Positions 1-64,000 of a stretch of DNA of 64,000 bases are shown piece by piece (position 1 is the first letter of the stretch; each line of letters begins with the position of its first letter). The DNA comes from Armatimonadota bacterium. GTDB taxonomy: Bacteria; Armatimonadota; SYMT01. Location of the stretch: assembly GCA_041690135.1 (NCBI GenBank), contig JAWLHY010000015.1, positions 96,001 to 160,000 of the forward strand. The letters run 5' to 3'. A program made the translations under genes and the position numbers. The notes under the pieces are model-generated. The model worked only from the letters and a program-made list of their open reading frames with translations, was not told where the DNA came from and did not search any database.

Positions 1-7
1 CCCGCTT

Positions 8-1912
8 ATGCAACTAGGATCCGGCTCCGAAGAGGAAGGCCCGGTAGGGTTCCTGGCGGCGTATGTGGACCGTTACGCGGGCGATGCCAGCGCCTACCCA
101 CCCGGCGGCGCCTTCTACCGCCTCAACACCGCCGGCGTTTCCGCGGCCCTGAACGATACCTTCTACCTCACGCTCAGCCGGGATCCCCTGGACCCGCTCC
201 CCGGTCTCGATCGTCCTCCTGCCCCGCACCGCGAGTCGCTGCTCCCGCGGATCGTCCTCGACTTCTACAGTGAGAACCGGTATGAGGACGACGAGCGGCT
301 CCTCCGGCTGATCCACCTGTATGGGCTGCAGGACGTGCTGCTGATCTACCGCAACTGGCAGCAGTTCGGCTATGAGCGCCGGGGGCCGTGCCTCTATCCC
401 GCCCAGCCGGACCGCGGCGGCAACCACGAGTTCCGGCGCATGCTCCAGGCCGCGGACGAGGCCGGCTGGCTGGTGGCCCTGCGGGAGGAATACGCCACCG
501 TTACCCCCGACAGCCCCTACTTCGATGAGAAGGTGGTGGCGGAGTGGTGGGATGGCCAGCCCCGGCAGAGCCAGCGCTCCGGCCAGTTCGGCATCGCCGC
601 GGACCGGATGCTCGATTTCGCCCGCCTGGAAACGACCAAGATCCAGCGGAACTACCGTACCTCCGCAACCTTCGTGGACGGGCACACGGCGTGGAACCCG
701 GAAGGGTGGTTCCGGCAGGTCGATGCGGACCCCAAGAGCACCGTGCAAAGCGAAGCCCGGGCCATCGCCCAGGTGGACGGCCTGCTGGAGTTCCTGCGGG
801 ACATCCACGGCGGCCCCGTGGTCGGCGCCGCGGGAGACGGGGTCCACCGCTTCGACACCTTCGCCGAGGGTCTGGCCGAGGGCGTGGTCCGAGGCCCGGA
901 CGGCGGCCACACCGCGGAACTGGTGCTGGACTACGAGCTGCGGGAGGTCCGCCCGCGCCTGCTTGGGATCGGGGCCGGCTCTTATCGTCAGTTCTGCGGT
1001 CACCCCACGGGTGAGCCGGTCGAAGCCGGCCGGATCGACTGGGACGCCTATCGGGCGGTCGAGATCGCCATGGGGCACCTGGGCTACCTGGGGAATTACC
1101 GCATCAAGCCCGGCCCCCGCGGGATCTCCTTCCCCGGGGGCAGCGCCGCCAACGCCGTTCGCGAGTACTTCCTGCTGCGCCAGTTGCAGGAGCTGATGAC
1201 CACCAGCCCGGTCCGCGAGATCCGCTACGCGGACGAGGAAGACGTCTACGTCACACTGCCGGAAGCGCTCGCCCTGTATCTCAACCTGAGCCGGCCGCGG
1301 CTTTACGTGGAATACGGCAACGGCCTCACCGTGTGGGTCAACCGCAGTGAGAAGGTGTGGACCGTCGAACTCGACGAGGCCACCTACGCGTTGCCGCCCA
1401 ACGGCTTCCTCGCCAGCGCCCCGCGCCAGAAGTTCCTGGCCTACTCGGCCAACCTCCACGGCAGCCGCGCCGACTTCTGCCAGGCCTCCGACTACACCTT
1501 CGCCGACGGCCGCGGGCCCGGCGTCCGGACCATCGAAGGTATCGCCTGCGACGGCGGCGTGGCCCTCCTCAAGAGCGCGGTCCAGGGACGGCAGGACGTG
1601 GTGTTGGTCGGCGCGCGCCAATTGACCGTGGAAGGTGAGGAATACCGCCTCTCCGAGCGCGGCGATCTCCGCCTCACCCACCTCTCCCCGCGCGAGCTGG
1701 AGGTGACCATCCTGGACACCGAGAGCGGCAAGCCCGCGCACGTCACCTGGCCGAACTTTACCCTGGCCTGGAAAAGCCAGAAGATCGAAGTGGCCGAAGT
1801 CGTCCGCGGCGCCCTGGTCTCCAGCCGCTGCCAGGTCCAGCAAACCCGCAACGGCCCGCAGCTCAGCCGCGCCCAACCCGGCGTCACCTACCGCATCACC
1901 GTCCCCGCCTAG
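8..1912 (+). CDS. Hypothetical protein, possibly glycoside-hydrolase-like (DUF5696-like); probably 5'-truncated by the window edge
   Basis: 634-aa ORF with strong GC3 codon bias; segments such as WQQFGYE, GGNHEF and FVDGHTA resemble TIM-barrel GH-like proteins; family call tentative. Confidence 0.55.
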   Translation: MQLGSGSEEEGPVGFLAAYVDRYAGDASAYPPGGAFYRLNTAGVSAALNDTFYLTLSRDPLDPLPGLDRPPAPHRESLLPRIVLDFYSENRYEDDERLLRLIHLYGLQDVLLIYRNWQQFGYERRGPCLYPAQPDRGGNHEFRRMLQAADEAGWLVALREEYATVTPDSPYFDEKVVAEWWDGQPRQSQRSGQFGIAADRMLDFARLETTKIQRNYRTSATFVDGHTAWNPEGWFRQVDADPKSTVQSEARAIAQVDGLLEFLRDIHGGPVVGAAGDGVHRFDTFAEGLAEGVVRGPDGGHTAELVLDYELREVRPRLLGIGAGSYRQFCGHPTGEPVEAGRIDWDAYRAVEIAMGHLGYLGNYRIKPGPRGISFPGGSAANAVREYFLLRQLQELMTTSPVREIRYADEEDVYVTLPEALALYLNLSRPRLYVEYGNGLTVWVNRSEKVWTVELDEATYALPPNGFLASAPRQKFLAYSANLHGSRADFCQASDYTFADGRGPGVRTIEGIACDGGVALLKSAVQGRQDVVLVGARQLTVEGEEYRLSERGDLRLTHLSPRELEVTILDTESGKPAHVTWPNFTLAWKSQKIEVAEVVRGALVSSRCQVQQTRNGPQLSRAQPGVTYRITVPA

Positions 1913-2988
1913 TCGAAGAGGGAACGGGGTGGGGGAGTGGCGGCGGCGGCTTCTTTGAGCTGGCGCTTGACCTCGATCACCTTGCGGCGGGCGCTGGCGA
2001 CGTCCTCGACGAGTGTCTCCAGGGCGGCGCCGTAGGCGGGGCCATCCAGGCGGAGGATGTAGGCGGGGTGGAACACCGCCATCGCCCAGGGCGCGTAGGT
2101 GCTGTTGGTAAACCACTTGCCGCGCTCGGAGGTGATGCGGAACCCCTTGTGGATGATCGTGTTGGCGGAGGGGCTACCCACGCAGACGATCACCAGCGGC
2201 TTGATGATCCGGAACTGCTCTTCCAGCCAGTCCTGGCACGCTCCCGTCTCTTCCGGGGTCGGCGGGCGGTTCTGGTACCGGCCCGAGACCATGTCCGCCG
2301 CGCGGCACTTTACCACGTTGGCAATGTAGACGTGTTCGCGGGTCATCCCGTTCCGGCGCAGCACCTCGTCCAGTAGCTTCCCCGCGCGTCCCACGAAGGG
2401 GCGGCCGGTGGCGTCCTCATTCTCTCCCGGACCCTCGCCCACGAACACCAGCGGCGCGTTGGGGTTGCCTTCGCCGAACACCACATGGGTCCGGGTACGG
2501 GAGAGGCCGCAGCGGGTGCACCCCAGCGCCGTCGCCCGCACCTCCGCCAGCTTCGTCGCCTTTTCCTCCGCGGTCAACACGCCGGCCACGGCCACCACCG
2601 GCGAAGGGGAAACCGGTGCCGCGGGCATCACTCGCACCGGCTCCAGGGCGGCCGCGCGCATCGGGGGAGCTTCCTCGCGGGGATCTCCCTGGGGAACCGG
2701 CGGTTCTTCGGGAGGGGCTTCCAGCGGAATCGGCTCTTCGTCCGGCGGCTCCTCCACGGGTAGGGGTGGCTCCTCCGGGGTGGGATGTTCCGACGCTTCC
2801 ACGTCGCCGATCACCGTACCTTCCGCCCGCACGGCGGTCAACCCGGCCACGGCGACCGGCTCTGCCACCACTCCGGCAAGGGGCTCCGCCGGTCCGTCCG
2901 CCGGGGAGGAGGGGGAAACTGCCGCGGAATCCGGGACCTTCGGCGCCGGCTCCAGTTCGTCGTCAAAGAGCGAGCCCTGAAAAGACAT
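1909..2988 (-). CDS. Uracil-DNA glycosylase family 4 with Pro/Glu-rich N-terminal extension
   Basis: CTRC Fe-S ligands, VFGEG, GEGPGENEDATGRPFVGRAG, NVVKCR, HPAY motifs. Confidence 0.92.
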   Translation of the reverse strand: MSFQGSLFDDELEPAPKVPDSAAVSPSSPADGPAEPLAGVVAEPVAVAGLTAVRAEGTVIGDVEASEHPTPEEPPLPVEEPPDEEPIPLEAPPEEPPVPQGDPREEAPPMRAAALEPVRVMPAAPVSPSPVVAVAGVLTAEEKATKLAEVRATALGCTRCGLSRTRTHVVFGEGNPNAPLVFVGEGPGENEDATGRPFVGRAGKLLDEVLRRNGMTREHVYIANVVKCRAADMVSGRYQNRPPTPEETGACQDWLEEQFRIIKPLVIVCVGSPSANTIIHKGFRITSERGKWFTNSTYAPWAMAVFHPAYILRLDGPAYGAALETLVEDVASARRKVIEVKRQLKEAAAATPPPRSLFD

Positions 2989-3188
2989 GACGGTTAATTG
3001 TATCCGCGCCCGGTCTTCGCCCGCTCATGCCGCGCCGGATTGCCTTCGCGGTTCACACCGGGCGACCTACGCTCTCCTGATCGCATCTGATTCGCAGGGG
3101 TGCGCTGTGATAGATTCTGCCGTCACCACACGGACTGCAGGAGCGGCGGTGACAGTCTCCGTGTCGGACTTGATTCTCGGGAAGGCGA

Positions 3189-3602
3189 ATGCGCGTTCTG
3201 GTGTGTGGCAGCAAAAGGTGGACGGATGGGGAGGCGATCCGCCGCGAGTTGGAGCAGCTTCCCACCGACACGGTCCTGATCCACGGCGACAACGGCTACG
3301 ATGCACGCGGTCGCGGCCTCTGGGGCGAGCCGGATGAGCTCGCCGTGCGGGGCGCCGACAAGCTGGCCGGCGCGATTGGGACCAGCCTCGGGTTCATCGT
3401 CGAGCGCTATACGCCGGATTGGCAGCGGCACGGCCCCAAGGCGGGGCCCATCCGCAACTCCCGGATGCTGCGGGAGGGCAAGCCGGAGCTGGTGATCGCC
3501 TTTGCCAGCGACCTGGAGCGGAGCACCGGCACCCGCGATATGGTCCACAAGGCGCAAAAGGCGGGCATTCCCACCCGCCTCATCGGTGGGGGAGAACGGT
3601 AG
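3189..3602 (+). CDS. DUF2493 / YspA-like SLOG family protein
   Basis: MRVLVCGS, LIHG, GADKLA, WQRHGPKAGPIRNSRML, GTRDM motifs. Confidence 0.8.
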   Translation: MRVLVCGSKRWTDGEAIRRELEQLPTDTVLIHGDNGYDARGRGLWGEPDELAVRGADKLAGAIGTSLGFIVERYTPDWQRHGPKAGPIRNSRMLREGKPELVIAFASDLERSTGTRDMVHKAQKAGIPTRLIGGGER

Positions 3603-3773
3603 TCATTTACCCTCCGGCGGTAGCGCCAACTTCGTTCCAGCCCACCGGATGTACGGAACCTTCGGCGCACCCACAGGCCGAAGGGGAACCTCTGGAACCA
3701 GGGCCTGCTCCACTCGCCAGGGGGCTTACCACAGTTTACCCGGCGGAGCATAGGGCACCGCAGAGTCAGGAGA

Positions 3774-4265
3774 CTAATCCGGCTGAAGGCCCCGGATCAC
3801 TTCCAGGAGCTTATCGTAAGTCACCCCCAGCATCTCGGGCAGCACCTTCGTTTCGCCGACCACCGGCATAAAGTTGGAGTCGCCGTTCCAGCGCGGCACG
3901 ATGTGCATATGGAGGTGGTCCGCAATCCCCGCGCCGGCCACCTTGCCCAGGTTCATGCCCAGGTTGAAGCCGTCCGGCTGGAACGCCTCGGTGAGCACCC
4001 GGACGCAGAACCGGGTCAGGCGCATCATCTCGGCCTGTTCCTCATCCGTCAGGCCCACCACGTCGGCCGTGTGGCGATAGGGTGCCACCATCAGGTGCCC
4101 GTTGTTATACGGGAACAGGTTCATGATCACGAAGCAGTGCTCGCCCCGGTAAAGGATCAACTCCTCACGGTCGTTGCCGCTCTCCGGCTTGGTGCAGAAG
4201 ATACAACCGGTCGGCTTCTTCACTTCGATATAGGCCATCCGCCACGGCGCCCAGAGCCTCTCCAT
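3774..4265 (-). CDS. HIT family hydrolase (Ap4A phosphorylase-like)
   Basis: LWAPWRMAYI, CIFC, NLFPYNNGHLMVAPYRH, HLHMHIVPRW triad. Confidence 0.92.
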   Translation of the reverse strand: MERLWAPWRMAYIEVKKPTGCIFCTKPESGNDREELILYRGEHCFVIMNLFPYNNGHLMVAPYRHTADVVGLTDEEQAEMMRLTRFCVRVLTEAFQPDGFNLGMNLGKVAGAGIADHLHMHIVPRWNGDSNFMPVVGETKVLPEMLGVTYDKLLEVIRGLQPD

Positions 4266-4565
4266 GCGCGTTCGTCTCCTTTCAACTCCCTCAGTTTAAC
4301 ACCTGCGTTCCGCACCACCCAGAGACTGCATCTGGCCCGCCTTCAAGGCCGAGCACCAGTTCTCCTGTTCCTATCCGATTGAAACTCATCCACCTTCTCA
4401 CGGCCTCACTCCTGCGCCCGAGTGGATCCGTGACCCCCGCTCCGACCCCTACGTCCGCCCACCATTCACCACTCCACCACTCACCACGCCACCTGCCTTC
4501 ACCCTCTCTTCCCCTCTCCGTGACCTACTCCATGTCTCCGTGTCTCCGTGGTGATGCGTTCAACC

Positions 4566-6362
4566 TCAAGCGGCTTCGGCTTCCCGCTCCCGCAGGCTCT
4601 CGATGTCGTGGACACTCCGCCGGAAGACCAGCCAGGCGATCACCAGGTTCACAGGCACCATCTGCAGGGAGAAGAGGGCCAGGGGCGAGCGGTCGAGATA
4701 AGTGCCGATGTACTCCACCTGCGTCCACTTCCACATGAAGATCAGCCCCTCCAGCATCACGGTGTAGACCGCCAGGCACCCGGCGCAGAACAGGTCCTTG
4801 ATCTCCACGCTGTTCTGGGCGGACCCGGCCAGGCCGGCACTCAGCACCAGGCCCATACTGGCCAACCAGAGGCCCTGGGCCAGGAACACTTCCAGGTCCC
4901 GGCCGTTCGCCACCAGCATCAGGCCACCGAGAAAGCTGAGCGGGATCGGGAGGGCCCGTACCACACCCACGATCAGGGCGGCGCCCCAGCGGCCGCGGAC
5001 TAGCGCCTCGGTGGTGAGGGGGGTCGTGAAGATCTGGACCAGGGTGGTACACCGGCGCTCCGTACCCCACATCGCCAGGGAGCGGCCGCCGTAGGCCAGC
5101 AGGGCGGGCAGGATGAACCACGAGCCCAGCAGCAGGGCTCCCGCGCCGGTATTGCGCAGCCAGGGCGAGAGGGCGGGGCTCGCGGTCCGGGTCACGCCGA
5201 CCAGCGGCGCCGCCATCGCCCCCAGGAGCGCGCTGCCCGCCAGGATGCCGGCACAGTAGAGCAGGAACTGCCGGGTCAGACCCGCACCGCGGAGGGTGGC
5301 TCGCAGGTCGCGGACCAACACCGGGTTGTCGAAAACCCGCGAGAGACGGTCGATCTCGCGCCGGGCCAGGGGATCTTCCGATTCCGGACGCCGCGGACGG
5401 GGCGCCGCTGGTTTCTTGAAGAGGGCCGGCGGCGCTGCCACCAGCACGGCCGCCGCCATCGCCGCCAGCGAGATGAACAGGTAGGCCGGTCCGGTTCCCA
5501 CCCCGAACGAACGCATGTACCCGATGAACAGGAAGCAGGCCATCCCCGTGGCGAAACAGCGCCCGCCGAACCGCGCCGTTTCGGCCCAGCGCCCTGCCGG
5601 GTGGGCGGTGGCGTACGCCGCTCCGAAGGCCGCCACCAGGTACGCGCCCATCAGCCAGAGAAGGCCAGCCAGGGTGGAGAGACGCGCGTCGAAGAATAGC
5701 TCCTGCGCGTAGGGAGCGCTCTTGTCGCCCAGGGCGAACCGCATCCAGTGCTCGCTCATCCGCAGCAGGACCAGCGAGATCCATGCCGGCAGCGCCAGCA
5801 AGAGCAGGTCCCGCCGGGATGCCGACTGGTTCATTCGCTGTCCCTGCCGGAGTGGGCTGCGCAGTCCCTCGGGCGGGGTGAGCAGCGCCATTCCGAAGGC
5901 GAGGAGGCCGACACACGCCGCCAGGAGCATTCCCGGCTCGAGCTGCCGGGGCAGGAAGTGGCCGCGCACGACCATGGCCGCGTAGACCGGCGTGGAGGAA
6001 AACCAGACCAGCCCCAGGGCATAAAGGGGGAACACCAGCTTCTGGGTGAGCCAGCGGGCCGGGTGGTCCGAGATCAGCCGGAGACCCTCCAGCGCTCGCA
6101 GGCGATGCTCCACCCCGAACACCCGAGAGCCCATGATCCAGCCCACCGCCCCGCAGACAGACGCGTGGAACAGGCCCAGGAATACCAGCGCCAGCCCCTG
6201 CCACGCCTCCGCGGGGCGCAGGTGTCCCTGGGCGATCCGCTCCAGCAGCAGCAGGGGAATGAATAACAGCAGGTTCAGGATGACCAGCGGCCAGGCGATC
6301 GGCCCGAACTGGCGCCTGCCGAGAGCACGCAGCTCCCGGGTAAAAAACGGGTTCTCCGGCAT
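4566..6362 (-). CDS. Polytopic membrane protein with two ABC-2-permease-like modules
   Basis: Many TM helices; repeated starts NPFFTRELR and NPVLVRDLR; ERRCTTLVQIFTTPLT..LVRGRW segment. Confidence 0.65.
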   Translation of the reverse strand: MPENPFFTRELRALGRRQFGPIAWPLVILNLLLFIPLLLLERIAQGHLRPAEAWQGLALVFLGLFHASVCGAVGWIMGSRVFGVEHRLRALEGLRLISDHPARWLTQKLVFPLYALGLVWFSSTPVYAAMVVRGHFLPRQLEPGMLLAACVGLLAFGMALLTPPEGLRSPLRQGQRMNQSASRRDLLLLALPAWISLVLLRMSEHWMRFALGDKSAPYAQELFFDARLSTLAGLLWLMGAYLVAAFGAAYATAHPAGRWAETARFGGRCFATGMACFLFIGYMRSFGVGTGPAYLFISLAAMAAAVLVAAPPALFKKPAAPRPRRPESEDPLARREIDRLSRVFDNPVLVRDLRATLRGAGLTRQFLLYCAGILAGSALLGAMAAPLVGVTRTASPALSPWLRNTGAGALLLGSWFILPALLAYGGRSLAMWGTERRCTTLVQIFTTPLTTEALVRGRWGAALIVGVVRALPIPLSFLGGLMLVANGRDLEVFLAQGLWLASMGLVLSAGLAGSAQNSVEIKDLFCAGCLAVYTVMLEGLIFMWKWTQVEYIGTYLDRSPLALFSLQMVPVNLVIAWLVFRRSVHDIESLREREAEAA

Positions 6363-6404
6363 AGAAGAATGATCGGAGGGGAAGCGGGCGAGCTTCAGAG
6401 GTTC

Positions 6405-7919
6405 CTAAAGCGGCGGTCGTGCTGCCTTCCATCCCCCGGCCAGCAGGCTCTTCAGGTCCGCGCGGAGCTTCCGGTGTTCCGGCGCCTCCGCCAGGTTCCG
6501 CCACTCGTGGGGGTCGCGGCGGTAGTCATACAATTGGGCGCTGCCGTCCGGCCATTCGGTGTAGCGGTAACGCTCCGTGCGGACCGAGCGGCCAAACTGG
6601 CCGGACTTGCGGAGCACGGAGAAGGCGCCCCGCTTCCAACGCCGCCGGGGGTCCTCCAGCAGCGGAACCAGACTCTCTCCCTCCAGGCCTGCGGCCGGCC
6701 GCAATCCACAGAGATCGGAGAGGGTGGGGTACAGGTCGACCAGTTCCGCCAGGCGGGGGCTGGACTTGCCCCGGACCTTTCCGGGCGCCGCGACGATCAT
6801 CGGGACCCGCGCCGAGGCCTCGAACAGGCTGACCTTACCCCACATACCGCCGTGTTCGCCCAGGTGCCAGCCATGATCGCTGGTGAAGACGACCACGGTG
6901 TCTTCCCAGGCCTTCAGCCGGTCGAGATGATCCAGCAGAACTCCCACCTGCGCATCCATAAAAGAGACACAGGCATAGTAGGCGGCGACCGCTTCCCGCC
7001 GCTCGGTGTCGGACAGCGGTCGGTCGGTCGGTTTGTAGGTGAGGGCGACCTGTGGGATTCCCTGGAGGTGCGCCGGAGGCTCGGACAGCGGAGGCACGCG
7101 GCCGGCGGAGTGCATGTCGAAATACCGCCGCGGCGCCGTCCACAGCAGATGAGGCTTCCGGAAACCTGCGGCGATAAAGAAGGGCTTACCGGCAGCCTTC
7201 GCCTTCCGCATCAATTCCGCCGCGCGCCGCGCGACGATCGCTTCGCTGGTTTCCGCTTCCGGGGTGTTCAGGATCGACCACTCCAGCCAGTAGTCCGCCA
7301 CCGGACGGCTGCGGGGCTGGATACAGCGCTGTCGCAGGATCTCTCGCTCTCGCTCCGGATCGTCTTCCTCGCGGGTTGAGGCGTACGCCCCTCCGTAACC
7401 GTCCGGATCACCGGGGGTGGTGCCCCGCTCGGACACGTCCCAGCAGGCCGGATCGTCCAGGTCTTCGCCCGGCTTCCCCCCGAAGATGCTGGGATGATGG
7501 AAGAGCTTCCCTACCCGCGCCGTAAAGTAGCCCTGGTTCCGAAAGTGCTGCGGCAGGAACACCGCCGTCTTCATCATCGCGCGCGGACGATGTCCGTTTC
7601 CGGTGACCCCCGTGCTCTCCGCTCGAAGCCCGCTGAGAAGGGAAGCGCGACTGGGATTGCAGAGCGGATACTGGCAATAAGCGCGCTCAAAGCGAAGGCC
7701 GCGGCGAGCCAGCCGGTCGATGTTCGGGGTGCGCGCCAGCGGGTCTCCGTAGCAGCCCAGCGCCGTGTTCAGATCATCCGAGATGATGAACAGCACGTTC
7801 GGCCGACCGCTGCGCGCCGGCGCCGGCTCACCCGCGCTCGACCCGGCCGCGGCCCACGCAAGCACCGCCAGCAGCACCGCCGCCGCCCGCCAACCGAACC
7901 CAACTCCTCGCCACCCCAT
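6405..7919 (-). CDS. Sulfatase (iduronate-2-sulfatase/choline-sulfatase-like), secreted
   Basis: PNVLFIISDDL, CNPSRASLLSG, GKLFH, SDHGWHLGEHG; signal peptide; start may be 7946. Confidence 0.9.
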   Translation of the reverse strand: MGWRGVGFGWRAAAVLLAVLAWAAAGSSAGEPAPARSGRPNVLFIISDDLNTALGCYGDPLARTPNIDRLARRGLRFERAYCQYPLCNPSRASLLSGLRAESTGVTGNGHRPRAMMKTAVFLPQHFRNQGYFTARVGKLFHHPSIFGGKPGEDLDDPACWDVSERGTTPGDPDGYGGAYASTREEDDPEREREILRQRCIQPRSRPVADYWLEWSILNTPEAETSEAIVARRAAELMRKAKAAGKPFFIAAGFRKPHLLWTAPRRYFDMHSAGRVPPLSEPPAHLQGIPQVALTYKPTDRPLSDTERREAVAAYYACVSFMDAQVGVLLDHLDRLKAWEDTVVVFTSDHGWHLGEHGGMWGKVSLFEASARVPMIVAAPGKVRGKSSPRLAELVDLYPTLSDLCGLRPAAGLEGESLVPLLEDPRRRWKRGAFSVLRKSGQFGRSVRTERYRYTEWPDGSAQLYDYRRDPHEWRNLAEAPEHRKLRADLKSLLAGGWKAARPPL

Positions 7920-8064
7920 GCCGCCCTCCCCATCCGCACCTGACACATCAGCCCAAGCCAGCCCGCATCAATAGACCCGGCCCATCCGCCGCTACCCGCC
8001 GGCTCCCAGTCCAGGTTACAGGCCGTTCACCAGTCTCACTCTTCATCGACCTGCACAATCTGCG

Positions 8065-9591
8065 TCATCTGCGGACTAGAACCCTTTCCACTTTGCGACT
8101 TTGCGCACTTCTTCGGGGCGTAAACCTTTGCGAGAGATTCCTTCGTCCCCTTGGCGCTTTGGCGCGAGACTCCCTCACATCTGCCCGGAATCGGTCGCAC
8201 AGCGCCGTCAGGCGCCGGACCACTTCCGGGTGCTGCGCGGCGACGTTCCGCTGCTCGGCGGGGTCCGTCTCCAGGTCGAAGAGCGAGGGGGGCGTTCCGG
8301 GATCTCCGGTCATCACGCCCGGAAACTGGCTGGGATGGGGCTGCTCGAACGGGGCGAGGATACGCACGCCATCCGGCCCCCGCGGGTCGATCCACGTTTC
8401 TTCCGGCTTCCACACCCTTTCCTTCGCGGGACCGGGCGGCGTGACATACAGCTTCCACTTGCCGCTCCGCACGCCACACACCTGCGGACCCCGCAGGCAG
8501 AACAGCGCCTCGTGAGGCGACTTCTCACCCTTCTCCAGGACCGGCAGCAGGTTCTTGCCATCGAGCATTACGCCAGCGGGTGGTTCTATGCCGGCGGCGG
8601 CCAGGGCGGTGGGGAAGAGATCCATGATGATTCCGGGGGCGTCGCTCACCCGGCCCGCCGGAATCCGGCCGGGGAAGCGGGCGATCATCGGCACGCGTAT
8701 GCCGCCCTCCCAGGCCTGGCCCTTCATCCCACGCAGCCCGCCGGTACTGCCGCCGTACCAGGGCCCATTATCGCTGGCGAAAACCACCAGCGTATTACGC
8801 TCCAGCCCGGTCGCCTTCAGCCGGTCCAGCACCTGGCCCACGCTCCAGTCCAACTCGGCGAGGGTGTCGCCGTAGAGGCCCGTGCCCGTCTTGCCGTAAA
8901 ACTGCTGGGAAGGGGCCAGCGGCTTGTGCGGCATCGGCTGGGGGAAGTAGAGGAAAAAAGGCCGCTTGCGGTTCCGGTCGATGAACTTCAGAGCGCGCTC
9001 CGTCAACCGCCGGGTCATCGTGGTCTGGACCACGGGATATTCGGCCATGCGGTCGTTGTCCCACAGCTCCACCGGGTGCATGTCGTTCGAGTAGAGCACG
9101 CCCATGTACTCGTCGAAGCCCCGCTTCCGCGGTCGAAACTGCGGCTGGTGGCCCAGGTGCCATTTCCCGAAGGCTCCCGTGCGGTACCCGGCCTTGCGGA
9201 AGAGATCGGCCAGCGTCACTTCGGTAGTCGGCAGCCCCAGGTGATCGGCGTTCTTCACCTGGGGGTCGCCGCTGGGGAATGGGTTGCCGACCAGCCCGCA
9301 GCGGTTGGGGTAGCGACCCGTGAGGAGGGAAGCACGGGAGGGGGCGCAGTACGGCACGGGCACGTAGAACTGGGTCAGCCGCATACCCTCCGCGGCCAGG
9401 CGGTCGATGTTGGGAGTCTTGAACTTCGGGTGGCCGTAGCAGCCCAGGTCGCCCCGGCCCAGGTCGTCCGCGAACAGGATCACCACGTTGGGCCGCCGCC
9501 CGGACCCGGCCCCGGCATCCCGCGCCGACCCGGCGACAAGCCCCAGTGCGGCCAACAGGGCGATGAACGGCAAGAACAAGCGCTTGAACAT
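8065..9591 (-). CDS. Arylsulfatase A-like sulfatase, secreted
   Basis: PNVVILFADDLG, CAPSRASLLTGRY, GKWHLG, SDNGP, KGQAWEGGIRVP; start taken at MFKRLF (signal peptide). Confidence 0.9.
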   Translation of the reverse strand: MFKRLFLPFIALLAALGLVAGSARDAGAGSGRRPNVVILFADDLGRGDLGCYGHPKFKTPNIDRLAAEGMRLTQFYVPVPYCAPSRASLLTGRYPNRCGLVGNPFPSGDPQVKNADHLGLPTTEVTLADLFRKAGYRTGAFGKWHLGHQPQFRPRKRGFDEYMGVLYSNDMHPVELWDNDRMAEYPVVQTTMTRRLTERALKFIDRNRKRPFFLYFPQPMPHKPLAPSQQFYGKTGTGLYGDTLAELDWSVGQVLDRLKATGLERNTLVVFASDNGPWYGGSTGGLRGMKGQAWEGGIRVPMIARFPGRIPAGRVSDAPGIIMDLFPTALAAAGIEPPAGVMLDGKNLLPVLEKGEKSPHEALFCLRGPQVCGVRSGKWKLYVTPPGPAKERVWKPEETWIDPRGPDGVRILAPFEQPHPSQFPGVMTGDPGTPPSLFDLETDPAEQRNVAAQHPEVVRRLTALCDRFRADVRESRAKAPRGRRNLSQRFTPRRSAQSRKVERVLVRR

Positions 9592-9825
9592 ACCGCCCGG
9601 TTCCCCCGTCTCGCCTCGGATCCCTGCCTGTGCCTGCGGCCGACGAGGATGAAGACAACGAAAAGGAAGGGCAGGCGAGGAACAGAACCGTTCGATCGGG
9701 AACAATCGGGGAAGCTCCGCAACTCGCCTTCGCTTTCTTCCTCTTGGTGTTCCTGGTGTCTTGGCGGTTAGTTTAGGTCGTGGCTAGGGCGCGCGGCGTC
9801 CCACTGTGGGGCTACACCCTGATGA

Positions 9826-10119
9826 TCAGGCGGCGATCTCGAGCAGCCCTTCCTGGCGCATCTGGGTGAGGAGCGCCTGGAGATCCGCAAGGCACTGATC
9901 CGCCGTCACTTCGTACTCCGCAACCAGGGCGTCCTGGATCTGCGCCACGCTGATGGGGGATTGAACGAGCTGCCAGATGCGCGTGCCCACCGGATCGAGG
10001 CCGTAATACTCGCCGCGCTCCATTCCCAGGATCACCGCCTCGCCGTCCACTTCCGCCGACACCTGCTGCTGGCTGGCGACCACCACCGTCTCCGGCCTGA
10101 AATCGTCACTCATCGGCAT
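9826..10119 (-). CDS. PqqD-family / RiPP recognition element (lasso B1-like) protein
   Basis: EVDGEAVIL...GEYYGLDPVGTRIWQL...LVAEYEV...DLQALL...GLL. Confidence 0.85.
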   Translation of the reverse strand: MPMSDDFRPETVVVASQQQVSAEVDGEAVILGMERGEYYGLDPVGTRIWQLVQSPISVAQIQDALVAEYEVTADQCLADLQALLTQMRQEGLLEIAA

Positions 10120-10690
10120 TCCTCACGTCGTCGCGTTCGTAGTACGCTCTCCAGCCCTGCAACCGGCGCAGAACCTCCGCCACCGGGATTCCCAGGTCTT
10201 CTTTCGGATAGAGGAAATCCCATTCCCCATAGGGCTCCATCGTACGCAGCCATTCTCGCTGTTGCGGCGTGCCCAGGTGGGATTCCAGCACCCGGCCTCG
10301 ATCGTGGACCCGCACCCCCAGGCCTCCGCCGACGGCCTCTCCTGTCTGCTTCATGTTGTCCCAACCGAGCACGTAAGTTCCCAGGGATTCGGTCACTTCC
10401 AGTCCGTCCGCCGTGAACCGGTAGAAACGCCGGTTGGCGTTCGTCGTGGCGTAGGCGACCATCGCCAACACAAGAGCCAGCAGCACCGCAAAGGCAGGAA
10501 GAGACGCGGGCGGCAGTCCCCACGACTGTAGCAGCGATCCCACGGGCGAGGTGGGGCGCGCCAGTGAGGCCCCGATCATCCAGGCAACAGCCCCACCCAG
10601 GACGGCGAGAATCAGCGCTCCCCGCGCCTCCTGCGCGGGAGTACGGCCGAAGGAGACGGGAAGATCGGGTGGCTCAGGGCTCATACTCAC
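10106..10690 (-). CDS. Hypothetical membrane protein (2 TM plus soluble PH-like tail)
   Basis: 194-aa ORF overlapping both neighbours; two hydrophobic segments. Confidence 0.65.
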   Translation of the reverse strand: MSMSPEPPDLPVSFGRTPAQEARGALILAVLGGAVAWMIGASLARPTSPVGSLLQSWGLPPASLPAFAVLLALVLAMVAYATTNANRRFYRFTADGLEVTESLGTYVLGWDNMKQTGEAVGGGLGVRVHDRGRVLESHLGTPQQREWLRTMEPYGEWDFLYPKEDLGIPVAEVLRRLQGWRAYYERDDVRNADE

Positions 10691-11072
10691 CGATACAGGT
10701 CAGGACCCCCTCGCCGCAGGCGGGGCACGGCTCCTCATCCAGCTCCACCCGCAGGGTTTCGCCGCACTCCGGACAGGGACCGCTCTCCGCGCCCGTCAGG
10801 CCCCGGGCTTCCGCCGCGAGGAACGCCTGGACCGGGTGCTCCGCGGGCTCGTCCAGTTCCACCAGCACGTGCATGCGCGATTCCCGGCAGCGCGGGCACC
10901 AGAGTTGGCTCCATAGCCCCGAGACGCGGCGCGGCGGCCACTCCACAAGGTCGGGATTGGGGTATTCGTAATCGCGCCGCTCGCCCGTTCGCGTCTTCTC
11001 GAACTCTCGAGAGAGCGAGATCTCCACGTCGAACGGGCACTGATCACATTGGTAGACGTAAACGTAGGGCAT
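10674..11072 (-). CDS. Hypothetical zinc-ribbon protein
   Basis: Four CxxC pairs (CDQC, CPRC, CPEC, CPAC); start taken at MPYV. Confidence 0.7.
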   Translation of the reverse strand: MPYVYVYQCDQCPFDVEISLSREFEKTRTGERRDYEYPNPDLVEWPPRRVSGLWSQLWCPRCRESRMHVLVELDEPAEHPVQAFLAAEARGLTGAESGPCPECGETLRVELDEEPCPACGEGVLTCIGEYEP

Positions 11073-11252
11073 GGCTGCGGATAGTTTATAGCCGATTCTG
11101 GCCGGCTGCATCCGGGAGCATCGGTCCCGACGCAGATGCGACCGATACTATACGTCTGACCGAAAAGCCAATGGACGCTGCCCACACCAGGCGGGTAATA
11201 TAGGCGCATCGCCTATGCGCATTCTTCGGAAGTATAAACGGGGAAGAACACG

Positions 11253-11486
11253 ATGCCAGTAGTGAAGATGAACCTGACGCTCGAGCCCGCAATTGCCGAG
11301 CAAATGCGAGCGCGGGCGCACGAGCAGTCCAAACCCGTGAGCCGCTACGTTGCCGACCTGGTAGCGGCCGACGTCCGACGTCGCCAGAATGAGTTGGCGG
11401 CGGAAGGATACCGGCAACTGGCCGCCGATTCGGCAGAGTTCGCTGAAGCAGCGTTGCCCCTGGGAACGGAGAACTGGCCGGACTAA
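11253..11486 (+). CDS. Antitoxin, RHH type (NdoAI/MazE-like)
   Basis: N-terminal ribbon-helix-helix pattern, ELAAEGYRQLA motif, directly upstream of MazF. Confidence 0.8.
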   Translation: MPVVKMNLTLEPAIAEQMRARAHEQSKPVSRYVADLVAADVRRRQNELAAEGYRQLAADSAEFAEAALPLGTENWPD

Positions 11487-11495
11487 GGGGGGATA

Positions 11496-11852
11496 ATGAT
11501 GCCGGTGAAGCGCGGAGACATTTACTGGGTCAACTTCGACCCCAGGCGCGGATCGGAGCAGGGTGGGGTGCGACCCGCTCTGGTCGTACAGAACGATGTT
11601 GGCAATGAGCACTCGCCGACTACTGTGGTAGTGGCCATCAGCAGCGCCCCCTTGCAGAGGCCCTATCCCTTTGTCGTGCCGCTGGATCCGGGCGAAGGCG
11701 GGCTCAACCGAGCAAGTCACGTCAATTGCGCACATATCCTGACGGTATCGCAGGAGCGGCTTGGGAAGCGGATTGGCGTACTCGATGCCCAACGTATGGA
11801 AGAGGTCACCGCCGCGCTGCACTATGAACTTGGTCCTTCACGGACGTTATAA
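11496..11852 (+). CDS. mazF: PemK/MazF family endoribonuclease toxin
   Basis: KRGDIYWVNFDPRRGSEQGGVRPALVVQND. Confidence 0.93.
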   Translation: MMPVKRGDIYWVNFDPRRGSEQGGVRPALVVQNDVGNEHSPTTVVVAISSAPLQRPYPFVVPLDPGEGGLNRASHVNCAHILTVSQERLGKRIGVLDAQRMEEVTAALHYELGPSRTL

Positions 11853-11875
11853 CAGCGGAGAAGGAGGAACCGGAT

Positions 11876-12799
11876 TTGTCGGATAGTACCTGCGCAATCG
11901 GAGTCGACCTGGGCGGCACCAATCTTCGCTGGGCCGTGGTTACGCCCGCGGGAGAACGCCTCTACCAGAGCCGCCACGAGCGGCCGCACAGCGAAGCAGA
12001 AATCCTGGAGGCTATCCGGGCCGGCGTGGCGGAGTGCCTGGAGCGCTACCCCGGCGCCTGCGGGGTCGGCGTGGCCGTACCGGGGATCGTCACCCCCGCG
12101 GGCGTCACCTCGACCAACCTGGGCTGGAACCTGCTGGATGTGCAGGGCAAGCTCAAGGACCTGCCGATTCCGCTGCTGCTGCTGAATGACATGGCCGCCG
12201 GTGCGGTGGGGGAACTACACTTCGGCCGGGCACGCGGCTTCAAGAACGTGATCTTCGTCACCGTCTCGACCGGTATCGGCGGAGGGATTATCCTGAACGG
12301 CGACGTCTACCGCGGCGCAAACGGCCTGGCGGGGGAGGTGGGACACACCGTGGTCGACCTCAACGGCCTGCTCTGTGGCTGCGGCCGGCGCGGCTGTTGG
12401 GAGATGATCGCCTCCGGCACGGCCCATCGCCGCCGGATCCGGGAGGCCTACCAGAGTGGTACCTGGCCCAACCTGGACCACGAGCCCACCCCCGCGGAAG
12501 TAACCGACCGCGCCCGGAACGGCGACCGCGCGGCACGCGCCCTGCTGCTGCGGACGGCCCGTTACCTCGGCATCGGCGTGTCGAACCTGGCCAACCTCTA
12601 CGACCCCGAAGCCGTCATCTTCACCGGCGGTTTCGCCCGCAACAACTGGGATATCATCCACGCTTACCTGCTGCAGGAAGTCCGCGACCAGGCCTTCAGC
12701 CAGTCGGTCCAACTCCTGCTGACGGAATTGGGAGACGACGCCGGCCTCATGGGAGCCGCGGCCCTCAGCCTCCGCCAGCACGGCCCGGGGATTGCGTGA
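11876..12799 (+). CDS. ROK family sugar kinase (glucokinase-like)
   Basis: GVDLGGTN, STGIGGG, GEVGH, CGCGRRGCWE, DAGLMGAA. Confidence 0.9.
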   Translation: MSDSTCAIGVDLGGTNLRWAVVTPAGERLYQSRHERPHSEAEILEAIRAGVAECLERYPGACGVGVAVPGIVTPAGVTSTNLGWNLLDVQGKLKDLPIPLLLLNDMAAGAVGELHFGRARGFKNVIFVTVSTGIGGGIILNGDVYRGANGLAGEVGHTVVDLNGLLCGCGRRGCWEMIASGTAHRRRIREAYQSGTWPNLDHEPTPAEVTDRARNGDRAARALLLRTARYLGIGVSNLANLYDPEAVIFTGGFARNNWDIIHAYLLQEVRDQAFSQSVQLLLTELGDDAGLMGAAALSLRQHGPGIA

Positions 12800-13027
12800 G
12801 GCGCATCGTTCGTGCACGGCGGGTGCGTGGGCTTTGCGGCTGCCTCGTGCGGAGTGGGCGAGATGCGTAATGCGTAATGCGTAGTATTCGCGCGAGGTCA
12901 GTGTGCCGTGACAGGATTCCCGCCACGATCGTGATGCGAAGGCGTGAAACGTAAGCCGCGGGGCACGACAACGACAGGTTTGGCGCTGAGCGGTAACCGC
13001 CCCATTGCTTCGGGATAAGTTTGAACG

Positions 13028-13066
13028 CAGAACAGCCACCGGGTTACCGGTGGCTGTTCTGTCTTT
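13028..13066. terminator. Probable intrinsic terminator between convergent genes
   Basis: Perfect 15-bp stem cagaacagccaccgg-gtta-ccggtggctgttctg followed by tcttt. Confidence 0.7.
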
Positions 13067-13294
13067 CACTCCTGCGGAAGCCTATGGAAGCCGAACCTGC
13101 CTCCGGTAATCCAACCCCTGCCTGGCCCCAGACTTCACGTTTCACGCATTACGCAAAGAAGCCGCCCGAGGTAGACCCGCTGCCCCTGCACCTACCTCGC
13201 ACGTGGGCTTACGCATCATGCCCCACGCATCACGTTCGCCTCGCACGCAGCAGCCGTGATGCCCTCGAAGACCACCCCGCACGAAAACCCAGCA

Positions 13295-14455
13295 TCAATC
13301 CTCCAGCGCCTGCTGGATCGGATCGTTGGCCAGGGGCGAGATGATCTGCAAAGCTTGCAGCGAGCGGAACAGTTCCTGCCCGGCCTGCGCCGTGATCGTG
13401 CGGATCTCCGATGCTCGGGGATTCTCCATGCGCTTGAGGAGACGCACCGCCTCGGCCAATGACGCCAGGGTCTCCAGCAAGTTCTGCTCGGTGCCGAACG
13501 GAATCTCCACCGTGTGGCCGGCGCCCTGGAGTGCCTGGATAAAATCTGGCTCTTCCTGCTGGAACAGGAATCCGAGATCTTCTCCCCCTTCGGGCGTGAA
13601 GGTAGATCGCGCCTCCGGCTGCGCGACTGCTTCCACCGCCGTTCCGCTGACCTCGCGCTCCAGGATCCGCAGCGCCTTGGAGATCGCCTGGTAGAGCGGC
13701 GTCTCCTGCATGTCCTTGTCGGAGGAAACCCCGTAGTCTTCCCGGCTCGTTCCGTAGAACATCGGGTCGGTGGTCGCGTAATTCACGAACATCAACGCGA
13801 TGAACTTCTGGAAGACCTGGCTGTCGAAAGTGTACTTGTTCGCGTAGTTCTCCGGATTCGTCACGGAATCCAGCACGTCGTCGAACACCCTACCGATGAA
13901 CGGCCGCGGCGGCATCCCACCGATCTGCGCCATGGCATGCTGCGGCAGGAACTGATAATGGAACATCGGGTCCGGCTGGCCGCCCCGGCCGGCCCCGGTC
14001 CGCGCTACGGACTCGAACACGTCCACTTTCATCATGTTGTCCAGGGTCCGGCGGATGGTCCCCTTGGTGCACATGTGAACGATGTGGTCCTTGAACTCCT
14101 GGAGTTCGGTTCCCAGGAAGTGCGCCTGTCCGGAGGTGAGGCGGTCGCGCAGTTCTTCCAGCCGACGCACGAGATTACCCCGGGCATCGTCGATGATTCC
14201 CATCAACTCGGTGCGCAGTTCGTCATCGTCGGGGAAGACGTCGATGGTCTCGAATGTCGTCCGGATGACGGCAAAGTCATTGAGGCCGTCCTCCAGGCAC
14301 GGGTAAGCGATACCCAGAGGAATGTCGGGCGGGAACTCGGCGATGGCGTCCGCGTTCTTGAACCCGCTGTCCGGATCGACAAGCGCGTAAAAACGGTTAT
14401 TGGTCCGCAGGCTTTTGAGGAGAACGACCTGTCGGTTATCCACAGCAATACTCAT
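13295..14455 (-). CDS. Hypothetical protein
   Basis: 386-aa ORF with protein-like composition and strong codon bias; no family recognised. Confidence 0.75.
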   Translation of the reverse strand: MSIAVDNRQVVLLKSLRTNNRFYALVDPDSGFKNADAIAEFPPDIPLGIAYPCLEDGLNDFAVIRTTFETIDVFPDDDELRTELMGIIDDARGNLVRRLEELRDRLTSGQAHFLGTELQEFKDHIVHMCTKGTIRRTLDNMMKVDVFESVARTGAGRGGQPDPMFHYQFLPQHAMAQIGGMPPRPFIGRVFDDVLDSVTNPENYANKYTFDSQVFQKFIALMFVNYATTDPMFYGTSREDYGVSSDKDMQETPLYQAISKALRILEREVSGTAVEAVAQPEARSTFTPEGGEDLGFLFQQEEPDFIQALQGAGHTVEIPFGTEQNLLETLASLAEAVRLLKRMENPRASEIRTITAQAGQELFRSLQALQIISPLANDPIQQALED

Positions 14456-14826
14456 TTAGTGGACCCTGAAAGGGTCGGGCGGGGCACTGGAAAGCACACA
14501 AGCGCAACGAGACAGGGAGCCACCGCCCCTGTCCCTCGCGCCAGCACATGAATTATACGTACCAGCAGGCTTTCCTCCCCACAAGACCCGATCTCTCGGC
14601 CGCCAGCCGAGCGTTGCGCCTTCGACGGCGGACAGGGTGGAACGAAAGCGGCAACTAACTAATACCCCGAATATGGGGTCGAAACGTCAAACTCTTCTAC
14701 GCAGCGCAACCCAGCGGCAATTCCTGTGCTACATGCTGACATTTTGGTTCGCCTGCTGGAGACTAGAGAGTAGATCGCTGTACAGTCATCCCCGTCGAGA
14801 GATTTAAGCCCCAGCAGGAGCTGCTC

Positions 14827-15423
14827 GTGACCAACCGCGACCTGTATCTCTTCCTGGCCAGTATTTGCGATTCCCCGGCTTTTCGGGAACGGCCGCTGGA
14901 CGAGTATCTCCTCGCGCTGTGGCGGCTCACTCAACCCCACCGCGATTCCGAGCCTGTATCGCCTGGAGACTTCCGGCACCTCCTGGAACTCGCGTTCACG
15001 GCCGAGGTCCCGCCTTACCCCGAGGAATGGCGCCACCGGGCCGAAGCGGGGGATTCTCCTGGCTACGCGGGCTGGGAGGCGGTGCTGGCGGAACAGGTGA
15101 CCGACCTCCGTGAAATGGCCGCAAGCGGTGCTCTGGAGAACCCTCACCGCTATTTCGGCCTACAGTCTCCCCGGCGCCATTCGTGGTACAACTTCGACGC
15201 GGCCACCTACCTCGAATGCGCCGCCGCCGGCACCTTCGGCGCCTGGATACCGGCGGACGACCTGGATTCCGAATCCACTCCGCCACCCACGTTCCCGCCG
15301 CGCCCGGATACCCCGCCGGTAGAGAACGATTACCAAACCCTCCGGCGCTCCATCCACACCCTCACCACCATCCCCTGGGACCTATTCCGGGGCTTTCTCC
15401 GTGCGGGCCAGTGGTATGAATGA
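14827..15423 (+). CDS. Hypothetical protein
   Basis: 198-aa ORF, GGAG SD before GTG, overlaps next gene. Confidence 0.7.
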   Translation: MTNRDLYLFLASICDSPAFRERPLDEYLLALWRLTQPHRDSEPVSPGDFRHLLELAFTAEVPPYPEEWRHRAEAGDSPGYAGWEAVLAEQVTDLREMAASGALENPHRYFGLQSPRRHSWYNFDAATYLECAAAGTFGAWIPADDLDSESTPPPTFPPRPDTPPVENDYQTLRRSIHTLTTIPWDLFRGFLRAGQWYE

Positions 15424-15919
15424 TCCAATCACTGGCAAGCGTACCCGCCTTGCCTCAACTTCCGCAGCCTTCGCTCGGGAACTGTTCGCACGCCATCCCG
15501 ACTGGCGCGCTTATGCTGCAGCCTACGACCTCGAAGTCGAGGGCTACCTGGAGCGGCACCTGGAACTGCGGATTCCGGCCGCCCATCCTTACGTGCAGGA
15601 CCCACTGCGGGTGCAGGTCAAGCCGCGCGAGGTGTACCTCGAATGGGCCGGCTGGCACGATCACGTGTTCTGGTGGGAAGGGGAGCCGCTCGCAACCTGT
15701 CTCCGTAGCGCCGTCGAAACCATTGAGCTTTGGATCTCGGACCGCTATCTCTTCGCCACCGTCTATGCGGGCGAACAGCGAGTCCGCGAATGGGGGACAC
15801 TCCTGGATCACGCAGATGCATTGCGGCTTCTGAATGAACCGATGGCCCCCGGAGAACGTACCCTCATCCGTTCCTGGCGTGGCACCCACGATCGTACTCT
15901 TGGGCAGGATTCAGCATAG
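15416..15919 (+). CDS. Hypothetical protein
   Basis: ATG overlaps upstream stop (ATGAATGA); Trp-rich, ends RSWRGTHD-like. Confidence 0.65.
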   Translation: MNDPITGKRTRLASTSAAFARELFARHPDWRAYAAAYDLEVEGYLERHLELRIPAAHPYVQDPLRVQVKPREVYLEWAGWHDHVFWWEGEPLATCLRSAVETIELWISDRYLFATVYAGEQRVREWGTLLDHADALRLLNEPMAPGERTLIRSWRGTHDRTLGQDSA

Positions 15920-15953
15920 ATTCCGTGGTGCGCGGCATCGGAAGGTGACGCCC

Positions 15954-16490
15954 ATGACAACAGGAGCTGAATGGCCATCAAGCCCAACGATGGAGCGGGT
16001 GGCATTCTGGGGCCGTGCCCTCGTGCTGGCCGTACTCTTCCTCGGCGGCTGCCGGCTCCTGACCTCTCCGCGGGTGGAAACGGTTCCGGGCCCCGAGACG
16101 CCGGAGGTATTGACTCGCACTCGCGGACATTTGCTTCTGAGTGCGCCTCTGGGCGCGGTCGACTCCCTCTCACTGCCGGACGGCGAACGCCGCACCCTGC
16201 GCGCACCGTTGGAAGGCCGCAGCGACCCCACCGTGCACTCGCTCGGTGGTCCCGACAAGAAGGGGCGATATGTGCTCGTTGACGACTTCATGCACCAGGA
16301 GCAGCATGCCCTGCGGGTCATGAAACTCGACGGCAGCACTACGTCGATCCTCTTCCAGCGCCCGGGCGGAGCCCTCTGGCACGACTTCATTGGAGATCAC
16401 GTGGCACTTTCGCCTCGTCGCGGACAGGTTGCTTTCCTGTCTGGACTGCGATCGGTGCAGATGCGCAGAATGAAGCCGGCGGAGCGATAA
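15954..16490 (+). CDS. Putative lipoprotein, beta-propeller-like, probably 3'-truncated
   Basis: LAVLFLGGC lipobox-like; ALSPRRGQVAF repeat just before an abrupt stop. Confidence 0.5.
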   Translation: MTTGAEWPSSPTMERVAFWGRALVLAVLFLGGCRLLTSPRVETVPGPETPEVLTRTRGHLLLSAPLGAVDSLSLPDGERRTLRAPLEGRSDPTVHSLGGPDKKGRYVLVDDFMHQEQHALRVMKLDGSTTSILFQRPGGALWHDFIGDHVALSPRRGQVAFLSGLRSVQMRRMKPAER

Positions 16491-16621
16491 ATGCCGCCAT
16501 CCTGGCACTGCTGTTATCCGGTTATGTCGTCGGCGGCGTGCTCTTCATCGCTGGGTCCAGGGCCTATCCCGTACCCGCAAGCTGGGTGCGCATCTCAAGG
16601 GGAGACCCACGGTGAGCGATC

Positions 16622-16705
16622 AATACACTCCCGATGTGGATCGATCGGACGTTGCTCCGGGTGGGATGTAATCCGGAGCAAGCCGAAGACCTCACCCAGG
16701 AGACG
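16622..16705 (+). pseudogene. Possible ECF sigma factor region-2 fragment
   Basis: Translates to RTLLRVGCNPEQAEDLTQET and then runs into a repeat element. Confidence 0.4.
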
Positions 16706-16708
16706 GAA

Positions 16709-17112
16709 TGGATTAGGACGAGGATTAGGAAAATGAATCCAAGGACGCGGGTAATGACGACTTCCCTGACCAGGGGGCTGGCCACGTCGCTGTTGGGTGC
16801 TGGTTCAAGAGCGGTGAGCTTCGACAAGAGTCTCATCGGAACTGAGGAGTTACTGCAGATACACCGCTCCTCGCCATGACTACCGGTTTCATTGCCCGAA
16901 AGCCTGATTGCCCGAATGCCTGCCCGATGTCGTTGGTGAATTCTCCAGGATCGGCTGCAGCGCATACGTCCGTACGGGTTGCACTGCCCGCGATCGAATT
17001 TGCCAACAACATCCTGTCCGCCCGAACATTTACGCCCCACAGGGATACCTGACCACCCGAACACCTGGCCGCCCGAATGCCTGTCCGCCTGATTGCCCAA
17101 TGCCCAATGCCC
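16709..17112. repeat. Composite dispersed repeat, homologous to 48457-48840
   Basis: Same block order: ggattaggac, ccctgaccagggggct, cgtcgct, cgctcctcgc[c/a]atgac, cctgaccacc, gcccaatgcccaa. Confidence 0.7.
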
Positions 17113-17117
17113 CCTCA

Positions 17118-17146
17118 TTGACAGAGAACCGGGCGGGGGTTACAAT
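17118..17146 (+). promoter_or_regulatory. Sigma70-type promoter
   Basis: TTGACA-17 bp-TACAAT. Confidence 0.8.
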
Positions 17147-17152
17147 GGCCCC

Positions 17153-17326
17153 ACTGGAGCTGCCACTTACGCTTACCGGTCCCCGACCAGGCCAGCGCTC
17201 CACAAGGATTGACGGCCGGGCACGCCATCGACCGCCCCGCGACCATTCACCGTGTAGAAACCGGCGGTTTGGTGGTATTCCGGATTAGGAAGTAGCAGGC
17301 TCTGGGTCACCGACCCGGGGTCTTTT
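17153..17326 (+). ncRNA. Candidate 6S-RNA-like structured RNA
   Basis: About 170 nt between a near-consensus promoter and a terminator; 5' and 3' parts pair as a long rod (gagc/gctc, tgc/gca, actt/aagt, ccgg/ccgg, accaggcc/ggtttggt) around a central bubble. Confidence 0.55.
17298..17326 (+). terminator. Intrinsic terminator
   Basis: ggctctgggtc-acc-gacccggggtc followed by tttt. Confidence 0.65.
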
Positions 17327-17428
17327 GTCTTAGAATCCGCGGGAGCCGACGAGGCTCCCCGCAACGCCGTCGGGGCCGCCGGCAGACATGCGGCCCGGCG
17401 CCAGGCTAAAATCTGGTCAACACAGGCC

Positions 17429-19072
17429 ATGCCATCCGAATTGACTGCCGGAGAAACCCGGATCACTGATAACCTGGAGCAACTGCTGCAGGTACTGCCG
17501 CCGGACGTCCGTCTGGCGATCCATCAGCGCTTTCGCGAGGAGGAGCTGCTCGAGATCGTGCTCGACCTCGGCCGCTGCCCGGAGGCTCGCTCCGTCCAGG
17601 GCAGCTTCGACCTCACCGAGCGGCTGGTGGACCACAACGACCTGGAATACGTGACGAGCCGGGTGGGGGAGTTCGGCAAAGACAACCGTGCCGGCATCGA
17701 GCGCACCCTGCACCGTATCTCGGCCATCCGGAACCGGACAGGCCGCATTGTCGGGCTCACCTGCCGCATTGGTCGCGCCGTCTTCGGGACGATCGATATC
17801 ATGCGCGACGTGGTGGAGACCGGGAAGAGCATCCTCATCCTGGGCCGTCCCGGCGTCGGGAAGACGACCAAGCTACGTGAGGTCGCCCGGGTCCTCAGCG
17901 AGGAGTTCCAGAAGCGGGTGATCATCGTCGACACCTCCAATGAGATCGCTGGAGACGGCGACATCCCGCATCCGGCCATTGGACGCGCCCGCCGGATGCA
18001 GGTGCCGGAGCCGGCGCTCCAGCACGCGGTGATGATCGAGGCGGTGGAAAACCACATGCCCGAAGTGATCGTCATCGACGAGATCGGCACGGAGCAGGAA
18101 GCTTTCGCCGCCCGCACCATTGCGGAGCGCGGCGTGCAGCTCGTCGGTACGGCGCACGGCAACACACTGGAAAACCTGATGATGAACCCGACCCTGTCGG
18201 ACCTCATCGGCGGCATTCAGCCCGTAACCCTCAGCGACGAGGAAGCCAAGCGCCGCGGCACCCAGAAGACCGTGCTGGAACGCAAGGCGCCGCCTACGTT
18301 CGACGTCATCATCGAGATGATCGACAAGGAGCAGATGGCGGTCCACCACGACGTGGCGAAGACCATCGACAACATGCTCCGGGGCAAACCGCCGCGGCCG
18401 GAGATCCGCGAGCGGAGCTCTGAAGGGAATATCCACGTCATCCAGGTGGCCGACGAGGGTGCGCCCGCCCTGCTGCGACCGGACGGACTGGCCGACCGGG
18501 TGCGCCGCGCCGCGCGCGCCGCCGAAACTTCCGAACGCGGGGAACGCGCCGAGCGCTCGGCCTTCGCCCCCTCCCCGGACGGAGAGGAGGACGAGGAACG
18601 CGAGGCGCGGAAGCTACCGCCGACGGTCCGCATCTTTCCCTACGGGGTGAGCCGTAACCGGCTGGATAAGGCGATCCGGGACCTGCGTGTGCCCGCGACC
18701 CTCACCAAAACCTGGGACCAGGCAGACGTGATCGTCGCGCTGAAGGCGCACTACCGCCGCGAGCCCGGCCGCCTGCGGGACGCGATCGACAACAAGAAGT
18801 CGACGTTCGTGGTCCGGAGTAACACCCAGGTCCAAATCGAGTCGGTGCTGCGGGAAATGTTCGGCCTGGATCAGGAGTCCGAGGAGGCGCTGGCCCTCCG
18901 GGAGGCGGAAGAGGCGGTGGAGCGAGTGCAGGAATCCGGCGAGCCGATCGAGCTGATGCCGCAGACCGCTTACATCCGCCGCCTGCAGCACCAGTTGATT
19001 TCATCCTATAACCTGGTAAGCACCAGCATCGGCACCGAACCGCGCCGACGCATCCGGGTCAGCAAAGACTAG
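17429..19072 (+). CDS. Ycf45/SpoIIIAA-like AAA ATPase with C-terminal R3H domain
   Basis: [42 protein letters not shown]. Confidence 0.9.
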
Positions 19073-19750
19073 ATGTTCATCACGTTCGAGGGCCCCGAAG
19101 GCGCGGGCAAGTCCACGCAGATCGCCTGTCTCGCGGAATCCCTGCGGGAGATGGGGCGCGAGGTGGTCACGACCCGCGAACCGGGTGGGGTTCCCGCGGC
19201 CGAGCAGATCCGGGAACTGGTACTCCATGGAGACCTGGGCCCGGAAACGGAGGCCCTTCTGTTCCTGGCGGCCCGGGCAGAACACGCCCGGGTCGTTCTG
19301 CGTCCCGCCCTGGAACGGGGCGCGGTCGTCCTCTGCGATCGTTTCAATGATTCCACCCTGGCCTACCAGGGCTATGGCCTGGGGCTGGACGTGGAAACAC
19401 TGCGCTCCCTCTGCCGGTTCGCCTCCACCGGGCTGGTTCCCGATCTCACGCTCCTGCTCGATCTCCCCCCAGAAGTCGGCCTCCGGCGCCGGATGCCCGC
19501 CGGAACCCGGGCCGCCGAACAGCTCCACCTGGAGATCGACCTGGGCGACTCGGGAGCAGAAGCCCCTCCGCAGGCCATCAACAAGATGGAGAACCGGGCG
19601 CTCGATTTCCACCGTCGGGTGCGCGATGGCTTTCTCAAAGAGGCCGAACGCGATCCGCGGCGAATATCTATAGTGGATGCTTCCCGGTCGATCCGGCAAG
19701 TTCAACGAGACATCTGGAAACAGGTCTCACAAAGGATGAAGGCGGAATGA
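19073..19750 (+). CDS. tmk: Thymidylate kinase
   Basis: FITFEGPEGAGKSTQ, REPGG, CDRF, AYQG. Confidence 0.95.
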   Translation: MFITFEGPEGAGKSTQIACLAESLREMGREVVTTREPGGVPAAEQIRELVLHGDLGPETEALLFLAARAEHARVVLRPALERGAVVLCDRFNDSTLAYQGYGLGLDVETLRSLCRFASTGLVPDLTLLLDLPPEVGLRRRMPAGTRAAEQLHLEIDLGDSGAEAPPQAINKMENRALDFHRRVRDGFLKEAERDPRRISIVDASRSIRQVQRDIWKQVSQRMKAE

Positions 19751-20076
19751 AATTAGTTGTTGCAGTCATTCACGACCGCGACCAAAAACGGACCCGCGAC
19801 GCACTGCTGAAGGCCGGGTTCAAGTTCACCACCATCGCCAGTACCGGCGGGTTCTTGCGGGAAGGGAATGTGACGATACTCATCGGATCGGAGGAGGACG
19901 AAGTCGACCGCCTCATCTCGCTCCTCGGAGAGTCGTCCCGCACCCGCGAGCAGTACGTCAACGTCCTTCCCCCGGAGGCCACTCCCGTCGGCACATTCCT
20001 GACCAGCCCGGTCAAGGTGCAGGTAGGCGGAGCCATTGCGTTCGTGCTCGACGTCGAGCGGTTCGAGCGGTTCTGA
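19747..20076 (+). CDS. darA: Cyclic-di-AMP receptor, PII-like (DarA/PstA/YaaQ)
   Basis: STGGFLREGNVT, VQVGGAIAFV; between tmk and holB. Confidence 0.9.
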   Translation: MKLVVAVIHDRDQKRTRDALLKAGFKFTTIASTGGFLREGNVTILIGSEEDEVDRLISLLGESSRTREQYVNVLPPEATPVGTFLTSPVKVQVGGAIAFVLDVERFERF

Positions 20077-20083
20077 GCGCCTC

Positions 20084-21193
20084 GTGGGAGCACTCATCGG
20101 ACAGAACAAGGCCGAAACCATGCTGGCCCGGGCGGTAGCCCACAACCGGGTGGGACACGCCTACCTGTTTCTGGGGCCCGCCGGATCCGGAAAGTCTACC
20201 GCCGCGCGCCTCTTCGCCCAGGCGATGAACTGCGAGCAGCAGCCGGCCGCAAAAGCTCTCGGAGAAGAGGGGGCCGCGGGATGGAAGCTCGCCCCCTGTG
20301 GCCGCTGCCAGAGTTGCACGCGGATCGCGGCGGATACGCACCCGGAGGTGCTGGAGGTCCACCCCGGTAGCAAGACCGGCCAGAACATCACCGTCGAGCA
20401 GGCCCGGGAAATCCGGAAGAACGCGGCGCTGCGACCCAAGCTGGGGAACCGGCGCGTCTACCTGATCCCGCGTGCCGAAGCGTTCAACGACGAATCGGCC
20501 AACGCCCTGTTGAAGACACTCGAAGAGCCCTCCTCGTCGGTGACGTTGATCCTTTGCGCGCCTAACCCGAGCCAGGTCCTGCCGACCATCCGCTCCCGCT
20601 GTCAGCTCGTCCGGTTCGGCGTCGCGCCCGCGGAGGAGATCGAGGTGGCCCTGACCACCGGCGGCACTACCCCCGAGATCGCGCGGGCCCTGGCGCGCGC
20701 CTGCGGAGGGAGGCCGGGGCTCGCCTTCACCTGGGCGCGCGATCCCGCCGTGCTGAAGCAGCGCCGACAGGTTCTCGACCTCTTCGCGAAAGCCATGGCC
20801 CTGCAGCGGGACGCCCGGCGCGACCCCGCAGTGGGAGCCGTCTCCCTCCGCCTGGCGGAGCAGCTCCGCGGGCTGGTCGGCAGCGGTAAGGACGAGGACG
20901 CCGGCGATGCTCGTCCCGCCAAGGTGCAGCACAGCGACAACCTGACCATCGGCCTCACCTACCTGCGCGACCTGCTGCTCCTGGCGCAGGGGTCCGCGCC
21001 GGAGCTCGTGCAGAACCAGGACCGCCTCCCCGAACTGCAGGACCACATCCGTTTTGCCGGCGCGGCGCGCCTGCTGCAGGACGTGGATACCGTCCGCGAG
21101 GCCCAGCAACTGCTCGACCGCAACGTCCAGCCCCAACTCGTGTTGGAGCGGATGTTCTGGGCCCTCATCTCCGGTCCGGTGAGTACTCGTTGA
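20084..21193 (+). CDS. holB: DNA polymerase III subunit delta'
   Basis: HAYLFLGPAGSGK, CGRCQSC, ANALLKTLEEP, LPTIRSRC. Confidence 0.92.
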   Translation: MGALIGQNKAETMLARAVAHNRVGHAYLFLGPAGSGKSTAARLFAQAMNCEQQPAAKALGEEGAAGWKLAPCGRCQSCTRIAADTHPEVLEVHPGSKTGQNITVEQAREIRKNAALRPKLGNRRVYLIPRAEAFNDESANALLKTLEEPSSSVTLILCAPNPSQVLPTIRSRCQLVRFGVAPAEEIEVALTTGGTTPEIARALARACGGRPGLAFTWARDPAVLKQRRQVLDLFAKAMALQRDARRDPAVGAVSLRLAEQLRGLVGSGKDEDAGDARPAKVQHSDNLTIGLTYLRDLLLLAQGSAPELVQNQDRLPELQDHIRFAGAARLLQDVDTVREAQQLLDRNVQPQLVLERMFWALISGPVSTR

Positions 21194-21217
21194 AGGGTAC
21201 CGACCCTGCTGTATAAT
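21190..21217 (+). promoter_or_regulatory. Possible sigma70 promoter
   Basis: TTGAAG-16 bp-TATAAT. Confidence 0.5.
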
Positions 21218-21267
21218 TGGGACAACCGAACGGTGCCGTCATCCGACGCACGCCAGGCGTCTCCACC

Positions 21268-22098
21268 ATGATCAGCAAATCGAACACGAACCCTACCACC
21301 ACCGCGGCGCCGCTGGACACGCTGACCGAAGGCAAGCCGTGCCCGCAATGCCGGACCGTGATCCCACACGATGGCTGCTGGTGTCCCAGTTGCGGCCTGC
21401 AGGCCTCCGATCCTTGTTGGGAGTGCGGAAAGCCGCTCTTCACGGGAGCCCGGTTCTGTGCTTACTGCGGCACGGCCACCACGGAGCCGGCCCTGGCGTC
21501 CTGCCCCAACTGCAAGGCGGTCGTGGCGCGCGGCCACGTCTTCTGCTCCAACTGCGGCGACCAGGTCCGTATCGCCTGCGCCGACTGCGAGCGACCCCTG
21601 CGCCGGGAGTGGGTGCAGTGCCCGTATTGCGGCGGCGAGCGCACCTCCATGCTGGGGCAAGGGGAAGACCAGACTGAGAGCGCCGTCTCCATCGAAGTGG
21701 AGGACCGCCCCCTCGAAGTTCGGCGGCCGGGACAGCGGAACGGAGAAGAACTGAATGCGGCTGGTGCGCGGGCTTACGAGGCCGGCAATTACCAGGAAGC
21801 CATTCGGCTTTTCCGCCAGGCGACCGAAGCCGAACCGGAGAATGCCCGTTATTTTACTAACCTCGGCGTAGCCTATGGAGAAGAGGGTGACTACAAACGG
21901 GCCCTCGCCGCCTACCGCCGGGCGACCGAACTCGACCCGCGAGAGCTTCCCGCTTACCTTAATATGGGTTACCTGTATAATGAGCAAGAGCGGACCCCGG
22001 AAGCGCGCGAGATGTGGGAGCAGGTGATCGCGCTGGCTCCCGACAGCGACGAGGCCGCCGAGGCGCGTACGAACCTGGAGAATCTGGAGGAAGTTTGA
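21268..22098 (+). CDS. Double zinc ribbon plus TPR protein
   Basis: Eight CxxC pairs followed by three TPR-like repeats. Confidence 0.85.
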   Translation: MISKSNTNPTTTAAPLDTLTEGKPCPQCRTVIPHDGCWCPSCGLQASDPCWECGKPLFTGARFCAYCGTATTEPALASCPNCKAVVARGHVFCSNCGDQVRIACADCERPLRREWVQCPYCGGERTSMLGQGEDQTESAVSIEVEDRPLEVRRPGQRNGEELNAAGARAYEAGNYQEAIRLFRQATEAEPENARYFTNLGVAYGEEGDYKRALAAYRRATELDPRELPAYLNMGYLYNEQERTPEAREMWEQVIALAPDSDEAAEARTNLENLEEV

Positions 22099-22102
22099 GG
22101 CC

Positions 22103-22483
22103 ATGCCTGACCCCACTGAAATCGGCGAGAAAGCGTTCTCGGCAGCCCAGGACCTGATCCGCAAAGGTCAGGAGGTTGCCAAGCGCGAGACACGCGTCAT
22201 CCGCCTGCAGACCCAGATCTCCAAGCTCCGCAGCGAGCGCCAGCAACTCTTCTATCAGATGGGCCAGAAGGTCTACAGCCTCTTCGAGCGCGATCTGGTG
22301 AAGAACCAGGACCTCCGGATGATGTGCCAGCAGATCAAGGGGCTGGAATCGGAGATTGAGGTGCGCCGGGAAGAGATCGAGCAACTCCGCCGCCCCGAAA
22401 CCCGCGGCGAGCAGGGCGTCGACGACGACCCCACCCCCACCACTGACCTCGTCGAATACGACGACGAAATCATCCGCGACTGA
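22103..22483 (+). CDS. Hypothetical coiled-coil protein
   Basis: 126-aa helical ORF with GAGG SD; LFYQMGQKVY. Confidence 0.75.
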   Translation: MPDPTEIGEKAFSAAQDLIRKGQEVAKRETRVIRLQTQISKLRSERQQLFYQMGQKVYSLFERDLVKNQDLRMMCQQIKGLESEIEVRREEIEQLRRPETRGEQGVDDDPTPTTDLVEYDDEIIRD

Positions 22484-22497
22484 TCGGGCCTCATCTC

Positions 22498-22729
22498 TCG
22501 ACACAGAGGGACACAGAAGAGACAGACGAACACAGAAAAGACGGAATTGGATTTGCGGCGCCTGCTGCGGGCACGGCTAGTATCGAGCGAATTGCATCCC
22601 CGCGAAGTCGGGCCGCCACCCAAGAGCCAATGGTTGATTTCTCCTGGCCAGGCATCCAATGGACCCTCCCGAGTTCCACTTGTCTTCTGTGTTTTCCCTT
22701 CTGTTCCCTTCTGTGTCCCTCTGTGTCGA
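22498..22729. repeat. REPIN/MITE-like element, GACACAGAG family, copy 1
   Basis: Perfect 22-bp terminal inverted repeats tcgacacagagggacacagaag / cttctgtgtccctctgtgtcga. Confidence 0.85.
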
Positions 22730-22751
22730 AAGCTCCCCGCGCGCACCGTGT

Positions 22752-24128
22752 CTAAACCGAAACGCCTTCGAGGACTTCCACCGCCAGGGCGAGTTGCTTG
22801 CGAACCTCGTCGGGAGCGGTGCCGCCCGGGGAGCGGCGGGCGCGGACGCTGGCGTCCACGGAGGTGATGTCCTGCGGGGCATGCGCGAACTCCGCGTGGA
22901 ACGGCTCCAACTCGGCGGCGGAGAGGGACTCCAGCACCCGGTCGTGCATCTCGCACCAGCGGACCACCTGTCCCACCACTTCGTGTGCTTCCCGGAAGGG
23001 AACGCCGCGCTGCGCCAGGAAATCGGCCAGGTCAGTCGCCGTGGAGAAGTCTCCCTGCGTGTCGCCGCGCATGCGGTCGGTGCGGAACCGGCAGTTCCGG
23101 AAGAGCAGGGTCATGGCCCCGAGGCAGCCGCCCACGGTGTCGATGCTGTCGAAGATCCGCTCCTTGTCTTCCTGCATGTCGCTGTTGTAGGCGAGCGGCA
23201 GACCCTTCATCGTCACGAGGAGGCTCTGCAGGTTTCCCAGCACCCGGCCGCTCTTCCCACGGACCAGCTCGGCCACGTCCGGGTTCTTCTTCTGCGGCAT
23301 GATCGAACTGCCCGTGGCGATGCTGTCATCCAGCTCGATGAAGCCGAACTCGCGCGTGTTCCAGAGGACAACCTCCTCGGCCAGCCGGGAGAGATGGACA
23401 GCCACCAGCGCCAGCGCGGCGTTCAGCTCCACCACGAAGTCGCGGTCGGAGACGTTGTCCAGGCTGTTCTGCCCCACGCCGTCGAAGCCCAGCTCGTTGG
23501 CCACAAAAGCCCGGTCGAGCGGGTAGGGGGATCCCGCCAGCGCTCCGGCGCCCAGCGGCAGGATGTTAGCGCGCTTTCGCCAGTCCGCCAGCCGGCCCCG
23601 GTCCCGCTGGAACATCCAGAAGTACGCCAGCAGATGGTGCGCCAGCACGACCGGCTGCGCGTGCTGCATGTGGGTGTAGCCGGGCAGCACCGTCTCCGCG
23701 TGCTGGGAGGCGTGCTCCACCAGCACCCGCTGGAGGTCGGCCAGTTGTTGGTCCAGGGAGTCTGCCGCTTCCCGCAGGTAAAGGCGGGTGTCGGTGGCCA
23801 CCTGATCGTTGCGGCTCCGGGCGGTGTGTAGCTTGCCGGCCACGGGGCCGATCTTCTCGCGGAGGTGTCCCTCCACCCAGCCGTGGATATCCTCGGCGCC
23901 TTCCAGGCGACCGGCGGTTTGGATCTCCGCCAGCACCTGCCGGAGGCCCGCCTCGATCTGCGCGCCCTCCTCCGGGGAAATGATTCCGGTGTGCGCCAGC
24001 ATGCGGCAGTGCGCGATGCTGCCGCGGATATCCTGTTCCGCCATCCGCTGATCGAACGGCAGCGAGTGCGTAAAGGCGGCGATGGCCGCGTTCGGCTCCT
24101 TCTCGAACCGTCCGCCCCAGAGCTTCAT
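22752..24128 (-). CDS. argH: Argininosuccinate lyase
   Basis: LWGGRF, HTARSRNDQ, GYTHMQHAQP, GSSIMPQKKNPD. Confidence 0.97.
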   Translation of the reverse strand: MKLWGGRFEKEPNAAIAAFTHSLPFDQRMAEQDIRGSIAHCRMLAHTGIISPEEGAQIEAGLRQVLAEIQTAGRLEGAEDIHGWVEGHLREKIGPVAGKLHTARSRNDQVATDTRLYLREAADSLDQQLADLQRVLVEHASQHAETVLPGYTHMQHAQPVVLAHHLLAYFWMFQRDRGRLADWRKRANILPLGAGALAGSPYPLDRAFVANELGFDGVGQNSLDNVSDRDFVVELNAALALVAVHLSRLAEEVVLWNTREFGFIELDDSIATGSSIMPQKKNPDVAELVRGKSGRVLGNLQSLLVTMKGLPLAYNSDMQEDKERIFDSIDTVGGCLGAMTLLFRNCRFRTDRMRGDTQGDFSTATDLADFLAQRGVPFREAHEVVGQVVRWCEMHDRVLESLSAAELEPFHAEFAHAPQDITSVDASVRARRSPGGTAPDEVRKQLALAVEVLEGVSV

Positions 24129-24748
24129 TCGAGTCCCTCTCCCATCAAATGCGCGACGGCCCGAGCGAGCGGGTCGTCCTCTGCTTCGAGCGCCTTCACC
24201 ACCCCCGTGCGGTCCTCCGCGGAGCGGTTCTGGCCCAGTTTGAACTTGCCCTCGAGCCGCGTGATCTCGATCTCGAAGGCGACGATTCCGTTCAACAAAC
24301 GGCGCACGAAGTCGGCCGGCAGGCGCCCCGTAAACCAGGGCCGTTGGAAGCCGCCTTCATACGTTGCCGTCAAGCGCTCCAAAACCTGCAGCGCCCGCTC
24401 GGGCTCCGTCAGCACCTTCGGCTGGCCGTAAGCGTGCACCGCCACGTAGTTCCAGGTCGGCACGCTCAGCTCCGTCCGGTACCACGTCGGCGAGATGTAC
24501 GCGTGCGGCCCCTGAAACACGACCAGCGCCTCCCCTTCGTCGCCGAATGCCCGCCACTGCGGGTTTGCCCGCGCCATGTGGCACAGCAACGTTCCATACG
24601 GGCCTCGCTCCGGGTCCAGCAGGAAGGGGAGGTGGCTCGCCTGCAGTCCCTCGCTACCCTGGGTCACCAGGGTAGCGAAGCTGTACTGCCGCATCACCGT
24701 GTGCAGGCGGTGCAAGTCGTCTTCCGCGAAGGCCGGCGGAATGTACAT
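24125..24748 (-). CDS. PaiB family (FMN-binding negative transcriptional regulator / heme-binding split barrel)
   Basis: MYIPPAF, HMARANPQW, GPHAYISPTWY, VPTWNY, KFKLGQN. Confidence 0.9.
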   Translation of the reverse strand: MYIPPAFAEDDLHRLHTVMRQYSFATLVTQGSEGLQASHLPFLLDPERGPYGTLLCHMARANPQWRAFGDEGEALVVFQGPHAYISPTWYRTELSVPTWNYVAVHAYGQPKVLTEPERALQVLERLTATYEGGFQRPWFTGRLPADFVRRLLNGIVAFEIEITRLEGKFKLGQNRSAEDRTGVVKALEAEDDPLARAVAHLMGEGLE

Positions 24749-25954
24749 CTACTCGGTCTTCTGGCCCCGGAGCCGGTTAACTTTCATCGGCAGGCCGAAC
24801 AGGTCGATGAAGCCGCGAGCGGCCGTCACGTCGTAATCGCCCATCGCAAAGCTGGCAAGTTCCGGATCGTACAGGCTCGTGTCGCTGGTCACGCCCGCGG
24901 TGGCGGCGCGCCCCTTGAACAGCTTCACCTTCACCGTTCCGCTCACCACGCGCTGCGTCTGGTCGACGAATGCCTGCAGCGCTTCCCGCAGCGGGTGGAA
25001 CCACTGCCCGTAATAGGTGAGGTCCGCATACTTCAGCGCCACCTGCTGCTTGAAGTGGTAGGTGTCCCGCTCCAGGCAGAGCTGCTCCAGCGCCTTGTGA
25101 GCTTCATACAGGATCGTTCCACCCGGCGTCTCGTAGGCGCCGCGGGATTTCATCCCCACCAGCCGGTTCTCGACCAACTGCGTCTGCCCGACCGCGTGGC
25201 GGCCGCCCAGCTCGTTCAGTAGCGCGATCAGCTCGTGGCCCGCCAGCGCCTGGCCGTTCACCGCCACGGGGTTGCCCTGCTCGAAGCGGATTTCCACATA
25301 TTCCGGTTCGTCCGGCGCCTGGGAAACCGGCACGCTCATCACCCACAGCGGGTCTTGCGGCTCGTTGGCGGGGTCTTCCAGGTCCGCGCCCTCATGGCTG
25401 ATGTGCCACAGGTTGCGGTCACGGCTATAGATCTTTGCCTTGGTCTGGTCGATCGGCACGCCCTTTTCGATGGCGTAGTCGATCGCCGACTCGCGGTCGG
25501 TGAGCTCGAAGGTGGGGTCCTTCCAGGGCGCCACGATCTTCAGCGACGGGTCGAGCGCCATGTAGGTCAGCTCGAACCGCACCTGGTCGTTGCCCTTGCC
25601 CGTCGCGCCGTGCCCCACGGCATCCGCGCCCGTCGCATGGGCCACTTCCACCTGATGCTTCGCGATGATCGGCCGGGCGATACTGGTGCCGAGCAGGTAG
25701 TCCTCTTCATAAATCGCGTGCGCGCGGAGCATCGGGAAGCAGTACTCCTCCGCGAACTCCTGGCGCAGGTCCCGAACCACCACCTCATCCGCGCCGCTCT
25801 TGTACGCCTTCTCCTCGATGTTCTTGAGCTCGTCGCCCTGCCCGAGCTCCGCCGCAAACGCCACCAACTTCACGCCCGGGTAGCGATCCTTCAACCAGGG
25901 GAGGATCACGCTCGTATCCAACCCCCCGCTATATGCCAGTACGATCTTTTTCAT
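24749..25954 (-). CDS. argG: Argininosuccinate synthase
   Basis: LAYSGGLDTS, HGATGKGNDQVRF, ENRLVGMKSRG; start at MKKIV. Confidence 0.97.
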   Translation of the reverse strand: MKKIVLAYSGGLDTSVILPWLKDRYPGVKLVAFAAELGQGDELKNIEEKAYKSGADEVVVRDLRQEFAEEYCFPMLRAHAIYEEDYLLGTSIARPIIAKHQVEVAHATGADAVGHGATGKGNDQVRFELTYMALDPSLKIVAPWKDPTFELTDRESAIDYAIEKGVPIDQTKAKIYSRDRNLWHISHEGADLEDPANEPQDPLWVMSVPVSQAPDEPEYVEIRFEQGNPVAVNGQALAGHELIALLNELGGRHAVGQTQLVENRLVGMKSRGAYETPGGTILYEAHKALEQLCLERDTYHFKQQVALKYADLTYYGQWFHPLREALQAFVDQTQRVVSGTVKVKLFKGRAATAGVTSDTSLYDPELASFAMGDYDVTAARGFIDLFGLPMKVNRLRGQKTE

Positions 25955-25970
25955 TGCTTTGCCTTTCCTT

Positions 25971-26048
25971 TCGACACAGAGGGACACAGAGAAGACAAGA
26001 AGGAACACAGAATGAATTGTTCTGTCTGTCCCAGGTGGCTCTGTGTCA
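25971..26048. repeat. GACACAGAG-family inverted-repeat element, copy 2
   Basis: tcgacacagagggacacaga ... ctctgtgtca; right arm contains the GxxExxY stop codon. Confidence 0.8.
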
Positions 26049-26447
26049 AAAACCCTTACCCTTGCGGTCATTCGTGAAGATGCGCCGCCGGATCTGTAGC
26101 TCCGGACCGAAGTTGAACAGGAGCCCGACTTCTATGCGTGTCGCTCGCAGGTAGTTCACCAATTGCACTTCGTGGATGATGGCCAGCGCCTCGATGGCCT
26201 TCAACTCGACAATCACCGCAGCTTCCACCAGCACATCTGCCTCATAGACCCCTACCAACTCGCCCAGATAGTAGACTTCGATCGGCACACTCGTTTCCGC
26301 CGAAAGCCCCATCCTTCGCAGTTCCACCACCAGCGCGTTCTGGTACACCTTTTCGAGGAAGCCCTGCCCCAGCACCCGGTAGACCCGCTTCGCTGCCCCA
26401 ATGATCTTGTGAGTCAGGTCAGCGTGTAGCCCCTCCCGTTCCAACAT
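26046..26447 (-). CDS. GxxExxY protein (PD-(D/E)XK nuclease-like)
   Basis: LGQGFLEKVYQNAL, ADVLVE, IVELKA, QLVNYL, GLLFNFG; GGAGG SD before MLERE. Confidence 0.93.
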   Translation of the reverse strand: MLEREGLHADLTHKIIGAAKRVYRVLGQGFLEKVYQNALVVELRRMGLSAETSVPIEVYYLGELVGVYEADVLVEAAVIVELKAIEALAIIHEVQLVNYLRATRIEVGLLFNFGPELQIRRRIFTNDRKGKGF

Positions 26448-26500
26448 AGGCACCTCCTCCCACTGCGCCACTCTGCATTGAACTCATGCGAGGTGATTCC

Positions 26501-26643
26501 TGACACAGCGGGACACAAAGTTCACGAGAAAGGCCGCGATGACATCTTGTCGAATTGCCCTGCACTCCTGACACGATACCAATGGAATCAGCCCTTCCAT
26601 TCTTCCGTGTCCCTTCTTGTCCCTTCTGTGTCCCTCTGTGTCA
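26501..26643. repeat. GACACAGAG-family inverted-repeat element, copy 3
   Basis: tgacacagcgggacaca ... tctgtgtccctctgtgtca. Confidence 0.8.
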
Positions 26644-26657
26644 AAAGTCGAACGCCG

Positions 26658-27710
26658 TCAGGACAAGAGGACCGCAAGCACAGCTTTTTGCGCGTGGAGG
26701 CGGTTCTCGGCCTGGTCGAAGACGCGGCTGTGGGGGCTGTCGATGACCTCGCCGGAGACCTCCTCTCCACGGTGGGCGGGGAGGCAATGGAGGAACAGGT
26801 AGTCCGGCTTTGCCGCCGCGACAAGCGCCTCATTCACCTGGTAGGGAGCGAAGATCTTCGCGCGCTCAGCGGCCTCGGCTTCCTGGCCCATGCTCGCCCA
26901 CACATCGGTATAGATCACGTCGGCGTCCCGGCAAGCCGCGCGCGGGTCGTGCGTCACCGTGGCGGAGCCGCCGGTCGCCTCCGCATCCTGGCGGGCCATC
27001 GCCACGATCTCCGGCTTCGGCTCGTAACCCGGCGGGCAGGCCACCACCACGTGCGCGCCCAGCTTGGCGCCCAACAGCATCAAGGAGTGGGCTACGTTGT
27101 TCCCATCGCCCACGTACACCACCTTCTGCCCCGCAATTCCGCCGCGGACCTCCCAGATCGTCTGGAAGTCCGACAGTGCCTGGCAGGGGTGTTCCAGGTC
27201 GCACAGCCCGTTGATCACCGGGATCGAAGCGTGCCGGGCGAGTTCCTGGATGGTGGCGTGGGCAAAGACCCGCGCCATGATCCCGTCCGTCATCCGGGAG
27301 AGGTTGCACGCCACGTCGCCGACGGATTCCCGCTTGCCGAGGGAGATATCGGAGGGATTGAGGTAGATCGCATGGCCGCCGAAGTCCACCATCCCCGCCT
27401 CGAAGCTGACGCGCGTCCGCAGGGACGGCTTCTCGAAGATCATTGCCAGCTTCCGCTGGGGCAGGAAACGCGCGTGCGCCGTCTTGTCGGCTTTGATCGT
27501 CGCCTTCAACACCCGCGCCAGGCTCACCAGCGCCCAGGCCTGCTCCACCCCCAGGTCGGGAATACAGCGCAAATGCTTCAGATCCCCACAAATCTCCCGA
27601 GCCGCCTCCAGCGCCTTCCGCGCCGCCGCCTCCGGAGACCCGTCCGCCCCGGCCTCAAACCCCGCCGCGGCCGTCTCCCGCAGACCATTCAGCACACTAC
27701 TATCTCCCAT
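26658..27710 (-). CDS. argF: Ornithine carbamoyltransferase
   Basis: FEKPSLRTRVSFE, HPCQ, GDGNNV, YTDVWASMG, HCLP, QAENR; start at MGDSS. Confidence 0.95.
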   Translation of the reverse strand: MGDSSVLNGLRETAAAGFEAGADGSPEAAARKALEAAREICGDLKHLRCIPDLGVEQAWALVSLARVLKATIKADKTAHARFLPQRKLAMIFEKPSLRTRVSFEAGMVDFGGHAIYLNPSDISLGKRESVGDVACNLSRMTDGIMARVFAHATIQELARHASIPVINGLCDLEHPCQALSDFQTIWEVRGGIAGQKVVYVGDGNNVAHSLMLLGAKLGAHVVVACPPGYEPKPEIVAMARQDAEATGGSATVTHDPRAACRDADVIYTDVWASMGQEAEAAERAKIFAPYQVNEALVAAAKPDYLFLHCLPAHRGEEVSGEVIDSPHSRVFDQAENRLHAQKAVLAVLLS

Positions 27711-27749
27711 CGCTTCACTCCCTACACTTACACATCCACTTCGAAGCTT

Positions 27750-27844
27750 TCGACACAGAGGGACACAGAAAAGACGAGAGGGAACACAGAAGAGAACAAA
27801 CAGATTTCTGTGTTTCTCTGTTCCTTCTGTGTCCCTCTGTGTCA
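27750..27844. repeat. GACACAGAG-family inverted-repeat element, copy 4
   Basis: tcgacacagagggacacagaa ... ttctgtgtccctctgtgtca. Confidence 0.85.
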
Positions 27845-27860
27845 AGAAATCAGTCCGCGC

Positions 27861-29444
27861 TCAGGACAACAGCACCGCCAGGACGGCCTTTTGCGCGTGG
27901 AGGCGGTTTTCCGCCTGGTGGAAGATGACGCTGTTCGGACCGTCGATCACCTCGGGCGTCACCTCTACTCCGCGGCGAGCGGGGAGACAGTGCATGAAAA
28001 GAAAGTCCGGCTTGGCCAGCGCAATCAGCTCTTCGTTGACCTGCAGCCCGCCCAACCGCTTCTGTACCTGTACGGGGTCCTCTTCCGCGGAGACGTCCGC
28101 CCAGGCATCCGTATAGATCACGTCCGCCCCTCCGCAGGCCGAACGCGCGTCGTGCGAGTGGGTAACCGATCCGCCCACCGCCTCTGCGTCCGCGCGCGCC
28201 GCCCGCAGCAACTCCGGTTCCGGCACCCAGTTCTCCGGCGTCACCAGCACCATGTGCGCGCCCAGCTTGGCGCCGAGGAGCATCAGCGACTGCGCCACAT
28301 GCCGCTTGTTGCCCACGAATACGACCTTCTGCCCTTCGACCGAACCCCGCCGCTCCCACAGGGTGAGGAACGCGGCCAGTGCCTCGCAGGGGTGTTCGCG
28401 GCTGGAGAGACCGTTGATCACGGGAACCCGGGAGAACTGCGCCAGTTCCGCGATACTCTGGTGGGAAAAGGCGCGTGCGAGCAGCCCATCCACCCAGAGC
28501 TCCAGGCTCCGCGCCAGGTCCGCCGTCAGTTCCGGACGTCCCGCCACGCTATCGAGCTGGTGCATCGAGATGGCATGCCCGCCAAGCTGGAACATACCGG
28601 TCTCGAACGTCACCCGGGTGCGCAGCGCAGGACGCTCGAACACCATCGCCAGCGTCTTGCCATCCAGCAATCCCCGGTGAGCCGTCTTGCTGATGTTCAA
28701 TGTTTCTTTCAACACCCGGGCCGCGGCCAGGAACGCCCAGGCTTGCTCCCGGGTCAGGTCTTCGATCCCCCGCAGGTCTGTCAGCCCGCGGCAGGCCGCG
28801 CGGGCCAGGTCTACGCCCAACACCGCATTCGCCTCCGCACTGCGAGCGGACCGTTCCTCGGGCGCACGTCGGGATAGGGCAAGCAGCGCTTTGACGTACG
28901 ACCACACGTCCTCGCCGGTCTCCGCTGCCTGGCGCTCCTCTTCCTGCCGGAAGGCGACCAGCTTCTGCATCTGCTCGCGGAGGGTCTCGTTGAGGACCTG
29001 AGTCTCCTCATCGCGGTTGTGTGTCGCCTGAACCTCGTTGCGGGTTCGCTCCAGGTCCGCGCCCTGGGCCGAGAGGCCCCGCGCCGCGAGGCTATCGTGC
29101 TGGCGGATCAATCCCAGCAGCAGGTGCTCGGTGCCGATGTAGTTGTCGCGGAGCCGCCGGGCCTCCTCGTAGGCGGAGTTGAGCACGGCCTTGGTCGCGG
29201 GTGTGACCACCATCGCTTCACCGGTTCCGGCATGCCCGTGCGGGAGGCGGACCTCCACCTCCCGCGCGATGCTCTCCAGATGCAGCCCCAGCCGCTCCAG
29301 GACCCGGGTCGCCGTCGCATCCGACTCCCGCGCCAGGGCCAGGAGCACGTGCTCCGGCTCCACGCGCGTTCCGCCCAGGCGCGCCGCTTCCTGCTCGGCA
29401 AACGCCAGGACCTGGTTCGCTCGCTCCGTCATCCGCTGCCACAT
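27861..29444 (-). CDS. Fusion of a Clp N-terminal (ClpC-type double repeat) domain and a degenerate ornithine carbamoyltransferase domain
   Basis: MTERANQVL..AEQEA.RLG...EPEHVLL and YEEARRL..NYIGTEHLLLGL, then OTC-like PALRTR, HPCE, HCLP, QAENRLHAQKA. Confidence 0.9.
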   Translation of the reverse strand: MWQRMTERANQVLAFAEQEAARLGGTRVEPEHVLLALARESDATATRVLERLGLHLESIAREVEVRLPHGHAGTGEAMVVTPATKAVLNSAYEEARRLRDNYIGTEHLLLGLIRQHDSLAARGLSAQGADLERTRNEVQATHNRDEETQVLNETLREQMQKLVAFRQEEERQAAETGEDVWSYVKALLALSRRAPEERSARSAEANAVLGVDLARAACRGLTDLRGIEDLTREQAWAFLAAARVLKETLNISKTAHRGLLDGKTLAMVFERPALRTRVTFETGMFQLGGHAISMHQLDSVAGRPELTADLARSLELWVDGLLARAFSHQSIAELAQFSRVPVINGLSSREHPCEALAAFLTLWERRGSVEGQKVVFVGNKRHVAQSLMLLGAKLGAHMVLVTPENWVPEPELLRAARADAEAVGGSVTHSHDARSACGGADVIYTDAWADVSAEEDPVQVQKRLGGLQVNEELIALAKPDFLFMHCLPARRGVEVTPEVIDGPNSVIFHQAENRLHAQKAVLAVLLS

Positions 29445-29467
29445 AACTATTCAACTCCAAACGGTCG

Positions 29468-29582
29468 GGTGTTCGGGCATTCAGGTGTTCAGGCCACCCC
29501 TCGGGTGGTAAACATTCAGGCAGACTGCCAACTGCCTTCCGCCTTCTGCCTTCCGCCTTCTGCCTTCTGCCTTCTGCCTTCT
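29468..29582. repeat. Short tandem repeats (octamer cattcagg/tgttcagg; heptamer gccttct)
   Basis: gccttccgccttctgccttccgccttctgccttctgccttctgccttct seen directly. Confidence 0.85.
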
Positions 29583-29586
29583 GGCC

Positions 29587-30801
29587 TCAGAGGGCTGCCT
29601 CGATGGCCCTTTCGAGGATTGCCAGACCTTCGTCCGCCTGCTCTCGCGTGAGGATGACGGGCGGCAGGATCCGCAGGGTGGTGTCGCCCACGCCGTGGAT
29701 CACCAGACCTGCTTCCAGCGCGTTCTCCAGGGCGGCTTTGCCCTGCGCGCCTTCGAACTCTATCGCGAGCATGAGCCCCAAGCCACGCACGTCCTGGATG
29801 ACCGGCCACCGGCTCTTCCATTCCCGGAACCGCCCGAGAAGATACTCTCCTTGTTCCGCGGCGTTCCGGACACAGTCACCCGCTTCCAGGGCCTCGATGC
29901 CCGCCGCGGCGGCTGCCGTGGCGAGAGGATTACCGCCGAACGTGGAGCCGTGGTCTCCGGGCACCAGCGCGCAGCGCTCCGGCTTCGCCAGGCACGCCCC
30001 GATTGCCAGGCCCGCCCCCAACGCCTTCGCCAGGGTCACCACATCAGGATCGACCCCATAGTGCTCGTAACACCAGAACCGCCCCGTCCGCCCGAAGCCG
30101 GTCTGCACCTCGTCGATCATGAAGAGCACGTCTCGCTCCCGGCAAATCCGCTCCAGGCCCTGCATGAACTCCGCCCCGGCGGGATAGGTCCCGCTCTCAC
30201 CCTGCACCGGCTCGACAAAGACGGCGCAGGTCTGCGGACCCACGGCCGCCGAGACCGCGTCCAGGTCCTGCCACGGCACATGCCGGAAGCCCGGCACGAT
30301 CGGCTCGAAGCCCCGGTGGAACTTCGTCTGCCCCGTGGCGGAAAGCGCGCCATAGGTACGACCGTGGAACGAGCCCTGGAACGTCACCACCTCGTAGCAG
30401 TCGTCGCCCCGCCGCTGGTGGCCCCATTTCCGCGCCAGCTTGATCGCCGTCTCACTCGTTTCAGCGCCGGAGTTGCAGAAGAATGCTTTCCGGCCGCCGG
30501 TCCGCTCGCATAGCAACTTGCCCAGCCCTGCCGCCCAGGGATGGTGGAAGTCGTTCGAGACGTATGTAAGGGTCTCCAACTGCTGCTTCAGCGCCGCCGT
30601 CACGTGCGGGTGGCAGTGACCCAGCGCATTCCCCGCGCGACCGCCGGAAACCCAGTCGAGGTAGCGCTTTCCGGCGCTGTCCCACATGTAAGCGCCTTCG
30701 CCGCGCACGAACACGATGGGGATGCGACCGTACGTGGTCTGGACGTACTGCTGGTACTCCTGCAAGACCTGGTCTTTCGACCACTCGGCTGGGTTGCTCA
30801 T
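29587..30801 (-). CDS. argD: Acetylornithine aminotransferase
   Basis: FCNSGAE, SFHGRT, EPVQGE, DEVQTGFGRTG, TLAKALG, HGSTFGGNP; first gene of arg operon. Confidence 0.93.
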   Translation of the reverse strand: MSNPAEWSKDQVLQEYQQYVQTTYGRIPIVFVRGEGAYMWDSAGKRYLDWVSGGRAGNALGHCHPHVTAALKQQLETLTYVSNDFHHPWAAGLGKLLCERTGGRKAFFCNSGAETSETAIKLARKWGHQRRGDDCYEVVTFQGSFHGRTYGALSATGQTKFHRGFEPIVPGFRHVPWQDLDAVSAAVGPQTCAVFVEPVQGESGTYPAGAEFMQGLERICRERDVLFMIDEVQTGFGRTGRFWCYEHYGVDPDVVTLAKALGAGLAIGACLAKPERCALVPGDHGSTFGGNPLATAAAAAGIEALEAGDCVRNAAEQGEYLLGRFREWKSRWPVIQDVRGLGLMLAIEFEGAQGKAALENALEAGLVIHGVGDTTLRILPPVILTREQADEGLAILERAIEAAL

Positions 30802-31068
30802 TGGGCCCTCCTCCTCGAGAAAGACAAACAAAAAGAGACGGAGCGAATGCCCCGTCTCTCTTGGAAAACAGTGAACCTGAAGTCAAGCGTCAGGATCGTT
30901 GCCGTGGGACAGGCGCGCCAATAGGATTCCGCCCACGACGGCGACGTTCCTTGTGCCCGCTCTCGATCTGTCCGAAACTGGTATTCACGGCAGGGAAAGT
31001 GTAGCCCGCCCAGGAGGCGTTCGTCAACTTCCCCGACATAGTGCGTGTTGCGAATTGCGTAAGGGCCC

Positions 31069-31094
31069 CTCCTACTCCTACTCCTACTCCTACT
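31069..31094. repeat. Hexamer tandem repeat (ctccta)
   Basis: ctcctactcctactcctactcctact. Confidence 0.8.
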
Positions 31095-31163
31095 GTTCCC
31101 CGCCTCTCCCTCCGTCTGCCAGCACTTCCAATTGCAACGCTCGTGCTGCTACACTGAATCACC

Positions 31164-31802
31164 ATGCCCCTGGATTCCACGCTCAAGAATCGCCTCCCAC
31201 TGCTGGGCGGGGCGGTAGCCCTCACGTTAATCGGCTCCGGAACCGCTCTCACGTGGCGGACCCTCAACGCCGACCCGGGCGTGGTGGTCCGCGTCGCCAC
31301 CGATCCGGAGGTCGCCGCATCGCCCCAGGGAAAGGCGGCCCCGCCCATTGAGGGCTTCCGCCAGGGGAAGAAGCGACCGTCAGCCTTTGGCCTGCCGGAC
31401 TACGCCCGCGGGTTCGATTACCATTCCCTGGAAGCGGGGACGAACGGCAACCTGGCTGGGTCCAGCGCCTTCCTGGTAACCCAGGGGAACGCGGCCGAAG
31501 TGGCCGACTACTACCTTCTGGAACTGGGACGGAAAGGATGGGAGCTGGTGTGGCAGAAGGACACTTCCGCTCACCCCGGCAACGATCCGGCCCGGAAGCC
31601 ACTCACGGGCACCCGCATCCGGTGGATCGACACGCGGTACGAACGCCAGGTCACGCTGCTCGCACTGGATGACCCCTCCGAAAAGCATTCGGTGCAGGCG
31701 GTTTTGAGCTGGGTCCGGCTCCCACGAGCCACGGGTACACCGCGCTCGGACAGCGGCAGGAGCGAGTCGCCCGTAGCTAACGCAGCTCGGGCGGCGCGGT
31801 AA
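31164..31802 (+). CDS. Hypothetical membrane-anchored protein
   Basis: N-terminal TM; EVADYY...L.RKGW pattern. Confidence 0.7.
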   Translation: MPLDSTLKNRLPLLGGAVALTLIGSGTALTWRTLNADPGVVVRVATDPEVAASPQGKAAPPIEGFRQGKKRPSAFGLPDYARGFDYHSLEAGTNGNLAGSSAFLVTQGNAAEVADYYLLELGRKGWELVWQKDTSAHPGNDPARKPLTGTRIRWIDTRYERQVTLLALDDPSEKHSVQAVLSWVRLPRATGTPRSDSGRSESPVANAARAAR

Positions 31803-31944
31803 ATTGCATCCGGTTCCGGCTCCAAACACAAACCGTCCAGCCGGAGAGACGGAAAGCCCCCCGAAGTCGTCGCGCCGCACTGGCAGCCCCGGGCGAAGCG
31901 GGGTAATGGTTGCGTGAACCCGCGGGCGAGGAGTATAATCGAGA

Positions 31945-32036
31945 CAGGTAGGCCGGGCTTTCCCCCAGAAGAAGGCGCGGCCTTTCGTTGTTCCGGGCGG
32001 ACGCAAAAACGACCGCTCCGGGGAGCGGTCGTTTTC
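31945..32036 (+). ncRNA. Candidate small RNA
   Basis: TTGCGT-18-TATAAT at 31910-31939, hairpin with C-rich loop, ends in terminator. Confidence 0.35.
32005..32036. terminator. Bidirectional intrinsic terminator (rpmB)
   Basis: aaaaacgaccgctcc-gg-ggagcggtcgtttt. Confidence 0.85.
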
Positions 32037-32092
32037 AATGCGGTACGTGTCCCGCCGGCCTGAAGACCGGCGCCGGGAGAGAGGTCCGCGGG

Positions 32093-32305
32093 TTAGACCC
32101 GGGCAACCTTCCCAGCTTTAAGACACTTGGTACAAACGCGCACCCGCTTCGGCTGATCGTTGACCATGATGCGGGCGCTCTGCAGGTTCGGAAGCCAACG
32201 ACGCTTGGTCCGCGGCGCGCGGAGCGCCCAGGAACCGGAATGCACGTGGCGAATGTTCTGACCGTACTGCGGACCCTTGCCGCAGAGAGCACACTGAAGA
32301 GCCAT
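32093..32305 (-). CDS. rpmB: 50S ribosomal protein L28
   Basis: CALCGKGP, RTKRRWLPNLQ, VCTKCLK; GGAGG SD. Confidence 0.95.
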   Translation of the reverse strand: MALQCALCGKGPQYGQNIRHVHSGSWALRAPRTKRRWLPNLQSARIMVNDQPKRVRVCTKCLKAGKVARV

Positions 32306-32332
32306 CGGAAATACCTCCTCCCTCGACCCCGC

Positions 32333-32361
32333 ATAGTATCACAGCCACCCGTTGATTGCAA
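32333..32361 (-). promoter_or_regulatory. Sigma70 promoter of rpmB
   Basis: TTGCAA-17 bp-TACTAT on minus strand. Confidence 0.7.
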
Positions 32362-32460
32362 CCGGGGCTCCCGTGGAACGGTGAGTAGCCGGAGATCACC
32401 TCCCGGCGGGGTGCCATGGGCGCCGGATGCGGGGCGGACGCAGGACTGAACTAACGAAGT

Positions 32461-33630
32461 ATGCAACCCATTGGCCAACTGGCCGTTCGCGTTAAGGTCG
32501 TCGAACCGGAAGACCGCATCGCCAAAGCCGCGGAGGCGGTCCGAGCCTCGCAAGTCGGAGCGGTGCCCGTCATCGAGGACGGCCGTCTCATTGGCCAGGT
32601 AACCGCGGACCTCCTGGCGGATTTCCTGACAGAGTTGGGGCCCGCCGGGGTGAAGGAACTCCGGATCGCCGATCTGCCGCTGGTCCCCTTGATCGCCCTG
32701 CCCGAGAGCCTGGCTCCCTCGGAAGCGCTCCTGTTCTTTCAGACAAATGACCTGGAGAGCGCGGCGGTGGTGGACAACTCCGCGGGGTTCCTGGGATTGG
32801 TCACCCGCGCGGAACTGGTAAGCGCCGTGTGCGGGGCCGTCCGTCCCCCGGTAATTGGGGGCATGGCCACCCCGTTCGGCGTTTATCTCACGGGCGGGGG
32901 AGTGCGGGGCGGCGTGGGCGACTTCGCCCTGGTGACCACCGGCGTGTACCTCGCCTCTCTGCAGGCGGTGGCGCTGCTGGTGTCGGAGTACCTCTTTGCC
33001 TCGCCCTCCGGCCTGGTCTACCAGATTCCGGCCCTGGCCGAACGGTTGCCGGCAGTCCGCCTGCCGGTCGTCGATCTCTCCCTGATCGTTTTCGCCATCC
33101 TCTTCCGCCTTTCGTGGATCACGGGATACCATGCGGCGGAGCACCAGGTAGTGCATACGATCGAGGCGGGCGACGAGCTTTTGCCGGAGGTGGTACGCCG
33201 CAAGCCGCGCGAACATCCCCGGTGCGGCACGAACCTCGTCGCGGCCGTAATGATCATGACGTTCTTTTGGACCGCGAGCCGCGAGATGCTGTTCTATCCA
33301 TGGCTCGCAACGCCGTTGAGTTGGATCGACGCCCTGAACCCGGTACTGGCAATGTTCGTCACCTTCTTCTACTGGCGACGGTTCGGAGGTTGGATTCAGC
33401 GGAACATCACCACGCGTCCGGCCTCGCCCCGTCAACTCGACAGCGGCATTGCCGCCGGGCGTCAGTTGATGGAGCGGTACCAACTCCGTGCTATCGGGAG
33501 GCGACGCCGGTTCGATCGGATCTGGAATATGGGCCTGCTGCAGGTCCTCGCAGGGTGGTTTCTCGTACTCGGCTTGATCTCGCTGCTCGGGATGGTGCTA
33601 CCGATTCCCGAGAGCTTGAAGCTTCTGTAA
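32461..33630 (+). CDS. CBS-pair plus DUF1385 membrane protein
   Basis: N-terminal CBS pair; IGGMATPFGV, YHAAEHQVVH, HPRCGTN, Q...TTRP. Confidence 0.85.
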   Translation: MQPIGQLAVRVKVVEPEDRIAKAAEAVRASQVGAVPVIEDGRLIGQVTADLLADFLTELGPAGVKELRIADLPLVPLIALPESLAPSEALLFFQTNDLESAAVVDNSAGFLGLVTRAELVSAVCGAVRPPVIGGMATPFGVYLTGGGVRGGVGDFALVTTGVYLASLQAVALLVSEYLFASPSGLVYQIPALAERLPAVRLPVVDLSLIVFAILFRLSWITGYHAAEHQVVHTIEAGDELLPEVVRRKPREHPRCGTNLVAAVMIMTFFWTASREMLFYPWLATPLSWIDALNPVLAMFVTFFYWRRFGGWIQRNITTRPASPRQLDSGIAAGRQLMERYQLRAIGRRRRFDRIWNMGLLQVLAGWFLVLGLISLLGMVLPIPESLKLL

Positions 33631-33652
33631 CAGAATAGTGAAGGCGTAATCG

Positions 33653-35335
33653 ATGGTGGTAAGAGAGCAACTGATGGCGGCCCTGGCGGGCGCGCGGGAT
33701 CGGGTAAGTGCGGACTTGAGACTGGCGCCGGAAGCGCCGGTCGAGGTCCGCTTGAGCGTTCCGCCCGGCGCGGATGCCGCGGACTTCTCCTCCGATCTGG
33801 CCCTGGACCTGGCCCGGATGGCGCGCCAACCCGCCGCGGAAGTGGCGCGCGCCCTGGTGGAGCATCTCGAACCGGTAGCGGAAGGGTTGGAGTGGGTGGA
33901 GCGGCTGGAGATCACTCCCAGTGGGCTGGTCAACTTCCACCTGCGATCGGACTGGGTTCGCGAGGCTATCCGGGAAGCCTGCCGGCAGGGGGTGCGGTAC
34001 GGTCGTTCGGAAGTAGCGCCGGAAGCCCAGGAGGAGCGTATCCAGGTAGAGTTCGTCAGTGCGAATCCCACCGGCCCGCTCACCATCGGCCACGGACGCG
34101 GCGCGGCCCTGGGAGACGCGATCGCCAATCTCCTGGAGTGGACCGGCCGCGGGGTGACTCGCGAGTCGTATGTCAACGATACCGGCAAGCAGATCGAGCG
34201 TTTCGGTCAGGCTCTCGAAGCCGCCTACCGGCGGCGCCTGGGTGGGTCGGCGGCCACCAGTAACGCTGCGGACGATCCGGCCGCGGAATACGCCGCCGAA
34301 ATTGCCGCCCGGATTCAGCCGAAGGCCGAGTCCCGCTGCGCCGGTCTTCCCGCCGAAGAGTGGCCTCGGGTTCTGGCGGAGTTGGGCGCCGAACAAGTGC
34401 TGACCGACCACCGCGCCGTGCTGGAGCGGTTCGGCGTCCGTATAGACGAGTGGCGCTCGGAGGCCGACCTCCTGGCCTCGGGCCGGTTGGAAGAGGCGAT
34501 CCAGACGCTTCGCACCAACGACTGCGTTTACGAAGCCGAAGGTGCGCTGTGGCTACGCGCCACCGCGAAGGGAGATTCGGAAGACCGCCCGCTGATCCGC
34601 AGCAACGGTCAACCGGCCTACCTGGCGGGGGACCTGGCCTACCACCTGGATAAATTCAGCCGGGGCTTCGACCGGGTCATCGATATCTGGGGACCGCATC
34701 ACGCGGAGTATGTCCGGCGTACCCTCGCGGGAGTCCGGGCCTTGGGTTGCAACGCGGACGCGCTGGAGATCGTCGTTTTTCAGCCCGTCTCCGTGAAGAT
34801 CGAAGGGGTAGTGGTCCATTCCGGCGAGGGTGGCGCCCGCGCGGGGAACAACTTACTCCTGGATCAGGTCATAGAGAAGGCAGGCAGGGGCACTCTTCGT
34901 TTCCTCTACCTTTCTCGCCCGGCAAACCAGCCGCTGGAGCTCGACCTGGATGCCCTGGCGGGTACGTCGAACCCGGCTTACCCCGTGCTCTGGGCTTACG
35001 AGGAAGCGGCTGTGTGTGCCGGTTCGGATTCCGTCTCAAGCGCCCAAACGGCCGAAGTGGAACTTGGAGAGTTGTCCGATCCGCGTGAAGAAACCCTGAT
35101 GCGCCGGTTGGCCGATTTTCCCGATCAGGTAGTGTTGGCGGCCCGAGAGCGGGATCCTTCGCGCCTCACCCGTTACGCACTGGAGACCGCGAGAGAGTTT
35201 GAAGCGTTCCGAGCCCTTCTGGCGTCCGGGCCGGAAGCTGGAAGTATCAAACCGGCCCACGCGGCGGTGGCACGCGCCACCCGCGTGGTGCTGGGCAACG
35301 CACTGGCAATCCTGGGCATCGTCGAACAGGAGTAA
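33653..35335 (+). CDS. argS: Arginine--tRNA ligase, divergent
   Basis: VEFVSANPTGPLTIGHGRGAALGD, YVNDTGKQI, DLAYH, DALR-like C-terminal domain; several motifs degenerate. Confidence 0.8.
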   Translation: MVVREQLMAALAGARDRVSADLRLAPEAPVEVRLSVPPGADAADFSSDLALDLARMARQPAAEVARALVEHLEPVAEGLEWVERLEITPSGLVNFHLRSDWVREAIREACRQGVRYGRSEVAPEAQEERIQVEFVSANPTGPLTIGHGRGAALGDAIANLLEWTGRGVTRESYVNDTGKQIERFGQALEAAYRRRLGGSAATSNAADDPAAEYAAEIAARIQPKAESRCAGLPAEEWPRVLAELGAEQVLTDHRAVLERFGVRIDEWRSEADLLASGRLEEAIQTLRTNDCVYEAEGALWLRATAKGDSEDRPLIRSNGQPAYLAGDLAYHLDKFSRGFDRVIDIWGPHHAEYVRRTLAGVRALGCNADALEIVVFQPVSVKIEGVVVHSGEGGARAGNNLLLDQVIEKAGRGTLRFLYLSRPANQPLELDLDALAGTSNPAYPVLWAYEEAAVCAGSDSVSSAQTAEVELGELSDPREETLMRRLADFPDQVVLAARERDPSRLTRYALETAREFEAFRALLASGPEAGSIKPAHAAVARATRVVLGNALAILGIVEQE

Positions 35336-35341
35336 CACCCC

Positions 35342-37963
35342 ATGCAGGTAATCCGCTCGATGGCAGGCTGGAAAGTCCTGCTCGCATACGCCGGCGTGCT
35401 GGCCATGGCTCTTCCCGGCGCTGTGCGCGCAGACAAGGGCATCAACGACGGCGCCTTTCGCGACCACACCGGTAAGGAGCACACCTGGACCCTCGAGCGG
35501 AGCCACGTTCTCACCTGGAATGGTCAGCCCTACACCCCCGCGGGGCTCGTCTTCTATTCCCAGTATCTGAAACAGCCTTCCGCCGCAGCGCTCCAACAGG
35601 ACCAGCAGGAATTGGATCGCCTGAAGGCCGCCGGCGTGCAAGACCTCTGGATCGACCCGCAGCGTGGCCTCCTGGAAAACTCGACGGAACAGGTTCAGGC
35701 CGTGCTCGACTCGGTGGAGAGCCGGGGGTTCCGCTACGGGCTGCGTATCGGCGACCGGTCGCGCGAGCCGTTAATCGGATTCAGCCCAACCCTCGCTCCG
35801 GAGCCGGTGACCCGGGAGGAATTGCGGCCAGGCGGCAGGGTAGTGCGACGCCTGCGACCCGAAGCCGGCCGGCGGGTGATCTACAACCTCGTGGGCACCA
35901 GCGAGGATTTCCGCACCCATAACTGGACACTGGCGACCGGTGAGACGGTAGTCGCCGGCGACGCCGCCCAGATCGAAGTCCAGCTCAAGCCAAAGTCCTC
36001 CTTGCTGGGGAAGGGTCCCGGGTTGCTGCTCACCGTTCCGGAGGTCCAGGTGGAGCCGGAGGAATTGGGTAGTTTCGGCGACCTCTGGGAAGGCATGGAA
36101 GGTTACGCGGGACGGCTGACGCGCCACTTGAAGGCGCTGCGGTTCGGTCCGGGCTTCCGTTTCTTCCTCGACCCCATCGCGGCCGGAGACGGCACTATCG
36201 GGCAGGAAGACGGGATATTCCCCTCGTCCCACGTGTTCCGCACCGGGTTCAAAGAGTATCTCCAGCGCAATGGGGGGGTCAGCACCCTCAACATCCGGTG
36301 GCGCACCACCGACCGCCAGATTCTCACGGTCGAGCACGCCGCTCGCGTCATCCCGATGTGGGCCCGCAACGATCCGCCCGACGGCGACGGCTGGCTGTTC
36401 GATCCGGAAGACAAGGTCGCGTATCGCTGCATCCCCAAGGACAGCCGCATCTGGGACGACCTGGAGAATTTCCGTGCGGAGTGGCTCCGGCGCTGGATGA
36501 ACAACATCTCCAGCTCCATCAAGCAAGACGGGGTCAACGCGCCGGTCCTGTTTTCCTGGGCTTCCTATCACCCCATCTTCAACAACACGCCGGCCCCGTC
36601 CGGGTATGACGGTCTGGGCGCCCAGATCTACGGCGCGCCGGATACGGTGGCCCGCACCGCCGCCGCCTTTGCCCTGGCCCAGGTCGAGGAAGCAGACCGC
36701 AATACCTGGCTCATTGCTACCCGCCTCGCGGGACCGATCGGCGAGAACGGGGAGCCCACTCCACTCCGCACCGCGGAGGACGTTCGCAAGAGTTGGCAGG
36801 CGATCCGCGAGGCGGGCTTCCGCGGTTGCTTCCTCGATCCCCGCCAGCTCCCCGATGCGACCGCGCAACTCAAGGCACTGGCCGCGCAGGTGAGCGCCGA
36901 CCGCACCGCTATGGCCGAGAAAGTGCCGGTGATGTTCTTCCCGATGCCGTTGGCCACTTCCGACCGTCTGGCACGGCTCCAGACCGGCGTGTGGTGGCTG
37001 CCTTCGGGAATGCCGGCCCGCCTCCTGCGTTACGGCGACGGGATCATGGGATACCAGATCGACCGCCCGTTCGGAGAAGAACATGTGGTGAGAAATGCCG
37101 TCGTCATGTGGTCGACCGACGGTAAGCGGGACGCCACCTTCTACTATGACGGCCTCAGCCCGGTGGACGTTTACGACAACACCGGTAAACAGCTCAAGTT
37201 GAAGATGAAGAAGGGACAGCTCAAGCTGGCCCTGAGCGAGGAGCCGATTGTCGCAACCGGCCTGGACCCTATCGCCCTCTTCCCGCTGGAACTGGCCGTC
37301 ACCCACCTCCAGGAGTTCGACGATTTGCTGAGTGCCGCGGAAGCCCAAAAGCTGGACACCAAGTCGATGCGGTTCCTGTTCGAGGAAGCCAAGAAGTCCC
37401 TCGCGCCGAATAGCGCGGGCGCGGTCTACAACTCGATCCTCCCTTACCTCATCTCCCTGCGACAGGCCGTTTCCCCCTTCGTCTGGCTGGAAGGCGAAAA
37501 CACCTCCGGCCATAACATGAACGGCATTGCGTTTCTGGCAGGCAGCAGCAACGGTACGTATCTCAAGCTGGATAAGAAGAAGGCTCCACCTTCCGGCTCC
37601 TATCGAGTCCGGTACGTGTTCGAGATCCGGCGCGACGCCACGTACGAAATCTGGATCGCGGGAAAAGTTCCGGGACGACCGGGGGTTTCTCCGCTGGTAT
37701 GGCAACTGGATGAGGAGCCTGAAGCCCAGGTTACCAGCGCCAGCCCCCACGGCTCGGACTACACCCCCGGCATGGCCTGGTATTCCCTCGGCAAGACAAC
37801 CCTGAAGGTAGGACGGCATACTCTCAGCCTGCGGGTGCCGGAGAGTTCCGCCACCGCCGAAGGGAAATACGCCGGAGGGATCGACGTGATCATGCTGACG
37901 CGCGATGGCTCGAAGCCCAGTGGCATCGACAAGCCGTACGGCAAGCTCCGCGCCTCCAAGTAA
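35342..37963 (+). CDS. Large secreted hypothetical protein (possible GH-like barrel plus C-terminal beta-sandwich)
   Basis: Signal peptide; TLNIRWRT; C-terminal WLEGE...YEIWI...GRHTL...IDVIML. Confidence 0.75.
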   Translation: MQVIRSMAGWKVLLAYAGVLAMALPGAVRADKGINDGAFRDHTGKEHTWTLERSHVLTWNGQPYTPAGLVFYSQYLKQPSAAALQQDQQELDRLKAAGVQDLWIDPQRGLLENSTEQVQAVLDSVESRGFRYGLRIGDRSREPLIGFSPTLAPEPVTREELRPGGRVVRRLRPEAGRRVIYNLVGTSEDFRTHNWTLATGETVVAGDAAQIEVQLKPKSSLLGKGPGLLLTVPEVQVEPEELGSFGDLWEGMEGYAGRLTRHLKALRFGPGFRFFLDPIAAGDGTIGQEDGIFPSSHVFRTGFKEYLQRNGGVSTLNIRWRTTDRQILTVEHAARVIPMWARNDPPDGDGWLFDPEDKVAYRCIPKDSRIWDDLENFRAEWLRRWMNNISSSIKQDGVNAPVLFSWASYHPIFNNTPAPSGYDGLGAQIYGAPDTVARTAAAFALAQVEEADRNTWLIATRLAGPIGENGEPTPLRTAEDVRKSWQAIREAGFRGCFLDPRQLPDATAQLKALAAQVSADRTAMAEKVPVMFFPMPLATSDRLARLQTGVWWLPSGMPARLLRYGDGIMGYQIDRPFGEEHVVRNAVVMWSTDGKRDATFYYDGLSPVDVYDNTGKQLKLKMKKGQLKLALSEEPIVATGLDPIALFPLELAVTHLQEFDDLLSAAEAQKLDTKSMRFLFEEAKKSLAPNSAGAVYNSILPYLISLRQAVSPFVWLEGENTSGHNMNGIAFLAGSSNGTYLKLDKKKAPPSGSYRVRYVFEIRRDATYEIWIAGKVPGRPGVSPLVWQLDEEPEAQVTSASPHGSDYTPGMAWYSLGKTTLKVGRHTLSLRVPESSATAEGKYAGGIDVIMLTRDGSKPSGIDKPYGKLRASK

Positions 37964-37984
37964 CAGAGGCTCAGATCGCCTGCA

Positions 37985-38962
37985 GTGCAACTGCAGGCGG
38001 AAACTTCGCGCGTAAGCCTGCCCGTACGGGTGGTACTGCGCTCCTTACTCGATCCCATGCAGCGACGTCTCTGGCAGCGCGGACCCGACGGCGAGATCAT
38101 CCGCGCTGCGCCCGACGAGATAACTTCCCAGGAGGGTCTCACCCCTGGCGAGTTGGAAAGCGGCGAGCCCGAGCCACAACCCCGACGGCGGGCTCACCTC
38201 GGTCTGGCACTTCGTCTCGGCTTTCGCGACACCTACGACTATCTCGGCGCCGTGCTCGTGATGAGCCTGGCCGCTGCGCTCATTCCCATGGCCGGGATGT
38301 TCGGCGGATATGCAGCCGGCACCGCGCTATCCTCTCCATTTCCCGACCGCCTGAGTGCACTCCTCGCCATTCTCATGGCCCTGCTCGGGGGGGCGGCCGT
38401 GGGCGGACCGGTCGCCGCCGGCCTCTACCGGTTCAGCCGGAACGCTGCGGCGCGTTCCGAACCCGAGGTCTTTGACCTGGGGTGGGGGTTCCGTTCCGCT
38501 CTTGGGCGCAGCGTGGGCCTGGGGCTGATCCAGGCACTGGGCGCCGCGCTCCTGGCGGGCAACGGCTACTTCTACCTGTTCCAGCGGCAAACGGTGTGGG
38601 TGGTGCTCGGCGCCATCTTCGGCTACCTGCTCCTTTTCTGGCTCCTGATGCTGCTCTATCAGTGGCCGCTGTTCATCGAGCAAGATCTGGCGCCGGTGGC
38701 GGCGGTGCGGAAGTCCGCGCTCCTCGTGCTGGACAACTTCGGCTACTCGCTCGGCGTCGGGCTGGTGGCCGCCCTGCTCAGTGTCCTGCTGTGGGCTTTC
38801 CTCGTTCCCGGCGTGCTGCTGTGGGGCGGCGCCATGGCCCTGATCTCCACGCAGGCCACCCGCGAACTCCTGCGCAAGTACGGGGTGCTCGGCCCCGATC
38901 CCACCCTCGACCCCATCGCCGACGAGACCCACGAGTTCGGCGGCCGCGGCTGGCACGAGTAA
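37985..38962 (+). CDS. Membrane protein (DUF624/YesL-like)
   Basis: Multiple TMs; YQWPLFIEQ...AVRKSALLVLDN. Confidence 0.7.
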   Translation: MQLQAETSRVSLPVRVVLRSLLDPMQRRLWQRGPDGEIIRAAPDEITSQEGLTPGELESGEPEPQPRRRAHLGLALRLGFRDTYDYLGAVLVMSLAAALIPMAGMFGGYAAGTALSSPFPDRLSALLAILMALLGGAAVGGPVAAGLYRFSRNAAARSEPEVFDLGWGFRSALGRSVGLGLIQALGAALLAGNGYFYLFQRQTVWVVLGAIFGYLLLFWLLMLLYQWPLFIEQDLAPVAAVRKSALLVLDNFGYSLGVGLVAALLSVLLWAFLVPGVLLWGGAMALISTQATRELLRKYGVLGPDPTLDPIADETHEFGGRGWHE

Positions 38963-39022
38963 CCTTCTGCGCGATTCCTGGGTATCACGCACCGGGAAGG
39001 GCGAAGGAAGAAGGAACACACG

Positions 39023-39523
39023 ATGCTCGCACGTGAACGCGCCGCCGCGCCGGTGCACCCGTGGGTGGGGCTCGCCGGCTTCATCCTGCTGTGCCTGGCG
39101 GCCGGCTGGATCGGGTCAATCTTTACGGGGTCGTCCGTGGACACCTGGTATCAGACCCTCCAAAAGCCGCCCTGGAACCCGCCCGAATGGGTCTTCGGTC
39201 CCGTCTGGACGGTGCTCTATGTGCTGATGGGCATCGCCGCCTGGCTCGTTTGGCGGGAGTACGGTTTCACGGGCGCCCCCGTGGCGATGGGTCTCTTCCT
39301 CACCCAACTCGCGCTCAATATCCTCTGGAGCGGTATCTTCTTCGGCCTGCGCGAACCCGGCTGGGCCGCGGTCGAAATCCTCTTTCTCTGGGCAGCCGTA
39401 CTCGGCACCATGGTGCTGTTCGGCCGCCTCAACCGGGCTGCAGGCTGGCTCTTCGCCCCCTACCTGGCCTGGGTAACCTATGCAACCACGATCAATTTTG
39501 CAGTCTGGTGGTTAAACAAATGA
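39023..39523 (+). CDS. tspO: TspO/MBR tryptophan-rich sensory protein
   Basis: WYQTLQKPPWNPPEWVFGPVWTVLY, LNILWS, PYLAW. Confidence 0.93.
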   Translation: MLARERAAAPVHPWVGLAGFILLCLAAGWIGSIFTGSSVDTWYQTLQKPPWNPPEWVFGPVWTVLYVLMGIAAWLVWREYGFTGAPVAMGLFLTQLALNILWSGIFFGLREPGWAAVEILFLWAAVLGTMVLFGRLNRAAGWLFAPYLAWVTYATTINFAVWWLNK

Positions 39524-40263
39524 AGCAAGTATTCAACCGCGATCGTTCACGCGACAATCTTGAGGCAGGGTGTTGCAACCATTCCAGGTGCACACAGAAC
39601 CCGCTCTGCCCCAGACCCTCATGCCTCAAGGATGACGGATCACGCGGCCAAAGAACGAGGAGCGTATCCAATAGCCGGTCGCACGCTCTACGCACGACCC
39701 TCCTGTCAGTGGTCTTGCTAGGGCTCCTCGCTGCCGGTTGCGAGCAGCGCGTCCAGATGGCGCCGCGGCAGCGACCGCAGCCCGCGCCCACCCAGCCAAC
39801 CCCATCAAAACCGGAGACGACGCGTCCCGCGCCCGAGGGTCCGGAGGCACAGACGCAGCAGTTGGGGCAGATCGAACAGGACATCTTCCGACGCATTAAT
39901 CAGCAACGCCAGGAAGCCGGACTCGCCCCGCTGGAGAATAACTCGCGCCTCCGACAACTGGCCCGCGACTACAGCCGGCAGATGGCGCGCCAGAACTTCT
40001 TCAGTCATGTCAGCCCGGGCGGGGAGAGCGTGGTGGACCGTGCCCAGGAAGCCAATCTCCGGTACAGCTACATCGGGGAGAATATCTTCAAGAGCGTGAA
40101 TGCTCCCCTCAACCGCCTGCCGAACATTGCCGTGCAGGGCTGGATGGACAGCCCCGGCCACCGCCGGAACATCCTCCGCGAGGCCTTTACGGAAACCGGC
40201 GTAGGCGCCTGGCGGCAGAACAACACCGTCTACGTCACGCAGGTGTTCCGCCGCCCACGGTAG
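39520..40263 (+). CDS. CAP/SCP domain lipoprotein (start uncertain)
   Basis: LLAAGC lipobox; INQQR, FFSH, GENI, WMDSPGHRRNIL. Confidence 0.8.
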   Translation: MKQVFNRDRSRDNLEAGCCNHSRCTQNPLCPRPSCLKDDGSRGQRTRSVSNSRSHALRTTLLSVVLLGLLAAGCEQRVQMAPRQRPQPAPTQPTPSKPETTRPAPEGPEAQTQQLGQIEQDIFRRINQQRQEAGLAPLENNSRLRQLARDYSRQMARQNFFSHVSPGGESVVDRAQEANLRYSYIGENIFKSVNAPLNRLPNIAVQGWMDSPGHRRNILREAFTETGVGAWRQNNTVYVTQVFRRPR

Positions 40264-40558
40264 GCGAGGCGTCTGTAATCACGGTGAACTCGTCCGGGGA
40301 AAGCTCGATGTAACGCTCTCCCTCCATCTCGAACTGAATACCATACAGGCGCCTGCCGCCACCACCGAGGTGTCCGCGGTCCTCCACGATGGTCCCTTCG
40401 CGGGAATATGGCCCGAACTGAAACTTAACGCGGGTGCCCTCGGGTAGGCCCTTGCTCCTGACCGGGTTGCGCACAACGGGGTGTACCACTGGGGCGCTCC
40501 TGATGGATCGCTTGCCACAATTGCCTTGATTATCCGCGCCCACCTCACACCACGGCAC
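40235..40558 (-). CDS. Small hypothetical protein (start uncertain)
   Basis: SH3/KOW-like pattern GTRVKFQFG...GTIVEDRGHLGGGGRRLYGI. Confidence 0.45.
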   Translation of the reverse strand: MPWCEVGADNQGNCGKRSIRSAPVVHPVVRNPVRSKGLPEGTRVKFQFGPYSREGTIVEDRGHLGGGGRRLYGIQFEMEGERYIELSPDEFTVITDASPTVGGGTPA

Positions 40559-40916
40559 GATCGACTCCTGACAAGTAGTATGAATGGTGAGCGAGTTTCA
40601 CCCTCTGAGCCGTAGCGGATCGAAATGCTAAAGGGGTGCAAGCGCCCCAGTCCGAGATTCCGCATCCAGGTTTTCCGCAGGAGTGCCCGTTTGTGGTATG
40701 CTTGGCCCCGTGACCCGGTGTATTCCGCAGTGGACGACTACAACCTCCTGAAAGGGATCGAGTTGGAGGCTGGCGTGAAGTTGGCGGCTCAAGAGTTCGT
40801 GCCTACAAGCCGAAGCGTCGCTCGATTTCCTACCCCCTTCGTCCCTGTCTTTGTATTCCACTGTGGACGACAGTGGCCACACGACAGAGAGCCTTCGTAC
40901 TTGCCCAGGGTGAACG

Positions 40917-43547
40917 ATGATGCGCACCAGTAACGAGCTTCGGCAGCTTTTCCTCGAGTTCATGGAGAGCAAGGGGCACAAGATCCTGCCCGGTATCTCC
41001 CTCGTCCCCACCGACCCGTCGATCTTCCTCACGACGGCCGGCGTGGTGCCGTTCCAGGCCATGCTGGAAGGGCGGGAGCCGGCTCCGTACCCCCGCATCG
41101 CCACCTGCCAGCGCTGCTGCCGGACCACCGACCTGGAGAGCGTCGGGAAGTTCGCACGGTATCACACATTCTTCGAGATGCTGGGCAACTGGTCGTTCGG
41201 CGACTACTTCAAGCGCGAAACGCTCACCTGGGGCTGGGAGTTCATTACCGAGGTCCTGGGCATCGATCGGAACCGGATCTGGGCGACCGTCTTCGGCAAC
41301 CACGAGCAGTACCCGGACGACGACGAAGCCTACGACATCTGGCTGAACGTGATCGGGTTACCGGCGGAGCGCATCATCAAGCTGCCGGATAACTGGTGGG
41401 GACCCGTGCTGGAGACCGGCGCCTGCGGCCCGGACAGCGAAGTCTACTTCGACCTGGGCCCGGAGTTCGGCTGCGGCTCCGCGGAGTGCAAGCCGGGCTG
41501 CGACTGCGACCGCTACCTGGAGTTCTGGAATCACGTTTTCACCCAGTACTACAAGCACGCCGACGGAAGCTTCACACCCCTTCAGAACCAGAACATCGAC
41601 ACGGGCATGGGCCTGGAGCGCCTGACCTGCGTCGTCCAGAACAAGCGGCATGTCTACGAGACCGACCTCTTCGCTCCGATCATGGAGCGCGTGGAGGAGG
41701 TTCTTACGCGCGCCACCGGCAGCGCGGGCGATCCGGATGACTGGCGCAAGCGCGTGATCGCGGACCACACCCGCGCGGCGACGTTTATGGTGATGGACGG
41801 CATCTACCCGGCCAACACCGGCCGCGGCTACGTGCTGCGGCGGATCATCCGCCGGGCCGCCACCTTCGGCTTCCTGCTGGGCGTCAAGCAGCCGTTCATC
41901 CACGAGATCGTTCCCCAGGTCATCGAGAAGATGAAGACCGGGTACCCGGAACTGGCGGAAAAGCAGGAAGTGATCCTGCAGCAGATCCGGAAGGAAGAGA
42001 ACCAGTTTGCCAGCACCCTGGACCGGGGCGTACCACGCTTCCTGGATCGGGCGAAGTCCGGCGGCATCATCGACGGTCACTTTGCGTTCGACATTTACCA
42101 GCAGGACGGCGTCCCGTTCGAGGTGATGCAGGAACTCGCCGCCGAGTACGCGGCCACCATCGACGAAGAAGGGTACGGCCAAGCGCGCGACGACCATGCG
42201 GCGAAGTCCGGCAAGGGCTCCGCGGTCAAATCGAACTTCCAGGCGCTCAACGTGCCCGCGACGGAGTTCGTCGGCTACGACGGCACCGAGGGGGAAGGCG
42301 AGGTGCTGCTGCTGCTCCACGAGGGCGAGACGGTCGATTCCCTGGAGCCGGGCGAGGTCGGTTGGGTCGTACTGGACCGCACCCCGTTCTACGGCGAGAG
42401 CGGCGGCCAGATCGGCGATACCGGCCGGATGCTGGCGGGGGAGGGGGGCGTCTCCGCGTTGGCGACCGTCCTCGATACCCAGAAGCAGGGCCAGGTGTTC
42501 CTCCACGCCGTCCGTGTGGAGCAGGGACGCATCCACCCCGGCATGCGGCTGGAGACGGAGGTCGACGGGGAGCGGCGCGAGGCGATCCGGCGCGCCCACA
42601 CGGCGACCCACCTCCTGCACGCCTCACTGCGGCAGGTGCTAGGCCCCCACGTGGTCCAGCGCGGCTCCATTGTCGAGCCCGATACCCTACGCTTCGACTT
42701 CGCGCACGACCAGGCGATGACCCCGGAGGAGATCCAGCAGGTCGAGGCGATCATGAACGCGCAGGTCCTGCGGGACACGCCCGTCTCCATCGACTACCGC
42801 ACCCAGGGCGAGGCGCGCGACATCGGCGCGATGATGCTCTTCGGCGAGAAGTACGGGGAGATCGTCCGCGTGGTGCAGGTACCCGGCTTCAGCGTGGAGC
42901 TCTGCGGCGGCACCCACGTGCCCCGGACCGGCACCATCGGCCTGATCAAGATCACCAGTGAGGGGAGCGCGGCGGCGGGCATCCGGCGCGTCGAATGCAC
43001 CACCGGCATGGGTTCGCTGGAGTACCTCCAGGCGCAGACGGCAAAGCTCCGCGAAATCGCGGAAGCCCTCGGCGGACCGGTGGACCAGATCCTGGGCCGC
43101 ATCGGCTCGCAGAAGGACCAGATCTCCCAGCTCCGTCGCCAACTCGACGAGGCCCGGCGCTCCGCGGCGGGCGGCGCGCTCGAGCGGCTGCTCGCGGACC
43201 GGGTGGAAGTGAAGGGCGTCCCGGTTGTCGCCGCGCAGGCGGACTCCGGCGATCCGGCGGCCGTGAAGACCCTGGTCGACCAGTTGGCCGAGCGCCTGAA
43301 GAACGGCGTGGTGGTGCTGGCCGGCGCCACTGACGGCAAGGGGATCATCGTCGCCAAGGCGACCCCCGATGCGGTCGCGCGCGGCGCCCACGCCGGCAAC
43401 CTGGTCCGTGAGGTGGCGAAGATCGCCGGCGGCGGCGGTGGCGGCCGTCCCGAGTTCGCCCAGGCGGGTGCTCGCGACGTCTCCAAGATCGAGGAAGCCC
43501 TCGACGCCGTCTCGTCGCTCCTGGAGGCCCAGATCAAGTCGGATTAG
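40917..43547 (+). CDS. alaS: Alanine--tRNA ligase
   Basis: HTFFEMLGN, IDTGMGLERL, HTATHLLH, ELCGGTH, GGGGG C-terminus. Confidence 0.97.
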   Translation: MMRTSNELRQLFLEFMESKGHKILPGISLVPTDPSIFLTTAGVVPFQAMLEGREPAPYPRIATCQRCCRTTDLESVGKFARYHTFFEMLGNWSFGDYFKRETLTWGWEFITEVLGIDRNRIWATVFGNHEQYPDDDEAYDIWLNVIGLPAERIIKLPDNWWGPVLETGACGPDSEVYFDLGPEFGCGSAECKPGCDCDRYLEFWNHVFTQYYKHADGSFTPLQNQNIDTGMGLERLTCVVQNKRHVYETDLFAPIMERVEEVLTRATGSAGDPDDWRKRVIADHTRAATFMVMDGIYPANTGRGYVLRRIIRRAATFGFLLGVKQPFIHEIVPQVIEKMKTGYPELAEKQEVILQQIRKEENQFASTLDRGVPRFLDRAKSGGIIDGHFAFDIYQQDGVPFEVMQELAAEYAATIDEEGYGQARDDHAAKSGKGSAVKSNFQALNVPATEFVGYDGTEGEGEVLLLLHEGETVDSLEPGEVGWVVLDRTPFYGESGGQIGDTGRMLAGEGGVSALATVLDTQKQGQVFLHAVRVEQGRIHPGMRLETEVDGERREAIRRAHTATHLLHASLRQVLGPHVVQRGSIVEPDTLRFDFAHDQAMTPEEIQQVEAIMNAQVLRDTPVSIDYRTQGEARDIGAMMLFGEKYGEIVRVVQVPGFSVELCGGTHVPRTGTIGLIKITSEGSAAAGIRRVECTTGMGSLEYLQAQTAKLREIAEALGGPVDQILGRIGSQKDQISQLRRQLDEARRSAAGGALERLLADRVEVKGVPVVAAQADSGDPAAVKTLVDQLAERLKNGVVVLAGATDGKGIIVAKATPDAVARGAHAGNLVREVAKIAGGGGGGRPEFAQAGARDVSKIEEALDAVSSLLEAQIKSD

Positions 43548-43560
43548 GGAAATCCGGATT

Positions 43561-43590
43561 GCCGAGGCAACCTACGGTGATTGCCTCGGC
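43561..43590 (+). terminator. Hairpin after alaS (terminator or REP-like)
   Basis: gccgaggcaa-10 nt-ttgcctcggc; no U-tract. Confidence 0.45.
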
Positions 43591-43818
43591 CCGGACCCCT
43601 TAAATGCAGGGGCACCCGTACACCCGGCGGAGCTAGGGCTGTGGTTGCCCACGGCATGAGGCTGATGACCCTGCGCCAAAGGGAACTCCCATGAGTGGTG
43701 GAAGCCGTAGGACCATAAGCTTCCCGTCGGGCGCTGCGTCGGACCCTGGTTTTGCCAAACCGAAGCAGATTCCAGAATCATGCCCGGCGCATGCGTCGGG
43801 GGCCCCCAGGGCGTTGGA

Positions 43819-43935
43819 AGTCCCCGAGATATCGGGGCAATGGTGCTACTCATTGGGCGGCACATTAAGCGTAACTCGACACAACTGGAGACCACGACTG
43901 GGGTTCGGGCCGAGATATCTCTCGGACTCCGGGCA
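43819..43935. repeat. CCCCGAGATATCGGGG-family REP-like pair
   Basis: agtccccgagatatcggggc ... gccgagatatctctcggactccgggca. Confidence 0.75.
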
Positions 43936-44065
43936 GGGGTCATCATCGGGTCCTGTTTGCCGGACTTGACTTCTGGCGCATGCGCGGGGCTTGCGTCAGA
44001 AGCCAAGTCCGCGACGCACGTGCCGCATAAAAGACCGAGATCTTTTCCGATGACCAGGAATAGCG

Positions 44066-46171
44066 TTGGTGCAGGCTTTTAATCCCCGCGTGAGGATGGC
44101 CGCCACGCTCTGGCTGCTACTTGGCTGCCTGTTGGCCCTGGGCATCCTTCCCGCCTCGGCCGCAGAGCCCCCGCGCGCCGTGCTGATCCTGCTTCCGGGG
44201 GTCGAGTCCGAGCTACTCTTCCGCGCCCTGCGGAACCCGGAGTTCCAGGTTCTCCGAGACGGAAGCGGGCTCGCGCTGATCAACGCTTCCGTGCCCGGAC
44301 CGGATACCACGGAGTCCGCCTACCTCACCCTGGGCGCGGGCCAGCGCCTCCCCTTCCCAGGCGACCTCGAACTCACGGCGAGTCCGCTGGGGAACCAGCT
44401 ACGCACCCCCGAATCGGACCTCCAGCGCATCCGTACCGCTTCATCCCGCAGCGATGCCTTCCCGGGCGCCCTGGCCACGCTCCTGAAGGAAGCGGGTCTC
44501 CCCGTCCACCTGGCACTATCCCCAGGCTACAACGCGGTCCCCGCGACACCCGCATTCCTCACCGGAATGGACAGGTGGGGCCGTTCATCCATTATCCGGG
44601 TACCCCGAAGGGGTGATCCTTCATCCTTCCCCCAGGGCCTCACCCTCCTCGACCTGCCTCCGGGCACCTCCCCTCACGAGGCGCTCACCACCGCCCTGAA
44701 GATCACCCGCATACTGGACCGGGACCGCGACCTCCTCGCCCTCGTGAGCCCGGACCCCTATCCCACAGCCAACGGGCAATGGATGCGGCTCTCACCCGTC
44801 ATGCTGTGGGGAGCGCCCTACCGGGGACAGTTTCTGCGCTCCGCCACCACGCGCACCCCGGCGCTGCTTTCCAATGTCGACCTGACTCCCACGTTCCTGG
44901 CGCACTTTGGCTTGGACATCCCCAGGGCTCTGGAAGGACATTCAGCCCAACCGGCTGGTCCGGCCAATCTCGAACGGCTGCTGGCGTTCGCGGCCTTCGC
45001 GCGCGCCAACCGCGAAGCGATGATCCCCGGTCTGGTAGGGTGGGGGATCGTGGCATTCCTGGCGGTGGTGCTTTCCTTCGGGACCCTGCTCCGAGCCGCT
45101 AGAGGGGGCGAAGTGCGCGAGCGCGTCGTCACCGCGGCCCAGGCGCTGCTGGTCGCTACCGCTTCCTTCCCGAGCGCGCTACTCCTCGCCGCCCTGGTTC
45201 CCTGGAAGCAACCGGAAAGCCTACTCGTGGGCCTGGCAGTCCTGACCCTCGTGCTTTCCGTGCTCGCCCTGGCGGCCCGGCGCCTCGGACCGCCCCTCGC
45301 GGTGCCGTATACGCTCCTGCTGGGCCTGCTGCTCTTCGATCTCTATGCGCCTACCGACATGCTCGCCCGGAACCTGATGAGCGACTTCACCAACGTCGGC
45401 GGCCGCTTCTATGGGATCGGCAACGAGTACCTGGGCCTGCTCCTGGCGGTGGCTCTGGCCGCGCCCCTCATGCTGGCGAGCGATGTGCGAAATGCGAACT
45501 CCGAAATGCGAACAGGGAGGCCTCCCGATCCCAACTCCGCCCTTACTCTTACTCTTACTCCTACTCCTACTCGCGAAGCTCTCTATCGCTCCGCGCTCTG
45601 GCTCGCCGTTCTGATCGCCGCGGGGCATCCGGCGATGGGGGCGGACTTCGGCGGCGCCCTCTCCCTGGCCCTCACGTTCCTGCTGGCAGGGTTCTTGCTC
45701 GCCGGGCGCCGGATCAAGCTGCGAGAGGTGTCTCTGGCGGTAGGGATCGCCGGGCTGGTGGCGGTGGCACTGGTGGGGGTGGACCTGATGCGCCCGCCCG
45801 GCGCGCGGACCCACGTGGGCGACCTGGCCGCGCGCGCGCTATCGGGTGGGGGAGCGGCCGTGGGGGAGATGCTCTTTCGAAAGGCGCTGCTCAACCTGGA
45901 GATGGCCCGTACCCCATACTTCCTTATCGGAGTCGGCATCGTGGCGCCTTTGTTCGGCTTCTGTTATTCTAGGCTCAGCCCGCTCTCGGTGAACGCCCTG
46001 CGCCACCGCCCCCTCGCCTGGGCCGGTATTCGTTCCGTGCTCCTCGGGGGAATAATCACCATGCTGCTCAACGACACGGGAGTGATCGCCTGGGCGCTGG
46101 CGTGCGGTGCCGCGCTACTGTGGTGGCTGGACCTGATGCTGCTGGAATTAAGGGACGCATGCGGACGATAG
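44066..46171 (+). CDS. Membrane protein with alkaline-phosphatase-like N-terminal region and polytopic C-terminus
   Basis: SATTRTPALLSNVDLTPT, GGRFYGIGNEY, GADFGG, NDTGV. Confidence 0.75.
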   Translation: MVQAFNPRVRMAATLWLLLGCLLALGILPASAAEPPRAVLILLPGVESELLFRALRNPEFQVLRDGSGLALINASVPGPDTTESAYLTLGAGQRLPFPGDLELTASPLGNQLRTPESDLQRIRTASSRSDAFPGALATLLKEAGLPVHLALSPGYNAVPATPAFLTGMDRWGRSSIIRVPRRGDPSSFPQGLTLLDLPPGTSPHEALTTALKITRILDRDRDLLALVSPDPYPTANGQWMRLSPVMLWGAPYRGQFLRSATTRTPALLSNVDLTPTFLAHFGLDIPRALEGHSAQPAGPANLERLLAFAAFARANREAMIPGLVGWGIVAFLAVVLSFGTLLRAARGGEVRERVVTAAQALLVATASFPSALLLAALVPWKQPESLLVGLAVLTLVLSVLALAARRLGPPLAVPYTLLLGLLLFDLYAPTDMLARNLMSDFTNVGGRFYGIGNEYLGLLLAVALAAPLMLASDVRNANSEMRTGRPPDPNSALTLTLTPTPTREALYRSALWLAVLIAAGHPAMGADFGGALSLALTFLLAGFLLAGRRIKLREVSLAVGIAGLVAVALVGVDLMRPPGARTHVGDLAARALSGGGAAVGEMLFRKALLNLEMARTPYFLIGVGIVAPLFGFCYSRLSPLSVNALRHRPLAWAGIRSVLLGGIITMLLNDTGVIAWALACGAALLWWLDLMLLELRDACGR

Positions 46172-46605
46172 CACTCGATGTGGGCGAGAAGACCGTAGGG
46201 ATTGCGGTCTCAGACGAACTGGGTATAACTGCTTCACCGCGCGAGACCCTGCGTCGCGACGGTACCGAACTGGACCGCCTGGCCGCCATGGTCGCCGCAG
46301 AGAACGTCGGCGAAGTGGTGGTGGGCCTTCCGATTTCCCTCAACGGCACCCTCGGCCCTTCCGCGCAGAAGGTGCTCGAGTTCGTGGAACAACTACGGCA
46401 GCGATTGACGATACCGGTGGTGACATGCGACGAACGGCTGACGACCGCCCAGGCGGAGAAGAGTTTGATCTCGGCGAACGTGAAGCGCGCGAAACGGCGC
46501 CAGGTGATCGACCAGGTGGCGGCGGCACTGATCCTGGAGAGTTATCTACGCCGGAAGTCCCTGGGGATGCCGTCGGAGATGGAGAGGCCGTACGACGACG
46601 AATGA
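46159..46605 (+). CDS. ruvX: YqgF/RuvX family RNase H-fold nuclease
   Basis: ALDVGEKTVGIAVSD, VVGLP, DERLTT, IDQVAAALILESYL. Confidence 0.93.
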   Translation: MRTIALDVGEKTVGIAVSDELGITASPRETLRRDGTELDRLAAMVAAENVGEVVVGLPISLNGTLGPSAQKVLEFVEQLRQRLTIPVVTCDERLTTAQAEKSLISANVKRAKRRQVIDQVAAALILESYLRRKSLGMPSEMERPYDDE

Positions 46606-47642
46606 ACCCGTGGGCGCAACGAGCGATGATGACCCTCGTCACGCTCGGGCTCGTGGTTTTCGTCTTCTGGTATTCCAACCACCTGCTCTCGCCGACTCGC
46701 CGGACCGGTGAGCCGATCCGGGTCGACATCCGCCTGGGATCCAGCGCATCGGAGATCGCGCGGGCGTTGAAGTCGGCCGGGGCGATCCACAGCGAGCTGG
46801 CGTTCAAGCTGATGGCCCGCCTGTACGGCGGCGCAGAGGACATGAAAGCCGGCGAGTACCTCATCCCGCCGAACCGCGGCGTCCTCGAGATCATCGACCA
46901 ACTGGTGGCCGGCAACGCCGAAGCGCAGTGGGTGCTGATCCCGGAAGGTTACACGCTGTCGCGCATCGCCAGCTTACTGGACGAGCAACGCCTGGCGCGC
47001 GCCAATGAGTTCCTCCGCGCCGCCCGTCGCAGTCCCACCACGCTGGGCGTGGACCTTCCCGTTTCCCCTTCCGGGCTGGAAGGTTACCTGATGCCGGACA
47101 CCTATAAGTTTCCGCGCAAGGCGAGCGAGCAGGTGCTGCTGAAGGAGATGCTCCGCAACTGGCACGACAAGATCTACCAGCCGAACCGCGAGCTGTTTGC
47201 CGCCAGCACTCTCCCCGCGGAGAAGATCATTGTCATCGCCTCCATGATCGAGCGGGAGGCGCGCGTGCCGGAGGACCGGCCGCTGATCTCCTCCGTCATC
47301 CGGAACCGCCTGCAGAAGAAGATGCCGCTGCAGATCGATGCCACCGTGCTGTACGCGCTGGGCCGCCACAAGGCCAAGGTCACTTACAAGGACCTTAAGG
47401 TCAAGAGCCCGTACAACACCTACATTCAGCGGGGGCTGCCCCCGGGCCCGATCTGCAACCCGGGACAGGATGCCGTTCTGGCCGCGTTGAAGCCGGCGAA
47501 AACCGACTATCTGTACTACGTGGCGCGCCCAGATGGCAGCCACATCTTCACGCGGTCCCACCAGGAACATCTGCAGGCGATTGCCAAGGTGAAGCAGATG
47601 AAAACGGCGGACGCGGGTCTTACCGAAGCCAAGAGCCCATGA
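46602..47642 (+). CDS. mltG: Endolytic transglycosylase MltG
   Basis: IPEG, LEGYLMPDTY, ASMIEREA, LQIDATVLY, SPYNTY, GLPPGPI. Confidence 0.95.
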   Translation: MNPWAQRAMMTLVTLGLVVFVFWYSNHLLSPTRRTGEPIRVDIRLGSSASEIARALKSAGAIHSELAFKLMARLYGGAEDMKAGEYLIPPNRGVLEIIDQLVAGNAEAQWVLIPEGYTLSRIASLLDEQRLARANEFLRAARRSPTTLGVDLPVSPSGLEGYLMPDTYKFPRKASEQVLLKEMLRNWHDKIYQPNRELFAASTLPAEKIIVIASMIEREARVPEDRPLISSVIRNRLQKKMPLQIDATVLYALGRHKAKVTYKDLKVKSPYNTYIQRGLPPGPICNPGQDAVLAALKPAKTDYLYYVARPDGSHIFTRSHQEHLQAIAKVKQMKTADAGLTEAKSP

Positions 47643-48226
47643 TCCCGGCGCTCCACGAGTTCTGTCCCACCCTTCAGGCGGATCACGTTACGGACATCAC
47701 GAGCGACTTCCTCGCGGAGCGCGGCATCCGCGCCCTGATTCTGGACCTGGACAATACGCTGGTCCCCTGGCACGGACGCGAGGTGGACGCCCGGATCTCG
47801 GAATGGATCTCGGAACTGCAGCGCTCGGGAACGCGCCTCTGCATCGTCTCCAATACGCACCGGCCGGGCCGCCTGAAGGACCTGGCGATGCGTCTGGGCG
47901 TGCAGTGGGTGCCCTCCGGCGGTAAGCCGCGCCGCCGCGGATTCCTCCGCGCGATGGAGGCCATGGAAAGCTCCGTCGAGGTCACGGCGGTGATCGGGGA
48001 CCAGGTGATGACCGACATCTGGGGCGGCAACCGCTGCGGCCTCCTCACGATTCTGGTGGCGCCTCTCTCGCCCCGCGAGTTCATCGGCACGAAGCTCATC
48101 AGCCGCAACGTGGAGCGGTTTCTGCTAAAACTCCTGGAGAGCCAGGGTAAGCGGGCGCAGCACGTTCGAACTCTAGAGATATGCACGCAGGAGTGTCTCA
48201 AAAATGAGGTAGCCTCCGGCCGATGA
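47639..48226 (+). CDS. YqeG family HAD IIIA phosphatase
   Basis: DLDNTL, VSN, KP, IGDQVMTDIWGGNR. Confidence 0.9.
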   Translation: MIPALHEFCPTLQADHVTDITSDFLAERGIRALILDLDNTLVPWHGREVDARISEWISELQRSGTRLCIVSNTHRPGRLKDLAMRLGVQWVPSGGKPRRRGFLRAMEAMESSVEVTAVIGDQVMTDIWGGNRCGLLTILVAPLSPREFIGTKLISRNVERFLLKLLESQGKRAQHVRTLEICTQECLKNEVASGR

Positions 48227-48520
48227 GGACTAGGATTACGACCAGGACAAGGCGTCCTGGGTAATGACGAGTTCTCAGGACTGAGGCTGCCGGATCGTGT
48301 AAGGGCGAGTTCCCTGACCAGGGGGCGGGTGGATTAGGATCAGGATGAGGATAAAGAGTTCCGTGTAATGACAGGTTCGCTGACCAGGGACGGTTGGATT
48401 GGGACCAGGATAAGGAGTCCCTGGTCATGACAGGTGCCCTGACCGAGGGGCGGATGGATTAGGACCAGGATTAGGATAAGGAGTTCCGGGTAAGAACGGG
48501 TGCCCTGACCAGGGGGCTTG
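48224..48520. repeat. Degenerate tandem array of 59-66 bp units
   Basis: ctgacc anchors at 48314, 48380, 48439, 48505, with ggatta/ggataa hexamers. Confidence 0.8.
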
Positions 48521-48822
48521 CCGCGTCGCTAACGGGTTCTGTTTTTGGAGGCTGAGTGCTTCGGCATTGGGCTCATCTGCATCGTGGAAGTTGCTGCTGG
48601 TCTCTCGCTCCTCGCAATGACGATCGTGGGCACTGCCTGAACGTCCAATGCCTGAACGCCTGAATGTTTACCAGTCGAGGGGTGGCCTGACCACCGGAAT
48701 GCCTAATGCCCCATGCCCGAAGTCCTATTCGCTTCATTCGCACAATTCGCGGATCGTTCCCTACCTGAATGCCTGAACGCCTGAATGCCTGGCGGACGGG
48801 ACGTCCGCGCTCCTAACGCCCA

Positions 48823-49224
48823 ATGCCCAACGCCCAACGCCATATCATCATTGATGCCGACCTGAACGACGCCACCCAGGCGATGGAGATCACCTGGGGC
48901 GACCAGCATCGCAGCACTTATCCCCTCAAGTACCTGCGGGCGGAGTGCCCATGCGCCCAGTGCCGCACGGAGCGGCAGGAAGCGAAGGCGAACCCCAACC
49001 CGTTCCGGGTGCTCAACACCGGGACCAGCCCGGATAGCTGGCGGATCGCCGACCTGGAAGAGGTGGGGCGCTACGGGTTGAAGATCACCTGGGGCGATGC
49101 CCACTCCACCGGCATTTACACCTTCGAGTACCTCCGCGAGATCTGCCCCTGCGAGGCCTGCAAGGCGGCGCGTCCGGCGGACGATAAGCCGTTCGTGCAC
49201 GGCATCTATATTCCCGGATCGTAA
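48823..49224 (+). CDS. DUF971 / GBBH-N-like protein
   Basis: YLRAECPCAQC, VGRYGLKITWGDAHSTGIYTFEYLR. Confidence 0.9.
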   Translation: MPNAQRHIIIDADLNDATQAMEITWGDQHRSTYPLKYLRAECPCAQCRTERQEAKANPNPFRVLNTGTSPDSWRIADLEEVGRYGLKITWGDAHSTGIYTFEYLREICPCEACKAARPADDKPFVHGIYIPGS

Positions 49225-49250
49225 CCCGGACCGTATCGGAACCCCACGTA

Positions 49251-50018
49251 GTGAAAGTCGTTGTTCTGGGCTCGGGCACCTCTCATGGGATCCCCGCCGT
49301 CGGCTGTGCCTGCCACGTTTGCGCTTCTCCGGACCCCCGCGACCACCGCAACCGGTGCTCCATTGCCGTCACCTGGCGAGACCGGTGCGTGGTGGTGGAC
49401 ACCCCGCCCGAACTACGCCAGCAAGTGATCCGCAGCCAGATCCGCCGCATCGACGCCCTGTTCTTCACCCATTCCCACGCGGACCACATCTTCGGCCTGG
49501 ACGATATCCGCCGCTTCAACGAGATGCAGCAGGTCGACATGCCGGTGTTCGCCCGCCCCGAAACGCTCCAGGATATCGAGCGGTCCTTCCGCTATGTGTT
49601 CATCCCCACGCAGCTCGGCGGCGGGAAGCCGCGCCTGGCCCTCACGCCGCTGACGGGCGCGCGGCTGGAGTGGGAAGGGCTCTCCATCGAGGCAATCCCG
49701 GTGTACCACGGGGAGCTGGAGGTGCTGGCGTACCGGTTCGGAGACTTCGCCTACGTCACCGACGTGAGCCGGATCCCCACCGAGTCCATGGAACGGCTGC
49801 GGGGTCTCGATATCCTGATGCTGGGCGCGCTGCGCTGGGAGCCGCACACCACGCATTTCAACATCGAGCAGGCCCTGGAAGTCGTGCGGGAGCTGCGGCC
49901 GCGCCGCACCTTCTTCACCCACCTGGCCCACAACCTGTTGCACGCGGAAACCGAGAGCCGTTTACCCGCCGGGGTCCGGCTGGCCTATGACGGCCTGATC
50001 CTGGACCTCCCCGACTAG
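49251..50018 (+). CDS. PhnP-like metallo-beta-lactamase-fold hydrolase
   Basis: LGSGTSHGIP, CACHVC, THSHADHIFGLDD, AYDG. Confidence 0.92.
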   Translation: MKVVVLGSGTSHGIPAVGCACHVCASPDPRDHRNRCSIAVTWRDRCVVVDTPPELRQQVIRSQIRRIDALFFTHSHADHIFGLDDIRRFNEMQQVDMPVFARPETLQDIERSFRYVFIPTQLGGGKPRLALTPLTGARLEWEGLSIEAIPVYHGELEVLAYRFGDFAYVTDVSRIPTESMERLRGLDILMLGALRWEPHTTHFNIEQALEVVRELRPRRTFFTHLAHNLLHAETESRLPAGVRLAYDGLILDLPD

Positions 50019-50066
50019 AGACAGCCTGCACGAAATCGGTTAAGATAGGGCCCGGGCATTTGATCT

Positions 50067-50474
50067 ATGCAACTACGAGCCATCTGCAAGTCCAAGATCC
50101 ACCACGCCACGGTCACCGAGGCGAACGTCGAGTACATCGGCAGCATCGCCATCGACAGTGACCTGCTGCGGCTGGCGGACATCGTTCCGGGAGAGAAGGT
50201 CGCCGTCTGGAACGTCACCAACGGCGAGCGGGTAGAGACGTATGCGCTGCCCGCGCCGGCCGGTTCCGGGCAGATCCTGGTGAATGGAGCCGCAGCCCAT
50301 CGGTTCAGCCCTGGCGACAAGGTGATCGTAGCGGCCTTCGTGCTGACCGACGAGATCATCACCCCGCACATGATCCTGGTAGACGGCCAGAACCGGTTCG
50401 TCGACTGGCTCGGCGATAACCGCATGCCGGACTGGTCCCTTCAGGACCTGGCTACTCCCGCTCCCGAGCTGTAG
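50067..50474 (+). CDS. panD: Aspartate 1-decarboxylase
   Basis: KSKIHHATVT, YIGS cleavage site, NGERVETY, NGAAA. Confidence 0.93.
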   Translation: MQLRAICKSKIHHATVTEANVEYIGSIAIDSDLLRLADIVPGEKVAVWNVTNGERVETYALPAPAGSGQILVNGAAAHRFSPGDKVIVAAFVLTDEIITPHMILVDGQNRFVDWLGDNRMPDWSLQDLATPAPEL

Positions 50475-50481
50475 TCCTGCG

Positions 50482-50519
50482 ATTGCAAATTGAGAATTGC
50501 AAATTGCAAATTGCAAATC
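50482..50519. repeat. Heptamer tandem repeat (attgcaa)
   Basis: attgcaaattgagaattgcaaattgcaaattgcaaat. Confidence 0.8.
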
Positions 50520-50551
50520 TGAATTAGCAGATACGCTCTCGGCTCTCGTAA

Positions 50552-50580
50552 TTGACGGACAAGCACCGTCTTGTTATACT
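50552..50580 (+). promoter_or_regulatory. Sigma70 promoter of thi operon
   Basis: TTGACG-17 bp-TATACT with extended TG. Confidence 0.75.
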
Positions 50581-50621
50581 GGCCTGGCTATTCTGGGAGA
50601 TAAATTCCCATCAATTGGCGA

Positions 50622-50708
50622 GCCGCTAGGGGTGCCGGCAGGGACGTAAGCCGGCTGAGAAGACACCCTCGGAACCTGGCCCTGGTAATGCAGGCGTAGG
50701 GAAGCGGA
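50622..50708 (+). promoter_or_regulatory. TPP riboswitch
   Basis: GGGGTG...GCTGAGAAGACACCC...GAACCTG...GTAATGC..GCGTAGGGAA upstream of thiG. Confidence 0.92.
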
Positions 50709-50744
50709 AGCATCGCAGTGTCGGACAGTCTTGTCCACAGGCAG

Positions 50745-50776
50745 AGCGCTTCCCCAGGGGAAGCGTTTTTTTGTTT
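50745..50776 (+). terminator. Riboswitch expression-platform terminator
   Basis: agcgcttcccc-a-ggggaagcgtt followed by tttttgttt. Confidence 0.85.
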
Positions 50777-50786
50777 GGAGGCGACC

Positions 50787-51578
50787 ATGGTCGGCGGTCA
50801 GAGTGACGATGTCCTGGTCATTGCGGGAAAGGAGTTCCGGTCCCGCCTGATCATGGGGAGCGGCAAGTTCCCCGACCCGGAAACCATGAACCGGGCTTAC
50901 GAGGCGGCCGGCACGGAGATGATCACCGTCGCACTGCGCCGGCTCAACCTGGACGACCCGAACGAGAAGACTCTCCTCGATTACATCGACTGGTCCCGCT
51001 ACGCCATCCTGCCGAACACGGCGGGCGCGCGTACGGCCGAAGAGGCGATCCACACCGCACGGCTCGCGCGGGCGATGGGCCTCTCGGACTGGATCAAGCT
51101 GGAAGTGATCCCCGATCCCAAGTACCTGTTGCCGGACCCCATCGGCACCCTCGAGGCGGCGAAGGTCCTGGTGAAGGAAGGGTTTGTCGTCCTACCGTAC
51201 ATCAACGACGACCCCATTCTTGCCAAGCATCTGGAGGAGATCGGCTGCGCCACCGTAATGCCACTGGCGGCGCCCATCGGCTCCGGGCAGGGATTGGTGA
51301 ACTACAGCCAGATCCAGATCATCATCGAGCAGGCGAACGTGCCGGTGGTTGTGGACGCGGGGATCGGGGCGCCCTCGGATGCCGCCCTGGCGATGGAGAT
51401 CGGCAGCTCCGCCTGCCTGATCAATTCGGCCATTGCGCTGGCGAAAGACCCGGTGGGGATGGCAAAGGCCATGGCCATGGGGGTGGCGGCGGGCCGCGAG
51501 GCCTACCGCGCAGGCCGCATGGCCCGCAAGGCCTACGCCTCCGCAAGCAGTCCGTTGGAAGGAATTGTGGGTAGGTGA
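50787..51578 (+). CDS. thiG: Thiazole synthase
   Basis: [39 protein letters not shown]. Confidence 0.96.
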
Positions 51579-52246
51579 TGACGAGTTACGATCCCCGGCG
51601 CTGGCCGGAAAAGGTCTTGATGCTGGTCGTCGATCCGGGCCAGTGCGGCGACCGGAGCCTCTCCGAAGTGGTGGAGAAGGCGATCGACGGCGGAGTGAAC
51701 GTGGTCCAGCTCCGGGCCCCCGGCCTGCCGGCGGGCGAGCTGCTCTCCCTGGCCCGCCGTCTCCGCGGCATCTGCGCGCATCGCTCGCTCCTGGTGGTGA
51801 ACGACCGCCTCGACGTGGCGGTCCTTAGTGGCGCCGACGGAGTGCATCTGCCGGAGAACGGCCTTCCGGTCTCCGCGGCCCGGCAACTGCTGCCGCCCTC
51901 CATCCGGGTGGGGCGCTCCGTTCACTCGATCAACGCCGCCCGCCAGGCCGAGTCGGACGGCGCCGATTACGTGGTGCTGGGGACCATCTTCGCCAGCCCG
52001 ACGCATCCCGACCAGCAGCCCGCCGGCATCGAATTGGTGAGCAACGTGACGCGCCGCCTCAAGATCCCCGTGGTGGCGATCGGCGGCATCACCCCCGAAA
52101 ACGCCGACGCCTGCTGGAGCGCGGGCGCCACGGGCATCGCCGTCATTTCCAGCATCCTGAAGGCGGAGGACCCCCAGGCGGCGGCCCAGCGCCTGGCGCC
52201 CGCCTGCGAGGAGCGGGAGAAGGATGGGGAGGGAGCATGCGCCTGA
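51575..52246 (+). CDS. thiE: Thiamine phosphate synthase
   Basis: VQLR, VNDRLD, GVHL, ADYV, SPTH, AIGGI. Confidence 0.9.
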
Positions 52247-52434
52247 AGGTCAACGGCCAGGAGCGGGAGTTCGAGAACATCGGCACCGTCGAGGACCTGA
52301 TCGCCACTCTCGGCATTCACCGCATGATCGTCGTGGAACATAACGGCACGATCTTGAAGCGCGACCGGTACGCCACGTCGCGCCTCAATGAGGGCGACGT
52401 CCTCGAGATCGTCCACATGGTGGGCGGCGGCTAG
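52237..52434 (+). CDS. thiS: Sulfur carrier protein ThiS
   Basis: 65 aa, VNG, C-terminal VGGG. Confidence 0.93.
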   Translation: MRLKVNGQEREFENIGTVEDLIATLGIHRMIVVEHNGTILKRDRYATSRLNEGDVLEIVHMVGGG

Positions 52435-52440
52435 CGCGCT

Positions 52441-53553
52441 GTGATGGCCCATCCCGATGTCATCGTAGTCGGCGGCGGCGTGGTGGGCTGCGCCGTGACC
52501 TATTTCCTGGCGGCGGCCGGATACCGCGTCGCGCTCCTCGAGCGCGGAGAACTCGCCTCCCAGGCTTCCGGGGCGGCGGCCGGCATGCTCGCGCCGATCT
52601 GCGAGGCGACGGACGACGGGCCGTTCTTCGAACTCGGGGTCCGCAGCCTGGCGATGTTCCCCGACCTGGCGCCGGTGCTGCGCGAGCGCTCGGGGATCGA
52701 TCCCCAGTTCGTGCCTTCCGGAATTCTGCGGGTAGCCGCATCAGAGGAAGAGGCGGACCATCTCCGGGAGCAGGCGGCTCGCCTTAGCGGCTACGGGCTG
52801 GAGTGGCTGGACGCGGAGGCGGCGCGCGAGCGGGAGCCACTGCTGGCCCCCGATCTCCGGGGCGCGCTCTGGTCACCCCGAGAAGCGCATGTCTACAGCC
52901 CGCTGATGACGCGGGCGTACGCCGGAGCCGCCGCGGCGCTCGGCGCCTCCGTGGAGATGGGCGTACCGGTGATAGAGTTGCTGCGGCAGGGGGAGCGGGT
53001 ACGAGGCATCCAAACCCCGAGCGGTCCCCGGGAAGCCGGTCTTGTGATCCTTTGCACCGGTGCCTGGACCCGCTTTTGCACGGCCTGGCTGGACGTGGCG
53101 GTGCCGATCGAGCCGGTGCGCGGACAGATCCTGGCGCTGGAGGCCCCGCGGCCCGCACCGAGATCCATCGTGTGGGGAGAAGGGGCTTACCTCGTTCCCA
53201 AGCTGGCCGGCCAGGTCATCGTGGGTGCGACCCAGGAACAGGCGGGGTTCGATTGTCGAACTACCGCCGCAGGGGTGGCGCGTCTGCTTTCGGCGGCCCC
53301 TCGCTACCTGCCCGCCCTGGCGAAAAGCACGTTCCTGCATGCCTGGGCCGGGCTCCGGCCGGACACGCCGGATCATCTCCCGCTGCTCGGTCCGTTGCCG
53401 GGCGTGGAGGGCCTGCTGCTGGCCGCGGGGCACTTCCGCAACGGGGTATTGCTCAGTCCGATCACGGGAGAGATCATGCAGCGACTGGTCTCTGCCGGCA
53501 GCCTGCCCGCGGAAGCGGAACCTTTCCACCCGAAACGATTGATCGGCGTTTAG
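52441..53553 (+). CDS. thiO: Glycine oxidase
   Basis: GGGVVG, ASGAAAGML, PVRGQ, GLRP, GHFRNGVLL; in thi operon. Confidence 0.92.
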   Translation: MMAHPDVIVVGGGVVGCAVTYFLAAAGYRVALLERGELASQASGAAAGMLAPICEATDDGPFFELGVRSLAMFPDLAPVLRERSGIDPQFVPSGILRVAASEEEADHLREQAARLSGYGLEWLDAEAAREREPLLAPDLRGALWSPREAHVYSPLMTRAYAGAAAALGASVEMGVPVIELLRQGERVRGIQTPSGPREAGLVILCTGAWTRFCTAWLDVAVPIEPVRGQILALEAPRPAPRSIVWGEGAYLVPKLAGQVIVGATQEQAGFDCRTTAAGVARLLSAAPRYLPALAKSTFLHAWAGLRPDTPDHLPLLGPLPGVEGLLLAAGHFRNGVLLSPITGEIMQRLVSAGSLPAEAEPFHPKRLIGV

Positions 53554-53631
53554 GAGGTGCCTGCATCCCGACGCATGCGCCGGGTAAGAGTCAAGGGATC
53601 GTCGTGGCGAATGGAATGCGATCCAGGTGCA

Positions 53632-53756
53632 TGCCCGGAGTCCCCGAGATATCGGGGCTTTGCAGTACGATATTGGCATCCACCTGGCCCCAGTCGGCTA
53701 CCGGCGTGGGACCCAGAAGCAGGTTCTTTGCCGAGGGATACCTCGGACTCCGGGCA
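53632..53756. repeat. CCCCGAGATATCGGGG-family REPIN-like element
   Basis: 12-bp terminal IR tgcccggagtcc / ggactccgggca, each with an internal GATA-loop hairpin. Confidence 0.8.
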
Positions 53757-53982
53757 AGGATCAAGCTGTTGTCCCGTTTATCAAGATGGAGCTATGGTCC
53801 CTGCCAGGGTTCCCTACCGCCTGGGGCCGGAGCGCAACCACAGGCAACCCACTGATCCAGTTGGTACTATCGGTGGGCGGGACGCCCGCGCCACGTTACT
53901 CGCAACGGACGCAGGATCGAGGCGCCCGCAAGGCGAACAGTACTCTACAATCCCGCCGAGGGGATCCGGAGGAGAAATCCGC

Positions 53983-54468
53983 TTGCCGTCTCAGCCCTGC
54001 ACCAATCATCCGAACGAGATGACCTTCATCCGGTGCGGACGGTGCGACAAGCCGTTTTGCGTGCGGTGCCTGGTGGATACGCCGGTCGGCAAGAAGTGCC
54101 GGGCGTGCGCCGAGAACCGCACGCACCTGACCGAGTACACCCCCGGCAGCGTGCTGGCCGTGCTGGTGGCGACCTTGATTACGGCGTTGGTCGGCGCGTG
54201 GCTCATCAAGGAGCTGCGGATCCTGCTCCTGGCCGCGCCGTACGGCTGGATAGTGGGAGAGGTGGCCCTTCGGGCGGGGAAGCGCAGTAGAAGCACGGCG
54301 GTCCAGGTAGCGACCGGGCTCGGAACCTTGCTCGGTGGCCTGCTTGGAATGGGATACACGGCAGCCGGGGAAATGGCTCCCGCGGGCTGGCACTTTCCCG
54401 GGCTCTGGGGCCTGGCGATGGTCATTTTGGGATGTATGATCGCCGTCTCGCGAGTCCGGCATCTTTGA
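53983..54468 (+). CDS. B-box-like zinc finger membrane protein
   Basis: CTNHP...RCGRCDKPFCVRCL...VGKKCRAC plus TMs; GGAGG SD before TTG. Confidence 0.8.
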   Translation: MPSQPCTNHPNEMTFIRCGRCDKPFCVRCLVDTPVGKKCRACAENRTHLTEYTPGSVLAVLVATLITALVGAWLIKELRILLLAAPYGWIVGEVALRAGKRSRSTAVQVATGLGTLLGGLLGMGYTAAGEMAPAGWHFPGLWGLAMVILGCMIAVSRVRHL

Positions 54469-54483
54469 AACGGTTTGGTGGCA

Positions 54484-55200
54484 ATGGCACTACAGATTGA
54501 CGCAATACTGGAACTCCAGTCCCTCGATACGGAGATCGGAAAGCTGCAGCAAGAGCAGGGAGCCCTGGATCGCGGCGACCGGGTCGAGCGGGCTCTGGCG
54601 ATCCGGCAGGCCCGGCTTACCCAGGCGGAACGCCGTTACCAGGGGCTACAGATCGAGCAGCGCAGCGCGGAGCTGGAGTTGAAGGGACTGGAAGAGAAGA
54701 AGCACGAGGAGTCCCAGCGCCTTTACAGCGGCAAGATCACCGCACCCCGCGAGCTGCAGTCGATCGAGATGGAGATCGCGATGCTGGAGCGCCAGCGGCA
54801 GCGGCTGGACGAGAGCATTCTGAAGCGGATGGATGAGATCGAGGCGGCCCGTAAGGCGGTCGAGACCGCGAGCGCCGCCGTCGACGAAGCCCAGAAGGCG
54901 CTCAAGATCGTCCGTCGCCGGTACGAGAAGGAAGCGGCCCGCGTCGAAGGCGAGCTCGGGAAGCTCCTCCCGCGGCGGGACCGCATTGCGAAGTCTCTCG
55001 ATCCCGAAGTGCTGCAGCGCTACGATTCGATCCGCCGGCGGCAGCACAACATCGGCGCGGTCCGGATCGAGAACCTGGCCTGCGGCGGCTGCCGGATGAA
55101 GGTCGGCGGAGCACTCATGCGACGCGTGGTGGCCGGCGAGCAATACGTTTACTGCGAAAGCTGCAGCCGCTTCCTCTTCCCGCCCCTGGAAGAGGGCTAG
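54484..55200 (+). CDS. Coiled-coil protein with C-terminal C4 zinc ribbon (DUF164/CT398-like)
   Basis: LQSLD, long coiled coil, CGGCRM...CESCSRFL. Confidence 0.88.
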   Translation: MALQIDAILELQSLDTEIGKLQQEQGALDRGDRVERALAIRQARLTQAERRYQGLQIEQRSAELELKGLEEKKHEESQRLYSGKITAPRELQSIEMEIAMLERQRQRLDESILKRMDEIEAARKAVETASAAVDEAQKALKIVRRRYEKEAARVEGELGKLLPRRDRIAKSLDPEVLQRYDSIRRRQHNIGAVRIENLACGGCRMKVGGALMRRVVAGEQYVYCESCSRFLFPPLEEG

Positions 55201-55212
55201 TTTTCACGTAAG

Positions 55213-55644
55213 GTGCCGCCGGAAATGCGACTGGAAGAACAGGCGCTGCAGAGATGTGACGAGACGGGCGACGGGTTCCCACCCGCGCCCGTTCGCCGTC
55301 GGAGACGCTCTCGCCGACCCGAGCCAGGTTCCCTTGGGCAGCAATATCTTGCGGAGACCCGTCGGAAACGCGCAACGGCCTTCCTGCTCATCGTGGCTAC
55401 CCTGGCGGCCTGCGCACTGTTCCTCTTCCGCCCGGGCTTCCAGTCGATCTCCCAGGCATCGCAAGCGGGAAGGGCGCCGGGAGCACGGTCCCAGCAGGAC
55501 TGGCTGCAGCAACCCGGGGTCCGCGAAGCCGTGATGCGCGCGCTCCAGGGCCGCACCGGCAGCCTTCCGGAGAGCGGGGGAGCGGTGATCCACGATGGGA
55601 CCACCGGCCGGAAGCTGGAAATCAAGACCCCGCAGGGGGACTAG
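55213..55644 (+). CDS. Hypothetical single-TM protein
   Basis: 143-aa ORF with one hydrophobic helix. Confidence 0.55.
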   Translation: MPPEMRLEEQALQRCDETGDGFPPAPVRRRRRSRRPEPGSLGQQYLAETRRKRATAFLLIVATLAACALFLFRPGFQSISQASQAGRAPGARSQQDWLQQPGVREAVMRALQGRTGSLPESGGAVIHDGTTGRKLEIKTPQGD

Positions 55645-55708
55645 GATCAGGATAAAGATAAAGAGGGCCGGGGTGGATTAGGACTAGGATTACGATTAGG
55701 ATGAGGAC
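55645..55708. repeat. Hexamer tandem repeats (ggatta/ggataa type)
   Basis: gatcaggataaagataaa ... ggattaggactaggattacgattaggatgagga; related tracts at 56991-57021 and 59843-59924. Confidence 0.75.
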
Positions 55709-55922
55709 GTCCGTCCCTGCGGAGTTATTTCCGCGCACCCTTTAGCCGCACCCTGGCACGGGTCGCGACCCTGAACGGTCGCGCTCTGGTACCGCACGCT
55801 GCCCACCTCCGTGGGCGCGCGGTTCGTATTCAAAGCGGCGGCAGATCCTCCAGGTAGCTCCTGCTGTGAAAATAGACCCTCGCCGCCGCCCATTTTCATT
55901 AATGGGGGTGAGCCGTAGGCTC

Positions 55923-56981
55923 ATGATCGCTGAACACCTGAACACCGTGCCTTCTGTCTACCCCCTCCGTGAATCGATGATTGGCCGGGTGGGACTGGTG
56001 GTTCCCGCCTGGTTCGCGCCCGACACCTCACCCCAGTTAGCCCGGGAGTTGCTGCACGCCACTTTGGGCGATCTGCCGTCTTGCCTGGCGCCGGCGGATG
56101 CACTGGTGGTGGTGGATGGCTCCCCGGTTGCCGCCGCGGCCGCGCGTGCGGTGCTGGCCGGTCTCTCGGCGGGCGGCGCTCCCCCGTTCCGGATCCATGA
56201 ACTGCCGGAGAACCAGGGGAAGGGCGCCGCGCTCGCCCTCGGCATCCGGCTCCTGCTGGAGGAGCGGCCGCAGCTCACCTGGATCGCCATCCGGGATGCC
56301 GACGGCGACCACTTCCTGGACGACCTGCCCCACCTCTACCGCGCCGGAGAGCAGGTCCGCGAGGCGTACCCGGACCGGCCCGTGTGGGTCGTGGGGCGGC
56401 GGAGCAGCGTCCACGCCCCCCTGGGTTGGATCCGCGGCGAATACGAGCTGCTGTTGAACGAAGTGATCGTGGAGGCGGTCGCCTTCGCCCGCGCCCGCGC
56501 CGGCCGCGTGTGGGATACCCGGTTCCTCATCGATCGCGTGCCCGACCTGCAGAGCGGCTATAAGCTCTACACCGCGGAGGCGGCGCGGCTCAGCCTAAAG
56601 GCGATCGCGACAGAGGCAACAGCTTACCCGGACCTGGACCTGGGTCGGACCGGAATGGAGATCGTGCCGTTCGTCGCCCTCGCCCTGAACGGCGGCATCT
56701 GTGTGGAAGGGGAGCGCAAGACCTTCTTCGACCAGCCGGTCTCCAGCTACGGCCGCGCGGACCGTGCCGCGTTCTACGGCTCCAAGCTCGCCTGGGCGCT
56801 CCTCAAGTGCGAGCTTCCGGCGGAGGCCTCCGCCCGCCTCCTGGACGGCGCCCTGGCCCGGCGTCCGCTCTTCACCGATCCCGCCGGCCGCGAAGAGCTC
56901 CTCCGCTTCCGGGAGGCGGTCCTCCAGCGGCTCGATCCCGGTTACGACGCCACACCGCCCCTCACCCGCCTCTACCTCTAG
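55923..56981 (+). CDS. Glycosyltransferase family 2-like protein (start uncertain)
   Basis: VVVDGS, ENQGKGAAL, DADGDH, DLQSGYKLY. Confidence 0.8.
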   Translation: MIAEHLNTVPSVYPLRESMIGRVGLVVPAWFAPDTSPQLARELLHATLGDLPSCLAPADALVVVDGSPVAAAAARAVLAGLSAGGAPPFRIHELPENQGKGAALALGIRLLLEERPQLTWIAIRDADGDHFLDDLPHLYRAGEQVREAYPDRPVWVVGRRSSVHAPLGWIRGEYELLLNEVIVEAVAFARARAGRVWDTRFLIDRVPDLQSGYKLYTAEAARLSLKAIATEATAYPDLDLGRTGMEIVPFVALALNGGICVEGERKTFFDQPVSSYGRADRAAFYGSKLAWALLKCELPAEASARLLDGALARRPLFTDPAGREELLRFREAVLQRLDPGYDATPPLTRLYL

Positions 56982-57047
56982 CCTGAGGCCGATTACGATA
57001 AGGATTACGATGAGGATCAGGAAGGGCGGGGTGGGGAGGCCGAGGTG

Positions 57048-57232
57048 GGAGTTCGTTTCGTAGTTTTGGGCGCGCATTCTCGACACAGAGGGCCACAGAG
57101 AGGACGATAGGGGACACAGACTCCGAAAGGGACTTTGACACGGATAGCACGGATGGAACGGATCGACACGGCAGAGTCGAAGGGGAGGAGTTCGTTTCGC
57201 AGATCTGGCGCAGGTTCTTGACACCGAGAGGC
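57048..57232. repeat. Two ~46-bp direct repeats beginning ggagttcgtttcg and ending in a GACACAGAG-like motif
   Basis: Copies start at 57048 and 57187; third core at 57607-57626. Confidence 0.7.
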
Positions 57233-57425
57233 GAAAGGGTCGGCGTCACGACGGAGCTCACGGAGCGCACAGAGAGGGTTGGGGCAGGCGGTTTCGACGG
57301 GAGTCGGGACCGCCTGCCCGTTTGTGTGGGGGTTTGCGAGATGGAGTTGTCAAAGTTCCGCCCTTATGCGGAGGGGCGGCCGGACTTCGCCGGGACCGGA
57401 GAAGGTGAAGGTAGCGAAAAGAGGG

Positions 57426-58574
57426 CTACGTCCAGGAATTGAGCGGGCTTGCGGCGACCCTGGGCGAGCCGAAGATCACGGCATTGCGCCCCGGGTGGTT
57501 CCCCGTGTTGATCCCGGCAAAGGAATGCCGGGCTGTACACGCGAAACCCGCCGCTGCGGGTTGGGGTGCGGCGGAGTCACGAAGGGTGCTGGGGGTTCGC
57601 AGGGGAGAGTTCGTTTCGCAGTTTTTCGGTAGGGCCGGAGAGACCTGGGGAGATGCGGCGATGGCAGGCTCGGCCGGCGGGGGTAGTGTGCGGCTGGGCC
57701 TCCTGCGTTCCGCCGGAGAGGAGGGGGACTCCTTTTCGGGAGCCGCATTGTCCGGCAGGTGCGCCTGGGTAGGGCGGACGTCTTTGAGGAGGCGGTGGAG
57801 GCGGGCGAGCTGGCGGCCGAGGTGCGCCTCGTAGCGGGTGAGCTTCTCCAGTTCGTCGGCGCCGGGGAGTTGCGCTACCTCCAGCTGATCGCGGAGCCGG
57901 GTTTCGACGCGGTGGATCTCCAGGGAGAGCTGCGCCGCTTCCCGCTCCTGGTGGCGGTGGAGGGCGTGGAAGAGATCTTCCAGCGGCATCTCGCAACGGT
58001 CGGCCAGGTCACGGAGCGCCCGGCGAAGGGTGGCGGCGGTGCCGTGAAAGCGGTCGTCACCCCGGAGCGGCTGGAGGTGGGCTTCCATGCGGTCCCAGTT
58101 AGCGCCGGAGAGGGTGCGATGGACCGCTTCGTGGGCCCGGCAGATCACCTGCCAGTGCTGCGCCTCGGTCAAGGGGTCCGTGTCGGGGAGATCCCGGAGG
58201 GAGCGCAGCCAATCGAGATGCTCCAACCGCTCGGCGACGCACTCCTTCGCGTCCGCCAGCGTGAGTTTCCGGCGGCTCACCGTATCCTCCACGCACGGGC
58301 TTTCCGCTTCTTCGTGGAGCTTGCGACGGCGGAGGTTGACGGCGGTCACCTCGGCACGGGCACAGCGAGCGAGGCGCCAGAGCACGGAGGCGATCTGCTC
58401 GCCGAGGGTGTGGTCGAGCACGCCGACCGCCTGGAGATCGGCGAGAATTCCCTGCCGATGCCGCTCCCAGTCTTCCTGAGTCTCGAGGTCGTCGACGACG
58501 ACACGCTCGGAGAGTAGCCCATGCTTGAGGGCGTTCATGGAAGAGCGTTGTTTACCGGTTTCGGTTTTGGACAT
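57426..58574 (-). CDS. Hypothetical protein with N-terminal GKxxSSxNALKHGL motif
   Basis: MSKTETGKQRSSMNALKHGLLS; WRLAR; LTRYEAHL.R; AAGGAG SD. Confidence 0.8.
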   Translation of the reverse strand: MSKTETGKQRSSMNALKHGLLSERVVVDDLETQEDWERHRQGILADLQAVGVLDHTLGEQIASVLWRLARCARAEVTAVNLRRRKLHEEAESPCVEDTVSRRKLTLADAKECVAERLEHLDWLRSLRDLPDTDPLTEAQHWQVICRAHEAVHRTLSGANWDRMEAHLQPLRGDDRFHGTAATLRRALRDLADRCEMPLEDLFHALHRHQEREAAQLSLEIHRVETRLRDQLEVAQLPGADELEKLTRYEAHLGRQLARLHRLLKDVRPTQAHLPDNAAPEKESPSSPAERRRPSRTLPPPAEPAIAASPQVSPALPKNCETNSPLRTPSTLRDSAAPQPAAAGFACTARHSFAGINTGNHPGRNAVIFGSPRVAASPLNSWT

Positions 58575-58640
58575 GAACTTACTCCTTCGGAGCCACAGAT
58601 TTCACAGATTGGAAGACCGGCTGACTGACTTCTGTATTAC

Positions 58641-58670
58641 TAGTATACGCGGGTGGCTGTATACTATCAA
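58641..58670 (-). promoter_or_regulatory. Sigma70 promoter with overlapping palindromic operator-like site
   Basis: TTGATA-17 bp-TATACT (minus); IR tagtatac-N10-gtatacta. Confidence 0.6.
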
Positions 58671-59201
58671 GCTTTAGTTTGTATTTTTAGGTAGGGCGTT
58701 TTGCACAGCCAAGCGGGGAGAGGCAGGCGTGGGGAGAGCGGTCCGGGGAAGAATGCCGGGCGCGGGGGAGTGGAGGGGGAGTTGCGACCTGCGAGAGTAC
58801 GGGGCCGGAGGTGCTGACCAGCGTGACGTCGCCTGCGGGAAGAGAGACGATTCTGAAGTCATCGCCTCCGGTGGCGGATGAGGGGCTGGTGATCGCGTGC
58901 CCGGTTCACTCACTCTCAGTGAGTCGTGTGGGATCCTATCCGTGCCGGTCGGAAGTGCAGTAACCCCATGGCCGGCATTCTCCAGGCTCGTCCGGATGCC
59001 GGCAGCACTGGAGCGGGGTCCCAGGGTCGGATCTCGCCCAACCACAAGGATGTTAGCCATCGTAGATCGATCCCATACGCGTCCAAAGCGGTAACTGGAC
59101 GGATGAAGCCCGGCCAGTTGCCTCCTTCAGGCGATTGAACCAGCGGGTTGGTTCGGTGACATCAGGGGCTCTGCCGGCGAGGAGGCGTGAGGGAGTTCGG
59201 T

Positions 59202-59229
59202 GCCCCGATATCTCGGGGACTCCGGGGCA
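59202..59229. repeat. CCCCGAGATATCGGGG-family REP copy
   Basis: gccccgatatctcggggactccggggca. Confidence 0.8.
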
Positions 59230-59398
59230 TGGCGCAGGCTTCTGTGCGCGTTGGCGCCGTCAGGTTCAGGTTCCTGGTCTGGTTGGGGCCCATTGGGTGG
59301 GTCCAACCAGCAGGGAACGTGCTGCGTTCACCGGGAGGGAGGAACCTGGCTAATAGGGGCGTGTCTGGCCGGTAAGCGCTGCCTAGGGAGAGAACCTG

Positions 59399-59623
59399 AT
59401 GAAGACGGATCGAACGACAAAGCTCTTACTGCTCGCGATTGCCTCTGCCCTGTGGGTGCAGATCCTGCGACCCGCCTTTGCACCCACACCCGCCACGGCC
59501 GAGGCGGGCCCGATACAGGTTGACATCGTCCGGGTGAAAGGTCAGGATCTGGTCAGCACGGTGGTCCCCGTGGATGGAAGTTCCATCTCCGTGTGGCCTC
59601 TCAAGGTCAAAGTAGAGAATTGA
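59399..59623 (+). CDS. Small secreted or membrane-anchored hypothetical protein
   Basis: MKTDRTTKLLLLAIASALW signal-like; GGAG SD. Confidence 0.65.
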   Translation: MKTDRTTKLLLLAIASALWVQILRPAFAPTPATAEAGPIQVDIVRVKGQDLVSTVVPVDGSSISVWPLKVKVEN

Positions 59624-59732
59624 GGCAGCGACAGCCATTCTCCGATGGCAGACGGGAGCGGAGTCGCCGCGTAGAGGTTGTGTTCCGTAACGCCAGAGAC
59701 GGAACCGGCGAGGGGGCAAGAGGAAGCTCAGT

Positions 59733-59759
59733 GCCCCGATATCTCGGGGACTCCGGGCA
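59733..59759. repeat. CCCCGAGATATCGGGG-family REP copy
   Basis: gccccgatatctcggggactccgggca. Confidence 0.8.
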
Positions 59760-59934
59760 GAATGCAAGACGCAGCCCGAGTTGACGTTGGCGGCTTCGGT
59801 GGCCTGAGTTTGGTAAGTCTCACAACCTCCTGAATGACGCCTCCTTATCCTTATCCAGTAAAGAGGGGGCCGTTCCGCCTCACGGAACAGCCCCTCTTTA
59901 TCCTTATCTTCCCGGGTCCTTATCTTCGCCGGGG

Positions 59935-60648
59935 CTATCTCGTGGCCTGGACTCGCTCCTGGGCACGCTCCACGCGAGCGGCGGAGCTGGGGTGGGTCTG
60001 CAGCCAGCTAATGCCGTTGGCCCCACCGCTCAGGCGGTTCAGGAGTTGGAGCAACCGGACCATTCCCTGCGGATCGTAGCCCGTGCGCCGCATCAGCGCG
60101 ATTGCGTCGTCGTCCGCCTCATATTCCTGGCGACGACCGTAGGACAGGAGTTGGATGTTCGCGGCCACCCGACCCGCCGCGCCCACATCGCCTCCGGCGG
60201 CCTGCTCCAGTACGGCCGCGCCCAGGCCATAGATGGAGGAGCGTTCCATCTGCCGGGCCGAGTGCCGGTTGGCCACGTGCGCTACCTCATGGGCCAGCAC
60301 GCCGGCCAGCATGTCCTCGTCCCCTCCGATCCGCTGGAGCATGCCCTCATAGATGTAGATCGGCCCGCCCGGCAGCGCCATGGCGTTGATCTCCGGCCGG
60401 TCGATCACCTTGAAGCTCCAGGGCAGGTTCGGACGGGAGCTGGCGGCCGCCAGGCGCTGGCCGATACGGCTCACGGCCGGGTCGTTGTAGGTTCGGTACT
60501 GGCGCTCGATCGCCGCCGCCGTCTGCTGTCCGGCGCGGATCTCTTCACTCTCGCTGACGTCCGTGGCGCCGCAGCCGGCCATCAGCGTCAGGGTTCCCGA
60601 AAGCAGCAGGACGCCTGCCGCGGCTCGGAATGCGCAAACCATCTTCAC
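59935..60648 (-). CDS. M48 family metallopeptidase lipoprotein
   Basis: MAGC lipobox, NAMALPGG, HEVAH, EYEAD, THP. Confidence 0.92.
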   Translation of the reverse strand: MKMVCAFRAAAGVLLLSGTLTLMAGCGATDVSESEEIRAGQQTAAAIERQYRTYNDPAVSRIGQRLAAASSRPNLPWSFKVIDRPEINAMALPGGPIYIYEGMLQRIGGDEDMLAGVLAHEVAHVANRHSARQMERSSIYGLGAAVLEQAAGGDVGAAGRVAANIQLLSYGRRQEYEADDDAIALMRRTGYDPQGMVRLLQLLNRLSGGANGISWLQTHPSSAARVERAQERVQATR

Positions 60649-60667
60649 CTCCGTAGTTGTTCCGGAG

Positions 60668-61945
60668 TCAGCGCCGGGGCCGGCGACGGACCGCCTGCTT
60701 TACGGCACGCTCCGCAGTTCGTTCCACCTGGTTCAACAGCGGGAAGAGACGGCCCGGCCCTGATTCTCGCCACAACTGCACGCGGTGATTGATCCGGTCC
60801 GTGGCTCCCCAGAGATACTTGTAGGGTTCGTTCCCGCGCAGGAAGTCGAACTCGACCGCGCCCTGGGCGGCTGCCGCTTCGATGGCGAAGCCGATGAGCA
60901 GCGTTCCGGGGCTGGCGTGCGACAGCTCGGGGTCGAACCCCCCGCCGTAGTAGTACCCCCGGCGCCGGCAGACGAAACAGTAGAGCGCTCCGTGCACCGC
61001 CCCTCGCAGGTATAATCCGTGGAGGTGCAGCCAGCCGCGCCGCTGGAAAGCCGCCGCTGCCTCCGCGTGGAAGGCGCGCACCCGGCGCCCGCCGAACACG
61101 CCCGGCAGGCCTCGCTTGCGCCAGCGGGTACCGTGAAGGCGGAACATCTCCGTGAGGAGGGGGAGGACCTGGTCGGGCCCGGCGGTTTCCAGGCGCAGCT
61201 CCCCCAACCGCTCCGCCCGGCGCCGGTAATAGCGCAGGTTGGAGCGCATCTTCCCCGGCACGAAGGCAAGTGCCTCCCCCGGTGAAGGCTCGAGTGAGAG
61301 AACCGGGCAGACTTCCTGGGCAATCACGGAAGTCTCATGCCAGGGGAGGCCCGCGTGCGGTTGCATTGACAGCTGCGGTGCGCCGGGTAACCTCACCCCC
61401 CTCGCCCCTCTCTCCGACGCAGAGAGGGGGAGCTCACGCGCAAGGCCAGGTAGCGAAACCAGTTCAGCGTTGACGCAAACACGCTCCTGTCCAGGATTGC
61501 TCGCACACGTGGGGGCGAGGTCTCTCTGGGCTCCATAACTATCAACGGTTCCTCCGTGCAGCGTAGATCCTTCTCGAACTTGCTGGAAGTCGCAGAAGTC
61601 CCAATCGTTACGCCGGGCTTCGAGGTATTCCCAGAAGGGAAGAGGGGAGGTGCCGGGCCGGAGGAGCCAGTCCAGGTAGTCTGAGTTTCCGGTCCCCAGC
61701 AGGGACACGCCCCGGAGCGGCAGGCCGTAGTAGTGATGCCGGAAGAGCGGCGCCAGGCCGCACAGCTCTTTCCCTTCGTAGAGGGCCAGAGCCCAGAGGC
61801 TTCCTCTTCCCAGGTGGCGCCACCAGGGGATCAGCCAATCGGGGGACTGGAAGGGCGTCGCGGAGGGGCACTCTTCCCACAGGCGGTCCCACTCCGGCCG
61901 GAGTGCCTCCAACTCCGCCGGGGTGGTGATCTGCTTCAAATGCAT
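60668..61945 (-). CDS. GNAT family acetyltransferase (CelD/BcsL type)
   Basis: TPFQSPDWL..WW, GLAPL, SDYLD, SPGTLL, FDFLRGNEPYK. Confidence 0.88.
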   Translation of the reverse strand: MHLKQITTPAELEALRPEWDRLWEECPSATPFQSPDWLIPWWRHLGRGSLWALALYEGKELCGLAPLFRHHYYGLPLRGVSLLGTGNSDYLDWLLRPGTSPLPFWEYLEARRNDWDFCDFQQVREGSTLHGGTVDSYGAQRDLAPTCASNPGQERVCVNAELVSLPGLARELPLSASERGARGVRLPGAPQLSMQPHAGLPWHETSVIAQEVCPVLSLEPSPGEALAFVPGKMRSNLRYYRRRAERLGELRLETAGPDQVLPLLTEMFRLHGTRWRKRGLPGVFGGRRVRAFHAEAAAAFQRRGWLHLHGLYLRGAVHGALYCFVCRRRGYYYGGGFDPELSHASPGTLLIGFAIEAAAAQGAVEFDFLRGNEPYKYLWGATDRINHRVQLWRESGPGRLFPLLNQVERTAERAVKQAVRRRPRR

Positions 61946-62916
61946 TCCGATAGGAACGTAGCGCCGAGGACACCGGCATCTTTGCGGAAGTGGGCGGGGA
62001 GCACGGGCACGCGCTGGTAGCCCTTGATGGCGTAGGCGTCGACGGTGGCCTGGATTGTCTTAAAGAGGAGGGGGTTATCCTGGGCGGTACCGCCACCGAC
62101 CAGGACTTTCTCCGGCGCCAGGATCTTCACCAGGTTGGCGATGCCGATCCCGACCCAGCGGCCCGTCTCTGATATCACCGCACGCGAGGCTTTGTCACCG
62201 ACTTCGGCGGCGGCGACCACCGCGCGAAAGTCGAAGTTGCCCGGCTCGAGCGCCTCGCCCAAGCGGGCCAGTGCCGAATCCGGATGGCATTGGACCAGGT
62301 CGCGGGCTCGGGCGGCGATCCCGTCGCGACCCGCCAGGCTCTGCCAGCAGCCGTTCAGGCCGCAGTGGCAGTGAACCGGTCCTTCAACGGCGCCCACGAT
62401 CTGGTGACCGACCTTGCCGACCCGACCCCGCGCGCCGGTGACGAGGCGGCCATCCAGCACGATCCCGCCGCCGATCCCGGTGCCGAGCGTGATCATCGCC
62501 AGGTCGCGGCAGCCCCGACCGGCGCCCGCGCGCAGTTCCGCGAGGGTGGCGGTGAGGCCGTCGTTCAGGATCGTCGCCGGGACCTGAAACCGCTCCCGAA
62601 GTGCGGAAGCCAGCGGAAAGGCCTCCAGGCCGGGGAAGCGCTTCATGGAGTAGCAGATCCCGTCCCGGAAATCGATGTCGCCGGTGATCCCCATGCCGAT
62701 TCCGCACAGCCGGGGTGGGGAACCAGGGCAGCGCGCCAGCAGCCAGTCGGCCATCTCCGCCAGCCGGTCCAGGATCTCGCCGGCCTCCCAGCTTCCGGAG
62801 GAGGGAATGCTCGCGACCGCGAGGAGCGTCTCCTCACCCGACCGGCGCAGGCCGGCGCGAAAGTTGGTACCGCCCAGGTCGGCGCCCAGATATACGCAAG
62901 TTCGATCGGCTGGCAC
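61936..62916 (-). CDS. ROK family protein
   Basis: GADLGGTN, LGTGIGGG, GKVGH, CHCGLNGC, DAGVLGA. Confidence 0.88.
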   Translation of the reverse strand: MPADRTCVYLGADLGGTNFRAGLRRSGEETLLAVASIPSSGSWEAGEILDRLAEMADWLLARCPGSPPRLCGIGMGITGDIDFRDGICYSMKRFPGLEAFPLASALRERFQVPATILNDGLTATLAELRAGAGRGCRDLAMITLGTGIGGGIVLDGRLVTGARGRVGKVGHQIVGAVEGPVHCHCGLNGCWQSLAGRDGIAARARDLVQCHPDSALARLGEALEPGNFDFRAVVAAAEVGDKASRAVISETGRWVGIGIANLVKILAPEKVLVGGGTAQDNPLLFKTIQATVDAYAIKGYQRVPVLPAHFRKDAGVLGATFLSECI

Positions 62917-62918
62917 GG

Positions 62919-64000
62919 TTACAGGAGACGCCGCAGGACTTCGCCTTCCGCGATCGGGAAGGGACGCGCGACGCGGTCCATGATTTCCGTGTGCGGGTCG
63001 ACGCCAAGGCAGTGGAAGAGCGTGGCAGCGAGATCGCCAGGCGATACGGGATCACTGGCGGGATAAGCGCCGTCCGGAGTGCTGGAGCCGTACACCTGTC
63101 CGCCGCGGATACCGCCACCGGCCAGGAGCACACTGAACACCTGCGGCCAGTGGTCGCGACCCCCGTTCGGGTTGAAGCGGGGAGTGCGCCCGAACTCCCC
63201 GGTCACCACTACCAGCGTTTCGTCCAGCAGGCCGCGGTCGTGGAGATCCGCGAGCAGCGAGGAGACGGCGCGGTCGGTGGGAGGCAGCAACTCATCCTGG
63301 CACCAGGGCAGGTGGCGGCTGTGGGTGTCCCAGCCCTGGCCCCCGGCGCCGCTGTCGTGGCGGACCCAGTTCACGGCCACCAGGCGGACCCCGGCCTCTA
63401 CCAGACGGCGTGCCATCAGCACGCTTTGCCCGAAGATGTGCCGCCCGTACCGTTCCCGCGTGGCCGGCGATTCCTGGTCCAGGTCGAAGGCTCGAGCCGC
63501 CTCACCGCCCGTGAGGATATCGAAGGCCTGGGCGTAGTTCGGCTGGAGACCGATGCCCGCACCGGGTTCCTCTTCCAGGCGGAGGCGCAGGTTCGCCTGC
63601 TCCAGCAGCGCGCGGCGGCGGGTCAAGCGGCCTTCCGTCATACCCTCGATAACTCGCAGCTCTCCGGAGGAGAAATCGGCCTTGTAGGGGTCTCCGTTCA
63701 CGACCATCGGGTCGTACGCCGAGCCGAGGAACCCGGCGTGCTGGCCGGCGCGGATGGGACCGTTCGGGTTCATCTGCTCCGGCAGGGTCACAAAAGTTGG
63801 GAGCCCTCGCGATTCCGAGGGGCGCAGCAGCGTCAGGACCGACCCGTAATGGGGATGATCTTCCCGCGACATCGCGGCCGCCCGGGCAGGGGCTCGCGGG
63901 TACTTCCGACCCGTGATCATCCAGTAGCAGCCCGCCGGGTGCCCTGCGTCCTTATGGTTCATGGAGCGGATCAGCGCGTACTTGTCCGCATGTTTCGCGA
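62919..64000 (-). CDS. DUF1501 domain protein, 5'-truncated by the window edge
   Basis: ARRLVEAGV, WDTH, GEFGRTP, GRDHW, GGGIRGG. Confidence 0.9.
   Translation of the reverse strand, partial: AKHADKYALIRSMNHKDAGHPAGCYWMITGRKYPRAPARAAAMSREDHPHYGSVLTLLRPSESRGLPTFVTLPEQMNPNGPIRAGQHAGFLGSAYDPMVVNGDPYKADFSSGELRVIEGMTEGRLTRRRALLEQANLRLRLEEEPGAGIGLQPNYAQAFDILTGGEAARAFDLDQESPATRERYGRHIFGQSVLMARRLVEAGVRLVAVNWVRHDSGAGGQGWDTHSRHLPWCQDELLPPTDRAVSSLLADLHDRGLLDETLVVVTGEFGRTPRFNPNGGRDHWPQVFSVLLAGGGIRGGQVYGSSTPDGAYPASDPVSPGDLAATLFHCLGVDPHTEIMDRVARPFPIAEGEVLRRLL

Follow-up and report, generated by a model that had tools for sequence, protein, structure and literature searches.

What would a bacterium gain from a second gene of the ornithine carbamoyltransferase (OTC) family that carries a ClpC-type N-domain and stands directly upstream of an intact argF? 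Such a pair lies in the window, i.e. the whole 64,000-nt stretch of DNA analysed here (Table 1). The host is a soil-type Armatimonadota genome. The gene, located between argD and argF, is an intact ORF (27861-29444, minus strand) encoding a 527-aa fusion protein with the order Clp_N (two repeats), helical linker, OTCace_N and OTCace. Pfam recognises Clp_N in two stretches (E 8e-27), OTCace_N over residues 224-364 (E 3.8e-34) and OTCace over residues 370-524 (E 4.7e-47), and BLASTP aligns residues 218-527 with the argF product at 175/310 identical positions (56%), the last 18 residues being the same in both. The linker is predicted to be helical in an AlphaFold2 model (residues 131-176, 183-196 and 200-217; mean pLDDT 89.8). 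Pfam found no AAA+ module after the N-domain, which is followed by the OTC domains alone, and the ClpC and ClpB of this genome are encoded elsewhere, away from the locus. The features on which the earlier note had built were all found: a paralogue directly upstream of argF with an identical C-terminus, an intact ORF with HCLP retained, a two-repeat Clp N-domain with PEH and TEH and with TPA for the second-repeat TPR, a helical linker, and the changes SLRTR to ALRTR, HPCQ to HPCE, GDGNNV to GNKRHV and DVWASMG to DAWADVS (BLASTP against argF). An assembly artefact is ruled out, since the fusion architecture occurs on more than 100 independent contigs and the base composition is smooth across the gene. 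A look-up in the ESM Atlas gave no usable match.

Table 1. Arginine cluster of the window, listed from argD to argH (positions in nt of the window).
Feature	Position	Strand	Basis
argD, acetylornithine aminotransferase type, first in cluster	29587..30831	-	Pfam Aminotran_3, E 2.5e-114
7-nt tandem repeat (GGCAGAA-like), argD-fusion spacer	29527..29582	.	Repeat search and sequence
Clp_N module, aa 1-145, ClpC N-domain type, two repeats	29010..29444	-	Pfam Clp_N; best solved match B. subtilis ClpC N-domain, E 8e-28
Helical linker, aa 146-222	28779..29009	-	Alignments and AlphaFold2 model
Degenerate OTC domain, aa 223-527 and stop	27861..28778	-	Residue comparison
Inverted-repeat element, 150-nt fusion-argF spacer	27745..27856	.	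Repeat search
argF, catalytic residues canonical, without Clp_N	26658..27710	-	Pfam; TIGR00658 409.5 bits (cut-off 280.85)
PD-(D/E)XK family gene between argF and argG	26046..26471	-	Pfam PDDEXK_3, E 5.3e-38
argG, argininosuccinate synthase	24749..25954	-	ORF; name by sequence likeness
FMN_bind_2 (PaiB-like) gene	24125..24748	-	Pfam, E 2.3e-62
argH, argininosuccinate lyase	22752..24128	-	ORF; name by sequence

The element in the spacer between fusion and argF has perfect 19-nt arms at 27752-27770 and 27825-27843, and inverted copies of it flank the PD-(D/E)XK gene on both sides; an orthologue of the latter, 69% identical, occupies the same place in the relative G005. The most likely start of argF is the ATG at 27710 (350 aa; AGGGAG 7 nt upstream), and a database entry from this contig (P0121) gives the identical 350-aa product. 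Plausible ribosome-binding sites are present upstream of both the fusion gene and argF. A search of sequencing runs listed 6 that contain 5-7% of the sampled words of this DNA, and no RNA run among them. The start of argG at MKKIVLAYSGG was taken from the orthologue in G001, and the ORFs that we take to be argG and argH are named by their likeness in sequence.

We then compared the OTC domain with its relatives. SxRT, HPxQ and HxLP are motifs of all transcarbamylases, and DxxxSMG, N167 and K53 bind ornithine in OTCs, according to the passages on motifs in PMC4581275. In the fusion, Fx(K)xSxRT reads FERPALRT (Ser to Ala, Lys to Arg), HPxQ reads HPCE, and the OTC-specific DxxxSMG loop and Asn167 are gone (DAWADVS; DGNN to NKRH). 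The changes are K271R, S273A, R304P, Q354E, D358A, D379N, G380K, N381R, N382H, S450D, M451V and G452S, and the residues retained are R275, T276, R277, R324, H351, D446, C486, L487, P488 and R514. The best solved relative, Pyrococcus furiosus OTC (PDB 1a1s / 1pvv; E 1.2e-92 over fusion residues 223-526), shares the two-domain fold and the RTR, HxLP and ENR elements, whereas the fusion differs from it in the equivalents of the SxRT Ser, the HPxQ Gln, DxxxSMG, N167/N168 and K53, and in a 222-residue N-terminal extension. Since two of the three transcarbamylase motifs and DxxxSMG are broken, the fusion copy, judged by its residues, is almost certainly no longer an ornithine carbamoyltransferase. 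As RTR, R324, H351, HCLP and R514, contacts of carbamoyl phosphate, are retained, an anion or carbamoyl-phosphate site may persist.

S273A, Q354E, D358A, the replacement of DGNN by NKRH and the loss of SMG are common to three protein clusters only, those of the window protein, P0002 and P0004 (the degenerate trio), in which GNKRH is identical and HCLP is kept; the two loops that move to enclose the substrates, the 80s loop and the 240s/SMG loop, lack conservation within the trio. A reference set of 393 other OTC domains was made up of 205 database proteins and of 188 ORFs whose loci bear at least 18 phylum labels; in it, S273, Q354, D358, D379, N382 and M451 are invariant (393/393) and K271 and S450 are found in 392/393; the trio deviates at each of these positions. 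Conservation reaches at least 95% in 94 columns of 118 canonical domains; one or more members of the trio depart from it in 36 of these columns, all three do so in 19, and in 13 they share one replacement residue, statistics that are thin with three sequences only. The neighbouring argF is canonical at 36/36 of the columns where the trio deviates. Within a further 93 carbamoyltransferase representatives, two of them truncated so that K271 and S273 fall outside the entry, 15 differ at no fewer than two of 12 key sites; wherever the entries cover S273, Q354 and D358, 0/93 depart from these residues, and the Gln of HPxQ is present in all 93.

The architecture itself is not peculiar to the window gene. 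Clp_N is joined to OTC in 120/120 of the database relatives listed, the named ones being Armatimonadota, and the catalytic residues are canonical in 117/120, the trio being the remainder. Across 30 genomes of the phylum, the OTC locus is fused in 13, has a separate adjacent Clp_N gene in 4 and is without Clp_N in 13. In other phyla, a scan with generic OTC and Clp motifs, whose 80 OTC loci served as control and outgroup sequences, gave 0/80 Clp_N-OTC among the matches listed, all of them ordinary and unfused. Canonical fusions, under the database name 'ornithine carbamoyltransferase' (e.g. P0069, MBV9850377.1), have one to three Clp_N modules followed by a helical linker, OTCace_N and OTCace, the same domain order as in the window protein, and in G001 the fusion occupies the corresponding position among the arg genes (argD-fusion-argG-argH). 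The canonical fusion is the only OTC found in the genomes or loci of G004, G006 and G007, and a scan of metagenome contigs with P0008 (at least 80 loci for context counts; best 58% identity among the matches listed, which did not include the contig of P0008 itself) gave a second OTC gene in 0/38 fused loci among the matches listed. In this phylum argF commonly takes the form of Clp_N-OTC with intact catalytic residues, and its degeneration is the rare part: canonical fusions keep all catalytic residues and are the sole OTC found, whereas the window protein has lost such residues and has a second, catalytic argF adjacent. The architecture had been put forward as undescribed, and no paper on Clp_N-OTC was found in the literature searched. 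Some lineages dispense with the function of Clp_N, for G005 has an unfused argF without a degenerate copy and 13/30 relatives lack Clp_N at the locus. ArgR was not found in 41 Armatimonadota genomes searched.

The N-domain of the fusion is 54-57% identical to that of the genome's own ClpC. It matches the N-domains of B. subtilis ClpC (5hbn / 2y1r) and S. aureus ClpC with E 8e-28 over residues 1-139, in the same two-repeat fold. Equivalents of the phospho-arginine (pArg) pocket residues T7, E32 and E106, and of R9, K85 and R122, with roles as described in the relevant part of PMC12583610, are retained in the trio, K85 being Arg in one member. Differences from ClpC are the missing AAA+ modules, Pro for T31 and Ala for R83, the latter a residue that 21/21 ClpC N-domains and 27/28 of the canonical OTC-proximal modules share. 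A coupling to Arg or pArg sensing, suggested earlier, fared less well: ClpC is present elsewhere in the genome, while a search for McsB (PF00217), the family of known arginine kinases, gave no match in the window genome (97% complete) and none in 7 further members of the same family and order (0/7), so a McsB/pArg link to the fusion has no direct support. Nor is there an association across the phylum, PF00217 occurring in 8/17 relatives with a fused or adjacent Clp_N and in 7/13 without. In some lineages the OTC-linked Clp_N is up to 92% identical to the ClpC N-domain of the window genome, and its identity to the organism's own ClpC N-domain is 86% in G007. Recent gene conversion between clpC and the OTC-linked Clp_N is rejected, with identical codons at 38-68% of identical residues within genomes and at 45-62% for clpC itself compared between genomes; on this codon evidence the likeness in G007 is held by selection.

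Is the degenerate copy decaying or maintained? The trio consists of three intact full-length ORFs (527-535 aa, 60-80% identity), and the window protein and P0002 differ at 7/96 top-conserved columns and at 7/21 variable ones (p 0.0035), the window protein and P0004 at 22/96 and 15/21 (p 4e-5). As these substitutions avoid conserved columns, the OTC fold of the fusion is under selection by this sequence measure. The linker is 61-70% identical within the trio, a conservation equal to that of the domains. With catalytic motifs lost and the gene kept under selection beside an intact argF, the residue comparisons bear out the proposal of a pseudo-enzyme made in the earlier note.

The argF gene retains only the last linker helix, and its closest relatives are the fused P0029 and P0040 (79-80% identical). 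The Clp_N of the degenerate copy groups with that of the canonical P0008 (SH-aLRT 98), its nearest canonical relative, which has the same lineage-specific Clp_N changes and a linker in common (50% identical). In G005, with the order argD-argF-PDDEXK-argG, the argF has the linker type of the degenerate copy. We counted the likeness to P0008 and this gene order in favour of the degenerate copy being the resident one. The OTC-domain tree, a quick tree whose family-level part is a polytomy, gave no decision on the origin of the pair, AU tests on the OTC data accepting a clade of the trio with P0008 (p-AU 0.54) and not rejecting one of the trio with argF, P0029 and P0040 (p-AU 0.42). P0129, an unfused canonical OTC, and the degenerate P0004 each lie on a 36,496-bp contig, and this equal length alone suggests that they are the same pair in a second lineage. 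A stand-alone 226-aa Clp_N ORF on contig C1 was rejected as the lost N-domain of argF, being divergent and in an unrelated context. In the window lineage two diverged fusion genes probably came side by side, and their losses are complementary: the argD-side copy has retained Clp_N and its lineage-specific linker and lost carbamoyl-phosphate- and ornithine-binding residues, and the downstream copy has retained all catalytic residues and lost Clp_N.

Co-transcribed paralogues of a homotrimer usually still mix, and the fusion had been proposed to co-assemble with ArgF. A co-fold model of two ArgF and one pseudo-OTC subunit reached a score of 0.87, the best of 3 controls standing at 0.00, and this mark is attained by 58/80 solved complexes and 2/110 mismatched pairs; as OTC homotrimers have been solved, the pass may come from likeness to them, and the model cannot distinguish hetero- from homotrimer. 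At least 84% of contacts recur between runs, with partner pLDDT of at least 87. Conservation of the predicted interface between the pseudo-subunit and ArgF carried no signal as a test for a heteromer (24/45 positions conserved, 150/262 in the rest of the domain; p 0.63). Co-assembly is thus plausible from the model score, and it draws no help from the interface.

Overall, we tentatively read the fusion as a non-catalytic OTC paralogue retained to carry a ClpC-type N-domain, with a confidence somewhat short of even. It is probably a pseudoenzyme with Clp_N left by domain-level subfunctionalisation and assembling with ArgF. Because its fold is still under selection, the dead OTC body may act as an oligomerisation scaffold, which would join ArgF in mixed trimers or trimerise by itself, so as to present Clp_N in trans to a catalytic subunit lacking it; in a mixed trimer, the altered 80s loop of the dead copy would disable the ArgF site next to it. 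If the analogy with mycobacterial ClpC2 and with the N-domain of ClpC holds, Clp_N would bind a ligand or partner (phospho-arginine, an adaptor or ClpC itself) and tie OTC to proteostasis signals. ClpC2 joins a Clp_N-like domain to a DNA-binding domain and is described in PMC13345244 as a pArg-sensitive repressor and antibiotic sponge whose partner domain changes its oligomer state and activity when a ligand binds, in organisms without a known arginine kinase. Both are non-protease proteins with a homologue of the ClpC N-domain, an analogy of mechanism and not of membership; the partner domain in the fusion is a dead metabolic enzyme instead of a repressor. We also take the inactive dihydroorotase-like subunit PyrC' of Pseudomonas ATCase to be comparable, since it, too, is an inactive homologue of a pathway enzyme which a transcarbamylase retains in a structural or regulatory role; PyrC' is a DHOase homologue without Clp_N, whereas the fusion is a transcarbamylase paralogue with one. 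A wider version is rather improbable in our view: Clp_N on OTC would be a post-translational sensor, of phospho-arginine proteins, a ClpC adaptor or ClpC itself, setting arginine synthesis by proteostasis, and the two tasks would be split here between a regulatory chain (dead OTC with Clp_N) and a catalytic one (ArgF), as in ATCase, within one heteromer.

The pseudoenzyme may instead act apart from ArgF, as a homotrimer displaying three ClpC-like N-domains that serves as a decoy or sponge for adaptors or phospho-arginine proteins, or as a modulator of ClpC. Catalytic loss and selection fit this equally, the interface shows no special conservation towards ArgF, separate Clp_N genes adjoin OTC in the 4/30 relatives above, and ClpC2 (PMC13345244) shows that a Clp_N-like domain can bind pArg and alter oligomer state without being part of an AAA+ protein. 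We nevertheless consider it unlikely: the 305-residue OTC body could be shed if Clp_N alone mattered, yet three lineages have kept it, the degenerate copy stands beside a catalytic argF in the arg cluster wherever seen, the heterotrimer model passes, and mixing is the general habit of such paralogues.

A transcarbamylase with a new second substrate would explain why most phosphate and carbamoyl contacts persist (RTR, R324, H351, HCLP, R514) and why GNKRH is identical in all three sequences, N-K-R-H and the altered 240s loop then forming a new, more basic pocket. The NCBIfam OTC score lies above its cut-off (TIGR00658, 303.8 against 280.85 bits), and OTC-like proteins with odd ornithine motifs have proved to be AOTCase, SOTCase or PTCase (PMC4581275, in its part on these enzymes). 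The same part states, however, that SxRT and HPxQ are kept by every known family member, and both are broken here, along with D358. The new specificity suggested earlier is weakened because carbamoyltransferases with altered second-substrate residues, the 15 of 93 above, keep the Ser and Gln lost here. With the 80s and 240s/SMG loops unconserved in the trio and no gene of an unusual-substrate pathway found near the locus, this reading is distinctly doubtful.

That a redundant duplicate is drifting to a pseudogene with no function of its own is very improbable: the degenerate copy does evolve faster than the canonical form (stem branch 0.31-0.38; 7/96 top-conserved columns differ from P0002, where the equally diverged argF and P0029 differ at 1/96), it is rare (3 clusters) and the close relative G005 lives without it, but the intact ORFs, the avoidance of conserved columns, the thirteen identical derived residues, the equally conserved linker and the ribosome-binding sites all speak against decay.

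In a whole phylum, OTC thus commonly bears the ClpC N-domain, in one to three copies, which suggests that arginine synthesis is linked to the Clp system in a way not yet studied. Note that the dead copy passes the curated TIGR00658 cut-off, so that pipelines will name it OTC. The window genome is a natural dissection of the common form, N-domain function and catalysis being carried by separate adjacent paralogues, and the role of Clp_N is therefore separable genetically without touching catalysis.

The fusion gene is an intact open reading frame whose product of 527 residues carries, by Pfam, a two-repeat Clp_N domain (E 8e-27) followed by OTCace_N (residues 224-364) and OTCace (residues 370-524). 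Its OTC domains are 56% identical to those of argF (175/310), and alignment of the two confirmed what had been noticed earlier: motifs changed to ALRTR, HPCE, GNKRHV and DAWADVS with HCLP kept, and an identical C-terminus, here 18 residues long. OTCace-family genes number three in the genome, an assembly of 9.1 Mb in 25 contigs that is 97% complete: the fusion, argF and one on contig C6 that is presumably pyrB. The names argG and argH are likewise presumptive, from sequence likeness.

Features of the arginine cluster and its surroundings (window positions)
Feature	Position	Strand	Remark
argD	29587-30831	-	adjoins fusion gene
Clp_N-OTC fusion gene	27861-29444	-	between argD and argF
argF	26658-27710	-	after fusion gene
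PD-(D/E)XK gene (PDDEXK_3 family)	26046-26471	-	between argF and argG
argG		-	after PD-(D/E)XK gene
FMN_bind_2 (PaiB-like) gene		-	between argG and argH
argH		-	last of the listed cluster genes
argS (arginyl-tRNA synthetase)	33653-35335	+	~3 kb from the cluster, opposite strand
CBS/DUF1385 membrane-type protein	32461-33630		beside argS
7-nt tandem repeat (GGCAGAA-like, ~8 units)	29527-29582		argD-fusion spacer
Repeat element copies	22487-22538, 22680-22734, 25968-26012, 26601-26647, 27745-27856

A repeat element with core GACACAGAGGGACACAGAA forms inverted pairs in the intergenic spacers of the cluster. Such pairs lie on either side of argF, with 47-nt arms that are 85% complementary, and of the PD-(D/E)XK gene, with 45-nt arms; one pair between the fusion gene and argF forms a perfect 19-nt hairpin. 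At up to 2 mismatches the 9.1-Mb genome has 37 copies of the core, of which 7 fall within the window and 6 within the 6-kb arg cluster; the element could be MITE/REP-like or a common regulatory site.

The altered motifs are common to the window protein and only two database proteins, P0002 (80% identical) and P0004 (60% identical), together the trio; this degenerate form is represented by the window protein alone in a library clustered at 50% identity. Residues S273, Q354, D358, D379, N382 and M451 (window protein numbering) are invariant in 393 other OTC domains, K271 and S450 are present in 392 of the 393, and the trio deviates at each. A set of 118 canonical domains has 94 columns with conservation of 95% or more, of which 36 are altered in at least one trio member, 19 in every member and 13 to an identical residue throughout, argF being canonical at all 36. 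According to the family review PMC4581275, all transcarbamylases have SxRT, HPxQ and HxLP in common, and ornithine is bound by DxxxSMG, N167 and K53; since the trio changes map onto these, the ornithine signature is broken throughout, as are two of the three motifs of the family. R275, T276, R277, R324, H351, D446, HCLP and R514 are kept, so that an anion-binding pocket may remain. Judged from sequence, the window protein is probably a non-catalytic paralogue kept under selection.

As to its role, we tentatively favour, at somewhat short of even chances, a Clp_N-bearing subunit that assembles with ArgF. When two ArgF bodies were modelled with one pseudo-OTC body, the score was 0.87, a mark reached by 58/80 solved complexes and 2/110 mismatched pairs; the best of three controls scored 0.00. 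At least 84% of contacts recur between runs, and the partner's pLDDT is at least 87. Note that OTC trimers are already solved, and the model thus shows likeness, not binding. The 45 predicted interface positions are, towards ArgF, no better conserved than other positions in the domain. That the protein forms a free-standing trimer displaying Clp_N we consider unlikely. The AlphaFold2 model of the window protein is confident (pLDDT 89.8, pTM 0.70) and shows three linker helices, with confidence dipping at the 80s and SMG loops.

Of 93 further carbamoyltransferase representatives, 15 have altered second-substrate residues and are probably enzymes of other specificity; S273, Q354 and D358 are kept in every one of the 93 that covers the column concerned. 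This argues that catalysis was lost in the trio rather than the substrate changed, and makes a carbamoyltransferase of new specificity improbable. Separately, the unfused OTC-like proteins P0348, P0298, P0256, P0342, P0315 and P0284 combine canonical carbamoyl-phosphate motifs with altered ornithine-site residues and are candidate carbamoyltransferases of other specificity.

A decaying duplicate is the least credible reading, since within-trio differences avoid columns conserved in real OTCs (window protein versus P0002, 7/96 top-conserved against 7/21 variable columns, p 0.0035; versus P0004, 22/96 against 15/21, p 4e-5), which indicates that the degenerate gene is not decaying freely. The trio is less tightly constrained at the top-conserved columns than argF and P0029, an equally diverged canonical pair that differs at only 1/96. 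Linker identity within the trio, at 61-70%, matches that of the domains.

The closest relatives of the window argF are the fused P0040 and P0029 (79-80% identical, SH-aLRT 99), and argF retains only the last linker helix, indicating that it has lost a Clp_N. The trio Clp_N groups with that of P0008 (SH-aLRT 98), the nearest canonical fused relative, which shares the linker (50% identical), T31P and loss of R83 and whose catalytic motifs are intact. A clade of trio and P0008 is accepted by the OTC data (p-AU 0.54), and one of trio, argF, P0029 and P0040 is not rejected either (p-AU 0.42). In the same-family genome G005 the order is argD-argF-PDDEXK-argG, argF carrying a trio-type linker and the PDDEXK_3 orthologue (L008:2581-3012) being 69% identical to the window gene. 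We infer that the degenerate gene would be the resident copy, that a second, P0029-type gene would have come to lie downstream, bounded by the 47-nt inverted repeats, and that the side-by-side copies would then have lost complementary parts. P0004 and the unfused canonical P0129 are each recorded from a 36,496-bp contig, so that another lineage may have a pair of this kind too.

Among solved structures the N-domain best matches that of B. subtilis ClpC and is thus of ClpC type; it is 54-57% identical to that of the genome's own ClpC. Identity to the latter has a median of 78% and a maximum of 92% among canonical OTC-proximal modules. Recent gene conversion between clpC and OTC-linked Clp_N is ruled out, within-genome codon identity being at background level. 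Compared with the residue roles described in PMC12583610, the module keeps pocket residues T7, E32 and E106 and also R9, K85 and R122, with T31 changed to Pro and R83 to Ala. Mycobacterial ClpC2, described in PMC13345244, offers a precedent: there a Clp_N-like sensor is carried by a protein that is no protease, and the organisms have no known arginine kinase. McsB (PF00217), which the earlier note had proposed to look for, was found neither in the window genome nor in any of the 7 genomes searched from its family and order, and occurs in 17/41 phylum genomes without link to the fusion. A search for the ArgR C-terminal domain (PF02863) gave 0/41 phylum genomes versus 8/14 control genomes.

The ClpC N-domain itself is 97-100% identical across five other family or order genomes (L045-L049), and that of the window genome (G000:C6:415673-416116) is 99% identical to that of G004. 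Codons are the same at only 45-62% of identical residues among those five, which means that purifying selection is unusually strong over the entire surface of the domain. Elsewhere, at G000:C1:539085-539762 on the minus strand and in an unrelated context, the genome encodes a divergent Clp_N protein that stands alone (stop-to-stop frame 226 aa).

The best 120 database relatives all have Clp_N and both OTC domains; 117 have canonical SxRTR, all with S273 and Q354. We examined the OTC locus in 30 of 40 related genomes of the phylum: Clp_N and OTC share a reading frame in 13, a separate Clp_N gene directly adjoins OTC in 4, and 13 have no Clp_N there. In the split form of some families (L009, L011, L012, L025; genomes G008, G023, G036, G016), a separate gene for one or more Clp_N modules lies directly upstream of an unfused OTC, linkage being kept. 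The fusion is the sole OTC match in G004, G006 and G007, of the same family or order; in G001 the order is argD-fusion-argG-argH, the fusion gene being split across two contigs with a frame change within the linker. Among the JGI metagenome matches listed, 38/80 OTC loci are fused; all 38 are canonical, and the flanking sequence retrieved contains another OTC in none of them. In a different set, 80 OTC loci from other phyla, Clp_N on OTC occurs at 0/80. Fused OTCs at L032 (G013) and L035 (G028) have HCQP for HCLP and are otherwise canonical; the G031 OTC has SLRTK.

Two or three Clp_N modules occur in 19 of 121 proteins scanned (120 fusions and the genome's own ClpC), including P0003, P0006, P0009 and L007 (G007); the OTC-proximal module is usually the most ClpC-like, distal ones very divergent. 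Repeat proteins made of Clp_N only are present as well, 53 of them in the representative library, the largest number of matched stretches being 11 in 1762 aa.

Organism-named relatives are Armatimonadota or Armatimonadetes, among them P0122, whose N-terminus is the same as that of the G005 argF. What was noticed earlier stands, and the earlier reading has partial support: a non-catalytic paralogue under selection is probable, and an architecture peculiar to one gene is not supported. Fusion is the rule in the phylum, and the rarity is in the degeneration. A full-text literature search found no paper on a Clp_N-OTC fusion. The phylum-wide fusion of Clp_N to OTC is the wider fact, and one apparently undescribed.
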